A DNA stretch of 64,000 nt, taken from NCBI GenBank assembly GCA_002104905.1, contig MCFE01000093.1:62001-126000 (forward strand), given 5' to 3'. A program made the translations under genes and the position numbers. A model generated the notes under the pieces. The model had not been told where the DNA came from, did no database searches, and was given only the letters and a program-made list of their open reading frames with translations. Below, in pieces: positions 1 through 64,000 of the stretch. This DNA is from Basidiobolus meristosporus CBS 931.73. Its lineage: Eukaryota; Fungi; Basidiobolomycota. Each line of letters starts with the position of its first letter. Positions within the stretch are counted from its first letter, which is position 1.

Positions 1-511
1 TGCCTACTTCCAGCAAATGGCCCACTAAACCAGATGATGTTACCCTCAATGTCAGACAGTGCTTGAAACTTCACACAGTGTGCCTTGTACTTGCCAGAAT
101 AAAAGTGCCTCTGCCCTCTAGAAGATCTGTTAATCCTCACTGGGAAGGTTTCCAAAATACTCCTTATATGGAACCTGTTGCTGAACACTCTGGGATATGG
201 AAGTCTATTGGAGCTTCTGAACCTAGTATTCCAAGCTTACTCCAAGTCATTCATACCCTCTGCAAGGTGGTTCTCCATTGCTGTCAGCTGGGAATGAAAG
301 CTTCTAGGACTTTTGTTGCCACGGATGGTGGGATGAAACCTGTGGGGCAATAGTTCTTGTAATAGCAGAGAAGCTTAACAAGGGATCTCCTTGAGTAGAT
401 TGGGGTTGATGGTCCACAGTACTTGGAATAGATATCCTCTAGTGTGTCAAAAGGAAATTCAGTAGTAGTGATGGGATTGATGAGAAAAGACCATTCGGAT
501 GAGTAATTCAT
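1..511 (-). pseudogene. DDE_Tnp_4-type transposase, N-terminal part, disrupted
   Basis: Same sequence as 25.8-26.33 kb transposase but with a 1-bp deletion near 341 (frameshift) and the same TAA stop as copy 3. Confidence 0.8.
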
Positions 512-870
512 ATCAAAATTGGTGGATGATTGTATGGAGGTGGTTTGAATTGATTTGGCATGATCTGCGTTATTTAGCAGATTTTTAATGCACTATGATT
601 AAATCACCATCAATTACCCTGTATCCCATCATTATGTTGTAAAAATCATCCACAAACAATGCCTTGGTACTTTTGTTGATGCTTTACTCATAGGACTATG
701 ATCAAATAGGAAATCTGCAATTGATGTGATCTGATCCGTGTCAACAGGATCCAAGATGCATCATGCATAATATATGGAAAATTCAACAATCACATTAGCT
801 TTCATATATATTTGATATAAGACCAGGTTGATGCCAGTATACTGCTGTATAAGTATCCAAATCCATTGCT

Positions 871-2118
871 TTGGTCCTCATACCAAGTCTCAACTCATCT
901 TTAGTACAACCCAGACAAAACCCATCCCCCAGCTCACAAGCTTGGACCAGTCCGGAAAAGTGGATGTTGGATCCGTTCAAGTTCTTGCCAAATGATTTTA
1001 GTATGGACCAAGTGTCTATGATGAGTCTTCATACAGATATTTGGGCACTACTGATTAATCTAGCAGAACTAGATACCTTGGAGAGTTGACAAAGATGGAA
1101 GAATTGGAGTAGAAAGTTGTGGCATGAGTTCTACATCAAGATGCCAGCCAATGTATGTAAGAAGATATACCACAAGACAAGTATTGAAATCAAGATTGAG
1201 CTGAGAGTGAGGGGATTTGATGAAGAAGCTGCGCAGGAACAATTTTGCACGCACTGTGCACAGTATGGGACAAATGTGTCTGTTTGTGCCTCAACTTTGG
1301 GAACCAAAGAGATTTTGAATGAGTTTTTGCCTCAAATGACTAATGTACTGCATGATGTATTAATAGAGCTAAGTGGCTTCCAAGAACAATATACACAGGA
1401 CTCATCCAGGCAACTGCTCCAAAGTATCAGACAGAGGGTAAGTGAATACCTGGAGGAATCAGATGGTAAGCTTCAGGAGGAAGAATACAGACTGCAAGCA
1501 ACATTGTCTAGATTGCGCCAGCATGCCTTGCTGGATTCCTTACTATCTCTTGCAACCATAGCGCGCCGGCGCACGTCAGCCCAGACTATGCAAACACCCT
1601 TTACCAGAGCACCCCACGTTGAGTCAATGCACATTGGGTCAATGCGCACGCTTCAGAGCAAAACTACCAGAACTTGCCAAGCTGCTCATTTAGACACAAG
1701 TCCATTGGAGCAGATCAAGTTGCGTCAACATGCAGCATCACATCAAACTCAGCCAAGGGCCATCTCAACGCATCAAGGCACACCTGTGCATGCTGTTTTG
1801 CCTGACCATCAGCAAGTTATTGCTGGTGAACTGACTGATGATGACCAACATGAAGTGCCTCAACCACTAGAGCCCTTGGCAAGTAAAAGATTGCGTCAGC
1901 TTATGGCACTCCAGGCCGGTTCAGTTGGTTCAGTTGGAGCAATTCAGCACAGCCAAGCTGCAGCATTGCACTCATCAACTAGGAGGCAAAATACTGACTA
2001 CAAATACACAAGTAGCCAAGATGATAGTCAGCCAGGAATTAGTATAGGTGTGCAAAGTGAATCACTACCAAATACTGCAGTAGTAATACCTGTGAGAAAT
2101 AAGCCCAGGAGAAGATGA
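871..2118 (+). pseudogene. Transposon accessory ORF2 (copy 1), one in-frame TGA at 1087-1089
   Basis: ORFs 871-1089 and 1117-2118 are in the same frame; homologous to 26690-27937; ends in basic KPRRR. Confidence 0.7.
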
Positions 2119-2860
2119 TACAATTGCTTTGAATTGCTATTACTTGTAATGATCCTGACAACCCATTTTTTTGCAATCTGAATCAAGCCATTGCAAATCA
2201 GTGATCATCAAATTTTTGATATAAGTAATATCAATGTCGTCTCATATTTGAGACAGAACCCTTATAAATAAAAACCCTGCATATATATACATCATCTATA
2301 AAAACAGTGCAGCTATTGGATCTGTTTTGCACCTACCAAATTGCTTGCATGCTAGCTATGACACCTTGTCCAATCACTAGGATCAAGGGTTTACATGCTC
2401 AATGGGCAAAATGGGATATTTCATGGCAAATCAGGTAGTTTGCTTTGTAGTCAATGAGCCAATTGGGGGCTGCCAGCTTCAGGATACTTTTGAACCAATT
2501 AACCACTGAGATACCATCCAATTGGAACAATGGTAACAAAAATGGTAAATATCAGTGTAGTTTATAGTGTGATACACATTTATTTCCATTTACATTAAAA
2601 AAACGTATCCAAATAATGGATTTTACCTGCCATAATAGCGGTATCCAATTGCGCACAAGATGCAAACATTACAAGTCAGCGCAATCATCCGTGCCAACCT
2701 CTTAGTGTCAGTTTGTGCCATGGTGTGCAAGATTGTCCCAGATAGTGTGAAATTGTCCAAGAACAATCCTGCCTTCTGGCAGCTTTAATATTGCGCCCAA
2801 TTGTTCTTTACAACCACAGATTGTGCCATGCACCCTGACACAATACAATAGAACAAGTCT

Positions 2861-4704
2861 ATTTCATATAAGACCAGGTTGATGCCAATATAATGCTGTA
2901 TAAGTATCCAAATCTGTTGCTATAGTCCCCATACCAAGTCTCAACTCATCTTTAGTACAACCCAGACAAAACCCATCCCCCAGCTCACAAGCACAGACCG
3001 GACCGGAAAAGTTGATGTTGGATGCGTTCAAGTTCTTGCCAAATGATTTTAGTGTAGCCTAAGTGTCTATGATGAGTCTTCATACAGATATTTGGGCACT
3101 ACTGATTAATCTAGCAGAACTAGATACCTTGGAGAGTTGACAAAGATGGAAGAGTTTGAGTAGAAAGTTGTGGCATGAGTTCTACATCAAGATGCCAGCC
3201 AATGTATGTAAGAAGATATACCCCAAGACAAGTAATGAAATCAAGAATGAGCTGAGAATGAGGGGATTTGATGAAGAAGCTGCGCAGGAACAATTTTGCA
3301 TGCACTTTGCACAGTATGGGCCAAACGTGTCTGTTTGTGCCTCAACTTTGGGAACCAAAGAGATTATGAATGAGTTTTTGCCTCAAATGACTAATGTACT
3401 ACATGATATATTAGTAGAGCTAAGGAATCAGATGGTAAGCCTCAGGAGGAAGAAAACAGACCACAAGCAACATTGTCCAGATTGTGCCAGCACACCTTGC
3501 TGGATTTGAAACCATCTCTTGCAACTACAGCGCGCCAGCGCACGCCAGTCCAGACTATGCCAACACCCTTTACCAGAGCCCCCCACATTGAGTCAACGTG
3601 CGTTGGTTCAATGCGCATGCTTCAGAGCAAAACTACCAGAACTTGCCAAACTGCTCTTTTAGACATGAGTCCATTGGAGCGGACCAAGTTGCGTCAACAT
3701 GCAACATCACATCAAACTCAGCCAAGGGCCATCTCAACAAGTTAAGGGGCACCTGCGCATGCCGTTTTGCCTGACCATCAACAAGTTATTTTTGGTGAAC
3801 TGACTGATGATGACCAACATGAAGTGCCTCAACCACCAGAGCCCTTGGCAAGTAAAAGAATGCATCAGCATGTAGCACTCCAGGCCGGTTCAGTTGGTTC
3901 AGTAGGAGTAATTCAGCACGGCCAAGCTGCAGCATTGCACTCATCAACTAGGAGGCAAAATACTGACTACAAATATACAAGTAGTCAAGATGATAGTCAG
4001 CCAGGAAGTAGTATAGGTGTGGAAAGTTAGTTGCTACCAAATGCTTCAGTAGTAATCCCTGTAAGAAAAAAATCCAGGAGAAGATGATGCAATTGCTTTG
4101 AATTGCTATTATTTGTAATGATCCCAACAACCCATTTTTTGCAATCCAGATCAAGCCATTGCAAATCAGTGATCATCAAATATTTGATATAAGTAATATC
4201 AAGGTTGTCTCATATTTGAGACAGAGCCCCAAAAAATAAACACCCAGCATATATATACATCATCTGTAATACCAGTGCAGCTATTGGATCTGTTTTGCAC
4301 CTACCCAATTGCTTGTGTGCTAGCTATAACACCTTGTCCAATCACTAGGATCAAGGATTTACATGCTCAATGGGCAAAATGGGATATTTGATGGCAAATC
4401 AGGTAGTTTGTTTAGTAGTCAATGAGCCAATTAGGGGCTGCCAGCTTCAGGATACTTTTGAACCAATTAACCACTGAGATACCAGCTAATTAGAGTGATG
4501 GTAACCAAAATGGTAAGTACCAGTGTAGTTTATAGTGTGACACACATTTATTTCTGTTTACATTAAAGAAACATATCCAAATACCGGATTTTACCTGCCA
4601 TAATAGCGGTATCCAATTGCGCATGTGATACAAACATTTTGAGTTGGTGTAATCATCCGTGCCAACCTCATTGTGTGAGATTGTGCCATAGTGTGCAAGA
4701 TTGT
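2861..4704. mobile_element. PHIS-type transposon copy 2 (ORF2 and right arm only), ORF2 broken by an 82-bp deletion
   Basis: Starts at internal sequence ATTTCATATAAGACCAGG (cf. 26629-26648); lacks the segment equivalent to 27193-27274; truncated about 4704 by a Copia fragment. Confidence 0.85.
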
Positions 4705-5621
4705 ATGCTTCACATTGGGGTAGGGATCTGACTAACAGATACTATACCACTGGATATTTGTTTCTATGTGCTGGTGCAGCTATTGCTTGGAATCACAAGA
4801 TACAACCTACTGTGGCCCTACATACAAATGAGGCTGAATATATATGGCTGCTTGTCAAGCAACTCAGGATAATCTGTGGTTACAAAAGTTATTCAAAGAC
4901 TTAGGTGTTGAATTATATGCACCAGCATGTATTTACAAGCATACTAAAGGTTGTATTTCATTAATTAGGAATCTTACCAATCATGCCAGAACTAAGCACA
5001 TAGATCTACAACACCACTGTGTGAGGGAAGCTGCAGAAAATAGCTTTGTGGAGTTAGATTACTCCCCAACTGAAAAAAGGTGGCAGATACATAGACAAAA
5101 CCACTAGCTAGGCTACAGTTTCAAAATCTTCAAAAGATATTAGGATTGAGAAATCATTTAGTCAAGGGGGGTGTTGAAATATTGGACTGTTTTGTATCTT
5201 TCAGCAATTAAAAGCTTACTTATAAGTTCTGGACTAGTGTTGGTCAAAGTAGGACAAATTTGCATCCCTTACTTTGCCACTTTCTACCGGAGCTATGCTC
5301 CTATGATTATTCTCCTGTATTTAATAGCAAATTGGGACTCTTACCAAACATTATGTACTAAATTTGATTCTGTTACAGAATGCTCCTGAATGCTGACAAA
5401 CTCTCCATACTTGGCTTTACAACTGAATTACCTCTAGAAAAAAATAAATACTGAGCTTCTTTGTGATTAAACAACAGTTTGACTATTATAGTCATTTCTT
5501 GACTAGATCCTTATATCCAAAATACTTCTTAAATTGTAACAGAAGCACTAATGTTGTGTAAGTGTTGGAGATACTGGAAGTAATAGGGAGCACAAATGGA
5601 TTTTGTAGTTTTCACCTAACA
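4705..5621 (+). mobile_element. Ty1/Copia 3' fragment (RT end/RNase H, PPT, 3' LTR), family distinct from Copia-B
   Basis: WGRDLTNR.YTTGYLF, EAEY.AAC, HARTKHID motifs; polypurine CAAGGGGGG at about 5163-5171 followed by TGTTG at 5172; LTR end approximate. Confidence 0.7.
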
Positions 5622-5898
5622 ACTTATTGAGTATATGGTAGCACTTCTACTAACACATTATCTTGGCATAAAAATCACATAGAATATGCTCCAGGAAGGC
5701 TACAAGAACATGTGTGCAAAGTTTGGTGCTGACTGGACAACATTGAGAATTTGTATGTTTTAGGTACCTTGTGCTTTTGTGATAATATGTTGATCAACTT
5801 CCAACAAGGATTTTGGTGAGTATTCCCAAAGATTTGTAGATAATGGTTCATGTGGCTAAGCTAGGCCAGTGTTCAGGTGGAATCATGCAGTGATACAA

Positions 5899-7600
5899 TA
5901 TTACAAGTCTGGATATAAGAATTATAGAGGAATAGCAAGTTTAGCTAGTATTGCACTCACTAAGACTTTAACTTGTTTTTACTGAGGATCCAGCAGCGGC
6001 TTATATAAATTTGCCAGATCAGTTGCTGACTAATTTTACTGTTCAATGTAGGTTGTGGCTGATAACTCATTCAACTTCATTGTCATTACCCAAGTAGCAC
6101 TTACTTAATATACCTATTTCTGTGCAATAAGAATCTAATGTAAATATCTGCTGACTAATACTACAGATTTAGTGGATAATACAGTTATGCTTGTGGACTA
6201 TACCTTAAATTAATTCATTTGACTAAAAGCTGATGTAACTTATACACTGAGGCAGCAGACCATAATATTAATCCCTATCAAAGATGAGAATATTCTCTGG
6301 AATTTCCTTTATTGCTACATCAGTAGCTTCATGGTTCAACATCATTTGTAAGTCTTGCAAGCTTCAGCCTATTCATATGAGCTAAATCAATTTTATATTC
6401 CCTTGTTTGTCTATTAGTTGGTTTGTTGCAAATGGCTGTTCTCAGATGATCATGAATGGTCCTCTTAGTTGTGGCACAAACCTCTTCCAAGTGTGATATC
6501 TTAACAATACAAAGTTCCCAACTGTTGGAGCCTCTGGTGATACAGGCTTCTCAAATCTCTGCTGCATCTATTCTGTACTTTTAAAGATTTTGGCTAGTGC
6601 CTCCTGAGGTTCTTGTTCCAATTGTGGGTGTCTACTAGGCCAACTGAGTTCATCCCCAAAGCTTTCAGTGAGTTTTGATTGATAATGTCTCCTAGAATCC
6701 TTGGCTTACATTCATACACTAAGTAAAATCACAGTTCTTGGGTAATGTTATGCGATTTTAATCTGCAGGTGAGCATTGTTTGATCAATAGACCTGTCCCA
6801 TCTACTTACAGCTCCATATGTTTACTTGCTCAACAATTGTCTAAATAACCTGTTAAACCAGTCAGTGACTCCATTGGTTCCAGTGTGATATGCCAATGCT
6901 TCAGCTGATTGATGTGCTATATCTCCAGGCAGTCTTTCAATGTTTTTGCCACAGAGTTGCTCCTCTGTCAGACAATATATCCACTGCACATGTAAGCTTC
7001 ATCAAGAGCTCAAGGAATATAAAACTTACAACTTCTTGTTCACTGGCTACTGTTACAGCTTTAGGTGTCATAGCCACATGACATCCTTGACCTTTCACGA
7101 TTTGGTCAACCTTAGGGCTAGGACATATCCTCATGTGATGCTCAAGTCTATTCCCTAGTATTTATCTATCTTGGCACACTCACTGTGCCTTGCCCTAGGG
7201 CCCCATCAGTATTAGCCAATATCTCTTGGCATCCATATTGCCAAAAAGTATATATAGTTCTATCCCCCTTATGTACTCCTCAGTCTGGTGAACCCAGGTC
7301 TGAAATAAAGAGTCTTGCCTTGAAAATCCTCCTTGCCTTGTTAATCCACACCTAAGTCCTTTCCTGGTCCTGCCTTGCCAAGCTCTACTCTCTTGCCCTG
7401 GTCTGTTTGTAACAGTTTTATCAGGCTGATCTTGACTTACTGGTGTATCTCTGCTTTCTACCCAATGTTCTTGAGAAGAACTTGTAAAGGAACACCTAGC
7501 AGAGGTATCACCCAGAATGATTCTGTAGTCTTGTCATCTAAAGGCAGAGATACTTTGTCTTTGTAAATTTATTAGCCAAAGCTGCAACCACTTCATTACC
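5899..7600 (-). mobile_element. Ty3/Gypsy family A 3' fragment: 3' LTR (5899-6267), PPT and degraded integrase
   Basis: 5899-6267 is the reverse complement of LTR-A (cf. 21153-21515); adjacent PPT homologous to 21130-21152; VVSFIFLELLMK..DILSDRGA matches the integrase at 20.4 kb; inner limit approximate. Confidence 0.75.
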
Positions 7601-7789
7601 CTGCCGGTGTAGTTCACAGTTGTTACAGTAGTGGAAGCTTTAGTCCAATACTTATCAAAGGACATTAAAACCAGTGCCTTCTGAAGTGACACCAACTTAC
7701 TCAAGGTTGGGCATTGTGGCTCAATAATTGCATTCTTGACATACTAGTGGCTTTGTAACCCACATAGCAGCTAGTAGTATCCAGTGTTA

Positions 7790-10700
7790 CTAAACAAGCT
7801 TAAGAAGCCTCTCCACCTCCTGCTACCCCACATGTTGAGTCCAGAGTACAACTTTGCTAGCCGTATGGATGCCTTTGCACAGCTGCAACAAGACAATGCT
7901 GATCTAGAAGCTCTGTTTCTCAGCTTTAGAGCCAAAATACTCAAGAGCCTATCCAGATTCCCTCTTACCATAACCCGTAGGATCACTTCCACTACCAAGT
8001 TCAGTGGTTCCCAATATGATGTCCAAGATTTCAATGACATAGTCAAGTACCATTTGTTGCTACAGCCCAATGAGTTACCAACATATCAAGCTAAATTTGG
8101 CAATATCTCTAACTGGCTCACTGGAACAGCCTGGCAATGGTTCTTCACTTTGGTGGAAACTAACTCCTCTCCACTGAGTGATTATCAACATTGGGCAACA
8201 TTGACCAAGCTGGAACTGCTGCCAACAGATCAATAATGTGAAGCAAGGAAACAGACCTGCACCCATGTAAGCTTCTGAATTCTGGCAATTAGCCAGTGCA
8301 TTGAGCCTTTTGGTGATGCTGCCATGATCAGTCAATTTCCAGATGGACTCAATGAGGAAGTCAGTGACCTACTACTCACACTCCCTGACCCAACTTCCTT
8401 GGGTGAAGTTATATATAAAGTAAATGAATGTTACAACTGCCTATTCCAGAAGAAGCAGAAGTTCCAGTTTACTCATTAGCCAACTTCCTTCCCAATAATC
8501 CAATCACCCAGCACCAAGCCTGATGAACCTATGCAAGTTAGTTGTCCTATATACAAGAAACTTACAAAAGAGGTAAGATCTAGATGTCAACAAGCTAATG
8601 TCTGCCTTGACTGTGGCCAACCTGGTCACCTTGCCAAGTCTTGTCCTAACAGGAAGTCCAGCTTCAAACTCCTACAATCATCCAGTGAACAGCCTTCTCC
8701 CAAATTGTAGGCAAACTCCAGTCTCCAGCTATAATGACAGGCTTGTTGCTTGACCCTCATATAAAAATTAAAGACATTCAAGAAGTATTGTTTGCTACCA
8801 AGCCCATCCAGTCCTTAAGAGTGACTGTTAGCATCAATATCTCTGAATCCAGTCTTGTCTATGTCCTTGTCCTGAAAGTTTCTGGTGCTTCCTCTTGTTA
8901 TACTGGCAGTCCCTTGTCCAGAAGCACAAAATCTGCATTATTCTGATATTCTCACCTGACCTGACCTGTCAAAGTAGAAGTGATTGATGGAGGATCCCTG
9001 GCCTATGGTGCTGTTACCCATGAGACATGTCTACTCCAACTGTCAAGTACTGGTCTCTATGAGATACTAGCCTTCAGCATCATCAACTTGCCCACCACCC
9101 AATAGTTGTTAGAAGCTCATCACTTAGTTACCATAACCCAGATATCAACTGGAAGACCAAAACACTGGCATTCCTCAGAATCCATCATGTTAACTCCATG
9201 AAAGCACCTGAATTCTCACATTAAAAAGTATCTTTTCCCAGGCTACTGCGGACCCAGGAGCCCATCATCACTGAAGGAACCCCCTTCAATGGAATACCTG
9301 CCATGTATCAAGAGCTTTCCCATGTCTTTTACACAGAGAAAGCAGAAATACTCCTATGGCATAGACTCTACGATTGTCCCATTGTCCATGAAGACAGAGA
9401 TACCCCACCTTTTACCCTATCTACCTCTTAGAGTCTGAGTTGAGCAAGCTCCATAGCTGTATCAATGAAAGCTTTCAGAAAGGCTTTTTTCAGCACTCTT
9501 AGTCTCCAGCTGGTGCCCAACACTCTTTGTCAAAAAAAGGATGGTACCCTTAGGATGTGTGTTGACTACTGTGCACTGAATAATATCTCAATCAAGAGCT
9601 GCTACCCTTTGCCCCTGATCAAAACCCTGGTGGATCATTCTCTGCTGCCAAAGTATTTAGCAAAATTGATTTCAGAGGAGCCTTTAACCTTGCCAGGATC
9701 AAGCCTGGCAATGAATGGAAAACTGCCTTCAGAACAAGATATGATCACTTTAAGTATAAAGTTATGCCATTTGGTCTCACCAATACACATGCTGTCCTTC
9801 AGCACCTAGTGTATGACATATTCTGTGAGCACCATGTCCAGTTTGCGGTTATCTACCTTGAAGATATCATGATCCACTCCAAGACTCAAGAAGAGAATAA
9901 TTCTCATGTGAAGAAAGTCTTTACCTAGCTTGACACTGCTGACCTCTATGCCAAACTGCAAAAAAGTGAGTCTAACTAGAAATAAATTGAGTTCCTATGC
10001 TATTGAATAAGCTCAAATGGTACTGGAATAGACCTCAAGAAAGTAGTAGCCATCTGTTCCTGGAAAACTCCTTGTTATGTACAAGAAGTGCAATCCTTCC
10101 TTGGATTTGCCAAGTTTTACCATAGACTCATTGCCAACTACTCTAAGATAGTAACTCCTATGACAAAGCTCACCCAGAAAAATCTGCACATTGCCTGGAA
10201 TAGAGAACAGTTGAAGTCATTTGATTCTATCAAGAAATCCTTCTTGTGTGTTTCACTGCTTGCCTGTCCTGACCTTGAGGACCTCTCATCATAGAAACTG
10301 ATTCCTTGGACTTTGCTCTTAGCGCCATACTTTCCCAATATGATGGCAAGAATATTCTACACCCCATTGCATTCTACTCTTGGAAGTTTACCCCTGCTGA
10401 AGTAAACTATAATATCTTGCCATCATTGTTACTTTGAACAACAGAGACACTACCTTGATCCCAATGAAAAATCTCAAACTTGTAATTAATCTGCTTTTCA
10501 GCAGGTATTATAGTGATATCTTGATGGTATTCAGCTAGTGTTTTTAGCTCAAATTTCAAACGCAACTCTTAATGGAAGTAATGGGCAGTTAATTACCAAA
10601 TTTGGTATGGATGCCAGTGGGCTTAGTCACCTCTTGGAGAATCTTTTTGCTTATCTACCCTTCAGATAACAACACAAATATTGAGAGTTGTCAGTTCTGA

Positions 10701-11690
10701 GAAACTTGGATATTCTGATGGTATTTACTGGCCTTTTCTTTATTTTTTTCTCATGTGATTGTTCTGCCAAAACCATGAATGCAATCAAGAGAGACTTCTG
10801 GTAGCCCAAGATGATATCCCTTCTCAGTGAGGACCCCCAAGCCTGTGATACATGTGTAGTGCAAAATCTGCCAGACACCAGTCATGTGGACTTAATCAAC
10901 CCTTGCCAATCCCTTGCCAGCAATGGGAGCCAGTTTTAATGGACTTTCAACCTCCCAGAATCCAGCCAATTCCATTCAGCCCTGGTATTGGCAGATACAC
11001 TCACAAGAATGGCCTGCTTCATTCCCTACTCCAAGAACATAGATGTCAAGGTGACTACCCACTTGGTAATCTGGAGCACTTTCCAGCTATGTTGTATCCC
11101 AAATGACATTGTATCTGGTAGAGGACTCCAGCTCATAGCAAAATTCTGGAAACATATTGTGCATTATGTTTGCATTCTAGTCAAGCTCTCAACTGCTTTC
11201 CATCCTCAGTCATGTGGTCAGACTGAAAGAATCACTCAGATCTCTGAGCAACACCTCTGGTTTTATATCAACTATCATCTAGTTAATTGAACCCAGCTGC
11301 TACTACTTACAGAATTTGCTCATAACTACTTAGGTCATAGTGCTGCTGATCTCATCCCGTTCAGTGCAAATGATGTTTTTTGTCGAATATTTGATATTGA
11401 GATTTTGACAAGCTCTATGAGCCCTCCTGCAGCTGAAAATGCATCAACAATACTAGGAATCCAAAAAATAGTCAAGAAAGAACCATACTTAGCCCATCAG
11501 GGGCAAAAGAAGCTTGCAAAACAAGCAACAGCCTAGCCCCAACCTTAATGAAGGAGATTCAGTATGGCTCTTGAGAAGAAACATTGCTACCAGCCAACCT
11601 TGTAACAAATTACACAATCAGAAACTAGGCCCATTCAAGATCCAGAAGAAACTGAGCTCAATGTTATACCTACTACAAAAAACATTAGAA
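7790..11690 (+). mobile_element. Ty3/Gypsy family B degraded gag-pol
   Basis: Gag (LTGTAWQWF), CxxCGQPGHLAKSCP knuckle about 8605-8650, RT (KKDGTLRMCVDY, YLEDI), RNase H, integrase and LGPFKI (GPF/Y) motif, all with stops/frameshifts; LTRs not defined; ends approximate. Confidence 0.8.
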
Positions 11691-12280
11691 GTTTAGTATC
11701 TATGTGCTTAGTACTAGTACAAAAAGATGATATCTTCCCAACTGTATATATCCCTGATTATCTTGAAACAAAGTAATAGGTGCATTTTGACATAAGCCCA
11801 AGTCTTCAAATGCTTTGTTAGCCACATTGCCGCTTTTGTAGCTTCACAGGCTACCATGTACTCTGCCCTTTTAGTATAAAGTGTCATGGTTGGTAGCTTT
11901 CTGAGTTTCATGATATCACTGCTGTAGTGTGAAGAAAGGTACATCCTTTGGTGGATACTCTGTCATCTACATTTTGTCCTCAAATTGCTTATGAGCATCC
12001 CACTAGTTCCTGTTTGGAATGCTTGTGTGAGTATCTCAGGCAGACTTCAGTATATCCTTTTTGGTATATGAAAGTTTGCTTTACTGACACAATATAGTTG
12101 GATCCATAATTTTGAATGAGCTGGCTGACAGATGGAACTGAATATAAGGTAACTGGACATGCTCTAAGCATGAAATTCACTAATTGCCAATTATGGATTA
12201 AGAAAGATATCCAGAGACATATATATGATAGTATCACTAAAAGTATCAACAACTATGTTGTCAGCTCATTCCAAAATATC
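11690..12280 (-). mobile_element. Copia-B RT/RNase H remnant
   Basis: AEYMVACEATKAAMWL and QNAPITLFQDNQG homologous to 36.28-36.4 kb; ends approximate. Confidence 0.7.
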
Positions 12281-12284
12281 AATG

Positions 12285-13800
12285 AGATAGTTAGGTGCAG
12301 TGTCTAGCAAGGTATATCAAATGGCACAGAGGAATCAGGAAATAGTCCAGAGAAAGGAAGAGCAAATAATACATGTGGAGCATGTTAAAATACTTAGAAG
12401 TCCACCTAATTACTAATATTTTATAAGCTAGCACCTAGTTAACTGATGCATCTTCAAGTATTAACCTTGAAATTAGTCTGTAAGTTGTTTACCAATTATT
12501 AGAAATAATGAAGTACAAAATTTTAGGAAAGTCTGATACTTGTGAAAATGAGCTGAAACTTAGCACATGAACTCTGATACTCACTTAATGATGACCAAAT
12601 ACTTACATTTATGTGGTTCTGCAATAAGTAAACTCACTGTGTTACAATTTAATAAATCCACAAGTGAATATCATGTAAATCTTTTAATTCTCCATTTCAT
12701 GTCCAATATATCTATCCAATTTTCAACAGAGCAATAGATATTCTACATAGGCAACAAAGTATATAGTGTGCAGAGAAGAAGCTCAGGTAGCCCAAAGTCA
12801 AAACCAGAAGTTGAGGCATTCCCTGAGGTATCAGCAGAGAAACACTCTACAGTCTTTGAGGCACAACAACACTGCTCAATAATAAAACCCACAAAAAGCA
12901 TAGTACAGCATGGGAGAGAGAGACTATTATCTGTATACTCAAGTCCCAAAAATCAAAGGACACTTGAGATCTGTGAAGCTGTTGAGTGCAATAACCAATA
13001 GTGGGCTAATACTCCAGTGGCTGTAAGAAGTCTAGCACAGCATTGCCTTAAGGACTGCATACCATAGGACCATCAGGAACTCAAGGCCCAGCAAAATGCA
13101 CTTGGTCAGTTCCATCACCATTATCCTGCACTCAAACATGCATAGATCTTGGGCCAGCATTTGTATGCTAAGAAAGTATAACAAGAATAGTAAAAATTAC
13201 CAAAGGCAGATTAGTACAAATGCCACAGCCAAATACCAGCAGATTCCTTAAGAACTTGTTGCAAGCAGGGTTGAGAGCTCCACACAAGCAGCAACAAAAT
13301 GACTGGAATCCAGCAGATTGCCAGTAAGGGTTAAGCAGGAAGAAACAGATGCATCAGTGCAGCAACTATCAAGTAGAAATATAGCACAATGCAAGAAGCA
13401 CTCAGTTAGAATAGCAGTAAAACAGTTGACAGTGACAAAGGTGCTGGTAAAGAAAAAAATCAGACCAAGACAGTGGCAGGATTGTGTGGGAAAAAAGTGT
13501 CAATTCTTGCCAGTGAGCTATATTAGTCCAGTGTAGGCAGTATTGCAAGATAGCCAAAAATAATAACCACCAATACAACATCTGCTTTTACAGGGGCTGG
13601 AAGCACAGCCAGTTGAGTTGCACTTTAGCAACTAAGACAAGCTTGTAGATAAAGGCAATTTGTCTATCACTGCCTTGATATCCCTATGTGCAGAGATCTT
13701 GCTAACTGATACAGCAACATTGTCCAGAACTAACAAGACTGTTATAATTCTACAATGGAGTGCTAGAACATCAATAGGCACACTAAGAGGTTGCAGCATT
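12285..13800 (+). repeat. Repeat family C (degraded ORF, probable CACTA accessory gene), interrupted by a solo LTR
   Basis: Homologous to 37.36-38.62 kb and, reversed, to 23.5-23.9 kb (LEICEAVEC..., YQELK...); ends approximate. Confidence 0.7.
12383..12728. mobile_element. Solo LTR (family D), 346 bp
   Basis: TGTT...AACA termini flanked by perfect 5-bp TSD GAGCA (12378-12382 and 12729-12733); family C homology resumes on both sides. Confidence 0.85.
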
Positions 13801-13869
13801 TTTTAAGGAGCAGTGACCTAGATAATGCAATTGAGGATTACAAGGATTTATTGCAAGGAAATAAGTGGA

Positions 13870-14130
13870 AATTAACCAACTTGTATGCATGAAATATGAT
13901 TACATTGGTTGTGCCAGGAAGTGAAGTATGTGAAAAAGTAATAATAGCTAATCAATGTACACTAATGCAGGAAGTGATTGTGTGTTTGGTACAAGAAATT
14001 GAGACAATTAGCAGAGGATCACTCAGCTGCACTATTGCATTCTAGTTATGAAAAACTTTGTCAAGTTTTTGCAACATCTGAAATGCAATTGTTTGACCAG
14101 TCTGTGTATAATGTGCTGCTGGGATCAATA
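13870..14130 (-). repeat. Family C terminal segment, inverted
   Basis: Reverse complement matches 23.27-23.50 kb and 38.72-38.97 kb (...TTTCATGCATACAAGTTG...); ends approximate. Confidence 0.65.
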
Positions 14131-14199
14131 CTTCTTAGTAAGTGGATTATAATTTTGTGATGGCCATTGGAGAGAATTACTGTCATTATCTTTTATAGA

Positions 14200-15620
14200 G
14201 TAGATACTTCTTATGTTTATTTGCTAATAGTTGCTTTAACAAAATATGCATAAATAGTGCAAGTAGAACTTGATTTAATCCATCAGCCTTGCAGTAGATG
14301 CTTTAGTCAGCAGTGCCTTTTTTGAAACCCAAATTTTCGAAATAAAACTCCATCTAGCATCTCCAGGCTCTTGATGGCTGTATGAAACTATATAGATATC
14401 TTTGAAGCTTGCAAATCAGATGGGGCTATAGTGGTCATGAAATTCATCAGGCTAGTCCATGCAAATGTCCTCATTAGGTTCTCTGTAGAAAAAAAGCTTA
14501 TACATCCATGTAATCATTGAAAACTTTATTTTGCAGCAATATGCTGTATCCATCCTATAAAACTAAACTTGGCAACTAATACACATGTTTCAGTGTAGTT
14601 AACTCTTATTGCTAAAGAGTATTCTAGGGCACAAGTCTTTCTTTGTAGCTTTCATTGTACCAACAGCCTTGCAATTTGTTTGGAAAGCCTATCTGCATCC
14701 AATTGATTTTTAGTTAATTGGTAATTTGATCAATTCCTAATTTTGAGTCTCTATCATGGTCTAATACTATTCAATCCTTGCGGATCTATAAAGCTTTGTC
14801 TGAAGGCTATTTAATGACTTTTTATTTTCTGGGGCTTGTCAATATGTACAGAATAAACATAGGCTAAGTTTGTACACTACTTGATGTAATTGATTGGCCC
14901 ATTTTTTGTCTGGTTGGAGCTCCTGGTTTGTAATATTAGAATGATCACTTTGGGATGAATCTGGGCACTGACTCAAGCTGAACTGCACTTGTAGACAGCC
15001 TGGAGCTCATCAATATGGATTGAATAGGCATAAGCTAAGCATGAACACTCAATAGTATAGAATTAGTGCTCTTGTGGTTCAGTTGGTACTCCTAGCTTGC
15101 AGTACTGGAACAATCATTTTGTGGATATTCCTAAGAAATAATGCAGTCTGAACCATGGTTGCATACTGTCTGTGGCTCATCAATATGGAACAAATAGGCA
15201 TAGTCTAGTTTGGTACCCTCATTGATATCAAAATTAGTGCACTTTCTGGCACAGTTGGATATCCTGGCTTGTAATACTGCATGATCCCTTCTAGCATATT
15301 CATGGGAACTGATTTAGGCTGATTCATAGCTATTTAGTCCTCTGGAGAAGAGAAGCCTTACCTGCTTTGCTCTGATTCAGTCCTGATTATTGGTGAACTT
15401 GAATTCAGATTTTGTCAGCGTTGGATGGAATTTTTGTGAGCTTTTGAGTCTTCCACTAACAAAACATACTTGGACTTGATCAGCTTTTTAGCTTTGGCAT
15501 TTCAGGTTTGTATGCCTACCCACATTGCAGAAGCCCAAAGTTCTGCATTTTATACCTTTTGGCTTGCAATTTGACTGATTTTTAGACAGTTTCTCGGTAT
15601 TTGCTGAGGTTTCTAGGTGA
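14200..15620 (-). mobile_element. Copia-B integrase-RT remnant with an internal ~171-bp triplication
   Basis: Reverse complement homologous to 34.64-35.66 kb; the integrase/RT linker occurs three times at about 14830, 15000 and 15172; ends approximate. Confidence 0.7.
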
Positions 15621-16270
15621 ATATCTTGCTAAATAAGATAGGTAAATACTTTGGTGGAATCAGAATTATTTGCAAGATGTAAGCCTAGAGATCATGCATA
15701 AAGAGAAGTAATTAGGTTGGCTGAATAAAGAAGTGAGATAGTGAGCCAGTTTATGGGATAGTACCATTCAAACAAGACAAATGGGAATAAACTAAAACAA
15801 GGCTGGTAGACAGCAGCAAAGTAGACACTATGGGAGCAAGAACATCTGTCTCTGAGTGTTGCAATAGCCCCACTGCACCACACTAGGTGGGGTCTTTTTG
15901 TTGGATGGCGCCATATAGGGCCAGCCTGCTTATAGTGCTAGACTAGATTGGCACACTGTGGCACTATCTGACCCAAAAATCTCTGCCATTGAGCTAGTGA
16001 TAGGATGCACTTATGGTTAAATCTACTCAATCTCACCTGTATTCTCAGGTTAGTATATTTCTTGCATTGTTTACTCTCCACAATGCCCCAAACACATTGC
16101 CCTTGGTGGAGGACATCTTGTAAGAAATTACTGCAAATTAGTAAGTTTCTTGACTACTTCTCTAATTCCGATTTTGCCCTCCACATTTGATTTTCCTCAG
16201 TGTTATCCTGCCAAAATGTTTAACCATTTTAGGCATCCAAATGCATGATAAGGTCCTGCTCTGAAATGAT

Positions 16271-19200
16271 TGATATGGTCTAGTGGTTGAATGTTTCAGT
16301 TGGATCAGTTTTAATCAAATCAATCAGTTTCATGGTTAGCCTATTGATATATTGGCATTATCTATCAAATCAGTAGTATTAGTCAGCAAATGCTTAAGCA
16401 GATCCTTATCCAACAGAAGTATATGTAGTTAGAAGGATCAAATTGGGTGATGATGATGCAATCAAATGAGTCATCAGCCATAACCTATATTAGGAAATAA
16501 AATTAGTCAGCAACTAATCTGGCAAAATGTAAATAAGGAGCTGCGGGAACCTGAATGAAAATTAGTTCAAGTTTTAGTGAATACAATATTAGCTGAACTC
16601 CCTCTTCCTCTGCAACTCCTACATCAACACTTTTAACATTGTTAGCAGCAATAAACAGAAACCTCCCTACTGAAGAAAAGAGAAGCCTCCCTCTAGATGG
16701 CAGAAAATCAACAGTGGAAGTATGCCATGCTGCAAATCCTGGCACAACAGAAACAGTTACTCCAAATCCTGTCACAAGCAACCTTAGTGGGAAGGTCAGC
16801 CAGTACCATGGTAGAGTCAATGAAAACCTGGGAACTTGGCACTTCCAGATTGCAGAAGCTTTCAAGGCTAAGGGAATTGCTCCAGTAAGCAAGTTGCATT
16901 ATGCAGCTTCTTACTTGGCAGATGCAGCTTAACAGTGTTACCACAGCAAGATTAGGTCAGCCACTATGATGTCTTATGATCTGCCGCTTCAATGTTTAAG
17001 TTAGATTAGTTTCTGGTTAAATCAATTAGTTATATGCTTAGGTTATCAGTATATCAGTATTATCTATCAAATTAGTAGCATTAGTCAGCAAATAAATCAG
17101 CAGATCCTTATCAGACAGATATAGATATATTAGGTAGGATCTTATTGGGTGATGATGATGCAATCAAATGAGTCATCAGGCACAGCCTACATTAGGAGAT
17201 TCAATTAGTCAGCAAATGTTCTGGCAAAATGTATATAAGGAGCTGTTGGAACCTTAATAAAGATCAGTTCAAGTTTTAGTGAATACAATACCAGCTAAAC
17301 TCCCTATTTCTCTACAACTCTTATACCAAGACTTGTAACAGATGGAATGCACTACAATCTTTACCTGGAATGAGTTTGTGTCAGATATTCAGGATACTTT
17401 TGAACCCCCACACCAGCAGACACTACTGAGAAGCAAGCTTGAGACACTGTGACAGAAAGGAATGGCTCAACAATACATCTATCAGTGTAGATGTCTACCT
17501 CCACAAATTGAGCAAACGTACGCCCTGGATCAAGTTCAATACTATATTGATTGGTTGAAGGAAAGAACTTGCAAGGAAGTGAATCATTGGAGATCTCAGA
17601 CTATTGGAGAAGCTATGAAGATTGCCATTCACTATGACTTAGCTATGTTTGGAGTTGGGAAGCTCACAATAACTAATCCAAAAGGCTACAGTTGCTATGA
17701 AAGAAGACAATCAGAGTCAGTCCAATGGAAATAGATAATATGCAGAGGAATCCCACCTCAGAAGAATGTGAGAAGAAAGGACTTTGCTTTAATTGCCACC
17801 AGTAAGGAGAAATTGCAAAGTATTGTCCTCAAAGAAGAAATAGGTGCCAGTCATCAAGAACCTTCAACCATATTGAAACCCTTGAACATAGTAACATGGT
17901 CAATGAGCTTGAAGAAGACTCAGAACTCACCTTCCATATGATCAAAGAATACCTATCCTAAGTGACCTCAAACTCAGCAAAGTTATTATACTTGAATGGA
18001 GTATTCAATGGAGTACCTGCCAAAATCATGATTGACTCAGGAGCATTGAGCAAGTATATGTCAGAGAAATTTGCTTTAAAGACTGAAATCAGCTTGGAAC
18101 CTACCAAATCAACTTCAATATCAATAGCAGATGGGAACTCTCACATAATCAACTATATTACTCTGCCAGTAAGAACAAAGAACAGTGACTATGAAGAAGG
18201 CCTACAGGCCTATATATTTGGGAATTGCAAGTTTGACCTTGTGCTTAGAAAGCCTGGCTATTCTGTTGTAATCCATCTATCAACTGAAGAACCCATGCTA
18301 CTCAGATCCAGAAGGATTACAAGACATTTAAGCAAATACCTGCCAGACTGGATTTCAACTTGGTCAATTCCAGTGTGTGTGATGCAAGTGAGCTTAGCAA
18401 GACGCAGTTCTGTTGAGCACCTAGAAAAAGTACCCATATATTCCTTGTGATGGTATTATGGGAGGATTCCTCTACTCCAGCACCCCAGAAGGTCCAGACT
18501 CTTTTGAAAGAATATTCAGAAGTTTTTCCAGTTGAAATTGTAATCCTGCCCCCAGTTGGAGATGTAGATCATGCCATTGACACAGGAGATGGCCCCCCAG
18601 TGAGGAAGATACCTTGCAAAATGAGTCCATCAGAGTGGGAGGAGATGAAGAAACAAGTAGACTAGTTATTGGAGCAAGCATATATTAGACCCAGCAAGTC
18701 ACCTTGGGGAGCACCAGTACTATTTGTGAAAAAAAAGAATGGAACACTTAGGATGTGCAGACTACAGAGCCCTCAGCTCAGTAACCATGACAAATACTTA
18801 CCCTGTACCTTGGATTGATGAGCTTTTGTATCAATTCAACAGAGCTACCATATTCAGCATAATTAACCTTGTGTCATGATACAACCAGATTAGGGTGAAA
18901 CCTGACAACATCTCTATGACAGCATTCAGAACCAGATAAGGGCATTACAAATACTTAGTCAGGAGATATGGCCTATCCAATGCCCATACAACACTCATGA
19001 CCTTGATGCAAACAGTCTTCCAGGAGTACTTCAACAAGTTTGTGGTAATCTACCTTGATGACATATTGATATACAGCAAGGCAGAATAGGAACACTTGAT
19101 GCGCATTCAAATGGTCTAGAAGCAGCTAAGAGAGAACAAGCTGTAAGGCTAGCTAGTAAAGTGTGAATTCTTGAAGGATCATGTTGAATACCAGGGAAAC

Positions 19201-21515
19201 ATAGTGACTAGTACAGAATTGACCTTGAACCCCAAGAAGATTGAGGTCATCAAGAATCTGAAGTGGCCCATGGCATATTGGAACTCAGATCATACTTTGG
19301 AATGGTTTCCCATTATTGGAGATTTGTCAAGTCCTTTGCCAGTATTGCAGCACCTTTAACTGATATTCTCATGAAAGATAACACCATGAAGTGAGACATA
19401 GCCTGTGAGACTGCCTTTCAGATGCTTAAGCATGAACTTGCTAAGTTGCCAAGCTTAAGAGTTCCAGACTTAAGAAAAGAGTTTACTTTGTGCACCAATG
19501 CTTCAAACTATGCAATTGGCAGAGTACTGAGTCAAGAAGATGAGGGACAAGACCATCCAGTTGCTTTTGGGTCCAATCAACCAAACTCAGCAGAACAAGA
19601 CTATTCAGTGCATGAGAAGGAGATGCTTACAATAATACACTGCTTGAAGACCTGGAGATGTTACATCAAAGGAGTCAAGTGCACTGTGAAGACTGATCAC
19701 ACCTTCCTCAAGTATATATTTACTCAGAAGGTACTCTCTAGAAGAACAACAAGGTAGAGTGAATATATAGCAATTTGACTTGGATATAGTCTACTGCGCT
19801 AGGAAAAACAACATGGTTGCCAATGCCTTATCAAGACTAGAACAAGTTGCACAACTCAACTTCATGCATGAATCTAATTGGCATTGCCTTTTGCCAAAGT
19901 ACTTCAAGGACCAAGCCATTCCTGATGTGGTGAATGAAGAGATCAAGAAGATAACCCAAGATGAAGCCAGCATATATGTAGTACAGGCTGAAACACTTAA
20001 GAATTGCTGATGGAAAAACTATTGCCTATTGCCCTTATGTTGCTTGCCTGGATCTAATACATAAGATTCACAATGGATATGGACATCTTGGAAGTGAAGG
20101 AGCCTATAGCCTTGTGAAAGCCAGAACATGGAGGCCCAGAATGCAAACAAGATAATAAGAAGCTAGTGAAAACATGCCCAAGTTGTCAAATCAACCAATA
20201 TTGACCACAGAGAATTGCTGAACTCTTTCCCTTAGAACCTGTGAGACTGTTTGAATGATAGGTAATTGAGCTTATTAGAAAACTGCCAACCACCAGAAAA
20301 TGCAACCATTGGATCCTAGTGGCAATTGACCTTACCACTAAATGGCCAGTGGTCAAAGTAGTACCTGCAGTCAGTGAGCAAGAAGTTGCATGTTTCATAT
20401 ATCATGAGATCCTTATGAAGTTTGGATGCCCTGTGGAGACTTTATCCAATAGAGGAGCAAACTTTATTACAAAGACATTGCAAGCTTACCTGGAAAAGCA
20501 GCAGAAAGAATGTTTGAATCCTCAGCATATCACCCCAGAACTAATGGAGTTATTGAGCGGTTTAATGAATTATTTGGAAAAATGCTGGCTAAGTTTGCAA
20601 ATGGAGCTGGCAGTACATGAGAAGCATATATAGACCAAGCACTTTTTGGATGCATAGTTACAGTGCACAACACCACCCAACAATTGCCATTTAACTTAGT
20701 GTATGGATATGAACCAAGGATTCCTGGAGATCTCACACAACCAAAGCTTACAAACACCTTAGAAGATGAGCTCAGTCAGCCAAGTAGACACCAGCAGCTG
20801 GAACAAAGACATCAACAGGCACAGACCACAGTATCTTAAAGTGCAGAAAAGATAAAGCAGAGATTTGATAAGACTACCTCACCAGTAGCATTGACAGTTG
20901 GGAACTTTGCATTACTGAGAAACAATACTCAAAAGAGGTCTGAGACACAAGGGACAGGACCATTTAAGATCATCATAAAGTGTCCGTTTGCAACTTACCA
21001 GCTTGTAGACAAACAAGGGAATATTGGGGAAGATTTAGTTCATTAAGACAGATTCAAGTTTGCAAGACTTGCTAGAAATACTCAACCATCAAGATATTGG
21101 TATCACAAGAAAAGAGATTCCAGCGGACCCTCTCAACTTTAGTTAAGGAGATTGTAATGATCTACTGCTTGAATGTTTGAGTTAGATCAGTGTTAGTAAA
21201 TCAATTGTTTTATGTTTAGCCTATCAGTATATCCGTGTTTCCTATCAAATCAGTGGCATTTGTCAACAAATGAATCAGCAGATCCTTATAAGACAGGAAA
21301 ATACTTATTAAATAGGATTTTACTTGATGATCATTCAATCAACTATGAAATTGGCCACAGCCCTTATTAGGAAATATTGTTAGTCAGCAATTGATCTGGC
21401 AAAATGTATATAAGGAGCTGCTGGAACCTCAATCAAAATCAGCTCATGTTTTAGTCTTTACAATACTAGCTAAACTTCCTATTCCTCTACAACTCTTATA
21501 TCAAGACTTGTAACA
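16271..21515 (+). mobile_element. Ty3/Gypsy family A provirus, full-length but degraded (5' LTR 16271-16638, 3' LTR 21153-21515)
   Basis: Gag (YAASYLADAA), protease IDSGA, RT ([22 protein letters not shown]), RNase H (CTNAS.YAIG.VLSQ), integrase (WILVAIDLTTKW), PPT before 21153; the empty site is seen in PHIS copy 3. Confidence 0.9.
16972..17340 (+). mobile_element. Solo LTR-A nested in the gag of Gypsy-A
   Basis: 369-bp LTR-A copy ending ...CTTGTAACA, flanked by 4-bp TSD GATG (16968-16971 and 17341-17344); gag homology continues across it. Confidence 0.85.
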
Positions 21516-21989
21516 TACTTAATAATCTCATAGTAGCTCTTTTGCTTTGTGTTGGCCCCCCATTCCTTGGATTCCTATCAGCTATGATACTTCCAATTCT
21601 CTGCCAATCATCTCTTAAGTGTACCAGGTCTGCTAAATATTACCTCCTTCTATCAAATTATGGATGGTTCTCTATCCATTTTGCTGTATCATGCTTATTT
21701 CTAGCAAGTGGCCAACTAAACTAGGTGAAGTTACCCTGAATGGCAGACAGTGCTTCAAACCTTAGACAGTGTGCCTTGTATTTGCCAGAATAAAAATGTC
21801 TCACAGAAAAATCTAATATAACACGGTAGTGCTAGACTGTATCTTTATGCAAAAGCCTAAGAATCAAATGATATTAAAGATCCATGAAGCCTTTGTGTGC
21901 AATGATGAAAAGTTGTCTAATACTCAAGAGGCTTTAAAAGGTGTAGCACTATATTGCCTCATAGCCAGCATACCATTTATCATCAGGAG

Positions 21990-22500
21990 CTAAAGGTTGA
22001 AAGGAATGTTCTTGATCAGTTCCATGAGCAATATCATGAATTTAAACAAGCCAACAGATTTTGGGCCAGCATTGTAATACTCAGAGTATATCAAGAATAG
22101 CAGAAACTATCAAAGGCAGAAGAGCAAGGTTGCCATAGCCAAAGACCAGTGGCCTCCTCAAGTGCCTGCTAACAGCAGGCCCAAGATCTCTAAGTAGTTG
22201 GCAAAGAAATGTCAGGTTCCCCAAAGAGTGCCAGTGAGGGACCATGAGCCAAAACAGATGCACTAGTGCAATATTTCTCAAGGGAGAAGCATGGTTCCAT
22301 GCAAGAAGCACCAGGTCCAAGTAGCAGCCAAGTACCTGCCATATATGAAAACTAGCGGCTTCCTCAGGGGCCTGTCACAGTCTGGGCTGAAAGCTCAGAT
22401 TTAGCCTCAAAGAAATGCAAGTTTGCCACAAAAGTTGTGGTAAGGGATATTCAGGCAGAAACAGATGCACCAGTGGAGCATTTATCAATGAGTAAATGTA
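21990..22500 (+). repeat. Family C fragment
   Basis: Homologous to 37.83-38.33 kb; ends approximate. Confidence 0.65.
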
Positions 22501-22585
22501 GTTTAATACAACAAGCACTCAGACAAAGTAGTAGTGAACAGACATGCAGTGGTAAAGGAAAAGCCAAAGTGAAGTAATTCTATCA

Positions 22586-22705
22586 TGTCGTAAGAATCTT
22601 GGAGATATTGCCAGTATTTGGAGAGCAAGTATATTATGTGGCTCTCACTTAGTGATTTACTGAGTGTAGTAATAGTATTTTGACTCTTACATGATCTTGG
22701 CATAT
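22586..22705 (-). repeat. LTR-B fragment
   Basis: TGTCGTAAGAATCTTGGAGATATTG... matches the reversed LTR-B at 40647. Confidence 0.6.
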
Positions 22706-23184
22706 ATTATCATATTAAATATGGAAACTACAAAGGAATTGCTGAGTTCTTAATTTTGCTGAGGCACAATTTTAATTTTGTTGAGATACAAACTAAACCA
22801 AAAGGTTCAGTAAGCTTTATTTATACTTTTCTGATTGAGTTGCATTAGTAAGCACCAAGAGACTGGACTAATTGAAATATGTTGGGGTGTTGATAGGTGC
22901 ATCAGATATATGAAAAATTGCATCATTGATTAGCTGATGTCTTGGCAACTGCTAAGTGGTTGGATAAATCTCAGATGACTAATCACATGGAAAGGCTGAG
23001 CAGATCAGTTGAGGATGTAATGACCAAATGAGAATTGATCAGGTGTGATAGCTAAAAATGAATTCTGAGAAGTGATAAAATAAACCATGACAGGGATTAG
23101 TTATGTTTGGGTTAGGGAAAATCAGTTAGGGTACTAGATTTTCTAACGGAGGGAGATTGGCCAAGTTTTAAATGCTGATGCACA

Positions 23185-24240
23185 ACAAAAAGGCTGTCAC
23201 AAATTTAAAGTCCCATGACTAAGAAGTACTGATCCTGTCAGGACACCATCCAGAGATGATTGAAAAATAATTGCACCCCAGATTTCACAAAAAACTTAGT
23301 CAAAATTTTTCATTACACCATTATTTAAGTGGCTTTTATTTGGTTCTCTGCCAACTTTCCCACTTTGTGGACCCAGACACTCTGTCACCTCCTGCATTTG
23401 TGTGCATTGATTGGCTAATGCTTCTTCTTCACACTTCTTACTTCCTGACTCAGCCATATCTCTTACTTTTCATGCATACAAGTTGATTCATTTCAAATGC
23501 ACTTAAGGGCTTCACAGATCTTCAATGTCTTTAGATTTTCAGGCTTTGATATTAATGCTATGTTTTCTCACTCCCATGCTGTGATAGGTTTTTCTGCAGG
23601 CTTAATCTTTGGGCACAAGTGTTGTGCTTCAAAGACTGTACAGTGCTCCTCTGCTGTTAGATTTGGAAGTGGCTCAATTCTTGGCTGTGACATTGAGCAT
23701 TCTGAGTTCCTTCTTTGCAGCAATGACTCTGCATTTTCTACCTGGGATATTGATTGCTCTACATGGTTTGTCTGCTCATCCTGTGTCTGGACTATTTCCT
23801 GATTGCTCTGTGCTGTTATTTCTATTCTATCAGCCACTGCATCTAATTGCCTCATTGATGCTTTGGTATGAGCCAACAACATACCTGCCAATATGGGTGG
23901 TGATGATTTTATGATGTTCATTTGCTGATCTTCAACTGATGGTATTGCTTTTGCTACATTCTAACTCACCTCAGCATTAGGGTCAGCTTGCAGCTCTGCT
24001 GAGATTTCCAACTGCCTATGTGACTTAGAGCCTGAGGAGTATGTAAAATCACCTTCTGTGGGTACACTGTTCACAGGTCTTTGTTGTTTCTGTCTCTGCT
24101 TGTTGCACAGGATGTCAAAGTAAGCTGTTATCCCACTGCTCTTCTGCTGCTATCAGCAGTGAGGTTTGGTTGGGCACAAGACAACTTTGCTTCATTTTTT
24201 GGCAGTATATATATGGAAGTGAGTCAGACCAAAGGGGAAA
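23185..24240 (-). repeat. Family C ORF 5' part (minus, about 23498-24210) joined to an inverted family C terminal segment (23185-23495)
   Basis: Minus-strand translation ...QSNQEIVQTQDEQ...KTLKICEALKC matches 37.4-37.72 kb; 23185-23495 matches 38645-38965. Confidence 0.7.
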
Positions 24241-25445
24241 TAGTGTTTCATATATGTGTGCATATGGTGCCACAGCTTTATTTATTGTGCTTACAATAGC
24301 AGGTCATCATTGAATTCTACATTCATGAAGGCTCCATATCTTATACACAAGAGTGTCTTACATTCACCTGAGTATTCACAAAAAAATGACATAGTGCAAT
24401 ACATTGTTGAGTATCAAACTGTTCACCCATGGACAGTACTACAGTGACTCAACACCATAATAGAAGAGAAAAATAACATATAGCTATTGTAGCAAGCCTC
24501 TCAGGCATGAAACATGCTGACAGCATAGGTAGTATTACAAGGATTACGGCCAGCATTTTGCCCCAAGAGTCATATTTGTTCAATCATCAGTCACTACTGT
24601 ATTAAAGTATGTTGTTAGCCACCTAATACTTCTATAATGTTACATGGCTGTACTTGTCTCCTTGTGCAAACTGAGTCAGGTGAGTTTTTGACACCCTTAG
24701 GCTCACCCCAGCCTTCTGAATATGGCACACAGAGTGAAAGCTCTGAAGAAGAAGGCTCACTGATGGATTGTGAGCCTATCTACCCTTCCAACAGTACCCT
24801 GCATGAGCCTTGCAAAATCCCATTGTGCAATACAACAATACCAATGGATAAATATGCTGAGGACACTTTATGGAGTCAAGTAAGCCCTGTAATAAATCTG
24901 CTGTTGAGCATTATTAGGTTATTGCTAGACAAGTGGTGTGTTGCCACTGAGATTAGTTATGACACTTCAAGGATTTATTACTACCCCTTGCCAAAGTCAT
25001 CCTGGGATACAACCTACTGTGTATATGGTACAAATGAACAACTGTTATGCAGCTGGCAAAATATGACCCAGAAACTCTCCTGATACCTGCATGCAATAAA
25101 AGTTGCATAGCATTCACATCAGTGAGTGCCACCATTGCAAGGTGTCCAACTAGTCAGGAATCCACTACCATTGGGGAAAAACATTGCTGACACTCTGGAT
25201 ATATTCCAGTAATGCCTTGTGTAATGAAGTTCATGCAGTCTAACAAGTATTGTGAAGCTATAAGACTTGTTCCGTTGGATAGTGCCACATAGTGCCAGCC
25301 AGTTTATAGTGCCAAATCAATCTGGCACTCTAGGGCACTATCTGGCACTATAATTTCTACCATGATGCCAGTGGTATGATACAGTTACTGGTAATTTTAC
25401 TCAATCTTACTTATGTTGCTCAGAATAGTGCTTTCCTTGCTTTAT

Positions 25446-26330
25446 TTACTCTTCATAATGCTCCAGACACATTTCTCTCAGTGGATGTCTTCTTGTATGA
25501 ACATACTGTGCATTAATAAGTATCTTATCTATTTTACCTATTCTGCTGTTTTCACCTATATATGACTTTCCTCTGTATTTACCTGCCAATATGCTGAATC
25601 TCTTCAGATATCCAAATGTGTGCTCTACCCTTACTCTGAAATGATTAAATATCTCATTGTAGAGCTTCTGCTTCCTGCTAAGCACACCATTCCTTGGCTT
25701 CCTATAAGCTGTAATACATCCTAATCTCTGACAATCCTCTCCTATATAGGCCAAGTCTGCCATACATTTCTCCCCTCTACTGAATTCAGGATGATTCTCT
25801 ACCCAGAGTGCTTTGTCATGCCTACTTCCAGCAAATGGCCCACTAAACCAGATGATGTTACCCTCAATGTCAGATAGTGCTTGAAACTTCACACAGTGTG
25901 CCTTGTACTTGCCAGAATAAAGGTGCCTCTGCCCTCTAGAAGGTCTGTTAATCCTCACTGGGAAGGTATCCAAAATACTCCTGATATGGAACCTGTTGCT
26001 GAACACTCTGGGATATGGAAGTCTATTGGAGCTTCTGAACCTAGTATTCCAAGCTTACTCCAAGTCATTCATACCCTCTGCAAGGTGGTTCTCCATTGCT
26101 GTCAGCTGGGAATGAAAGCTTCTAGGACTTCTGTTGCCATGGATGGTGGGATGAAACCTTGTAGGGCAATAGTTCTTGTAATAGCAGAGAAGCTTAACAA
26201 GGGATCTCCTTGAGTAGATTGGGGTTGATGGTCCACAGTACTTGGAATAGATCTCCTCCAGTGTGTCAAAAGGAAATCCAGTGGTAGTGATGGGATTGAT
26301 GAGAAAAGACCATTCAGATGAGTAAGTCAT
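25446..26330 (-). pseudogene. DDE_Tnp_4 (PIF/Harbinger/ISL2EU-related) transposase, about 294 codons, single internal TAA at 26055-26057
   Basis: ORFs 26055-26330 and 25446-26006 share a frame; ILDT, GSRHD, MADLAY and RVEHTFGYLKRF supply an intact D-D-E core. Confidence 0.85.
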
Positions 26331-26689
26331 ATTAAAATTGATGGATGATTGTATGGAGGCGGTTTGAATTGATTCAGCGCGATCTGCATTATTTATCTGA
26401 TTTTTAACACATTATGGTTAAATCTCCATCAATTGCCATGTATCCCATCATTATGTCGCAAAAATCATCCGCAAACAATGCCTTGGTACTTTTATTGATG
26501 CTTTAATCATAGGTCTATAATCAAATAGGAAATCTGTGATTGATGTGATCTGATCCGTGTCAACGCAATCCAAGATGCATCATGCATAATATATGGAAAA
26601 TTCAACAATCACTTTAGTTTTCATATATATTTCATATAAGACCAGGTTGATGCCAATATACTGCTGTATAAGTATCCAAATCTGTTGCT

Positions 26690-27937
26690 ATGGTCCCCAT
26701 ACCAAGCCTCAACTCATCTTTAGTACAACCCAGACAAAACCCATCCCCCAGCTCACAAGCGCGGTCCGGACTGGAAAAGTTGATGTCAGATCCGTTTGAG
26801 TTCTCACCAAATGATTTTAGTATGGCCCAAGTGTCTATGATGAGCCTTCATACAGATATTTGGGCACTACTGATTAATCTAGCAGAACTAGATACCTCAG
26901 AGAGTTGACAAAGATGGAAGAATTTGAGTAGAAAGCTGTGGCATGAGTTCTACATCAAGATGCCAGCCGATGTATGTAAAAAGATATATAACAAGACAAG
27001 TATTGAAATCAAGAATGAGCTGAGAGTGAGGGGATTTGACAAGGAAGCCGCACGGGAACGATTTTGCGCACAATTTGCACAGTACGGGCCGGACGCGTCC
27101 ATTCGTGCCTCAACTTTGGGAACCAAAGAGATTTTGAATGAGTTTTTGCCTCAAATGACTAATGTACTACGTGATATATTAGTAGAGCTAAGTGGCTTCC
27201 AAGAGCAATATACACAGGACTCATCCAGGCAACAGCTCCAAAGTATCAGACAGAGGGTAAGTGAATACCTTGAGGAATCAGATGGTGAGCTTCAGGAGGA
27301 AGAATACAGACCGCGAGCAACATCGTCCAGATTGCGCCAGCACGCCTTGCTGGATTCCCTACCATCTCTAGCAAACACAGCGCACCGGCGCACGTCAGTC
27401 CAGACTACGCCAACACCCTTTACCAGAACGCCCCGCGTTGAGTCAACGCGCGTCGGGTCAACGCGCGCGCTTCAGAGCAAAACTACCAGAACTTGCCAAA
27501 CTGCTCATTTAGACACAAGTCCATTGGAGCGGACCAAGTTGCGTCAACATGAGGCATCACATTGGACTCAGCCAAGGGCCATCTCAACGCGTCAAGGCGC
27601 GCCTGCGCGTGCTGTTTTGCCTGACCATCAGCGAGTTACTTCTGGTGAACTGACTGATGATGACCAACATGAAGTGACTCAACCACCGGAGCCCTTGGCA
27701 AGTAAAAGAGCGTGTCAGCGCGTGGCACTACAGGCCGGTTCAGTTGGTTCAGTCGGAGCAATTCAGTGCGGCCAAGCTGCAGCATTGCACTCATCAACTA
27801 GGAGGCAAATTACTGACTACAAATACACAAGTAGCCAAGATGATAGTCAGCCAGGAAGTAGTATAGGTGTGCAAAGTGAGTCACTACCAAATGCTTCAGT
27901 AGTAATCCCTGTGAGAAAAAAACCCAGGAGAAGATGA
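26690..27937 (+). pseudogene. Transposon accessory ORF2 (copy 3), single in-frame TGA at 26906-26908
   Basis: ORFs 26690-26908 and 26924-27937 are in frame; helical N-half, R/T/S/Q-rich C-half, terminal KKPRRR; true start uncertain. Confidence 0.7.
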
Positions 27938-30672
27938 TGCAATTGCTTTGAATCGCTCACATTTGTAATGATCCTGACAACCCTTTTTTTTTGCGATCCA
28001 AATTGAGCCATTGCAAATCAGTGATCATCAAATTTTTGATATAAATAATATCAAGGTCATCTCACATTTGAGACAGAACCCCTATAAATAAACACCCTGC
28101 ATATGTATATGTCATCTGTAATACCAGTGCAGCTATTGGATCTGTTTTGCACCTACACAATCGCTTGCATGCTAGCTATGACACCTTGCCCAATCACTAG
28201 GATCAGGGATTTACTTGCTCAATGGGCTAAATGGGATATTTGATGGCCAATCAGGTAGCTTTTTCAGTAGTCAATGAGCCAATTGGGGGCTGCCAGCTTC
28301 AGGATACTTTTGGACCAATTAACCACTGAGATACCGTCCAATTGGAGTGAGGGTAACCAAATGGTAAGTATCAGTGATATTTATAGTGTGATACACATTT
28401 ATTTCCATTTACATTCAAGAAACATATCCAAATACCGGATTTTACCTGCCATTATAGCGGTATCCAATCGCGCACGTGATGCAAGCATTACGAGTTGGCG
28501 CAATCATCCGCACCAACCTCATTGTGTCAGATTGTGCCATAGTGTGCGAGATCATCCCGCATAGTGCGAAATTGTCCAAGAACGATCCTGCCTTCTGGTA
28601 GCTATAATATTGCGCCCGATTGTTCTTTGCGACCGCAGATTGCGCCGCACGCCCTGGCATGGTACAATGGAACAAGTCTGTAAAGTACTACACCCAGTAT
28701 CAATCAAGTGCAAGCATATCTGATATATTTGATATCAGACATTACAAACAGCTAAGCTACAAGGGCTGCTTTGATGGTATGTAAGACCATGTCTTTGCCT
28801 TAGCACTTGATGGATTCTCATTAAATAGTACCCCACCAGCAAACACTACTTGCCACTAATTCTTATCAACCTGAATCTGCCACCTCTCTGACAGTATTAG
28901 AGCAGAAATCTGATGGAGGTCTTGCAAGTGCCTGGGTGTAAATCACCATCCAAACTGGATAGCTTCCTGTATTCCATGCTGCATAAATTTTGTGAGCTTT
29001 CCAGTGGGATAGCAGTTAATGGCCATCATGTCAAAGTGCATATTGTTATTTGCATCAAAGATACCCCAACCATCAGCAAGAAAGCCAGCATTTCCAGGAA
29101 CAATGGATGGAATTGCTGTCAAATGTGAGAGATCTAGGGGGCCTAATCCATAACCATTAGCCAAACACCAAAACCAAGAACATCAACTTCTGGCAGAGAG
29201 AATGTACAGAAGTCAGCATTCAATTGCTGCAAAGTTGGCAAGCTAAAAGCCACTGGCCAGAATCTGGAGTTAATAGAAAATCTGAGATACATAAGATAGG
29301 GGTTTTCTGTTGAAGCAAAAGCTTTCCACTGGGAGCAATGCATTTGCTTTTCAACACTATCCCATACTGATGACCAAGTCACACATGGGCATTTCAAGCT
29401 AAATGAGCCCTTCAAGATACTAGAAAATCTGAAAGAGCTGGCAGGATATTACAGAATACCTGCTACCCTAAATACTTCTCATAGGCTCCAATGAATATTC
29501 ATATACATATACAACAATAGAAGTGCAAGTACTAGAAAACTGGATATGTATTTATTCAGGTGGCCTACAGAAGTCATTTCTACCAAGAGTACATTGGAAG
29601 CATTGGGAGTCATTTGTGGACATTGTAAGAATATATATCAGGAGGTGGATCCCAAATGCCAATTTGACTCATTTGTAGCTTTTGTGCAAAGAGTTTGTAA
29701 TGGGACTTGAGCAGCTATACCACAAACACAAAGCTAATTATGTAGATCTCTGCTGCTACTGTATACATTCTGGCTTCATCTTGCTTGGTGTGTGGAGAAT
29801 ATTGGCCCTTGCTTCACCTTTTGGGAGTGTCTTATGGAGCACATGTGTGGGGAGATAGGAAGATGAGTCAAGTTGCAGGTCTACCATATTCCAATCTCAT
29901 CAAGAATATCACCCTCAAGTCAGTCATGGATGAGATGAGTTGACACATGTAGGATGGCTAGGAAGACTTGGGAAAAACTGAAGACAGATGTGCACATGGA
30001 GACACATATGCCTATGTCATAAAGAAGCTAAGTAGCCCCAATACATGTGTAATCAGTTAAGTAATACAATGTTGGGTTGGGTGCAACAAGTAACTAACTT
30101 TGATTGGGATAACTTTACTAAAATATGCTGGGTTTTTCTTAGTCATAAGCCAATTTCTACACTATTCTATACAGATCCACACAACAAAGAGCTACAGTGC
30201 ACCTATAAGGGGGATTAGAATCCAACAGGGAGAAGATATATATCAGCTAAATACCAAAAAGTTCTTTGTGGATATTCAGGAGGTATTTATGGCAGAAGTG
30301 GTGGCAACCAAGCATTTATTTGCAAGATGTTTATACTATCAGCGATATAAGGTATATGGCAACTTGGTAAGTATCACACTAAAATGCCATAAAGTTGAGG
30401 TGATAGAAGTATGTGAATTGCAGCAAGTATGTGCATTTGTAGAGGCTAGTAAACAGGAGCCCACAGTTTTTTTTGATTTGAACTATATGTGGAATACCCA
30501 ATTTAGTAGTTGGTAAGCAATTAAAGAGGGTTGATGCTACAGTGCAATAAATGAATTGTGCATGGGGAGGTAGAAAAAGGGAATACCATTTGATAAATTA
30601 GCAGGGTAGCATTATGCAGAACTAGCTGTAGGCCACCATACTGCTGTGATAATACCATTAGAGGCTTGCAAT

Positions 30673-30883
30673 AGACTTGTTCCATCATTCCAGCTGATCA
30701 TAGTGCCCAATAGTGCCATAGCATGCCAGATGGTGCCTGATCATGCCACAGAGTGCTAGATGGTGCCATACAGTGCCAATTTGGGATCAAAATTGACATG
30801 CATATGACCCTAAAATATCATATCAATAACAAAATATACAGCACTTTCTGGCACTATGATCAATGGCACAATGGAGCAAGTCT
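30673..30883. mobile_element. 211-bp MITE sharing the PHIS TIR
   Basis: AGACTTGTTCCAT...ATGGAGCAAGTCT termini, ATAGTGCC/GGCACTAT subterminal repeats, flanks AAT/AGT; absent from the homologous site near 32520-32530. Confidence 0.85.
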
Positions 30884-31516
30884 AGTGAGACCATCAAACA
30901 CCGTCAATTTTTTTGCTATATCATGCAGTTGGATTTACTGGCCAGTTGGATCCACTCAAGTAGTTGTAGATTGCACTAAGACCGCAACAATGCCATACCA
31001 CCATTGGCAAAACACTGCCCAAACACTGTTGTGCTTTTTACTTTATTTGGTGGAAAAATTTGCAAAATGCCATTGTGATCCTGTTATAAGATTGCATAGA
31101 GGATCATAAATTCCAGGCTGTGGGTATTATAAAATTCTCCTGATGGAATTCTGATGGATGATGTGGATCAAATCCACCCATGAGACCAAATTGTTTTTCA
31201 TAGACATAGTGGATGCTGGGCTGATGGATCTAAGCTTGGCTATGGGGGCCAAGGCCTCAGTGAAGCTCAGTCCTTTTGTTTTGGAGTGTCCTTGGGCCAT
31301 ATATATATGTTTGTGTATTTCAGCAGTACTATAAGCCTTATATTTGGTCTTGAGAGCCTATACACATTCAATTGATATTTGGGGTCTTTTTTTAGAGCTG
31401 GGGGCTCATCTATGTGGACTCAACTGGCATAAGCTACATTTGTACCATTATTGAAGTAGTGCTTTGGGCAATATCTGATCTGGCTACATAACTGGCTTTG
31501 AGAAGATGGAAAGAAC

Positions 31517-31886
31517 TGCCACAAGTCATGGTATAATAGTTGTAGAAGAGTAGGGAGTTTAGATGGTATTGTATTCACTAAAACTTAAACTGATTTTTAT
31601 TGAGGTTCCAGCAGCTCCTTATATACAATTATGCAAGTTCAGTTGCTGGCTAAGTGTATTTCCTAGTGTAGGTTGTGGCTGATGACTCATTTGATTGTAT
31701 CATCATCACCTAATAGGTTCCTACTTTATATATCTATTCCTGTCTGATAAGGGTCTGCTGATTCATCTGCTGACTAATACCACCAATTTGATAGATAACA
31801 CCAATATACTGATAGGCTAAACATATAACTAATTGATTTGACTAAAAACTGATCCAACTTATAAATCAAAGTGGTAGATCATAATA
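31517..31886 (-). mobile_element. Solo LTR-A
   Basis: 370-bp reverse complement of LTR-A; 4-bp flanks GAAC/GAGC (one G/A mismatch). Confidence 0.8.
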
Positions 31887-31899
31887 GAGCAATTCAGGA

Positions 31900-32200
31900 A
31901 AGTCCCCTGTGAGTAATTATCTTGATCATCCTGTCAAAGGCCATCACAAATTCTAAGTCTCATGAATAAGAGGTACTGATCCTGTCAGGACACTATGGAA
32001 AGACTCTCAAAAAATAATAGCACCCTAGATCTCACAAAAACTTGGTCAAAATTTTCATTGCATCAGTACATAAGTGGCTTTTGATTGGTTCTCTCCCAGT
32101 TCTCTCACTTTCTGATCCCAGACACTCAATTACCTCCTATGTTTTTGTATGTTAATTGGCTATTGCCTCTTTTTCACACTACCTATATCCTGACTCAATC
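31900..32200 (+). repeat. Family C terminal segment
   Basis: Matches 38.62-38.92 kb; ends approximate. Confidence 0.65.
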
Positions 32201-32204
32201 AATT

Positions 32205-33093
32205 CCCTATGAAAAATAATTTGGTCCTGCAGGTGAATATAATTCATATCAGTTGTTAAGATCCCATCAGGAGACCACTATAATACCAGCAGGTTAGAAT
32301 TAATGACCACCTATACAATCTTGTGATGGGATCACAATGAAATTTTGCTAATTTACCGCCAAATAAATTTAATAAAATATAATGGTGTGTGTACAGTGTC
32401 TGGCCAAAGGTAGCATGGCATTGTTGCAGTCTTAGTGTACTTTACAACTACTTGAGTGGATCTAGCTGGTCAGTACATTCAATTGCCTTATATGGCAAAA
32501 AATAATGGAGTTTTGATGGCCTCTTTGCAAGCCTCTGATGGCATTATCATGGCAGTATGGTGGCCTACAGCTAGCTCTGTGTAATGCTACCATACCAATA
32601 TACCAAATGGTATTTCCTTTTTCTACCTCCACTTGTGCAACTCATATACTCCACTGTAGAATCACGCATCTTAATTTGCTTACCAACTACTACTTGGGTA
32701 CTCCACAAATAGTTTGAATCAAAAATAACTATGGCCTCCTGCTTACTAACCTCCACAAACATGCACACCTGCTACAACTGATACACTTCTATAACCTCAG
32801 TTTTATGGCTTCTTAGTATGATAATTGCAAAGTTGCCATATATGTTGTACTGCTGGTAACATATACATCTTGCAAACATATGGGTGGTTGTTGACACTTC
32901 TGCCAGGAATACCTCCTGAATATCCACAAAGAGCTTTTTGGTCTTTAGCAGATATATTCCTTCTCCCTGCTAGATTCTGGTCCCCCTTATAGGTGCCTTC
33001 TGGCTCTTGTTTGTGTGAATTCTGTATTGAATGGTGTAGAAGTTGGCTTATGACCAAGAGAAATCTGGCATACCTTGGTAGAGTTTTCCCAAT
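32205..33093 (-). mobile_element. Inverted copy of the CACTA-like 3' region
   Basis: Reverse complement aligns with about 30100-31205 minus the MITE (FLVISQ.LH.SIQ ORF remnant in both). Confidence 0.75.
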
Positions 33094-36000
33094 AGAAATA
33101 CTGATGAGGATGTGATAGTTACTATCCTGAATAGCCTGACAGACAAGTTTCAAGGCCTTGTATCAGCCCTAGAGTCCAGAACTGAAGATTTGACCTTAAA
33201 TTACGTATATGGAAGGCTCCTGGATGAAGAATTAAGGAAATCAAGCGCAAATAAGAAGGAAGAAGAAAATGCTTCAATAAGCAATGATAACCAACAAAGA
33301 AGGTATCCAACACCCTGCAAAGGCAACAGCAACCCATTTTGTAACTACTGCAAAAGGAAAGAACACATATCAGACCGGTGTCTCAAAAAGAAAGATAATC
33401 AGCAAAAGAAGCCTTAATATGGAAAAGCTGCAACAACTGAAGATAGACTATTCATATCTGCACTAAATATGACCACAAACAAGGATTCTCAGACGTGGTA
33501 TATTGACTCTGGAGCTTCTCAACACTTTACACACCAAAAAGAACTTTTTACCCAATATCAAGAAATTCCAATTAAGAAGGTTTTCATGGGTGACAATAGA
33601 ACACTTGATGCAGTGGGAGAAGGAATTATCCAAGTAAACCTAAGAAGCAGTGAAGGAAGCCATACACTGACCTTTAAAGAAGTACTCTATGTACCAGAAA
33701 TAGCCAAGAACCTACTATCTGTAAGCAAGGCCACAGCAGAAGGACTCAGGTTCAGTTTTGACAATTCTGGATGCAGGATCACTGATCAAAATGGTGCCCA
33801 TATTGCTTTGGGCATCAGAGATCAGAATCTCTACAAGTTGACTTATATTGCATCATATCTGGAAGCTAATATAAGTAACTTAAATGACTAAACACCTATG
33901 CTTTGGTACAGGAGATTTGGACACATCAATTTTGATTATTTGCGTAAAATGATCAAAGATCAGCTAATTTCTGGAGTGAAAATTGATCCCCCAGCTAATT
34001 TGGAGCACTGTGAAGCCTGCATATATGGGAAACAAGCCAGACAACAGTTCAAGAGCTCCGGGTTAATCAAAACTAAGAAAAAATTAGATCTAATTCACTC
34101 AGATCTGTGTGGACCTATGCAAAATTTATCCTTAGGCGGGATGAAGTATTTAATCACTTTTATTGATGATTATACAAGATACACATGGGTCTACTTCATG
34201 GAGAGAAAGGAAGAAGCTCTGACTAAGCTCAGGGAGCTTAAAGCCATGGTTGAGAGAGAAACTGGTGAAAAAATCAAGAAAATACACACTGACAATGGTG
34301 GAGAATATACCTCAAAACTCTTCATCCACTTCGGCAAAATTCATGGGATAAAGCAAGAGACTACTGTACCATACTCCTCACAGCAAAATGGAGTAGCAGA
34401 ACAAGCTAACAGATCAATAATTGATATGGCAAGATCTATGATCCATGATCAAAAATTATCCTATGATTTTTGGGTGGAATCAGTTGCCACTGCTGTATAC
34501 CTTAAAAATAGGAGTTATAACAGAATACTTTGTGATTCTACTCCATTTGAAGCATGGTATGGATACAGACTAAGTGCAGAACACCTAAGAATATTTGGGT
34601 GTACAGCGTATGCCAAAAAACTGGCCGCAAATCAGTCAAAATTTGTGCCAAAAAGTGTAAAATGCATATTTTTGGGCTACTGCAATGAGAGTAAGGCATA
34701 CAGACTCTACAATACCAAAGCAAAGAAGCTTATCAAGTCCAGGGATGTGTTGTTTGATGAATATTTAAAATTTTCACAAAAAATGACATCAGATGATGAC
34801 AAATATCTGATCTCAAGTCCACCAATTGTCACGATTGAATCAGAGCAAAACAATGAGAATTTTTCACTCCAGAGAACTCTACCACTGTGGTTCAGCCAGA
34901 ATCAGTGCCCAGGAATATCCCAGAAGTGATCATTCCAGTATCAAATGCCTGGAGATCCAATTGGACAAGAAATAGCCCAAATTACTATATCAATGAGGGC
35001 ACAAACTTAGCCTATGCCTATTCAGTCCATATTGATGAGCCCCAGACTGTAAAAGAGGCCCTAAATAGCCCTCAGACAAAGTTTTGGAGATCTGCAATGA
35101 CTGAGGAATATCAGGCCCTGATGGATAATCAAACTTGGGACTTAGTCAAATTACCAATCAACCAAAAATCAATTGGATGCAGATGGGTCTTCAAGACAAA
35201 ATACAAGGCTGATGGTACAATTGAGAGATACAAAGCAAGACTTGTAGCCAAAGGATACTCTCAAACAAAAGGACTTGACTATACTGAGACCTATGCACCA
35301 GTAGCCAAATTTAATTCCATCAGATTAATATTGGCTATTCCAGCCAAATATAGGTTTTTTATACATCAAATGGATGTAAAACTGCATTTTTGAATGGAGA
35401 ACTTGATGAGGACGTGTATATGGACCAGCCTGATGGGTTTGTTGACCAAGATAGCCCCCATTTGGTCTGCAAGCTTAAAAAGTCACTATATGGTCTCAAA
35501 CAATCACCAAGAGCCTGGAATTGCAAGATAGATTCTTATTTGGAATCTTTGAGTTTCAAAAGAAGTAATACTGACTATAGTATATACTATAAGCCAGATA
35601 GAGCAAATCCAGCTCTATTAGCTCTATATGTGGATGATCTTATTATAGCCACCAATAACCTAGAAACATTGGAAGAGACTAAATCCAGCCTATCTAAGGA
35701 GTTCAAGATGTCCAATCTAGGAGAGAGTAGTTACTACTTAGGGATTAAGCTCGCCATAGACAGAAGTACCCAGACTATTACCCTAAGCCAATTCAAGTAT
35801 ATTCAAGATATACTAAAGAAGTACAAAATGGAAGACTGTAAACCAGCAGCTACCCCAATGGAGACAAACCTTAACTTGGTCAAAACTCAACCAAATCAAG
35901 AGAGCTTGGTGCCATCTGAAAGCCCTGACTTTCCTTATCAATCTATGGTTGGCAGTCTGATGTATATCATGCTTGGAACATGTCCAGATATCTCATATTC

Positions 36001-36967
36001 AGTGGGAGCTGTCAGCCAACATAATCAGAATTATGGATCTGATCATATTGCAGCAGTTAAGCAAATTTTTAGATACCTAAAAGGAACTGCTAATATCTGC
36101 TTAAGATACACTTATAAGGATTTAGAACAGGATCTTGTGGGACACTCTGATGCTGATTGGGGACAAAATTTGGAAGACAGAAGATCCACCACAGGATACA
36201 CCTTTCTTTACTGTAAAGGAGCAATTTCATGGAATTTGAGAAAGCAGCCAACCTGTAGCACTTTCTACTACAGAGGCAGAGTATATGGCAGCCTGTGAAG
36301 CTACAAAAGAAGTAATATGGGTAAGAAAACTCTTTACAGATTTAGGCCTATGTCAAAAAATGCCTATTACTTTATTTCAAGATAATCAAGGATGTGTACA
36401 ATTAGATAGAAATCCAACTTTTCATGCTAGAACCAGGCACATATATATTAGACATCATTTCATACGTGAAGCTATAGAGAATAACTTAGTTAGCTTAGTT
36501 TACTCTCCAACAGATGAAATGATTGCAGACATATTTACCAAACCATTAGCTAGAGACAAGTTTGAATATCTTAAGTCAAAATTGGGACTAGTCAGTATGA
36601 ACATTTAGCTGAGTGGGAGTGTTGCAAAAATTTGTATTTCCACCTAAATATTCACCTAACTTAGTCACTTAGATCATCACCTTCAAATCCTAGAGAATAC
36701 TGACCAAATTCTTGTCAGGATTTACTTAGAATATATTCACCAAAATACCAGGTACCCAGAACATGAAAATTCTCAAAGTTGTCCAAACAGCCCCAAACTT
36801 TGCACACATGTTCTTGGAGCCTTCCTTAACCTATTCTACATGTTTGTAATGCCAAGACCAGGTAAAAGTATAAATACTACTTTTACATTCAATAAATCAT
36901 TAAGTGAAAACCACATAATCTGCTTGTCCTCCCAATCACTTCCAATATCTCCAAGACTCTTACAACA
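33094..36967 (+). mobile_element. Ty1/Copia family B, 5'-truncated gag-pol with 3' LTR (36620-36967)
   Basis: Gag end with CxxC knuckle, protease WYIDSGASQH, integrase (HSDLCGP, TDNGGEY, QQNGVAE), RT (YKARLVAKG, LYVDD), RNase H (DADW, EAEY); PPT GAGTGGGAG then TGTTG...CAACA; several stops/frameshifts. Confidence 0.92.
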
Positions 36968-36969
36968 TA

Positions 36970-38965
36970 TGTAACACCATCTTACCTTTGGTTTGACTCA
37001 CTTCCATATATATGCCACCAAAAAATAAAGCAAAGTTTTCTGGTTCCCATCCAAACCCTATCACTGACAGCAGCAGAAGAATGGTTGGACAACAGCTTAC
37101 TTTGGCATTGAGTGCATCAAGCAGGGCTACAACCAAAAAAGGGCCTGTGGAGAGTGGGCCCACTGAAGGGAATAATTTTGGACTTCTCAGGCTCTCAGTC
37201 AAGCAGGCAATTGGGAATCTCTGGGGAGCAGCAAGCTGATCATATTGCTGAGGCAGATGAGAATGTTGCAAAAGCAGCACCTTCAGTTGAAGACCAGCAA
37301 GTGGCTGTTGTAACATCACCACCACCCATATTAGCAAGTATGTGTCAGCTCATACCAGAGCATTAATGAGGCAATTAGGTGCAGTGGCTGATTGGATAGA
37401 TGCAATGACCCAGAGAAATCAGGAAATAGTCCAGAAATAGGATGAGCAGATAATATGTGTAGAGCAAACAATCTCTCAGGCAGAGAAAGCAGCATTGTTG
37501 CTGCAAAGAAGGAACTCAAGTAGCTCAATGTCACCACCAAGAATAGAGCCATTTCCTGATGTAACAGCAGAGGAACACCATACAGTCTTTGAAGTGCACC
37601 AACAATGCCCAAAGATAATGCCCATAGAAATGCCTACCACAGCATGGGAGGAAAAAAATGTAGTAATTACACTGTAGGCTGACAGTCAAAAGACACTAAA
37701 GATCTGTGAAGCCATTGGGTGCAATGATGAAGAGTGGGCTAACATACAAGAGGCCATCAGAAGTCTAGCATGCCATCACCTTAAGGCCCACATACTATGG
37801 GACTATCAGGAACTCAAGATCAAGCAGAATACGCTTGACCTGTTCCATGAACATTATCCTGGACTCAAACAGGCAAACAGATTTTAGGCCAGCATTGGTA
37901 TGCTAAGAAAGTATCTTAAGAATAGTAGAAACTATCAAAGGCAGAAGAACAAGGGTGCCATGGCTAAAAACCAGCAGCTTCCTCAAGGGCCTGTTACAAG
38001 CAGGGTCAACAGCTTCAAACAAGCATCAAAGAGGTATCAGGTAACTGGAAGAGTGCCAATAAGGGAAAAGTAGGCAGACACAGATGCACTAGCACAATAT
38101 TTATCATGGATGAAGCGTAGTTCTACTCTAGAAGCACTAGTTCAAAGTAAGAGTGAAGGAGCTGGCAGTGATAAAAGCAAGCAGCTACCTCAGGAGCCCT
38201 TCATCAGTGTGGGCTGAGAGCTCAGAATATGCAGGAAAGAAGCATCAGGCTGCCCACAGAGTACCAGCAAGGGATAAGCAGGCCAAAACAGATGTATCAG
38301 AGCAGCGTTTGTCTAGGAGAAAAAGTAGTTGCATACAAGAAGTACTCAGACAAAGAACCAGTGAAAGATCTGGCAGTGATAAAGGAAAAGGTAAAGGGGA
38401 AAAGTTTACCTAAGCTGGAGACAGGGAAGTGTAAGGAAAAAGCTGCAGTTCTTGCCAATTAATGCCATAGGCTCTGAACAGACTGAATCTCATCATAGCC
38501 AAGAAGAATTACCAATAAGAAATAGCTGCTTTCACAAGAGTTGGAAGCACAGCCAGTTGAGCTACACTTCAGTGAGGTAGATGAGCTTGCAGAAAAAGGC
38601 AATTAGTCTACCACAGCCTCCATGTACCCTATGAGAGATTACTGAGATGATCCCATCAAAAGGCCACCACAGAGCTAAAGTCCCATGATGAAGAGGTACT
38701 GATCCTGTCAGGATGCTGTCCAGAGACTGTTGAAAAACAATTGCACCCCATATTTTACAAAAAACTTGAGCAAAATATTTCAGCACCACAATATATAAGT
38801 GGCTTTTGATTGGTTCCCTGCCAATTTGCTCACTTTCTGATCCCAAACACACTATCACCTCCTATATTTGTGTGCATTGATTGGCTATTGCCTCTTTTTC
38901 ACACACCTTACTACCTGACTCAACTGTTTCTCTTACTTTTCATGCATGCACATTGATTTATTTCC
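36970..38965 (+). repeat. Family C, longest copy (degraded ORF plus ~320-bp terminal segment)
   Basis: Begins MPPKNKAKF; contains LKICEAIGCNDEEWANIQEAIRSL...YPGLKQANRF.ASIGMLRKYLKNSRNY; terminal segment 38645-38965; ends approximate. Confidence 0.7.
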
Positions 38966-40634
38966 ATTGAAGCTTCAGTTCTACGTCAATTGCCAATTGT
39001 ATTGACCTGTACAAGTCCCTATATCCTATACTAACATTAAGCCTAACCCCACACTTAACAAGTAGCTCCATCAAAATCCACTACTCAATTGGTATTTCTG
39101 CGGTAACACTCTGTGTCCATAACTTTGGTGGGAACCCAATGGCTTAAAGCCCAAATATTCCAAATAAGAATATATCTGGCAACTCCAGACTCTTGGTGAT
39201 TGTTTAAGACCATATCTAGACTTTTTAAGCTTGCAGACCAAATGGGGCTTAGCTTGGTAGGCAAACCCATCAGGCTGGCTCATATACACATGCTCATCAA
39301 GTTCTCCATCCAAAAATGCAGCTTTTACATCCATTTAGTAAATGAAAAACTTATATTTGGCTGCAATAGACAATATTAATCTGATGGAATTAAATTTGGC
39401 TACTGGTGCAAAGGTCTCAGTATAGTCAAGCCCTTTTGTTTGAGAGTATCCTTTGGCCACAAGTCTTGCTTTGTATCTTTCAGTTATACCATCAGCCTTG
39501 TATTTTGTCTTGAAGACCCATCTGCATCCAATTGAATTTTGGCTGATTGGTAATTTGACTAAGTCCCAAGTTTGATTTTCCATCAGGGCCTGATATTCCT
39601 CAGTCTTTGTGGATCTCCAAAACTTTGTCTGCGGGCCATTTAGGGCCTCTTTTACAGTCTGGGGCTCATCAACAAGGACTGAATAGGCATAGGCTAAGTT
39701 TGTACCCTGATTGATATAGTAATTTGGGCTATTTCTTGTCCAATTGGATCTCCAGGCATTTGATACTGGAATAATCACTTCTGGGATATTCCTGGGCACT
39801 GATTCTGGCTGAACCACAGCCAATATGAATAGTCTATCATTAGTTGTTGCAGCATTTCAATATTCAGGCTTTATCTGCTGACTATCTTTCTTTTTGAAGC
39901 ACCAGTCTGATGTGTGTCCTTTCCTTTTGCAGTAGTTGCAAAACAGGTTGCTGTTGTCTTTGTAGGGTCTTGGGTACCTCCTTTATTGGTTATCATTGCT
40001 TATTAAAGCATTTTCTTCTTCCTTCTTATTGGTGCTTGATCTTCTTAATTCTTCATCCAGGAGCCTTCCATATACATAATTTAAGGTCACATCCTCAGTT
40101 CTGGACTCTAGGGCTGATACAAGGCCCTGAAGCTTGTCTATCAGGCTATTCAGGATGGTAACTATCACATCTTCATCAGTAGTTGGTACACCCACAGATT
40201 CCATTTCATCTACCAGCAATGTAATTCCGTTGATTAGATATTTCATTTTTCTCCTGGCAGCATCTTTGTAATAAAGAATTTTTCGTCTCAGATACATTTT
40301 CTTAGCAGCTGAACATGACTGGTAGGTGTCTTTGAATGCCTTCTAGGCATTCTTTGCCGTTTTTGCTCTTGAGCATTGAATTAGCAATTTGTCCTTAACA
40401 TTAAGGCAAATGCAGTTAAAGGCACTTTGTTCTTTCTTCTGGTACTTGAAGGCTTCTGCTCCCATGTTTTTAGGAGGGTGTTCTTCTCCCATGACAATAT
40501 CCCAAAGGCCTCTTTCTTGTAGCAGCATCTTCATCTTCACCTTCCACACTTGGTAGTTAGATCCATCCAACTTTTCAGCAGAGGGAAAAATTCCAGTAAG
40601 CGCAGTGGTAGACATTGCAGAAAGTGACAGCTTG

Positions 40635-40646
40635 GGGCTCATAACC
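40635..40646 (-). promoter_or_regulatory. Primer-binding site GGTTATGAGCCC (internal half-tRNA-iMet type)
   Basis: Immediately follows the LTR ...CAACA on the minus strand; same type of sequence as Ty5/copia-type PBS. Confidence 0.8.
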
Positions 40647-40804
40647 TGTTGTAAGAGTCTTGGAGATATTGGAAGTGACTGGGAGAACAAGTAGATTATG
40701 TGGTTTTAACTTAATGATCTATTGAATGTAAAAGTAGTATTTGTAGTTTTACCTGGTCTTGGCATTACAAACACATAGAATAGTTTAAGGAAGGTCCCAA
40801 GAAC

Positions 40805-41136
40805 TGTTGTAAAAATTCATATTGCCACCTAAGTATTCACCTAACTTAGTCACTTAGATCATCACCTTCAAATCCTAGAGAATACTGGCCAAATTCCTTG
40901 TTGGGATTTACTTTGAATATTTACCCAGAACATGAAAATTCTCAAAGTTGTCCAAACAGCCCCAAACTTTGCACACATGCTCTTGGGACCTTCCTTAACC
41001 TATTATACGTGTTTGTAATGCCAAGACCATGTAAAAGTATAAATACAACTTTTACATTCAATAAATCATTAAGTGATAACCACATAATCTACTTGTTCTC
41101 CCAATCACTTCTAATATCTCCAAGACTCTTACAACA
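40805..41136 (+). mobile_element. Solo LTR-B inserted in opposite orientation into the 5' LTR of a Copia-B copy
   Basis: TGTTG...CAACA termini; perfect 5-bp TSD AGAAC (40800-40804 and 41137-41141). Confidence 0.92.
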
Positions 41137-41329
41137 AGAACATGTGTGCAAAGTTTGGGGCTGTTGAACAACTTTGAGAATTTTCATGTTCTGGGTACCT
41201 GGTATTTTGGTGAAAATTTTGAGTAAATCCCAACAAGGAATTTGGTCAGTATTCTCTAGGATCTGAGGGTGATGATCTAAGTGAACAAGTTAGGTGAATA
41301 TTTAGGTGGAATTACAAATTTCTACAACA

Positions 41330-42033
41330 AAAAATGCCTATCACTTTATTTTAAGATAATAAAGGATGTATACAATTAGGTAGAAATCCAACTTTTCATG
41401 CTAGAGCTAAACACATAGATGTCAGCCATCATTTCATACATGAAGCTATAGAGAATAACTTGGTTGACTTAGCTTACTGTCCTACAGATGAAATAATTGC
41501 AGACATATTCACTAAACCATTAGCTAGAGACAAGTTTGAATATCTCAGGTCAAAATTAGGACTAGTCAGTATAAACATTTAGTTGAGTGAGAGTGTTGTA
41601 ATAATTTGTAATTCTACATAGATATTCACCTAACTTAGTCACTTAGATCATTACCTTCAAATTCTAGAGATTACTGACAAAATTCCTTTTTGGGATTTAC
41701 TTGGAATATTTTCACCAAAATATCAGGTACCCAGAATAAAAATTGTTAAAGTTGTCCAAACAGCCCCAAACTTTGCACACATGCTCTCAAGATCTTCCTA
41801 AGCCTATTTTACATGTTTTTATGCCACAACCATGCAAAAGTATAAATACTACTTTTACATTCAATAAATCATTAAGTGAAAACCACATAATCTACTTGTT
41901 CTCCCAATCACTTCCAATATCTCTAAGACTCTTACAATAAATATTACGTTTACATTCAATAAATCATTAAGTGAAGACCACACAATCCAGTTGTACTCCT
42001 AATGACTTCCAATATCTCCAAAGCTCTTACAAC
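41330..42033 (+). mobile_element. Copia-B 3' end (RNase H, PPT, LTR 41594-41939) plus partial extra LTR (about 41948-42033)
   Basis: Homologous to 36358-36967; LTR ends ACAATA instead of ACAACA. Confidence 0.85.
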
Positions 42034-42567
42034 CAATATATCTTCCTGCATTATAGTCATCAGAAATGTTTGTGTACTCTTCCAAATGCTCTGTAGAACA
42101 TGGTCTTTATAAGGTCCTCTAGAATGCTGCTTCTCTTTTCAGCCAGAGCAACAATACAAATAGCTCGATGATCTATGGATCTAATAGGCAAGCTAGGTGT
42201 GAATATGAAAGTTACAACCATCAGTGGAACCAGAAGACTTGCAGACATCCATGGCTGGAGTATTTGAGCCCAGTAGGGCATTTGTAGCCTTGGTTGAAAT
42301 TGCAATGCAGCAAATCTCGGATCTTGATTTATCAACTGGCAAAATAGAAACATATACACAAGTGATTTACATGACACACTGAAGGATCGCAGCATTTTGC
42401 ATCATCGCTGTTTGCAAGTAGGTATTGAGAGTAAGATATTGTTCTGGATCATTCTATTTAGGATCCCAATAATATACCAATTGGGTCATAATCGAGTCCA
42501 TCATGATGACTATAAGGGAAGAGACGCAAACTCTCCACTTTAGCCAGTAATAACGAGACAGTCCAAC

Positions 42568-43179
42568 ATGGCCACTTACAAGTTGGTTGGACCTTCGGAG
42601 ATCCCTAGAGCATACGAGTTAGAGAGTGAAGGTAAGTTAGGCTTAATCAGAAGGACCACCCGAAGCTTAAGCCAGTTTCCAACTTAGGGTATGATCCTTC
42701 CGAGGCCGCCACCCTCGAGAAACTGGAGTACCGACAGAGAGTCGCGCCAGAGTTGTTTCTGGGTAGTTACCTGGACGACCAATTGATCGGCTACGTGGTG
42801 TCCACATTGACCACCAAGACGCACCTGACCCACGAGTCCATGAGTGAGCACCACCCCTCCGGGAAGACTGTATGCGTCCACTCGGTCTGTGTCGACAAAC
42901 GATTTCTTAGAAAAGGCTATGCCACGCAGCTTGTCAAGGAGTACATCAAGCGACTCCAAGAGGCAAACCAGAGGGCCGAAGAGAAGAAGTTCGACAGGAT
43001 CGTCCTGATTGCACACGACTACTTGATCCCACTTTATGAGAAGTGCGGGTTCATTTTAGTTGGGGAATCGGAGGTGATACATGGTAAGCTGAACTGCCTC
43101 CCTGCCACGCACACATTATACTCAAACATCTTCACGAGCAGGACCCGAGAAGTGGTATGAGCTGCAGATTCCCCTTTAG
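42568..43179 (+). CDS. GNAT acetyltransferase, Paa1/arylalkylamine (polyamine) N-acetyltransferase-like; exons 42568-42631, 42688-43083, 43142-43179
   Basis: Spliced frame MATYKLV...LESEGYDPSEAATLEKLEYRQ...VCVHSVCVDKRFLRKGYATQL...YEKCGF...HGPEKWYEL; canonical GTAAG/AG junctions. Confidence 0.88.
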
Positions 43180-43331
43180 CCCCGTGATTGGCCCAGTAAC
43201 CGGATTGTTTTCGAATCCGCCCATTCGGACCAACCAACAGCCATGATGTCCAGGCTGGAAAGTTTGTTTTGATTCGAAGCTTATTGTGTGACTTGAGAAA
43301 TAAATCCCCTTCCAAACCGTATCTTACCAGC

Positions 43332-45098
43332 ATGTTTTCACGTCTCAAACACACCCTTCGCAAGCGTGAGGACCTGGTCAAGCCTCGCGTGGACGAAAGC
43401 GACAACGCCAACCTCAACTCGCTGTTCACTTTCCACTCTCTCCCTTCCAAAACCCTTCACTCTCCGGTGCTTCAACGCCCTCCGGAGAGAGCCAAAAGCG
43501 TGCATTATCTGCGAGCAAGTTCGGTCAAGCTGGACAACAGCCTACTGGATTGGGTGTACGATCGCCACCAACCAAACCAGCTCCCCTTGCCCCCACCTAC
43601 CCGGAAAGAAAAGGAGGGGGCCGAGAAGCTTCGGGATACTAGCACGCCAAGAAGACGGAGGAAACGAAGGTAATTCCCAGTTGTGTGGTTCCCCCGAGAC
43701 AAGGCCCTAACTCCTCACACCACAGGTCGTCTTTTCCGCCGGCGATATTCGACCCCACAACCCAGAACAGCAGCCAGCCTAAAGAGGGGTTGCTGTATAT
43801 TCGAGGTAAGTGAATATCTCTTATCTACACCCACTCGAGTTCCCGGCATAATTCATTTCTAGTATTGGAGGTTCGATCGTATCACAGTAGAAAAGGTAGA
43901 TTCAGCGATATAAGACAGACATCCAGTGCTGCGACTCACACTCTGGTGCTTTTAGATTACAACCTGCGATGCGTCTTGAGAGTGGGAGCCAAGGAGTGCT
44001 CAACCGCCACCGTGAACGCCATGAAAAGGGACCCCGTTGTTCAAGTGTCTACCTTTGACGAGATCTTCTTATAGTAAGACTACGGCCTGTTGAACCCGCC
44101 CATCACCATGGTTCTCACCTCTATTCCTCAGCGACGTCAGCTCCGCATTCACCCTCTACATTTCCGTATTTGGGCAGCGGGTTCGAAAGTCATCGCGCCG
44201 AAGCTCCTTCTTTTCTAAGGGATTCCACAAGCTCACCCACCACGACAAACCGGACGTTGTCGTTGGGTCGCTGCAACTCAGCTTCCCACTTCAACGGCAG
44301 GAAAAAAGCGTCGACACCTATTTCCTGGATCGGGAGACCCAAAGCGATTCGAAGAAGGTCGAGATTGTACTAGAGGTTGGGATGCAGTTTCTGGAGACGA
44401 AAGAGGCCGATTCTGGCTCTGGACTTGGTTCCGGCTCTGTCTTGGGCCCTATATCGGGCTCGGGCTCAGGCTCGGCCTCTTGTTTGGATTCGGATTCCGA
44501 CTCGGATTCTGACGAGACGTCCAAAAGCCACCTTCACTTTGGACATCTGCAGCTCCTGGTGCGAGAGACAACCGGCTCGACATCGGTAAGACTGTCTCCT
44601 ACTCCATTATACTCTTCGTCTACTGAAACCACTTCGCTGATTGTAGGACAATTGGGAAAGCTACTTCGTCGCCCTCCGGAACAACAAACTCACCCTGTAC
44701 CATCCGCGTCACAAGAGTGTAAGTACACCCGCGTCCTAGTCATACGATCCCCACTCACGAGAATCCAACCTCTGCCTTAGGCCAAACCACCAGTCCACGA
44801 GTTCGACCTGTCGGGCATGAGCTCCGTAAGAGGGCACAACCAAACCCAACCACAGCCCCAACCCCCTCACGGACCCAAAAAGCACGTATTCGAATTAATC
44901 TTCCCCGCTACGGCCATCTGTACCGATGCGCTCCCTCCCTCGATGCTGCGAGACTCCGATTCGGAATACAAGCTATATCTCTCCGCCCCCACCGAATCCA
45001 CACGGAACATCTGGTTGGAGCAGGTCAGCGATCTTCTGGAAGACCCAACCCTGCCGCACCAGCACTCCACTACAATTCACCCGAAGTATCTATGGTAA
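43332..45098 (+). CDS. Multi-exon PH-domain-like protein with an S/G/D low-complexity tract
   Basis: Last exon KHVFELIF...KLYLSAPTESTRNIWLEQVSDLL resembles a PH C-terminal strand/helix; SGSG/DSDS tract about 44410-44515; exon structure only partly resolved. Confidence 0.5.
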
Positions 45099-45738
45099 CC
45101 CTGCCACCAATGTCACATTCAACCCAACATCTATTCAGTAATACCTTTGTTTCGTGTGAATATTTCTAAAGCTTGTATTATTTTTGTGCTCAGTATAGAT
45201 GATTAAATTGACTGTGATGAGTGAGCTGTAGAACAGGTCATTGGGGGGGGGGCTTCGTCTATCTTGGGAACATCTAATGTCATGCGGGGAGGGGCGGACG
45301 CCGAGTCTAGAAGAAAAATGACAGTGTTTGTCTCAGCTTCTCACTGAAGAAGGGCACCTCGTCGGAAGCGATATCGAGGGATTCGCTTTCCTCCTGGGTA
45401 TCTTCTTTACACTGATATTGAAAATGGGAATCCCTGCGGGGTCTGGGCAGCACCGACTGCTTTCTCTGGTAGTAGACTTTGGCGGAGGTGTTCAGAGAAG
45501 CGTACAATGCGTCGTTGGTAAGCGATCTCATGGTCTAAGTGTGCCTCGGGGAGCTCAGCTTTCAACTGGGCGGCACGAGGGATTTATACGTCCATGAACA
45601 ATGGAGCTGCATGGCGGACGGAATTGTGAGGTAAATTGACAATCGCACTAGTGCTTAAGATGTATTCAACTGCATAAGAGGCATTGTTAGGGTGGGAGTG
45701 ACGATCACATTGATCTCGGGGTTTATTGCTTGAAGCCA

Positions 45739-47787
45739 TCAGCGGTCTGATTGAACCTGGTTAAACATGGAGATGAATATGGCCCACTGCTGAAGATCTA
45801 TGGAATTGGATTCCTCGACATGGCAGCTTTTCTCCGTTGGCTCTACCACCACGCTGGGAACTTGAGCTTGGTTTGCAGGGTTGGAGGGGATTGCTTGAGG
45901 CTGTGAGAGGATCAGCGTCTCTGAATCGTGACGAGAAGGCAGGCTTGCAAGATAGTCTGCTGGAGGAAAGTGTTGATTGGACGGAGAATAAATTACCGGC
46001 ATCTGTGGCTCATTCATCAGATCAGACAGCTTGTGGGATTGAACCATGTCCTGTATGTACAGACAGGTCCGGATCAAGACTTTCGAGTGGACGTTGAGTT
46101 CCTGCAGTAGCTTAAGATTGACGACAAGATTCACTTTCGACGCGTGGGCCAAATGAGGGTCTTCGGCTGCAACATTCATCACATGGATGGTGCTGGCGCA
46201 GAAGAAAAAGGTGGATTTGATTTGAATTCCATGAAGCATAAAGGCGGTGGGTATATGGTACAATATGTATGAGATCATGCTGGCTGAGCTAGCACAGCTC
46301 TGCAGCGCTAGGTCGTTGAACAGGGATGTGCTCCCCTCCTGAGGTGCAATGTAGGGTCGATTGGCCAAGATCACAGCGTAGTGATAATAAAGAGCCAGCA
46401 TGATGGCGTAGTGATCGTTCGACTGACCAAGCTTTACGTCATACCAAAACTCCGGTAGGAGGGATACTCTCCAGTCGCTAAGCGCTTTGTTGAGGCGGAG
46501 TAGAGAATCCCGTGCCTTGAGTTTACTCTGCTTTGTTGCGCCGTAGACAGTGTGGAGGATTTGCGACAAGATGGTGAATAAGCGAATCACTTGGTTGAAG
46601 AAGCGGACGCTGGTAGCAAATCTGTCTTCCTTTGCAGTTCTTTGAGACTTCTTAAAGGTGCTGTCTAGTGGGAGCTTGACGTCGCAGTCATCTTCATTGA
46701 TGGCCATAGGCCGCCCCACAACCGCGCTCACCAATCGATCGAAGAAGAAGCTGGCCCACCAGGTGAGTTGACGATTTTGCTTCTGGACTAGAGTCAAACC
46801 GTCTAGATCGATGTTTCGATGAAGCCCAAGCTCCTGACCTATCCGAACCGCCATCCCGAGAAAATGCCAGCCTCCCTCAGGATGAAAAGACATGAGTATT
46901 AATGCTTGGACGGTCTCCAAAGAAGCTAGCTTGTACTCCCTATTGAGGTGAGTCTTGGCTTGCTTGAAGAAATAGTTGGTTACGTTGATGTGGGTTTCCG
47001 CATCCTCGAACAGCTCGGTCTTTGGAAAATGAAGACATGCCAAGGCATATATCGAGCTCATCAAGGCCGGGGATATAGGCTTCCCGGCGGAGATTCGGTC
47101 CCGCAACTCAATCTCGTTGAACACAGGAACAAATCTGTGAAATCTATCAAAATAAACATCCAAGAGGCGTGTGCTAAGGCTCTTCGGGGGGAACCCCTTG
47201 GATAGGGCTGGTGGGATGTCTGCTTGGTTGTTCAGGTGGTAAATTAAGTCGTGGATTAATCCGTTCTGAATGTACCTTCCTCCCTCTAAAACGTATAACC
47301 CGGAGCTGCTACCCAAGTAGCGGAAATTTTTTTTGCCTTCCAGAACCATTGAGTCGAAGGTTTCAGAAATCCTCCTCATGGCATCCTCCTCTTTTTCTTC
47401 TTCGGGGGATTCACCGATCTGCGGTGCGAGAGAAACTCGGTTAGTATTACTGTTGTTTGACGAGTACTGCTGGGGGTTTACCTCGGGGAAAGCTCGCACT
47501 TTGCCACGCGGCTCCGGATGTTTGTTCCTTGACAGCTCTTCAGCCAAGGGTAGTATTAGATTCTCCAGTCTTTCTACACGGCCCTCGAGGATTTTTTGCA
47601 GGGACGGACTGGGGCCTCTTTTTTTGGGTTTGTAGGAAAAGGTGCAATCAAGGCCAGATGTGGCGCAATGTGAACAAGCAGGCAAAGCGCCATCGCACTT
47701 GACTTTCTTCCTGCGACAAGCATCACAGGCACGAGATGTTTTGGGTTTCTTAACAGGAAGCGAAGGAGTGCCTAGTAGATGGGACAT
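45739..47787 (-). CDS. Zn(II)2Cys6 transcription factor with fungal-specific TF domain (682 aa)
   Basis: ACDACRRKKVKCDGALPACSHC..C cluster; GMAVRIGQELGLHR, RQLTWWASFFFDR motifs; uninterrupted ORF. Confidence 0.93.
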   Translation of the reverse strand: MSHLLGTPSLPVKKPKTSRACDACRRKKVKCDGALPACSHCATSGLDCTFSYKPKKRGPSPSLQKILEGRVERLENLILPLAEELSRNKHPEPRGKVRAFPEVNPQQYSSNNSNTNRVSLAPQIGESPEEEKEEDAMRRISETFDSMVLEGKKNFRYLGSSSGLYVLEGGRYIQNGLIHDLIYHLNNQADIPPALSKGFPPKSLSTRLLDVYFDRFHRFVPVFNEIELRDRISAGKPISPALMSSIYALACLHFPKTELFEDAETHINVTNYFFKQAKTHLNREYKLASLETVQALILMSFHPEGGWHFLGMAVRIGQELGLHRNIDLDGLTLVQKQNRQLTWWASFFFDRLVSAVVGRPMAINEDDCDVKLPLDSTFKKSQRTAKEDRFATSVRFFNQVIRLFTILSQILHTVYGATKQSKLKARDSLLRLNKALSDWRVSLLPEFWYDVKLGQSNDHYAIMLALYYHYAVILANRPYIAPQEGSTSLFNDLALQSCASSASMISYILYHIPTAFMLHGIQIKSTFFFCASTIHVMNVAAEDPHLAHASKVNLVVNLKLLQELNVHSKVLIRTCLYIQDMVQSHKLSDLMNEPQMPVIYSPSNQHFPPADYLASLPSRHDSETLILSQPQAIPSNPANQAQVPSVVVEPTEKSCHVEESNSIDLQQWAIFISMFNQVQSDR

Positions 47788-48275
47788 GCATATATAGAAT
47801 CAGGATTGCCTCTATGTTGTAGGAAAGTGGGATGATATGCTATAGGACAAAATAGTCACAGTACCAAGCTTAGACACCTGAATTCTGGGGTTCTCATTGA
47901 GTATCTCAAGCCAGATTCATGGAAATTAAAATTCTTCATTAACGCCTCTGGCAAAGGGCCGATCACTGATCAGATACATTCTTCCGCTGAATACGGTTTC
48001 AGGGATGCTTTCCTGCCACTGCTTGGCTGTCATAATTTACGCGAAATGTACACTTGTAAGCTCTTCCACTTGCTTGACATCCCAATGGTTGGAAATCAGC
48101 TGATTGTTGTCCCTGTGCCAAACAGTCACAAGCCTAATTAATGCCAGTAATCACTTAATAGATCAAATAAGGAGTAAAAATCTTCCTTTAAAGCCTCCAA
48201 TCTGACGTGGTGACTCATTTTCCCCTTTACTCGTGTATTTCTGCTCTGCGAAGAGGCCCACTGTCAAGGCAAAAT

Positions 48276-49175
48276 ATGACTCGATTAGCTTTGTCGCTCA
48301 AGATAGGAAACCTACTCTCGATATGCTCTCTTTTGGGTCTAAGCGTTTACTTTGCTGTGTGGGATAAGCAGGTAGTCGACGAATGGTTCAGCCGTCCCAA
48401 CTACTTCATGCCAGCAGAGTTCACAAACATCGTCATCCCAATCATCTACTTTCTCTTTATTCTCTTCGTGCTGACCCAATTTCGCCCGGAGTTCGATGAG
48501 CTGATTGTCAACGGCATAGAGATCTGGTTCACCCTAGCGAATATCTTTACTATCGGTTGGCTGGTCTTTCTAGTAGGTTCTCCCAAGTAGCGGCCTTATC
48601 TAAACCGGCACTAACCTACCTAAATTCCTGTAGAAATTCCGGTGGTTCTATGCTCTGGAAGCTGCCATGCTTGGCATTCTGATAAGCGTAACCAAACTTT
48701 ACCAAAATCTGAGCTACTATCGCTTTCAAGATTGGTTGAGCTATTTTACGGTCTACCTCCCATTCACCATGTTCACAGCCTGGACAGTTACCGACACCAT
48801 AGCCACCACCTTTGTGGTTTTCTTCGATCTGAATCAAGGAGACTACGAGTATAGCAAGTACCTGTCCATGGGGTGCATTATCCTTTTGACACTGCTTGGA
48901 CTTTACCAGTCAGAGCGCAAAGGGCACGTCGCCTACGGACTGGTAATAGGATGGTTCGTACACTAAATCTTAGCCGTACTTGCAAATGGTTTGCTAATCC
49001 GAACTGTAGGTCGCTATTTGGGATTGCTATCGAACAGTCCTGGGAGTATCATCTCAGCATTGTCGGGTTGATCTGCTGTGGGATTGTGCTGGGGTCAGTT
49101 GGACGTGGTTGTCTGCATGAGATAATCTCTCGATTGAGAATTGGCACCAGCGAGGAACGTCGTCGGCTACTCTAA
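48276..49175 (+). CDS. Multi-pass membrane protein (DUF1774/TspO-like, tentative); exons 48276-48572, 48634-48953, 49010-49175
   Basis: Spliced frame gives several hydrophobic helices, WFTLANIFTIGW and LPFTMFTAW motifs, C-terminal EERRRLL. Confidence 0.72.
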
Positions 49176-49211
49176 ATTGGCACCAGCGAGGAACGGCGCC
49201 GACTACTCTAG
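49140..49211 (+). repeat. 36-bp in-frame tandem duplication of the last 11 codons plus stop
   Basis: ATTGGCACCAGCGAGGAACGTCGTCGGCTACTCTAA followed by ATTGGCACCAGCGAGGAACGGCGCCGACTACTCTAG. Confidence 0.95.
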
Positions 49212-49540
49212 ACACCCAACCACTGTGAATAACTATATTTGTATATCCGGCAGCTATCACGAATTTTATTAAACCATGAATATATGTATACAACTTCATA
49301 TTGCTTATTTATTTTATACATTGGTTCGTCTAATGAGAAATGGAAGTTCGGAAATTTACAGTTATTTAAGCAAAGGTTCTTGCACTGCGCATCAGAAAGT
49401 AGGATGGAATATGTACATTTGTGATCCAATGAAATCATTGACAAGTCTGCCAACTCGCCAGCCCCTACTGCAGCGGTGGTGCTTAGAATAGCCGACGTGG
49501 AACATCCAGTGTTGGAATGTCCGATATCAAGTGGTGGTGT

Positions 49541-50247
49541 TTAGAATGCCCGACGTCGAATGTCAACCCAAATAAATATAGTGGCCATGGCCCATAATGC
49601 CAACTGCGTCATAGCTAGGTCAAACGATCTCCTGAAAGTACAGTACAACTCTGCACCATGGTTGTTGAATAGCCAGCCAGAGTACGAGGAGTATTGATGT
49701 CTCCGGTGTTTAGCATGATCCAGTTCATGGTAATCGCACACCACGTTAGAAACAACGCCAAGTGAATGACCAGATGGAGCACCTTGCGGCTTCGTTTCTT
49801 GATAACATGGTGAACTAGTGGAGAGCCTTCACTTGCTTCAGGATCCACCGCAGCACCAGCAGAATTGGCTGCACCAGTAGGATGGCAATGGCTCATGCGC
49901 CCACGCACCCAGCTGAGGATGTACAGAAAGGTAACAATCCATGAAATGATTCCACAAGCTATGGTAAGCGTTGTGAATTCACTGGAGCTGCAGGTGCGCG
50001 TAAACTGAACAAAAAAGTCAAGTAAGAGACTTGTCACAACCAATATGGCTAGTCGGATAAGAAGCAAGGGCCATCGGTGGGTCCAGCTGCGTTTACGATC
50101 TAATTCAGGTGATATATGCTCTGGCGAAACAAATGACACATATCTGGGTCGCTTTGGACGATGAGGGAGCGACACAAGGCGGGGTTTTTCACTTACGTTA
50201 CTTGTAGAGGAGTGCGATGACAAGAATGTAGAAGAAGAGTCCATCAT
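49541..50247 (-). CDS. MARVEL-like four-TM membrane protein (C-terminus needs a frame change)
   Basis: LLIRLAILVVTSLLL, TIACGIISWIVTFLYI, LHLVIHLALFLTW helices; fourth helix LAMTQLALWAMATIFIW lies in another frame. Confidence 0.55.
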
Positions 50248-50878
50248 GCTAACTCTGCTCAAAGCGGTTGGATGTAGAAGAATTTAGGAATGAACTATGG
50301 ATAGCTATTAGTGACAAATGTACATGCATGTAACAATGTATATGAAAGGAGTTTAACAAAGAGAATATTCAACAGGGAAATGATTAATTTTAAGAGAACA
50401 GCGGTCACAAGGAGTGGATGAACAGGAAAGAGGAAGAGCCGAAGAGGACTGTTGCATTGAACCACCGGATGTGGCCGGGGAATTTATACCCAGAGCCTCA
50501 TTACGGAACATTAAAGTAATGGATATTTATTGGCTGCATCCTCGCTAACTTTATTATGTAAGTTGAATCACAAGACAGCAGCAATGTTTTTGAACAAGGC
50601 TCACGTGTGGCTTTCTCTCTAGCAAGGCGGTTTGATAGCCAATTACCAGATTAGTGGAGGCATGACCCACTGCGTAATGATCTGGTTATTACCGGCTTAT
50701 TATGGATTTTTATTATTTCCATGCACTCGACCAACACTGGCAATATATTGTGTGACATAGGTCTTGTTGCTGACTTTCCGTATTCATCCTCCTGGTGTCA
50801 CATTTACTAATGAGCCATCAAAAGAATCGTTCGCTGTATTGCATGCAAGCAAATCGTGAACAAGGAATGGCACAGACA

Positions 50879-50925
50879 CCATATATACGACCATATATAC
50901 GACCATATATACGACCATATATACG
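50879..50925. repeat. 12-bp minisatellite (CCATATATACGA)x4
   Basis: Read directly; last unit lacks its final A. Confidence 0.95.
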
Positions 50926-51518
50926 CCGTATCCAGAGCCGCCCTTGATTTGATTGAAGTGGTAATCATATGATAACATCAGAACGAATTGGAAATCTGAC
51001 CATGTTCACCCTCGAATTTCCTAGCATTCCAGGCAGCAACTCCGTTTACTAGCATTCCAGCCTCTCATCCACCTACTCGTCTCCACTTAGATCTTCCCTT
51101 TGTTGCTCAACTATGTCCAGGAAATCTCGTCTTGAGAAGCCTGCAGGTTTGCTATCGCCACCCAAAGCCTTTGATTCCTCCAAGTATCATCCAGCATTTG
51201 CGGTGGCATTGGCCCCAATCCGATGCCAGCATGCACAATGTCGTTCAACTGATCCAGCCGTACGGTCGCCCATATGGGACGGGTATTGCCAGTTCTCAAG
51301 CAACCGAAATAAATTATAACTTTTGTAAACTACCGCCGTTTGCACTAGGTGTTCACTGTGGGTTATGAGTCGGCTTTGATGTATCATAAATTAGATGTAT
51401 TATAACTCGAGTGTATGGGTGAAATCATGACGTGTATATGCAGCTGTTGATACATTTGGTCTCAGTAAATACAAAATCCTGCATTTCCATATTTTTACCC
51501 TTTGAACCACTCCATCTC

Positions 51519-52040
51519 ATGGGAAACTTGCTTTCTTCCCAAAGGTCGCCGGAAGAGGACGTTGAGCGCTATCGCAAAGAGGCCGATAGGTATGCTAAGC
51601 TGCGGAATGAGTGCTTTTCGAAATCCCAAGCGCTATACAGAAGCGGGGATAAAAAGGGGGCTAAGGAGGAATCGGAAAAAGGAAAAGAATACGGTAAAAA
51701 GATGGAAGCGGCCAACCAGCAGGCGGCCGAGGTTATGTTCCAGATGAAGAATAGCTCTTTGCCGCAGGACAAACTAGATCTACACGGACTTTATGTTAAG
51801 GAAGCCTTAGCAAAAGTGGAAGAGCGGGTGAAACGATGCAAGCGTGAAAAACATCATGATAGCCTAACTATCATAGTAGGGCTGGGAAACCATTCCACCG
51901 ATGGAGTCCAAAAACTAAGGCCTGCGGTGGAAGCCTGGTTAAAACAGCAAAATCTCAACTACACCGTTGACCAGCCTAACCGAGGATGCTTGTTGGTTGA
52001 CCTTAAGAGCAACCAAAAGTCAAGCTGCATTATTTGCTGA
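51519..52040 (+). CDS. DUF1771 + Smr domain protein (Ypl199c-like)
   Basis: A-x-LRNECF..SQ.LY..GDK..AK..SEKG helix region; LDLHGLYVKEA and IIVGLGNHS Smr motifs; starts MGNLLS, ends CIIC. Confidence 0.9.
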   Translation: MGNLLSSQRSPEEDVERYRKEADRYAKLRNECFSKSQALYRSGDKKGAKEESEKGKEYGKKMEAANQQAAEVMFQMKNSSLPQDKLDLHGLYVKEALAKVEERVKRCKREKHHDSLTIIVGLGNHSTDGVQKLRPAVEAWLKQQNLNYTVDQPNRGCLLVDLKSNQKSSCIIC

Positions 52041-52523
52041 ATGATTGATCCATGAGAAAAATAGATGAGCGCTGACCAACAGCCATAGATTACTTATTCA
52101 CTCAAATAACTCATTTCGATATAAAGATAATCCAAAGCATTGCTGGAGACTTGCGCTTAATCAAGATGTAGCTAACTGTATCTAGAGAATTAGACCAAAT
52201 TACTCACGTGGGTCACGCTTCCAAGTTCCGAAGTTCCGATAGGCCCATGCCGGCAATGAAGCAAGATGAATGGATATATCATCAATTCCCTCAACAGTAT
52301 CGGCTGTCCAGTAGACAGTTAAGGAAACTCCTTGATATTGGTGCATGTTGATCGGTGGAAGCGGAGGTAGTAATAATAAGGGACCTCATCCCTAGATCAA
52401 ATCCGGTTGATAGTCGGTATTAGTTCCTATTGGAGTGTCCCATACGTGATGAGGCAAAGAACCTTAATTCCTAGCTTTGAGTATCTATATAAGAAGGGCA
52501 CTGGAGGATATACACCGTACATC

Positions 52524-53084
52524 ATGGTAGCCAGTCAAGTAGAACACGGAGTTGACAACAGCAAGAACACTTCATTGCTGAAGAACCGAGAGTCTTTGGA
52601 CTTGATTAGAGTACTACGGACCGATGCCGAATATAGCGAAGAAGAGCTCGTTCCTGCAGAGGCTCCAGAAACCTTTAGACACACAGATGCCTTGGTTTGG
52701 CATACACTTCGCGGCGAAGGGAAAATCGACTTGGATCCTCTGATATTTCGCTCCACTGACGGTCAAAAGGTAGTCATGATTGTGCACCTCGGGCCCAAAC
52801 TATGTGGCCATAAAGGTATTATTCATGGCGGTATGATTGCTTCATTATTGGATGAAGCCTTGGGTAGAACTATCATTCCGAATCTGCCTGGAAGCATCGG
52901 ATTCACTGCGAATTTCTCCATCAACTACCGACGCCCTACCTTTGCCGATAACTTCGTCGTGGTCAGAACAGAAGTGACCAAGATTGAGGGAAGAAAAGGA
53001 TTCGTTAAGGGCCAGATAGAAGATGTGCAAGGCAACATCTTGGCGGATTCGGAGGCACTGTTCATCGCTCCCAAAACCAGCTAA
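52524..53084 (+). CDS. Hotdog-fold acyl-CoA thioesterase (PaaI/THEM4-like)
   Basis: HLGPKLCGHKGIIHGGMIASLLDEALG, FTANFSINYRRPT motifs; start codon uncertain (open frame from 52407). Confidence 0.85.
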   Translation: MVASQVEHGVDNSKNTSLLKNRESLDLIRVLRTDAEYSEEELVPAEAPETFRHTDALVWHTLRGEGKIDLDPLIFRSTDGQKVVMIVHLGPKLCGHKGIIHGGMIASLLDEALGRTIIPNLPGSIGFTANFSINYRRPTFADNFVVVRTEVTKIEGRKGFVKGQIEDVQGNILADSEALFIAPKTS

Positions 53085-53143
53085 TCTTTTTGTTCATGCC
53101 ATCTAGCATCTCGTGTAAATTTCAACCCTTTGAATAATCTACA

Positions 53144-53175
53144 AATAAATCCCGAATAAATCCCGAATAAATCCC
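53144..53175. repeat. 11-bp tandem repeat (AATAAATCCCG)x3 downstream of thioesterase
   Basis: Read directly; each unit contains AATAAA. Confidence 0.85.
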
Positions 53176-53363
53176 ATTTCTGCAACCTACCTTTATTTGA
53201 CCAATCCAGTGAAATAATTCCCTTTTTTTCAACTAGGGTCCCCTACAATTTAGTGTTTATATAAGAAGTGACAATCCCCTATATTCATACCTTACCTTTT
53301 ATCAGTCATGGGCCGATTCTAATATGTAAGTAACCCATCCTACAGATGCTTATTTTTTTCACA

Positions 53364-53438
53364 ATGATGATTTGTCCAGTCTCGTTCGTATGAACCAATT
53401 CTGTGATTATTACATACAAAACATGCATCACCATCTGA
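53364..53438 (+). ncRNA. snR55: Box C/D snoRNA copy 1 (snR55/U33-like, double guide)
   Basis: C box ATGATGA, D' ATGA, C'-like GTGATT, D box CTGA; guides GTCTCGTTCGT and CATGCATCACCAT complementary to conserved 18S rRNA. Confidence 0.88.
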
Positions 53439-53575
53439 GCCTTCTTACCAGTGACTAGAATATTTTCTTTCAGCACAACCGCTAATTTTCTCTTTTTATT
53501 CTAGTTGGTATCGGCTGCATAGTAACAATGATAAGGTAATTATTTTTTCTTTACTCAAAGTTTTGCAACTTCCAC

Positions 53576-53649
53576 ATGATGATTTGTCCAGTCTCGTTCG
53601 TATGAACCAATTCTGTGATTATTACATACAAACATGCATCACCATCTGA
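53576..53649 (+). ncRNA. snR55: Box C/D snoRNA copy 2
   Basis: Identical to copy 1 except one fewer A in the CAAAAC run. Confidence 0.88.
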
Positions 53650-53811
53650 CATTCCCATTTCCTTCTGGAATAATTGTGTATTAAGACCACTAGCTAATCC
53701 ATCTCTTTAGATTGTAGATCTCAAGTGATATCGTTCGTAACCATCCACGAATCGTATATATGCATATATGGTATGTATTCTTCTCTATCGCAGCAGTGTT
53801 AGTCCAATTAC

Positions 53812-53885
53812 ATGATGATTTGTCCAGTCTCGTTCGTATGAACCAATTCTATGATTATTACATACAAACATGCATCACCATCTGA
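53812..53885 (+). ncRNA. snR55: Box C/D snoRNA copy 3
   Basis: Identical to copy 2 except G>A in the C'-like box (ATGATT). Confidence 0.88.
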
Positions 53886-54188
53886 CACCTTTCACTTGCT
53901 TGCTTTCTGATGACTTCTCCAAGTACAAAACTAATACTTACTTACAGGTTGCCGAACAATGGTGTGATAAAATTTTGTAAATAAACATGTAAATAAGCAA
54001 AACTTGAACTTGATTTAAAATTATTTGTTTGGCAGTGGAATGTTTATTATGATTGGCAGGGGTGATTCAATTGGATGAAACTGACATGCCCGTCGAGTGG
54101 CATTGCAAGTAGTATTTGTTACTGAGTATCTCTGTCCAGTGTCCTGGCACACCTTCCTTGGAGCAACGAACTAGAAGTTTATTACTAC

Positions 54189-55976
54189 ATGGAGTTTACA
54201 GATTTCTTTAAATTGTCAGGATTTTGTAAATATTCTCCGGATGGTGAATTCATTGCTGCTATCTTCGAAAAGCGCTTAGTTATCCGGAGCATTCATACGC
54301 TGAAGATCACCCGTATGCACCATCTGGATAAGCCCATTAATGTGCTTGAGTGGTCCAATGATTCAAGATTGATTATGTGCGCCTCGTATAAACACGGAAC
54401 GGTAGACATCTTTGATGTTGATGATAGAGACTGGCACGGGCAGATCAGCGAGGGTGATGCTGGTTTGACTTCAGCAAGATGGACTTTCGACGGTAGACAT
54501 GTCATGACTGTGAGTGAATTTCAGGTAGGACAAAGAGAAACTTCAGGTAAAAGCCGTAAAGAGCTCATTCGAAACTTTCTTAGATGAGGTTGACCATTTG
54601 GTCATTGACGGGTGACTCACACATGTCCATTCAGTACCCCAAGTTCTCGGATAGAGGTAAACTCGTCCACCAGCTATTCTTCGCGTCTCCTATTAATGTC
54701 GGGCTATTCTTAGGGGTGGCGTTTCAAAAAGATGGCCGCTACGTGGCTATCGTAGAAAAGCGCGATAGCAAAGATATTATCAGCATATACGATTGCAGTT
54801 CTTGGGCAGTTTGTAAGGTTGGATTAGGATGCCACTTTGACTCTAGATTCAATTGATCTCACCGTTTCCAAAAGCGCATTCAGCCAGAAACGATCGACCT
54901 GGAGAATCTCGAGTGGTCGCCCAACGGCCATTACTTGGCTGTCTGGGACACGCCTTTGAATGTTGGTAATTTCAGCTCCAATCCTTCCGATCGTTACTAG
55001 TCACTAACAGGCCCAACAAAGTACAAATTACTGATCTACACTGCCGACGGAGTGCTGCAGCGATCGTACTCAGCTTATGACCATGCCTTGGGCATAAAAT
55101 CTGTTCAATGGTCGCCCTCGAGCCAGTTTCTAGCCATCGGAAGCTATGACCAGCAGGTAAGTGTTTACGACAAGAACTCCATTTAACGAGAGGCTAACGA
55201 GACAGGGCTCAGGTGCGCTTTTTGAATCACTATACGTGGAGTCCACTGATAGAATTTACATGCGATGACCTACCGAACGATCCCTCAATGGTAAAGTTTA
55301 CCCTGGTAAGCACGCCCAACTTATGCCTAACGGTGACTAATCCTCCGTAGCCTATCTATTGCCAAAACTTTGTGGAGGAATCCAAAGGAAACGTTACAAT
55401 TCATTGTAAGTAAATGAATCAAGCATGTTCCGCCCGACACCCCGGCTAACCCTCAGTATAGACGCTCCTGTTTACCCTCCAGCAATGATTCCCGCTGTCA
55501 AGCCAGAGGCCGGAAAACCATCACCTAAATTGGGGGTTGGCATGATCAAATTCAATCCTCATGGCCGTTTGGTAGCCGTCATCAATGGTAGCCATCAATG
55601 CGCTCAATCATGAGATCTCTGTTCTTACAACCAACTTTACCATTTAGAATGTATTCCTACTTGCTTATGGCTGATGGACATCCCCAACGTACGCCAGATT
55701 TGCGCCATCCAGCAGGCATACCCCATACGAGCCGTTCAGTGGAATCCCATCAATCCGGAGCAGGTGGCTTTCGTTTGTGGTGGAAATCACATCTATTTGT
55801 GGACCGAAAAAACTGGCTGTGAATCTTTCGAAGTCACCGCTGATAACTTTGAGGCTGTTGGCTTAGAATGGAGCCCAGATGGACACTCTTTGGTCATTAA
55901 AGGCAAGGAGCTCTTTTGTGTTGCATTTCCTGTTCACAAAACCAGGGCCAATCCTTCAACGAATAATGGCTTGTAG
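54189..55976 (+). CDS. WRAP73: WD40 protein WRAP73/WDR8 homolog, multi-exon
   Basis: [31 protein letters not shown]...[47 protein letters not shown] match the WDR8 family. Confidence 0.9.
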
Positions 55977-56327
55977 ATTACTGTATGTATGATTGGTATT
56001 TTGTACACGCAGTTAGTTTGTGTGTACGCCTAAATATTTACATCAACCTGCTCACTTAGATCTTAGTCTATGACCAAAACTTTTAGCAGTAGATTCTTGA
56101 AATAGTTTCCACCAAAGTTTTTCCACAATTGGTATATGATTTCCTGCATCTTCAGTTGGTATTTTGATCAATCAATTCCATCAACAATAGACAATTAAAT
56201 GACGACTGAATCGGCGTGCACATTCACCCAAATCGACCATGCAAAAAAATCCTTCCATTTCCTAGATAGCCTCTTGGGCCAAACTTGCTTTTCGCAAGCG
56301 TACTATATATTTGTATAAATCTTCCCC

Positions 56328-57075
56328 ATGTCTTCATCGGTAAGTTGGGTTATAAGAGTCTTTTTCAGTAGCCGAGAGTTTTGGACATAGATTGATTGTA
56401 CTACATCAATTGATTTGCTTTGATTGTTACGAACCGTCCTAATTGACATGGCCCTCTAGGATATCAAAGCGCTTGTAGATGTATCAGCTAAAGGCGCTGA
56501 GCAATTCGTAGATCTGTATTATAAACTATATGATGATCAAAGACACGTAGGTACCTCTGGTCTCTTTCGCGAACTTCGTGATTGTTGAGACAATTCCGCT
56601 CTCGATAAAACATCGACTAATCACCTCCCGGGCCTCAAGCTACTAGGAAAATTTTATCGGGATAATTCTGCTATTGTGTGGAATGGTTCGTATCAGCATA
56701 ATTCAATGGAATCGATGTGGGATTTGGCATTAACGTAGCGACCATCCATTAGGAAATGCATACTCCGGAATTACCCCCTTCGCGGATTTCTATCAAAAGC
56801 TGCCCTCTACTGTTCATGATATACAGGCTTTTGATTGCCACCCCTTACCTTGTAAGTATAACTGTTTGACTTCAGTAGTGATATCACGCTCTAACCGCGC
56901 CTTAGTTACTGGACCTGCCGATGGCCCATTTAGTATCCTGGTGAATGTCACCGGGTCCGTGAAATATGGAAAAGAGATTGTCGCGCGTCTGTTTTCGCAG
57001 AATTTCGTGTTGACACCAGATCCTGCTAAGCTCGGTAACTTCTACGTTGGCAGTGACTGTTTCCGCTTCGTCTGA
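56328..57075 (+). CDS. NXT1: NTF2-related export protein NXT1/p15, multi-exon
   Basis: Spliced MSSSDIKALVD..KGAEQFVDLYY, FYRDNSAIVWNGN, IQAFDCHP, ILVNVTGSVKYG, FSQNFVL, YVGSDCFRFV. Confidence 0.85.
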
Positions 57076-58104
57076 ATCATAGAGCTATAACATAGCACCC
57101 AGTAGAAATGTAAACCATATCAAGAGCCTCACGACCTTCAGATAATTCATTAAAGACCGAGATGACTTAAATAAATCGCGACGATTAGAAGTCCCAAAAG
57201 ATGGTTTCAGCTGAAGCTTCTAATTCCTTTTTTTGTAAACTTGTATCAGCATATAGCATTCACACATTGTATCAATTTCCTTTTATACTGCGACGTGTGC
57301 TGTCAAGGGAAGATACTTTTATTGCGCTGAAGTTGTGTCTTCCATCAATACAAAGTTCAAGCAGCTCCTACAAAGGGAATCCGATGAATATTCGGCAATA
57401 AAGGGAATCATCATGGCTTAAATTCACCAAGACGTATGCTGCAGTATTTCAAAAAAGAACCTATTTCAATTTTTACTTTGGATAGTTATCATTTCTTGCT
57501 TTTTTAGGCCCACATTGATAAAATAGATAAATTTTCACCTTTTAATATCTCGTTTTTTCAGGGAGAGTCAACAGTTGTACTCAACCGTGAAAAGATTTAG
57601 GGAAGACAAGTGGAAAGATACAGCCAAAGTGGCGTTGATCATCTACAGCATATACTAAGGTACTGTTGTCGACCATCAACCCAGTTAGATCTAGTATTGC
57701 ACTTGGGAGATGGTGTTCATCTATGGGACTGATTGCTTATGCTATTCACTGTCATAGGGATATATCAAGAAGCACTCCCCTTCGCATCGTTTGTACTATA
57801 CCGGAGCATCGACCAAGAAGCTAGAACTAGTAAGCACACACCGTAGCCAATTTATCAACTACAGTTCAGGAGGCTGACTTTTGCTGTAAAAGATACGGAC
57901 ATAATCTTTTCGGAGGAAGCTTCTTTGCATTTTCTGACACGTGCCGACATTATCCTTATTACGCACTTATATCTCATAAAAACGACCAGCGTACGTGGAT
58001 ATCTCTTCCAGTAACTTCCATACTTCAAAAAGCTCACCTATTCCACGTGATTTAAAAGCTTCGTGGATATTGTCAACCTCATATTCCAATTGAAAGACCA
58101 GAAT

Positions 58105-61100
58105 ATGGAGAGTCAGGTTGCGAATATGGTCGGAGAAGATGTCACTCTAGACAACAAAACTGATAGAATGGAAACCGAAGTGCCCTCCGAGGTAGCAAAT
58201 CCATCCAGTGCATCATTGCATCAAAACGGAGATCAACAAGCCAACAAAATATCCGAAGATATATTTGATGCGCCTTCGCCATTGTCTGAACATGAAATCT
58301 CTTTCAATGGCAAATCGGAAAACGAGGAAAGCGACGCCAGTACAAGCAGCGACAGCGAGAGCGATAGTGGTTTTGTAGCAATGAAGCAGCCTCGTATTAA
58401 AGCATTCCCATTGAGATCCGAGGCTTCGATTTCATCTGCGTCAGGAAACCCTTTTGCCAGGTAGATACCAAAAGGCCACTTATTAAGACACAGCGTGAGT
58501 CTGAAATACCATTTTTCGTTAGTCAAGAGGAGATCGATGCCGCCCTAGAGATGGAAGTATCAGATATGGTTAGTGTTACGAGCACCAGTCCTCGTGTGGA
58601 AAAACTCTCAGCCGTCTGTGATTATGCCAGTTTGCTTACTTCACAATCTTAAACTGAACAGGGTCCTTCCGAAGCATCGGATGCTGAATCAGAGAGCGAT
58701 CTCTCAGATTTGTATAGTGATGACGATGGGTCTTCGAAGAACAAAAGCAAACACAGAAAAACGAAGCTTGGCCCTAAAGTCAAGTATAAACCAAACTGGG
58801 CCGTTCCATATGATCCAGTAGTGATCCCAATGGGCGAAAGGGTAAACCACTCTCTCCTGATCACATTAATATCATTACTTATCGGTTGAGGGCTTTAGAC
58901 GGTCGAGAAATTGCTTGCTCATAGACACAGCGCTCAAGATCCATCCAAGGAAGAACTGCTGGTCAAATATAAGGTAATCTAGGTCATACTGTCCAGTGAA
59001 AAAACACGCTAACTCTAGGATTATAGAACATGAGCTATTTCCATGCTGAATGGGTTCCCAGAGAACGAGTTGAACAAGAGCATCTAGGCAAGAATCGGAT
59101 CAAGAGATTCTTAGATAAACAAGGCTGGGATACTCAATGGGGCGAGGATCAGGCCTTCAACCCATCTTTCTTGAAGATTGATCGAATCATCGATGAAGGA
59201 GAATTATCGATGGAAAACACCGATGAGGAGAGTATTTATTTTTTGGTGAAGTGGTGTGGATCTCCCTATGACCAGTCCACCTGGGAAAAAAAGGAAGATG
59301 TGATGAAGATGGACCCGCAAAAAATCGAAGAGTTCCACCAGCGCCGGGTGCTTTCTGAGTCTAGACCCGAGAAGCCAACACCACGTCCTACGAAGAGTAG
59401 ATTCGACAAGTTGAAGGAGTCTCCGTTATTTAAGCATGGCAACCAGCTTAGACCCTATCAATTGGAAGGACTCAACTGGCTGCTGTTTTGTTGGTTCAAT
59501 CAACAATCATGTATAATGGCCGATGAGATGGGTCTTGGGAAGACCGTGCAGTCAGTATCTTTTCTCTACGAAGTGTTCCGGACTTATAACGTACAAGGTC
59601 CCTTCTTAGTGGTAGCCCCATTGTCCACAATTCCTCATTGGGAGCGAGAATTTAAGGGCTGGACAGAAATGAATACCATTGTATTTCATGGAAGTGTGAC
59701 CTCACGTAACCTTATTGTCGACTCGGAATTCTACTACAAGGATGCAAATGGCGAGATTGTGCCCAATTTCTACAAGTTTGACGTCGTTATTACCACCTAC
59801 GAGATGATCACCGCTGGATCGGTTCAGCTGCAGCCGATCAAATGGCGAGTAACTGTATTCGATGAGGCGCACCGACTGAAAAACAAGACCTCGAAAGTGT
59901 TAGAAATGCTGAAAACGTACCACCTGGAGCATAGATTATTACTTACTGGGACTCCGCTTCAGAACTCCATGCATGAGCTTTTTAGCTTGCTTAATTTCTT
60001 ACAGCCGGACCGTTTCTACGATGAAAAGGCATTCCTGGATAATTACGGCTCGTTGAAAACATCCAGTGAGGTCGATAAGGTCCAGAAGCTACTTAAACCT
60101 CTGATGCTGCGCAGATTCAAAGAGGATGTGGAAAGTAGCATTCCCATGAAGGAAGAGACGGTCATCGAGGTTGAACTAACCAGCGTACAGAAGAAGTGGT
60201 ATAGAGCGATCCTTGAGAAGAACTTCACATGGCTGAAAAAGGGATCCAAGGGAAACTCCTATGCGGGACCCTCTCTGATAAACGTCATGATGGAGTTGAG
60301 AAAATGCTGTATGCATCCTTATTTGATCCAAGGGGCAGAGGAGCGAATCCTAGAGGAGCTCAAAGTCACCACAAGCGAGGATCATTTGAAATACATGATC
60401 GAAGCATCTGGTAAATTGGTGCTTGTGGACAAGCTGCTTAAAAAACTGAAAGATGGCGGTCACAAAGTGTTAATTTTCTCTCAGATGACTCGCTGCCTGG
60501 ATATTTTGGCCGATTATCTTCGTGCTCGAAACTACGGATATGAGAGAATCGATGGTTCGATTCGTGGTGAAATGCGTCAGGCCGCTATTGATCGGTTCTC
60601 CACGACACCCGATTCATTCGTCTTCTTGCTATGTACTCGTGCCGGTGGTGTAGGCATCAATTTAACTGCTGCCGACACATGTGTCATTTACGATAGTGAC
60701 TGGAATCCACAGAATGACCTTCAGGCGCAGGCGCGCTGCCACAGAATTGGTCAAACCAAGCCGGTACAAATCTACCGTTTGATCACACGTAATACTTACG
60801 AGAAAGAGATGTTCGACAGGGCTGGATTTAAACTTGGACTGGATAAAGCGGTTCTACAAAAGATGGATGCCACCTCAGCTATGCAAGAGGGTGACGACGC
60901 TGATATATCGAATGCATCTTCTTCCCTGAGTAAGAAGGAGGTAGAGGAACTGTTAAAGAAAGGCGCATATGGGGCTTTGTTGAGTGACGATCATGATAGC
61001 GCCAAGTTTTGCGAGGAAGATATCGACCAAATCCTCCAGCGACGTACCACTGTCATCAAGCACGAGGCGAATGAAAAAGGATCGGTATTCTCTAAGGCTA

Positions 61101-63385
61101 CCTTTAGTGTGGGGAATTCGGATGATGTTGACATTGATGACCCTGATTTCTGGGACAAGCTAGCCAAGAAAGCGAACATGGATGTTGAGGAAGAGGAGCT
61201 GGATAACCCTTTGATCATTCATGAGCCAAGGCTTCGTCGCCAGGTGAAGCGGTTTGGAACCCGCGATCAGAAGAACTCCGACATTTCTGAGCCGAATTCG
61301 GATTTTGAAGAGCCTGACGACACGAACTCTAGAAGAAAATCCACGGACGGTCCTCGCATATGGAGCCTTGCGGAAAAGATCAAGCTTGAGCGTAAGCTGA
61401 TGGTTCATGGCTACGGTAGATGGGAGCAAATGCTGGAGCAATTCCCTCGCCGCAGTGAAAAGGATCTACGCGCAGTCACTCGCTCTATGATACAGCATGT
61501 TCTCAAAAGCGTGGAGAGAACATCGGAGGAAGACGTGCGATTGATTGAAGATATCAATTCCCTCTTGCAAAATGATCCGATCCCTGGAAGTCCCGAGAAC
61601 AACGAAGAGGAAAAACCCAATGGCGACGTCGAGAATGACGACGATGGAGACGAGCTCAAGCCCTATCCTGGAGCCACAAAGAAACAGATTGCTGAGTTCA
61701 AATCCTTCATGATCGAAGCCCCGCAGGAGTATTTTGACCATATCGACAAAAAAGGAAGAAACCTTTTACTTCGTATCCAGATGCTCTATACAATTCGAGA
61801 TAAGATCGTCCAGAAGGATGTTCAGGAGAGTAAAGACGTCAAAATCCCCAAGGTCACCGGGGCTTTGCCTGTCGATTGGTGGGGAGTCGAAGAAGACCGA
61901 GATTTGCTCATAGGCATTTGTAAATATGGTTATCAGCAGTACAGAGAGCTCCGGCAAGATCCGGAGTTGTGTTTCTATGGAAGGAAATATATCGATAAAG
62001 ATGAAGGAAATGACCCCGAACAGAACGGTGCATCGGAGCAGACGAATGGTCATGATTCGAACAAGGAAATGGGAGACGCAGACAAGCAAGCTGGAGAGAA
62101 CATGCCGGCCCTTATGTGGCCATCTCGTGCTGATCTTGGTGTGAGGTTACGTCGCATTATTGCCGCGTTTCATAGAGAGCAACTGGCCGAGCAACGTAAA
62201 AGTCGAAGCTCCGAAAAGGAGAAGGAGAAGAAGCAGCAGCTTATTGAGAAGATGAAGCGGAAGGAGGAGCTCCAGGTGGAGAAAATGCGAGCCAAGCAGG
62301 AGGAGGCGGCGCTTCGCTGGAGTAAGAAGGATATGGCCGACTTCTATCGAACGCTGGCGTCATTTGGGGTTGAAAACCTGCCGGACGGAACCCGCACCTG
62401 GGAGAAATTCCGGGAGCTATCCACTCTCTATAACAAGCCAGACTCTTTGCTGGATGCTCAATATGCTCACATGATCAAGACCGCGGAGGCGGTGATTGAT
62501 AGCGATGGCGCTGGTGTAGCAAGCACTGGTGAGCATGAAGGAGTTGTGCTCACTATGGAAAGGTCTAAGCGACTCTTGAAGCGTGTGGATGTGCTAGGGA
62601 CTGTTCGTGAGCGTGTCTTGAGCGCCCCTGATTTAGAGCATCACTTGTCATATGCTCGACCCACCCCAGGCCTTCCAGAATGGTGGGATCCTAAAACACA
62701 CGACAAACCATTTTTGATAGCAATGGCAAAATATGGTCTTAACCAAGGCGATCTAATCCTGGCCGATCCAGAATTACCGTTCGGCAAGAAGGATGACATG
62801 AGTGCTTCAGAAACCGAGGAAGCGAACACCGAACTCAAAGGCCGTACCAATGGAACGTGGCTGAAGGAGTCGGTAGTTTTGCGCAGACTTGATCATCTGA
62901 TCGACCTGGTACTTAATTCCCACGCGCACACCAAGAGTAGAGGCTCGAAGGCAGCCGTGAGATCTTCATCGGCTGCATCCACTCCGACGGACTATTCGGT
63001 GGCCAAGAAATCAGGGCTCAAGATCACCTTGAAGCTGAACAGATCTAGTTACGATAGTGACTCGGATGACAGCGCGGAAGACACAGATGAGATGCTCAAA
63101 CAGGCCACCAATAAGATCTCGAACAAGATAAAAAGCATCGAGGAACGTCGAAAGCGGAAATCCAGGCCAACCTCGTCAACCTCAAAGCATCGTTCCAGTC
63201 AGTACAGTAGTGATGATTCCCTGAGCGAAATCTCGGATATCGACTCGTTTTCCGAATCCGACCAGGAAATCAGGTCCACCAAATCCTCAAGCAAGTCTCA
63301 CAAGAGACAGAAGCTCCACTATAAAGACATCGTGAAAAGCAAGAAGCACGGGAAGAAGGACAAGAAAAAGGGAAAACACCGCTGA
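58105..63385 (+). CDS. CHD chromatin remodeler, CHD6-9/Kismet-like; several short 5' exons then the 59030-63385 ORF
   Basis: Tandem chromodomains, SNF2 ATPase (LRPYQLEGLNWL, DEMGLGKT, DEAH), helicase-C, and C-terminal WWGVEEDRDLLIGICKYGY...DPELCF and WPSRADLGVRLRRII motifs. Confidence 0.92.
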
Positions 63386-63699
63386 GACTCTCCCGAGCAT
63401 AGCCAAACCTATCCACCACTCACCGTATCCTGAATCTCCCCCCCTTCCCACTGACCTATAGGTGGTATTCCGATCACTTTACTTTAGTTCATATCTTTGT
63501 TAATATTCCCAACTTCGTAATTATTAAATCCCTCTGCTGCTGAAATCCAGAGATGCTGTATGTCTCTTCGTGCAAGATATAAACGGACATCGGCTGCACA
63601 TGCTCTTTAGGTAGATTTGGCTTTACTATTGAAACTCTGTTGAGCAGCTCATACTGGTCAAGCTGTGATACACACTTCTAGCTACGGCTATATCAGTGG

Positions 63700-64000
63700 A
63701 GGACCGGCTGAGAGAAAAGAGTAGTCTACATACACGCACACACACATATATTATAATTGTATAGTATCTCCGATTTGTTGGACCCTCGTGACGGGTTTGG
63801 AGTACGATTAATGAGAAGGGGCGATTTTTCCAAGAGAGCAATGGTCTTGTTGTGGTGACAGATGGCAGTAACGATATTAAGCTACCGGTGTTTGGCCCTC
63901 TAGCTACTTACAAAGGCCTCTTTGGCAGGTGGATAGTGGCACCTGTTGGAGTCGAGATCAACTGCATAACAGAGGAATGTTGCGTCCGCGCTAGGCATTG
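63700..64000 (-). CDS. Possible 3' exons of a gene continuing beyond the window
   Basis: Open frame ...DATFLCYAVDLDSNRCHYPPAKEAF, GTAAGT...AAG intron, then TIALLEKSPLL...; product unrecognised; lower end approximate. Confidence 0.3.

What the first reader, a model, noticed from the sequence alone, without database searches (positions are those of the whole stretch)
53270..54000. Non-coding host gene with three iso-architectural introns each carrying the same box C/D snoRNA
Three 74-75 nt C/D RNAs differing at only two positions sit in introns of 179, 175 and 177 nt. Each lies 38-41 nt after the 5' splice site and ends 61-66 nt before the 3' splice site, although the flanking intron sequences and the tiny exons (31 and 60 nt) show no similarity and encode nothing. 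No terminal stems are evident, implying splicing-dependent processing. This resembles vertebrate UHG/GAS5-type hosts, but as a homo-trimeric dosage amplifier with conserved spacing. It is invisible to the ORF track.
Basis: partly seen in the sequence, partly recalled or inferred. Interest (0 to 1): 0.8.

Follow-up and report, generated by a model that had tools for sequence, protein, structure and literature searches.

The report
Triple snR55-type snoRNA host gene
An unannotated, protein-less gene of the fungus Basidiobolus meristosporus carries the same ribosomal-RNA methylation guide in each of its three introns (five in a sister species); it looks real, but genes of this kind are already known from fungi and flies.

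Summary
Three copies of a 74-75 nt box C/D snoRNA lie at 53364-53438, 53576-53649 and 53812-53885 (+), in predicted introns of 179, 175 and 177 nt separated by 31- and 60-nt exons.

The window is Basidiobolus meristosporus CBS 931.73, and nothing is annotated at this spot. The syntenic gap in B. ranarum, between the same thioesterase and WD40 genes, holds five copies, again one per intron.

All eight units have:
- a GTAAGT-type 5' splice site 38-44 nt before box C;
- a CTAAY-type branch site 47-52 nt after box D;
- a YAG 3' splice site.

The chance of this is about 0.002 per unit. The snoRNA is 94-100% identical between the species, while spacers and exons have drifted. A CCAAT / GGGNCCCCTAC / TATA promoter and a poly(A) signal are shared.

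The RNA is a double guide. Its D guide is the snR55/U33 guide (18S Um, yeast 1269). Its D' guide fits the SNORD30 site (18S Am, human 1383). Rfam hits stay below gathering score.

No RNA run was listed, so splicing and expression are inferred. Earlier notes of this scan report several similar one-snoRNA-repeated hosts elsewhere in this genome. Published precedents are Neurospora UHG-like hosts and Drosophila DmSnR60 x4. Verdict: a new member of a known kind.

The parts
53201..53205 (+). CCAAT box within a block conserved with B. ranarum
   Evidence: Alignment of the promoter regions of the two species.
53236..53246 (+). Conserved upstream element GGGTCCCCTAC (GGGACCCCTAC in B. ranarum)
   Evidence: It occurs once in the 64-kb window, against 0.04 expected.
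53258..53265 (+). TATA box TATATAAG, identical in B. ranarum
53290..53325 (+). Exon 1. The start is estimated as about 30 nt after the TATA box and is not mapped. It is pyrimidine-rich, and its first ATG opens a 4-codon frame.
   Evidence: The start site is an inference.
53326..53504 (+). Predicted intron 1 (179 nt): GTAAGT, branch CTAAT at 53482-53486, then TAG
53364..53438 (+). snoRNA copy 1 (75 nt, box C to box D)
   Evidence: (snR55, 26.6 bits).
53505..53535 (+). Exon 2 (31 nt), non-coding
53536..53710 (+). Predicted intron 2 (175 nt): GTAATT, branch CTAAT at 53694-53698, then TAG. A second YAG lies at 53717.
53576..53649 (+). snoRNA copy 2 (74 nt), 100% identical to B. ranarum copy 2
   Evidence: (31.9 bits).
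53711..53770 (+). Exon 3 (60 nt), non-coding
53771..53947 (+). Predicted intron 3 (177 nt): GTATGT, branch CTAAT at 53931-53935, then CAG
53812..53885 (+). snoRNA copy 3 (74 nt)
   Evidence: (34.4 bits).
53948..54005 (+). Last exon. AATAAA lies at 53980-53985. The 3' end is estimated.
   Evidence: B. ranarum has AATAAA-type signals at the matching place.

Best explanation
This is a small RNA polymerase II gene with no protein product. It has its own CCAAT/TATA promoter and poly(A) signal, and it lies between a 4HBT thioesterase gene and a WD40 gene of Basidiobolus meristosporus. Its only useful products are three near-identical box C/D snoRNAs, one in each intron. After splicing and debranching, exonucleases would trim each intron down to the snoRNP. 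The spliced exons are probably thrown away. The snoRNA is a double guide. The element before box D (CAUGCAUCACCAU + CUGA) directs 2'-O-methylation of the 18S uridine that snR55/U33 serve (yeast U1269, human U1326). The element before the degenerate D' box (GUCUCGUUCGU + AUGA) fits the 18S adenosine that SNORD30 serves in humans (A1383). The copies lack terminal stems. Box D sits 47-52 nt before the branch adenosine in all eight units of the two species. Assembly is therefore most likely coupled to splicing, as described for animal intronic C/D snoRNAs. Copy number changes by tandem duplication of a spacer-plus-snoRNA unit: three in B. meristosporus, five in B. ranarum. Shown here: the sequences, the motifs, their spacing, conservation and synteny. 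Inferred: transcription, splicing, RNA stability, the methylations and any dosage effect.
For: Copies and boxes. Rfam: snR55/Z10 at 26.6-35.4 bits for all eight copies, with the 19 nt of guide plus box D identical to the family consensus, and plant U30 at 18-25 bits with the same D' register. Targets: the invariant 11-nt D' guide is the exact complement of ACGAACGAGAC inside the fungal 18S primer FF390. The D guide complements GGTGGTGCATG of the 18S primer NF1 with one G-U pair. N. crassa CD34/snR55/U33 serves 18S Um1265. SNORD30 serves 18S Am1383. Introns: 8 of 8 units have a 5' splice site, a branch site and a YAG at fixed distances. The chance per unit is 0.0019 in shuffles and 0.0025 at random anchors in the window. 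Neighbouring protein-gene introns use the same signals. Synteny and conservation. The snoRNA is 94-100% identical between species whose thioesterases are 78% identical, and the spacers are barely alignable. Invariant columns coincide with box C, guide 1, D', C', guide 2 and box D. Promoter conserved. Poly(A) signal after the last intron in both species. Exons carry stops in most frames and differ in number and length between species.
Against: There is no RNA evidence. No sequencing run was listed, so no junction, no 5' or 3' end and no ~80-nt RNA has been seen. All Rfam scores are below gathering (50 for snR55, 45 for U30). The D' box is AUGA and the C' box UGAUUA, both degenerate. The organism's own 18S rRNA was not available, so pairing was checked against published universal 18S primer sequences. 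The units share ancestry, so the eight splice-signal sets are not fully independent. Some 3' splice sites are ambiguous: a second YAG lies 5-7 nt on.
Confidence: 0.8

Rival explanations
1. The snoRNA introns belong to a protein-coding transcript: a long 5' UTR of the downstream WD40 gene or a 3' UTR extension of the thioesterase gene. There would then be no separate non-coding host. This is what happened with Drosophila dUhg6, later shown to be part of the mfl gene.
For: All three genes are on the + strand and close together: thioesterase stop at 53084, WD40 ATG at 54189. The Drosophila precedent is in PMC1821038. No transcript data are at hand.
Against: A CCAAT/TATA promoter conserved between species sits between the thioesterase and exon 1. 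Three AATAAA signals follow the thioesterase stop. AATAAA follows the last snoRNA intron within about 35-45 nt in both species, while the + strand has about one per 1.3 kb. The stretch between the host gene and the WD40 ATG is poorly conserved.
Confidence: 0.12
2. The array is a polycistronic snoRNA precursor cut by an RNase III-type endonuclease and exonucleases without splicing, as in yeast and plant clusters. The splice-like signals would be incidental.
For: Tandem snoRNA arrays processed without splicing are well known in yeast and plants (established knowledge). No junction reads are available here.
Against: All eight units have all three splice signals at fixed distances, with a chance of about 0.002 per unit. 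No stem-loops typical of RNase III sites recur in the spacers. The signals match those of introns in the neighbouring genes.
Confidence: 0.05
3. The copies are silent relics or pseudogenes of a tandem repeat and make no functional RNA.
For: Rfam scores are below gathering. The internal boxes are degenerate.
Against: The copies are 94-100% identical between two species whose flanking non-coding DNA has diverged beyond easy alignment. Variation is confined to the non-functional linkers.
Confidence: 0.03

Closest known systems
snR55 / U33 (SNORD33) / Z10 / snoR34 / N. crassa CD34 (Rfam RF00472)
   Same: It has the same D-box guide (19 nt including CUGA identical to the Rfam consensus) and hence the same 18S uridine target. 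It is intron-encoded, as in N. crassa.
   Different: It scores 27-35 bits against a gathering score of 50. The 5' half carries a different D' guide. It is present in three (or five) copies in one host gene.
SNORD30 / U30 (plant U30, Rfam RF01283)
   Same: The D' element has the UCUCGUU core in the same register to the D' box, pointing at the adenosine equivalent to human 18S A1383.
   Different: It scores 18-25 bits against a gathering score of 45. Its D guide is that of snR55. The human SNORD30 D guide serves 28S A3804. No U30-type guide is listed among the 55 N. crassa C/D snoRNAs.
UHG-like non-coding snoRNA host genes of Neurospora crassa (PMC2780460); vertebrate UHG/SNHG1 and GAS5
   Same: There is one box C/D snoRNA per intron, the exons are short, non-coding and poorly conserved, and the snoRNA position relative to the 3' splice site is conserved.
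   Different: Those hosts carry different snoRNAs in each intron, whereas this one repeats a single snoRNA. Most N. crassa snoRNAs are single-copy.
Drosophila mfl / 'dUhg6' with four DmSnR60 copies (PMC1821038)
   Same: The same C/D snoRNA is repeated once per intron, each about 70 nt before the 3' splice site. The array arose by tandem duplication.
   Different: The fly array sits in the 3' UTR introns of a protein-coding gene and mixes in other small RNAs. Here the host appears to be a separate gene with its own promoter, in an early-diverging fungus, and carries another snoRNA family.

Membership tests
Box C/D snoRNA | Box C (RUGAUGA) near the 5' end and box D (CUGA) near the 3' end | tested here: met
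   AUGAUGA and CUGA are invariant in all eight copies.
Box C/D snoRNA | Antisense element of at least 10 nt ending next to box D or D', with the target at the fifth paired nucleotide | tested here: met
   An 11-nt D' guide and an 11-13-nt D guide complement published 18S primer sequences. The fifth nucleotide falls on the snR55/U33 uridine and the SNORD30 adenosine (registers read). The organism's own 18S was not available.
Box C/D snoRNA | Short terminal stem joining the 5' and 3' ends | tested here: not met
   There is no complementarity next to the boxes and no recurrent flank pairing in eight intron folds. This is known for a subset of intronic snoRNAs and does not exclude membership.
Box C/D snoRNA | Stable ~70-100 nt RNA bound by fibrillarin, Nop56, Nop58 and Snu13 | not testable with these tools
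   No RNA run was listed.
Rfam RF00472 snR55/Z10 | Score at or above the gathering threshold (50 bits) | tested here: not met
   26.6-35.4 bits, E down to 8e-4 in an 851-base search. Nothing is reported for the whole window at gathering or at E <= 0.05.
Rfam RF00472 snR55/Z10 | Guide for the 18S uridine (yeast U1269) | tested here: met
   The guide plus box D is identical to the consensus over 19 nt.
Rfam RF01283 U30 | Score at or above the gathering threshold (45 bits) | tested here: not met
   18.1-24.8 bits.
Non-coding snoRNA host gene (UHG/GAS5 type) | One snoRNA per intron of a spliced transcript | tested here: inconclusive
   Splice signals are present in 8 of 8 units at fixed distances, but no junction reads are available.
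Non-coding snoRNA host gene (UHG/GAS5 type) | No conserved open reading frame in the exons, and exons less conserved than the intronic snoRNAs | tested here: met
   Tested exon by exon, each exon has stops in one to three of its frames. Exon number and length differ between the species. blastn finds only the snoRNAs and the promoter. The joined exon model was not built.
Non-coding snoRNA host gene (UHG/GAS5 type) | Own Pol II promoter and polyadenylation, with a 5'-terminal oligopyrimidine start in vertebrates | tested here: inconclusive
   The CCAAT, TATA and AATAAA signals are conserved. A pyrimidine-rich stretch lies where the start is expected, but the start is not mapped.

The most novel reading that the evidence does not exclude
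Basidiobolus may amplify particular methylation guides as a general habit, by tandem duplication of intron-plus-mini-exon units. Copy number turns over quickly between sister species: three against five here, with one duplication in B. ranarum still visible. Earlier notes of this scan name several other same-snoRNA hosts in this genome. The RNA itself may be an undescribed dual guide. It joins the snR55/U33 site to the SNORD30 site, a methylation not reported for yeast or Neurospora. That would mean the site is ancestral to fungi and animals and was lost in Dikarya. The fixed 47-52 nt between box D and the branch point would also place position-dependent, splicing-coupled snoRNP assembly before the split of fungi and animals.
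Probability: 0.4. Interest if true: 0.4.

Novelty: new member of a known kind. Interest (0 to 1): 0.3.

Why it matters
It adds an unannotated gene and a well-defined double-guide snoRNA to two Basidiobolus genomes. It predicts two 18S methylations that can be tested directly; one of them (the SNORD30 site) is not known from model fungi. It also gives a clean natural experiment: eight units in two species that keep box D 47-52 nt from the branch point while everything around has drifted. That supports an old origin for position-dependent, splicing-coupled assembly of intronic C/D snoRNPs. For annotation pipelines, it is a reminder that snoRNA hosts in early-diverging fungi are missed by ORF-based calling and by Rfam at gathering thresholds.

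Tried and rejected
- **RNA evidence.** The look-up of sequencing runs listed no run for 52400-56000, so read laying could not be used.
- **Transcript contigs.** Exact-protein look-ups of the neighbouring full-length thioesterase and Smr proteins found nothing on record.
- **Rfam.** At gathering score and at E <= 0.05 over the whole window, there was nothing. Only a narrow search shows the sub-threshold snR55 and U30 hits.
- **Other copies.** A sequence model built from the eight copies found none elsewhere in the window. It found none in the paralogous thioesterase loci L002 and L003, or in the Logan contig L004.
- **Metagenomes.** A scan for the dual-guide pattern gave 0 hits. This says little, because fungal DNA is sparse there.
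- **Terminal or external stems.** None recurs.
- **Literature.** No paper links Basidiobolus and snoRNAs in substance. 'The fungal snoRNAome' does not mention U30, U33 or host genes by those names. The Hirose and Steitz 2001 paper is not held and is cited through PMC1821038.
- **Bacterial-type promoter and terminator scan.** Uninformative.
- **tRNA scan.** Nothing found.
- **Joined exon model.** It was neither built nor searched; exons were read one by one by reference.

Full report
**What is there.**
Reading 53000-54300 and the repeat finder show three direct copies of one element on the + strand. From box C (AUGAUGA) to box D (CUGA) they span 53364-53438 (75 nt), 53576-53649 (74 nt) and 53812-53885 (74 nt). 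A 29-nt 5' piece and a 17-nt 3' piece each occur exactly three times in the 64-kb window, where shuffles give none. The copies differ at two positions in all.
- introns 53326-53504 (179 nt), 53536-53710 (175 nt) and 53771-53947 (177 nt);
- exons of 31 and 60 nt;
- 38-41 nt from the 5' splice site to box C;
- 61-66 nt from box D to the 3' splice site.

**What the RNA is.**
Rfam reports nothing at gathering score for the window, nor at E <= 0.05 over 64 kb. A search of 53200-54050 alone gives snR55/Z10 (RF00472) at 34.4, 31.9 and 26.6 bits against a gathering score of 50. It also gives plant U30 (RF01283) at up to 24.8 bits against a gathering score of 45. So formal family membership by score is not met.

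The alignments explain why. The 3' 19 nt (AACAUGCAUCACCAU plus CUGA) are identical to the snR55 consensus, but the 5' half carries a different element. GUCUCGUUCGU sits directly before AUGA, in the same register in which U30 has UCUCGUU before its D' box.

- **D' guide.** It is the exact complement of ACGAACGAGAC, which lies inside the standard fungal 18S primer FF390.
- **D guide.** It complements GGTGGTGCATG of the 18S primer NF1 with one G-U pair.
- **Targets.** Counting five nucleotides from each box puts the methyl groups on two sites. One is the uridine served by snR55/U33 (N. crassa CD34, 18S Um1265). The other is the adenosine served by SNORD30 in humans (18S Am1383).

The site numbering in yeast and human is from my own knowledge of those rRNAs. 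The organism's own 18S was not at hand. A Tetrahymena family (TtnuCD21) shares only the D guide. The snR55-type guide is therefore old, and the combination with this D' guide may be lineage-specific. N. crassa lists no U30-type guide.

**Organism and relatives.**
The upstream ORF is a 4HBT thioesterase and the downstream gene a WD40 propeller. The thioesterase finds Basidiobolus proteins only. The window's own protein maps to B. meristosporus CBS 931.73, contig MCFE01000093.1. No gene is called there between the thioesterase and the WD40 gene.

The B. ranarum contig L001 has the same order: Smr, thioesterase, a 1.8-kb gap, WD40, NTF2. That gap holds five copies of the snoRNA, spaced 219-246 nt apart. 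Paralogous thioesterase loci, L002 in B. ranarum and L003 in B. meristosporus, have none.

**Are they in introns?**
All eight units have three signals:
- GTAAGT, GTAAAT, GTAATT or GTATGT 38-44 nt before box C;
- a CTAAT, CTAAC, TTAAC or CTGAC branch motif whose adenosine lies 47, 48, 49, 48, 49, 49, 52 and 49 nt after box D;
- a YAG 11-19 nt further on.

In shuffled flanks the two sets of signals co-occur in 0.19% of trials. At random anchors in the window they co-occur in 0.25%. The units share ancestry, so they are not eight independent trials. However, their spacers have diverged to near-random similarity. Introns of the neighbouring WD40 gene use the same signals and are 45-60 nt long. The snoRNA introns look like ordinary introns plus the snoRNA and its spacing.

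Folding the eight introns shows no recurrent pairing between the flanks, and there is no terminal stem. The absence of a stem, together with a fixed distance to the branch point, matches what is described for animal intronic C/D snoRNAs whose assembly is coupled to splicing. That work (Hirose and Steitz 2001) is cited through PMC1821038, and similar distances are noted for N. crassa.

**Is it a gene of its own?**
Upstream of exon 1 the two species share a CCAAT block (53201), GGGNCCCCTAC (53236-53246, unique in the window) and TATATAAG (53258-53265). Conservation stops after the TATA box. Three AATAAA signals follow the thioesterase stop. An AATAAA follows the last snoRNA intron at 53980, and AATAAA-type signals follow at the matching place in B. 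ranarum. The stretch before the WD40 ATG is poorly conserved. This favours a separate transcription unit of about 700 nt. Without RNA data, a UTR-intron arrangement like that of Drosophila mfl cannot be excluded.

**Is it non-coding?**
I examined the exons one by one by reference. Each exon has stops in one to three of its frames. The first ATG opens a four-codon frame. Exon number (4 against 6) and exon lengths differ between the species. blastn between the two loci aligns only the snoRNAs, the promoter, and one weak 75% stretch across a spacer.

**Selection and turnover.**
Window copy 2 is 100% identical to B. ranarum copy 2 over 76 nt, although the flanking thioesterases are 78% identical in protein. 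The invariant columns are box C, the D' guide with AUGA, the C' box (UGAUUA), the D guide and box D. All variation lies in the linkers.

B. ranarum copies 3 and 4 share two private changes, and the spacers before them are alike (z 6.7). So one spacer-plus-snoRNA unit duplicated recently. Copy 5 is 10 nt shorter but keeps both guides. Copy number therefore changes by unit duplication under strong purifying selection on the RNA. That more copies mean more snoRNA is an inference.

**What could not be done.**
No sequencing run was listed. Junctions, transcript ends and the small RNA remain unseen. Exact-protein look-ups for transcript contigs of the neighbours found nothing. A metagenome scan for the dual guide found nothing.

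**Comparison and verdict.**
Non-coding, UHG-like hosts with one C/D snoRNA per intron are published for a fungus (N. crassa, PMC2780460). Repetition of one snoRNA in successive introns, about 70 nt from the 3' splice site, is published for Drosophila DmSnR60 (PMC1821038).

Earlier notes of this scan list further same-snoRNA hosts elsewhere in this genome: snR60 x3, snR56 x4 and others. I could not check those windows, and they count as leads only.

The finding is real and nicely documented by the sister species. It is a new member of a known kind. What may be new are:
- the dual-guide combination;
- the predicted SNORD30-site methylation in a fungus;
- the 3-against-5 copy difference;
- the tight 47-52 nt spacing to the branch point.

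Noticed in passing
window 52527-53081: The public gene model for the thioesterase is 125 aa. The open frame gives 185 aa, which aligns over 99% of its length with the 186-aa B. ranarum protein, so the model looks truncated at its 5' end.
   Followed up: partly
window 53144-53175: An 11-nt tandem repeat, AATAAATCCCG x2.9, puts three AATAAA signals just after the thioesterase stop. It is probably that gene's poly(A) region.
   Followed up: partly
window 50878-50925: A perfect 12-nt tandem repeat, ACCATATATACG x4, lies in an intergenic stretch.
   Followed up: no
window 53715-53723; L001 3140-3148 and 3381-3389: The exons that follow snoRNA introns share a TAGATCNCA motif a few bases after the first YAG. 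It may be an alternative 3' splice site or a remnant of the duplicated unit.
   Followed up: no
L002 6001-6573 and L003 6001-6390: Both Basidiobolus species have a second thioesterase paralogue next to a CLP1/NOL9-type gene. Those loci carry no copy of the snoRNA.
   Followed up: partly
L001 3706-3773: The fifth B. ranarum copy is 64 nt long (10 nt shorter). It has only UUU between box C and the D' guide and a shortened D'-C' loop, yet keeps both guides intact.
   Followed up: partly
window 53236-53246 and L001 2640-2650: GGGNCCCCTAC lies about 12 nt upstream of the TATA box and is conserved between the species. It would be worth checking whether other snoRNA host genes of this genome share it.
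   Followed up: no
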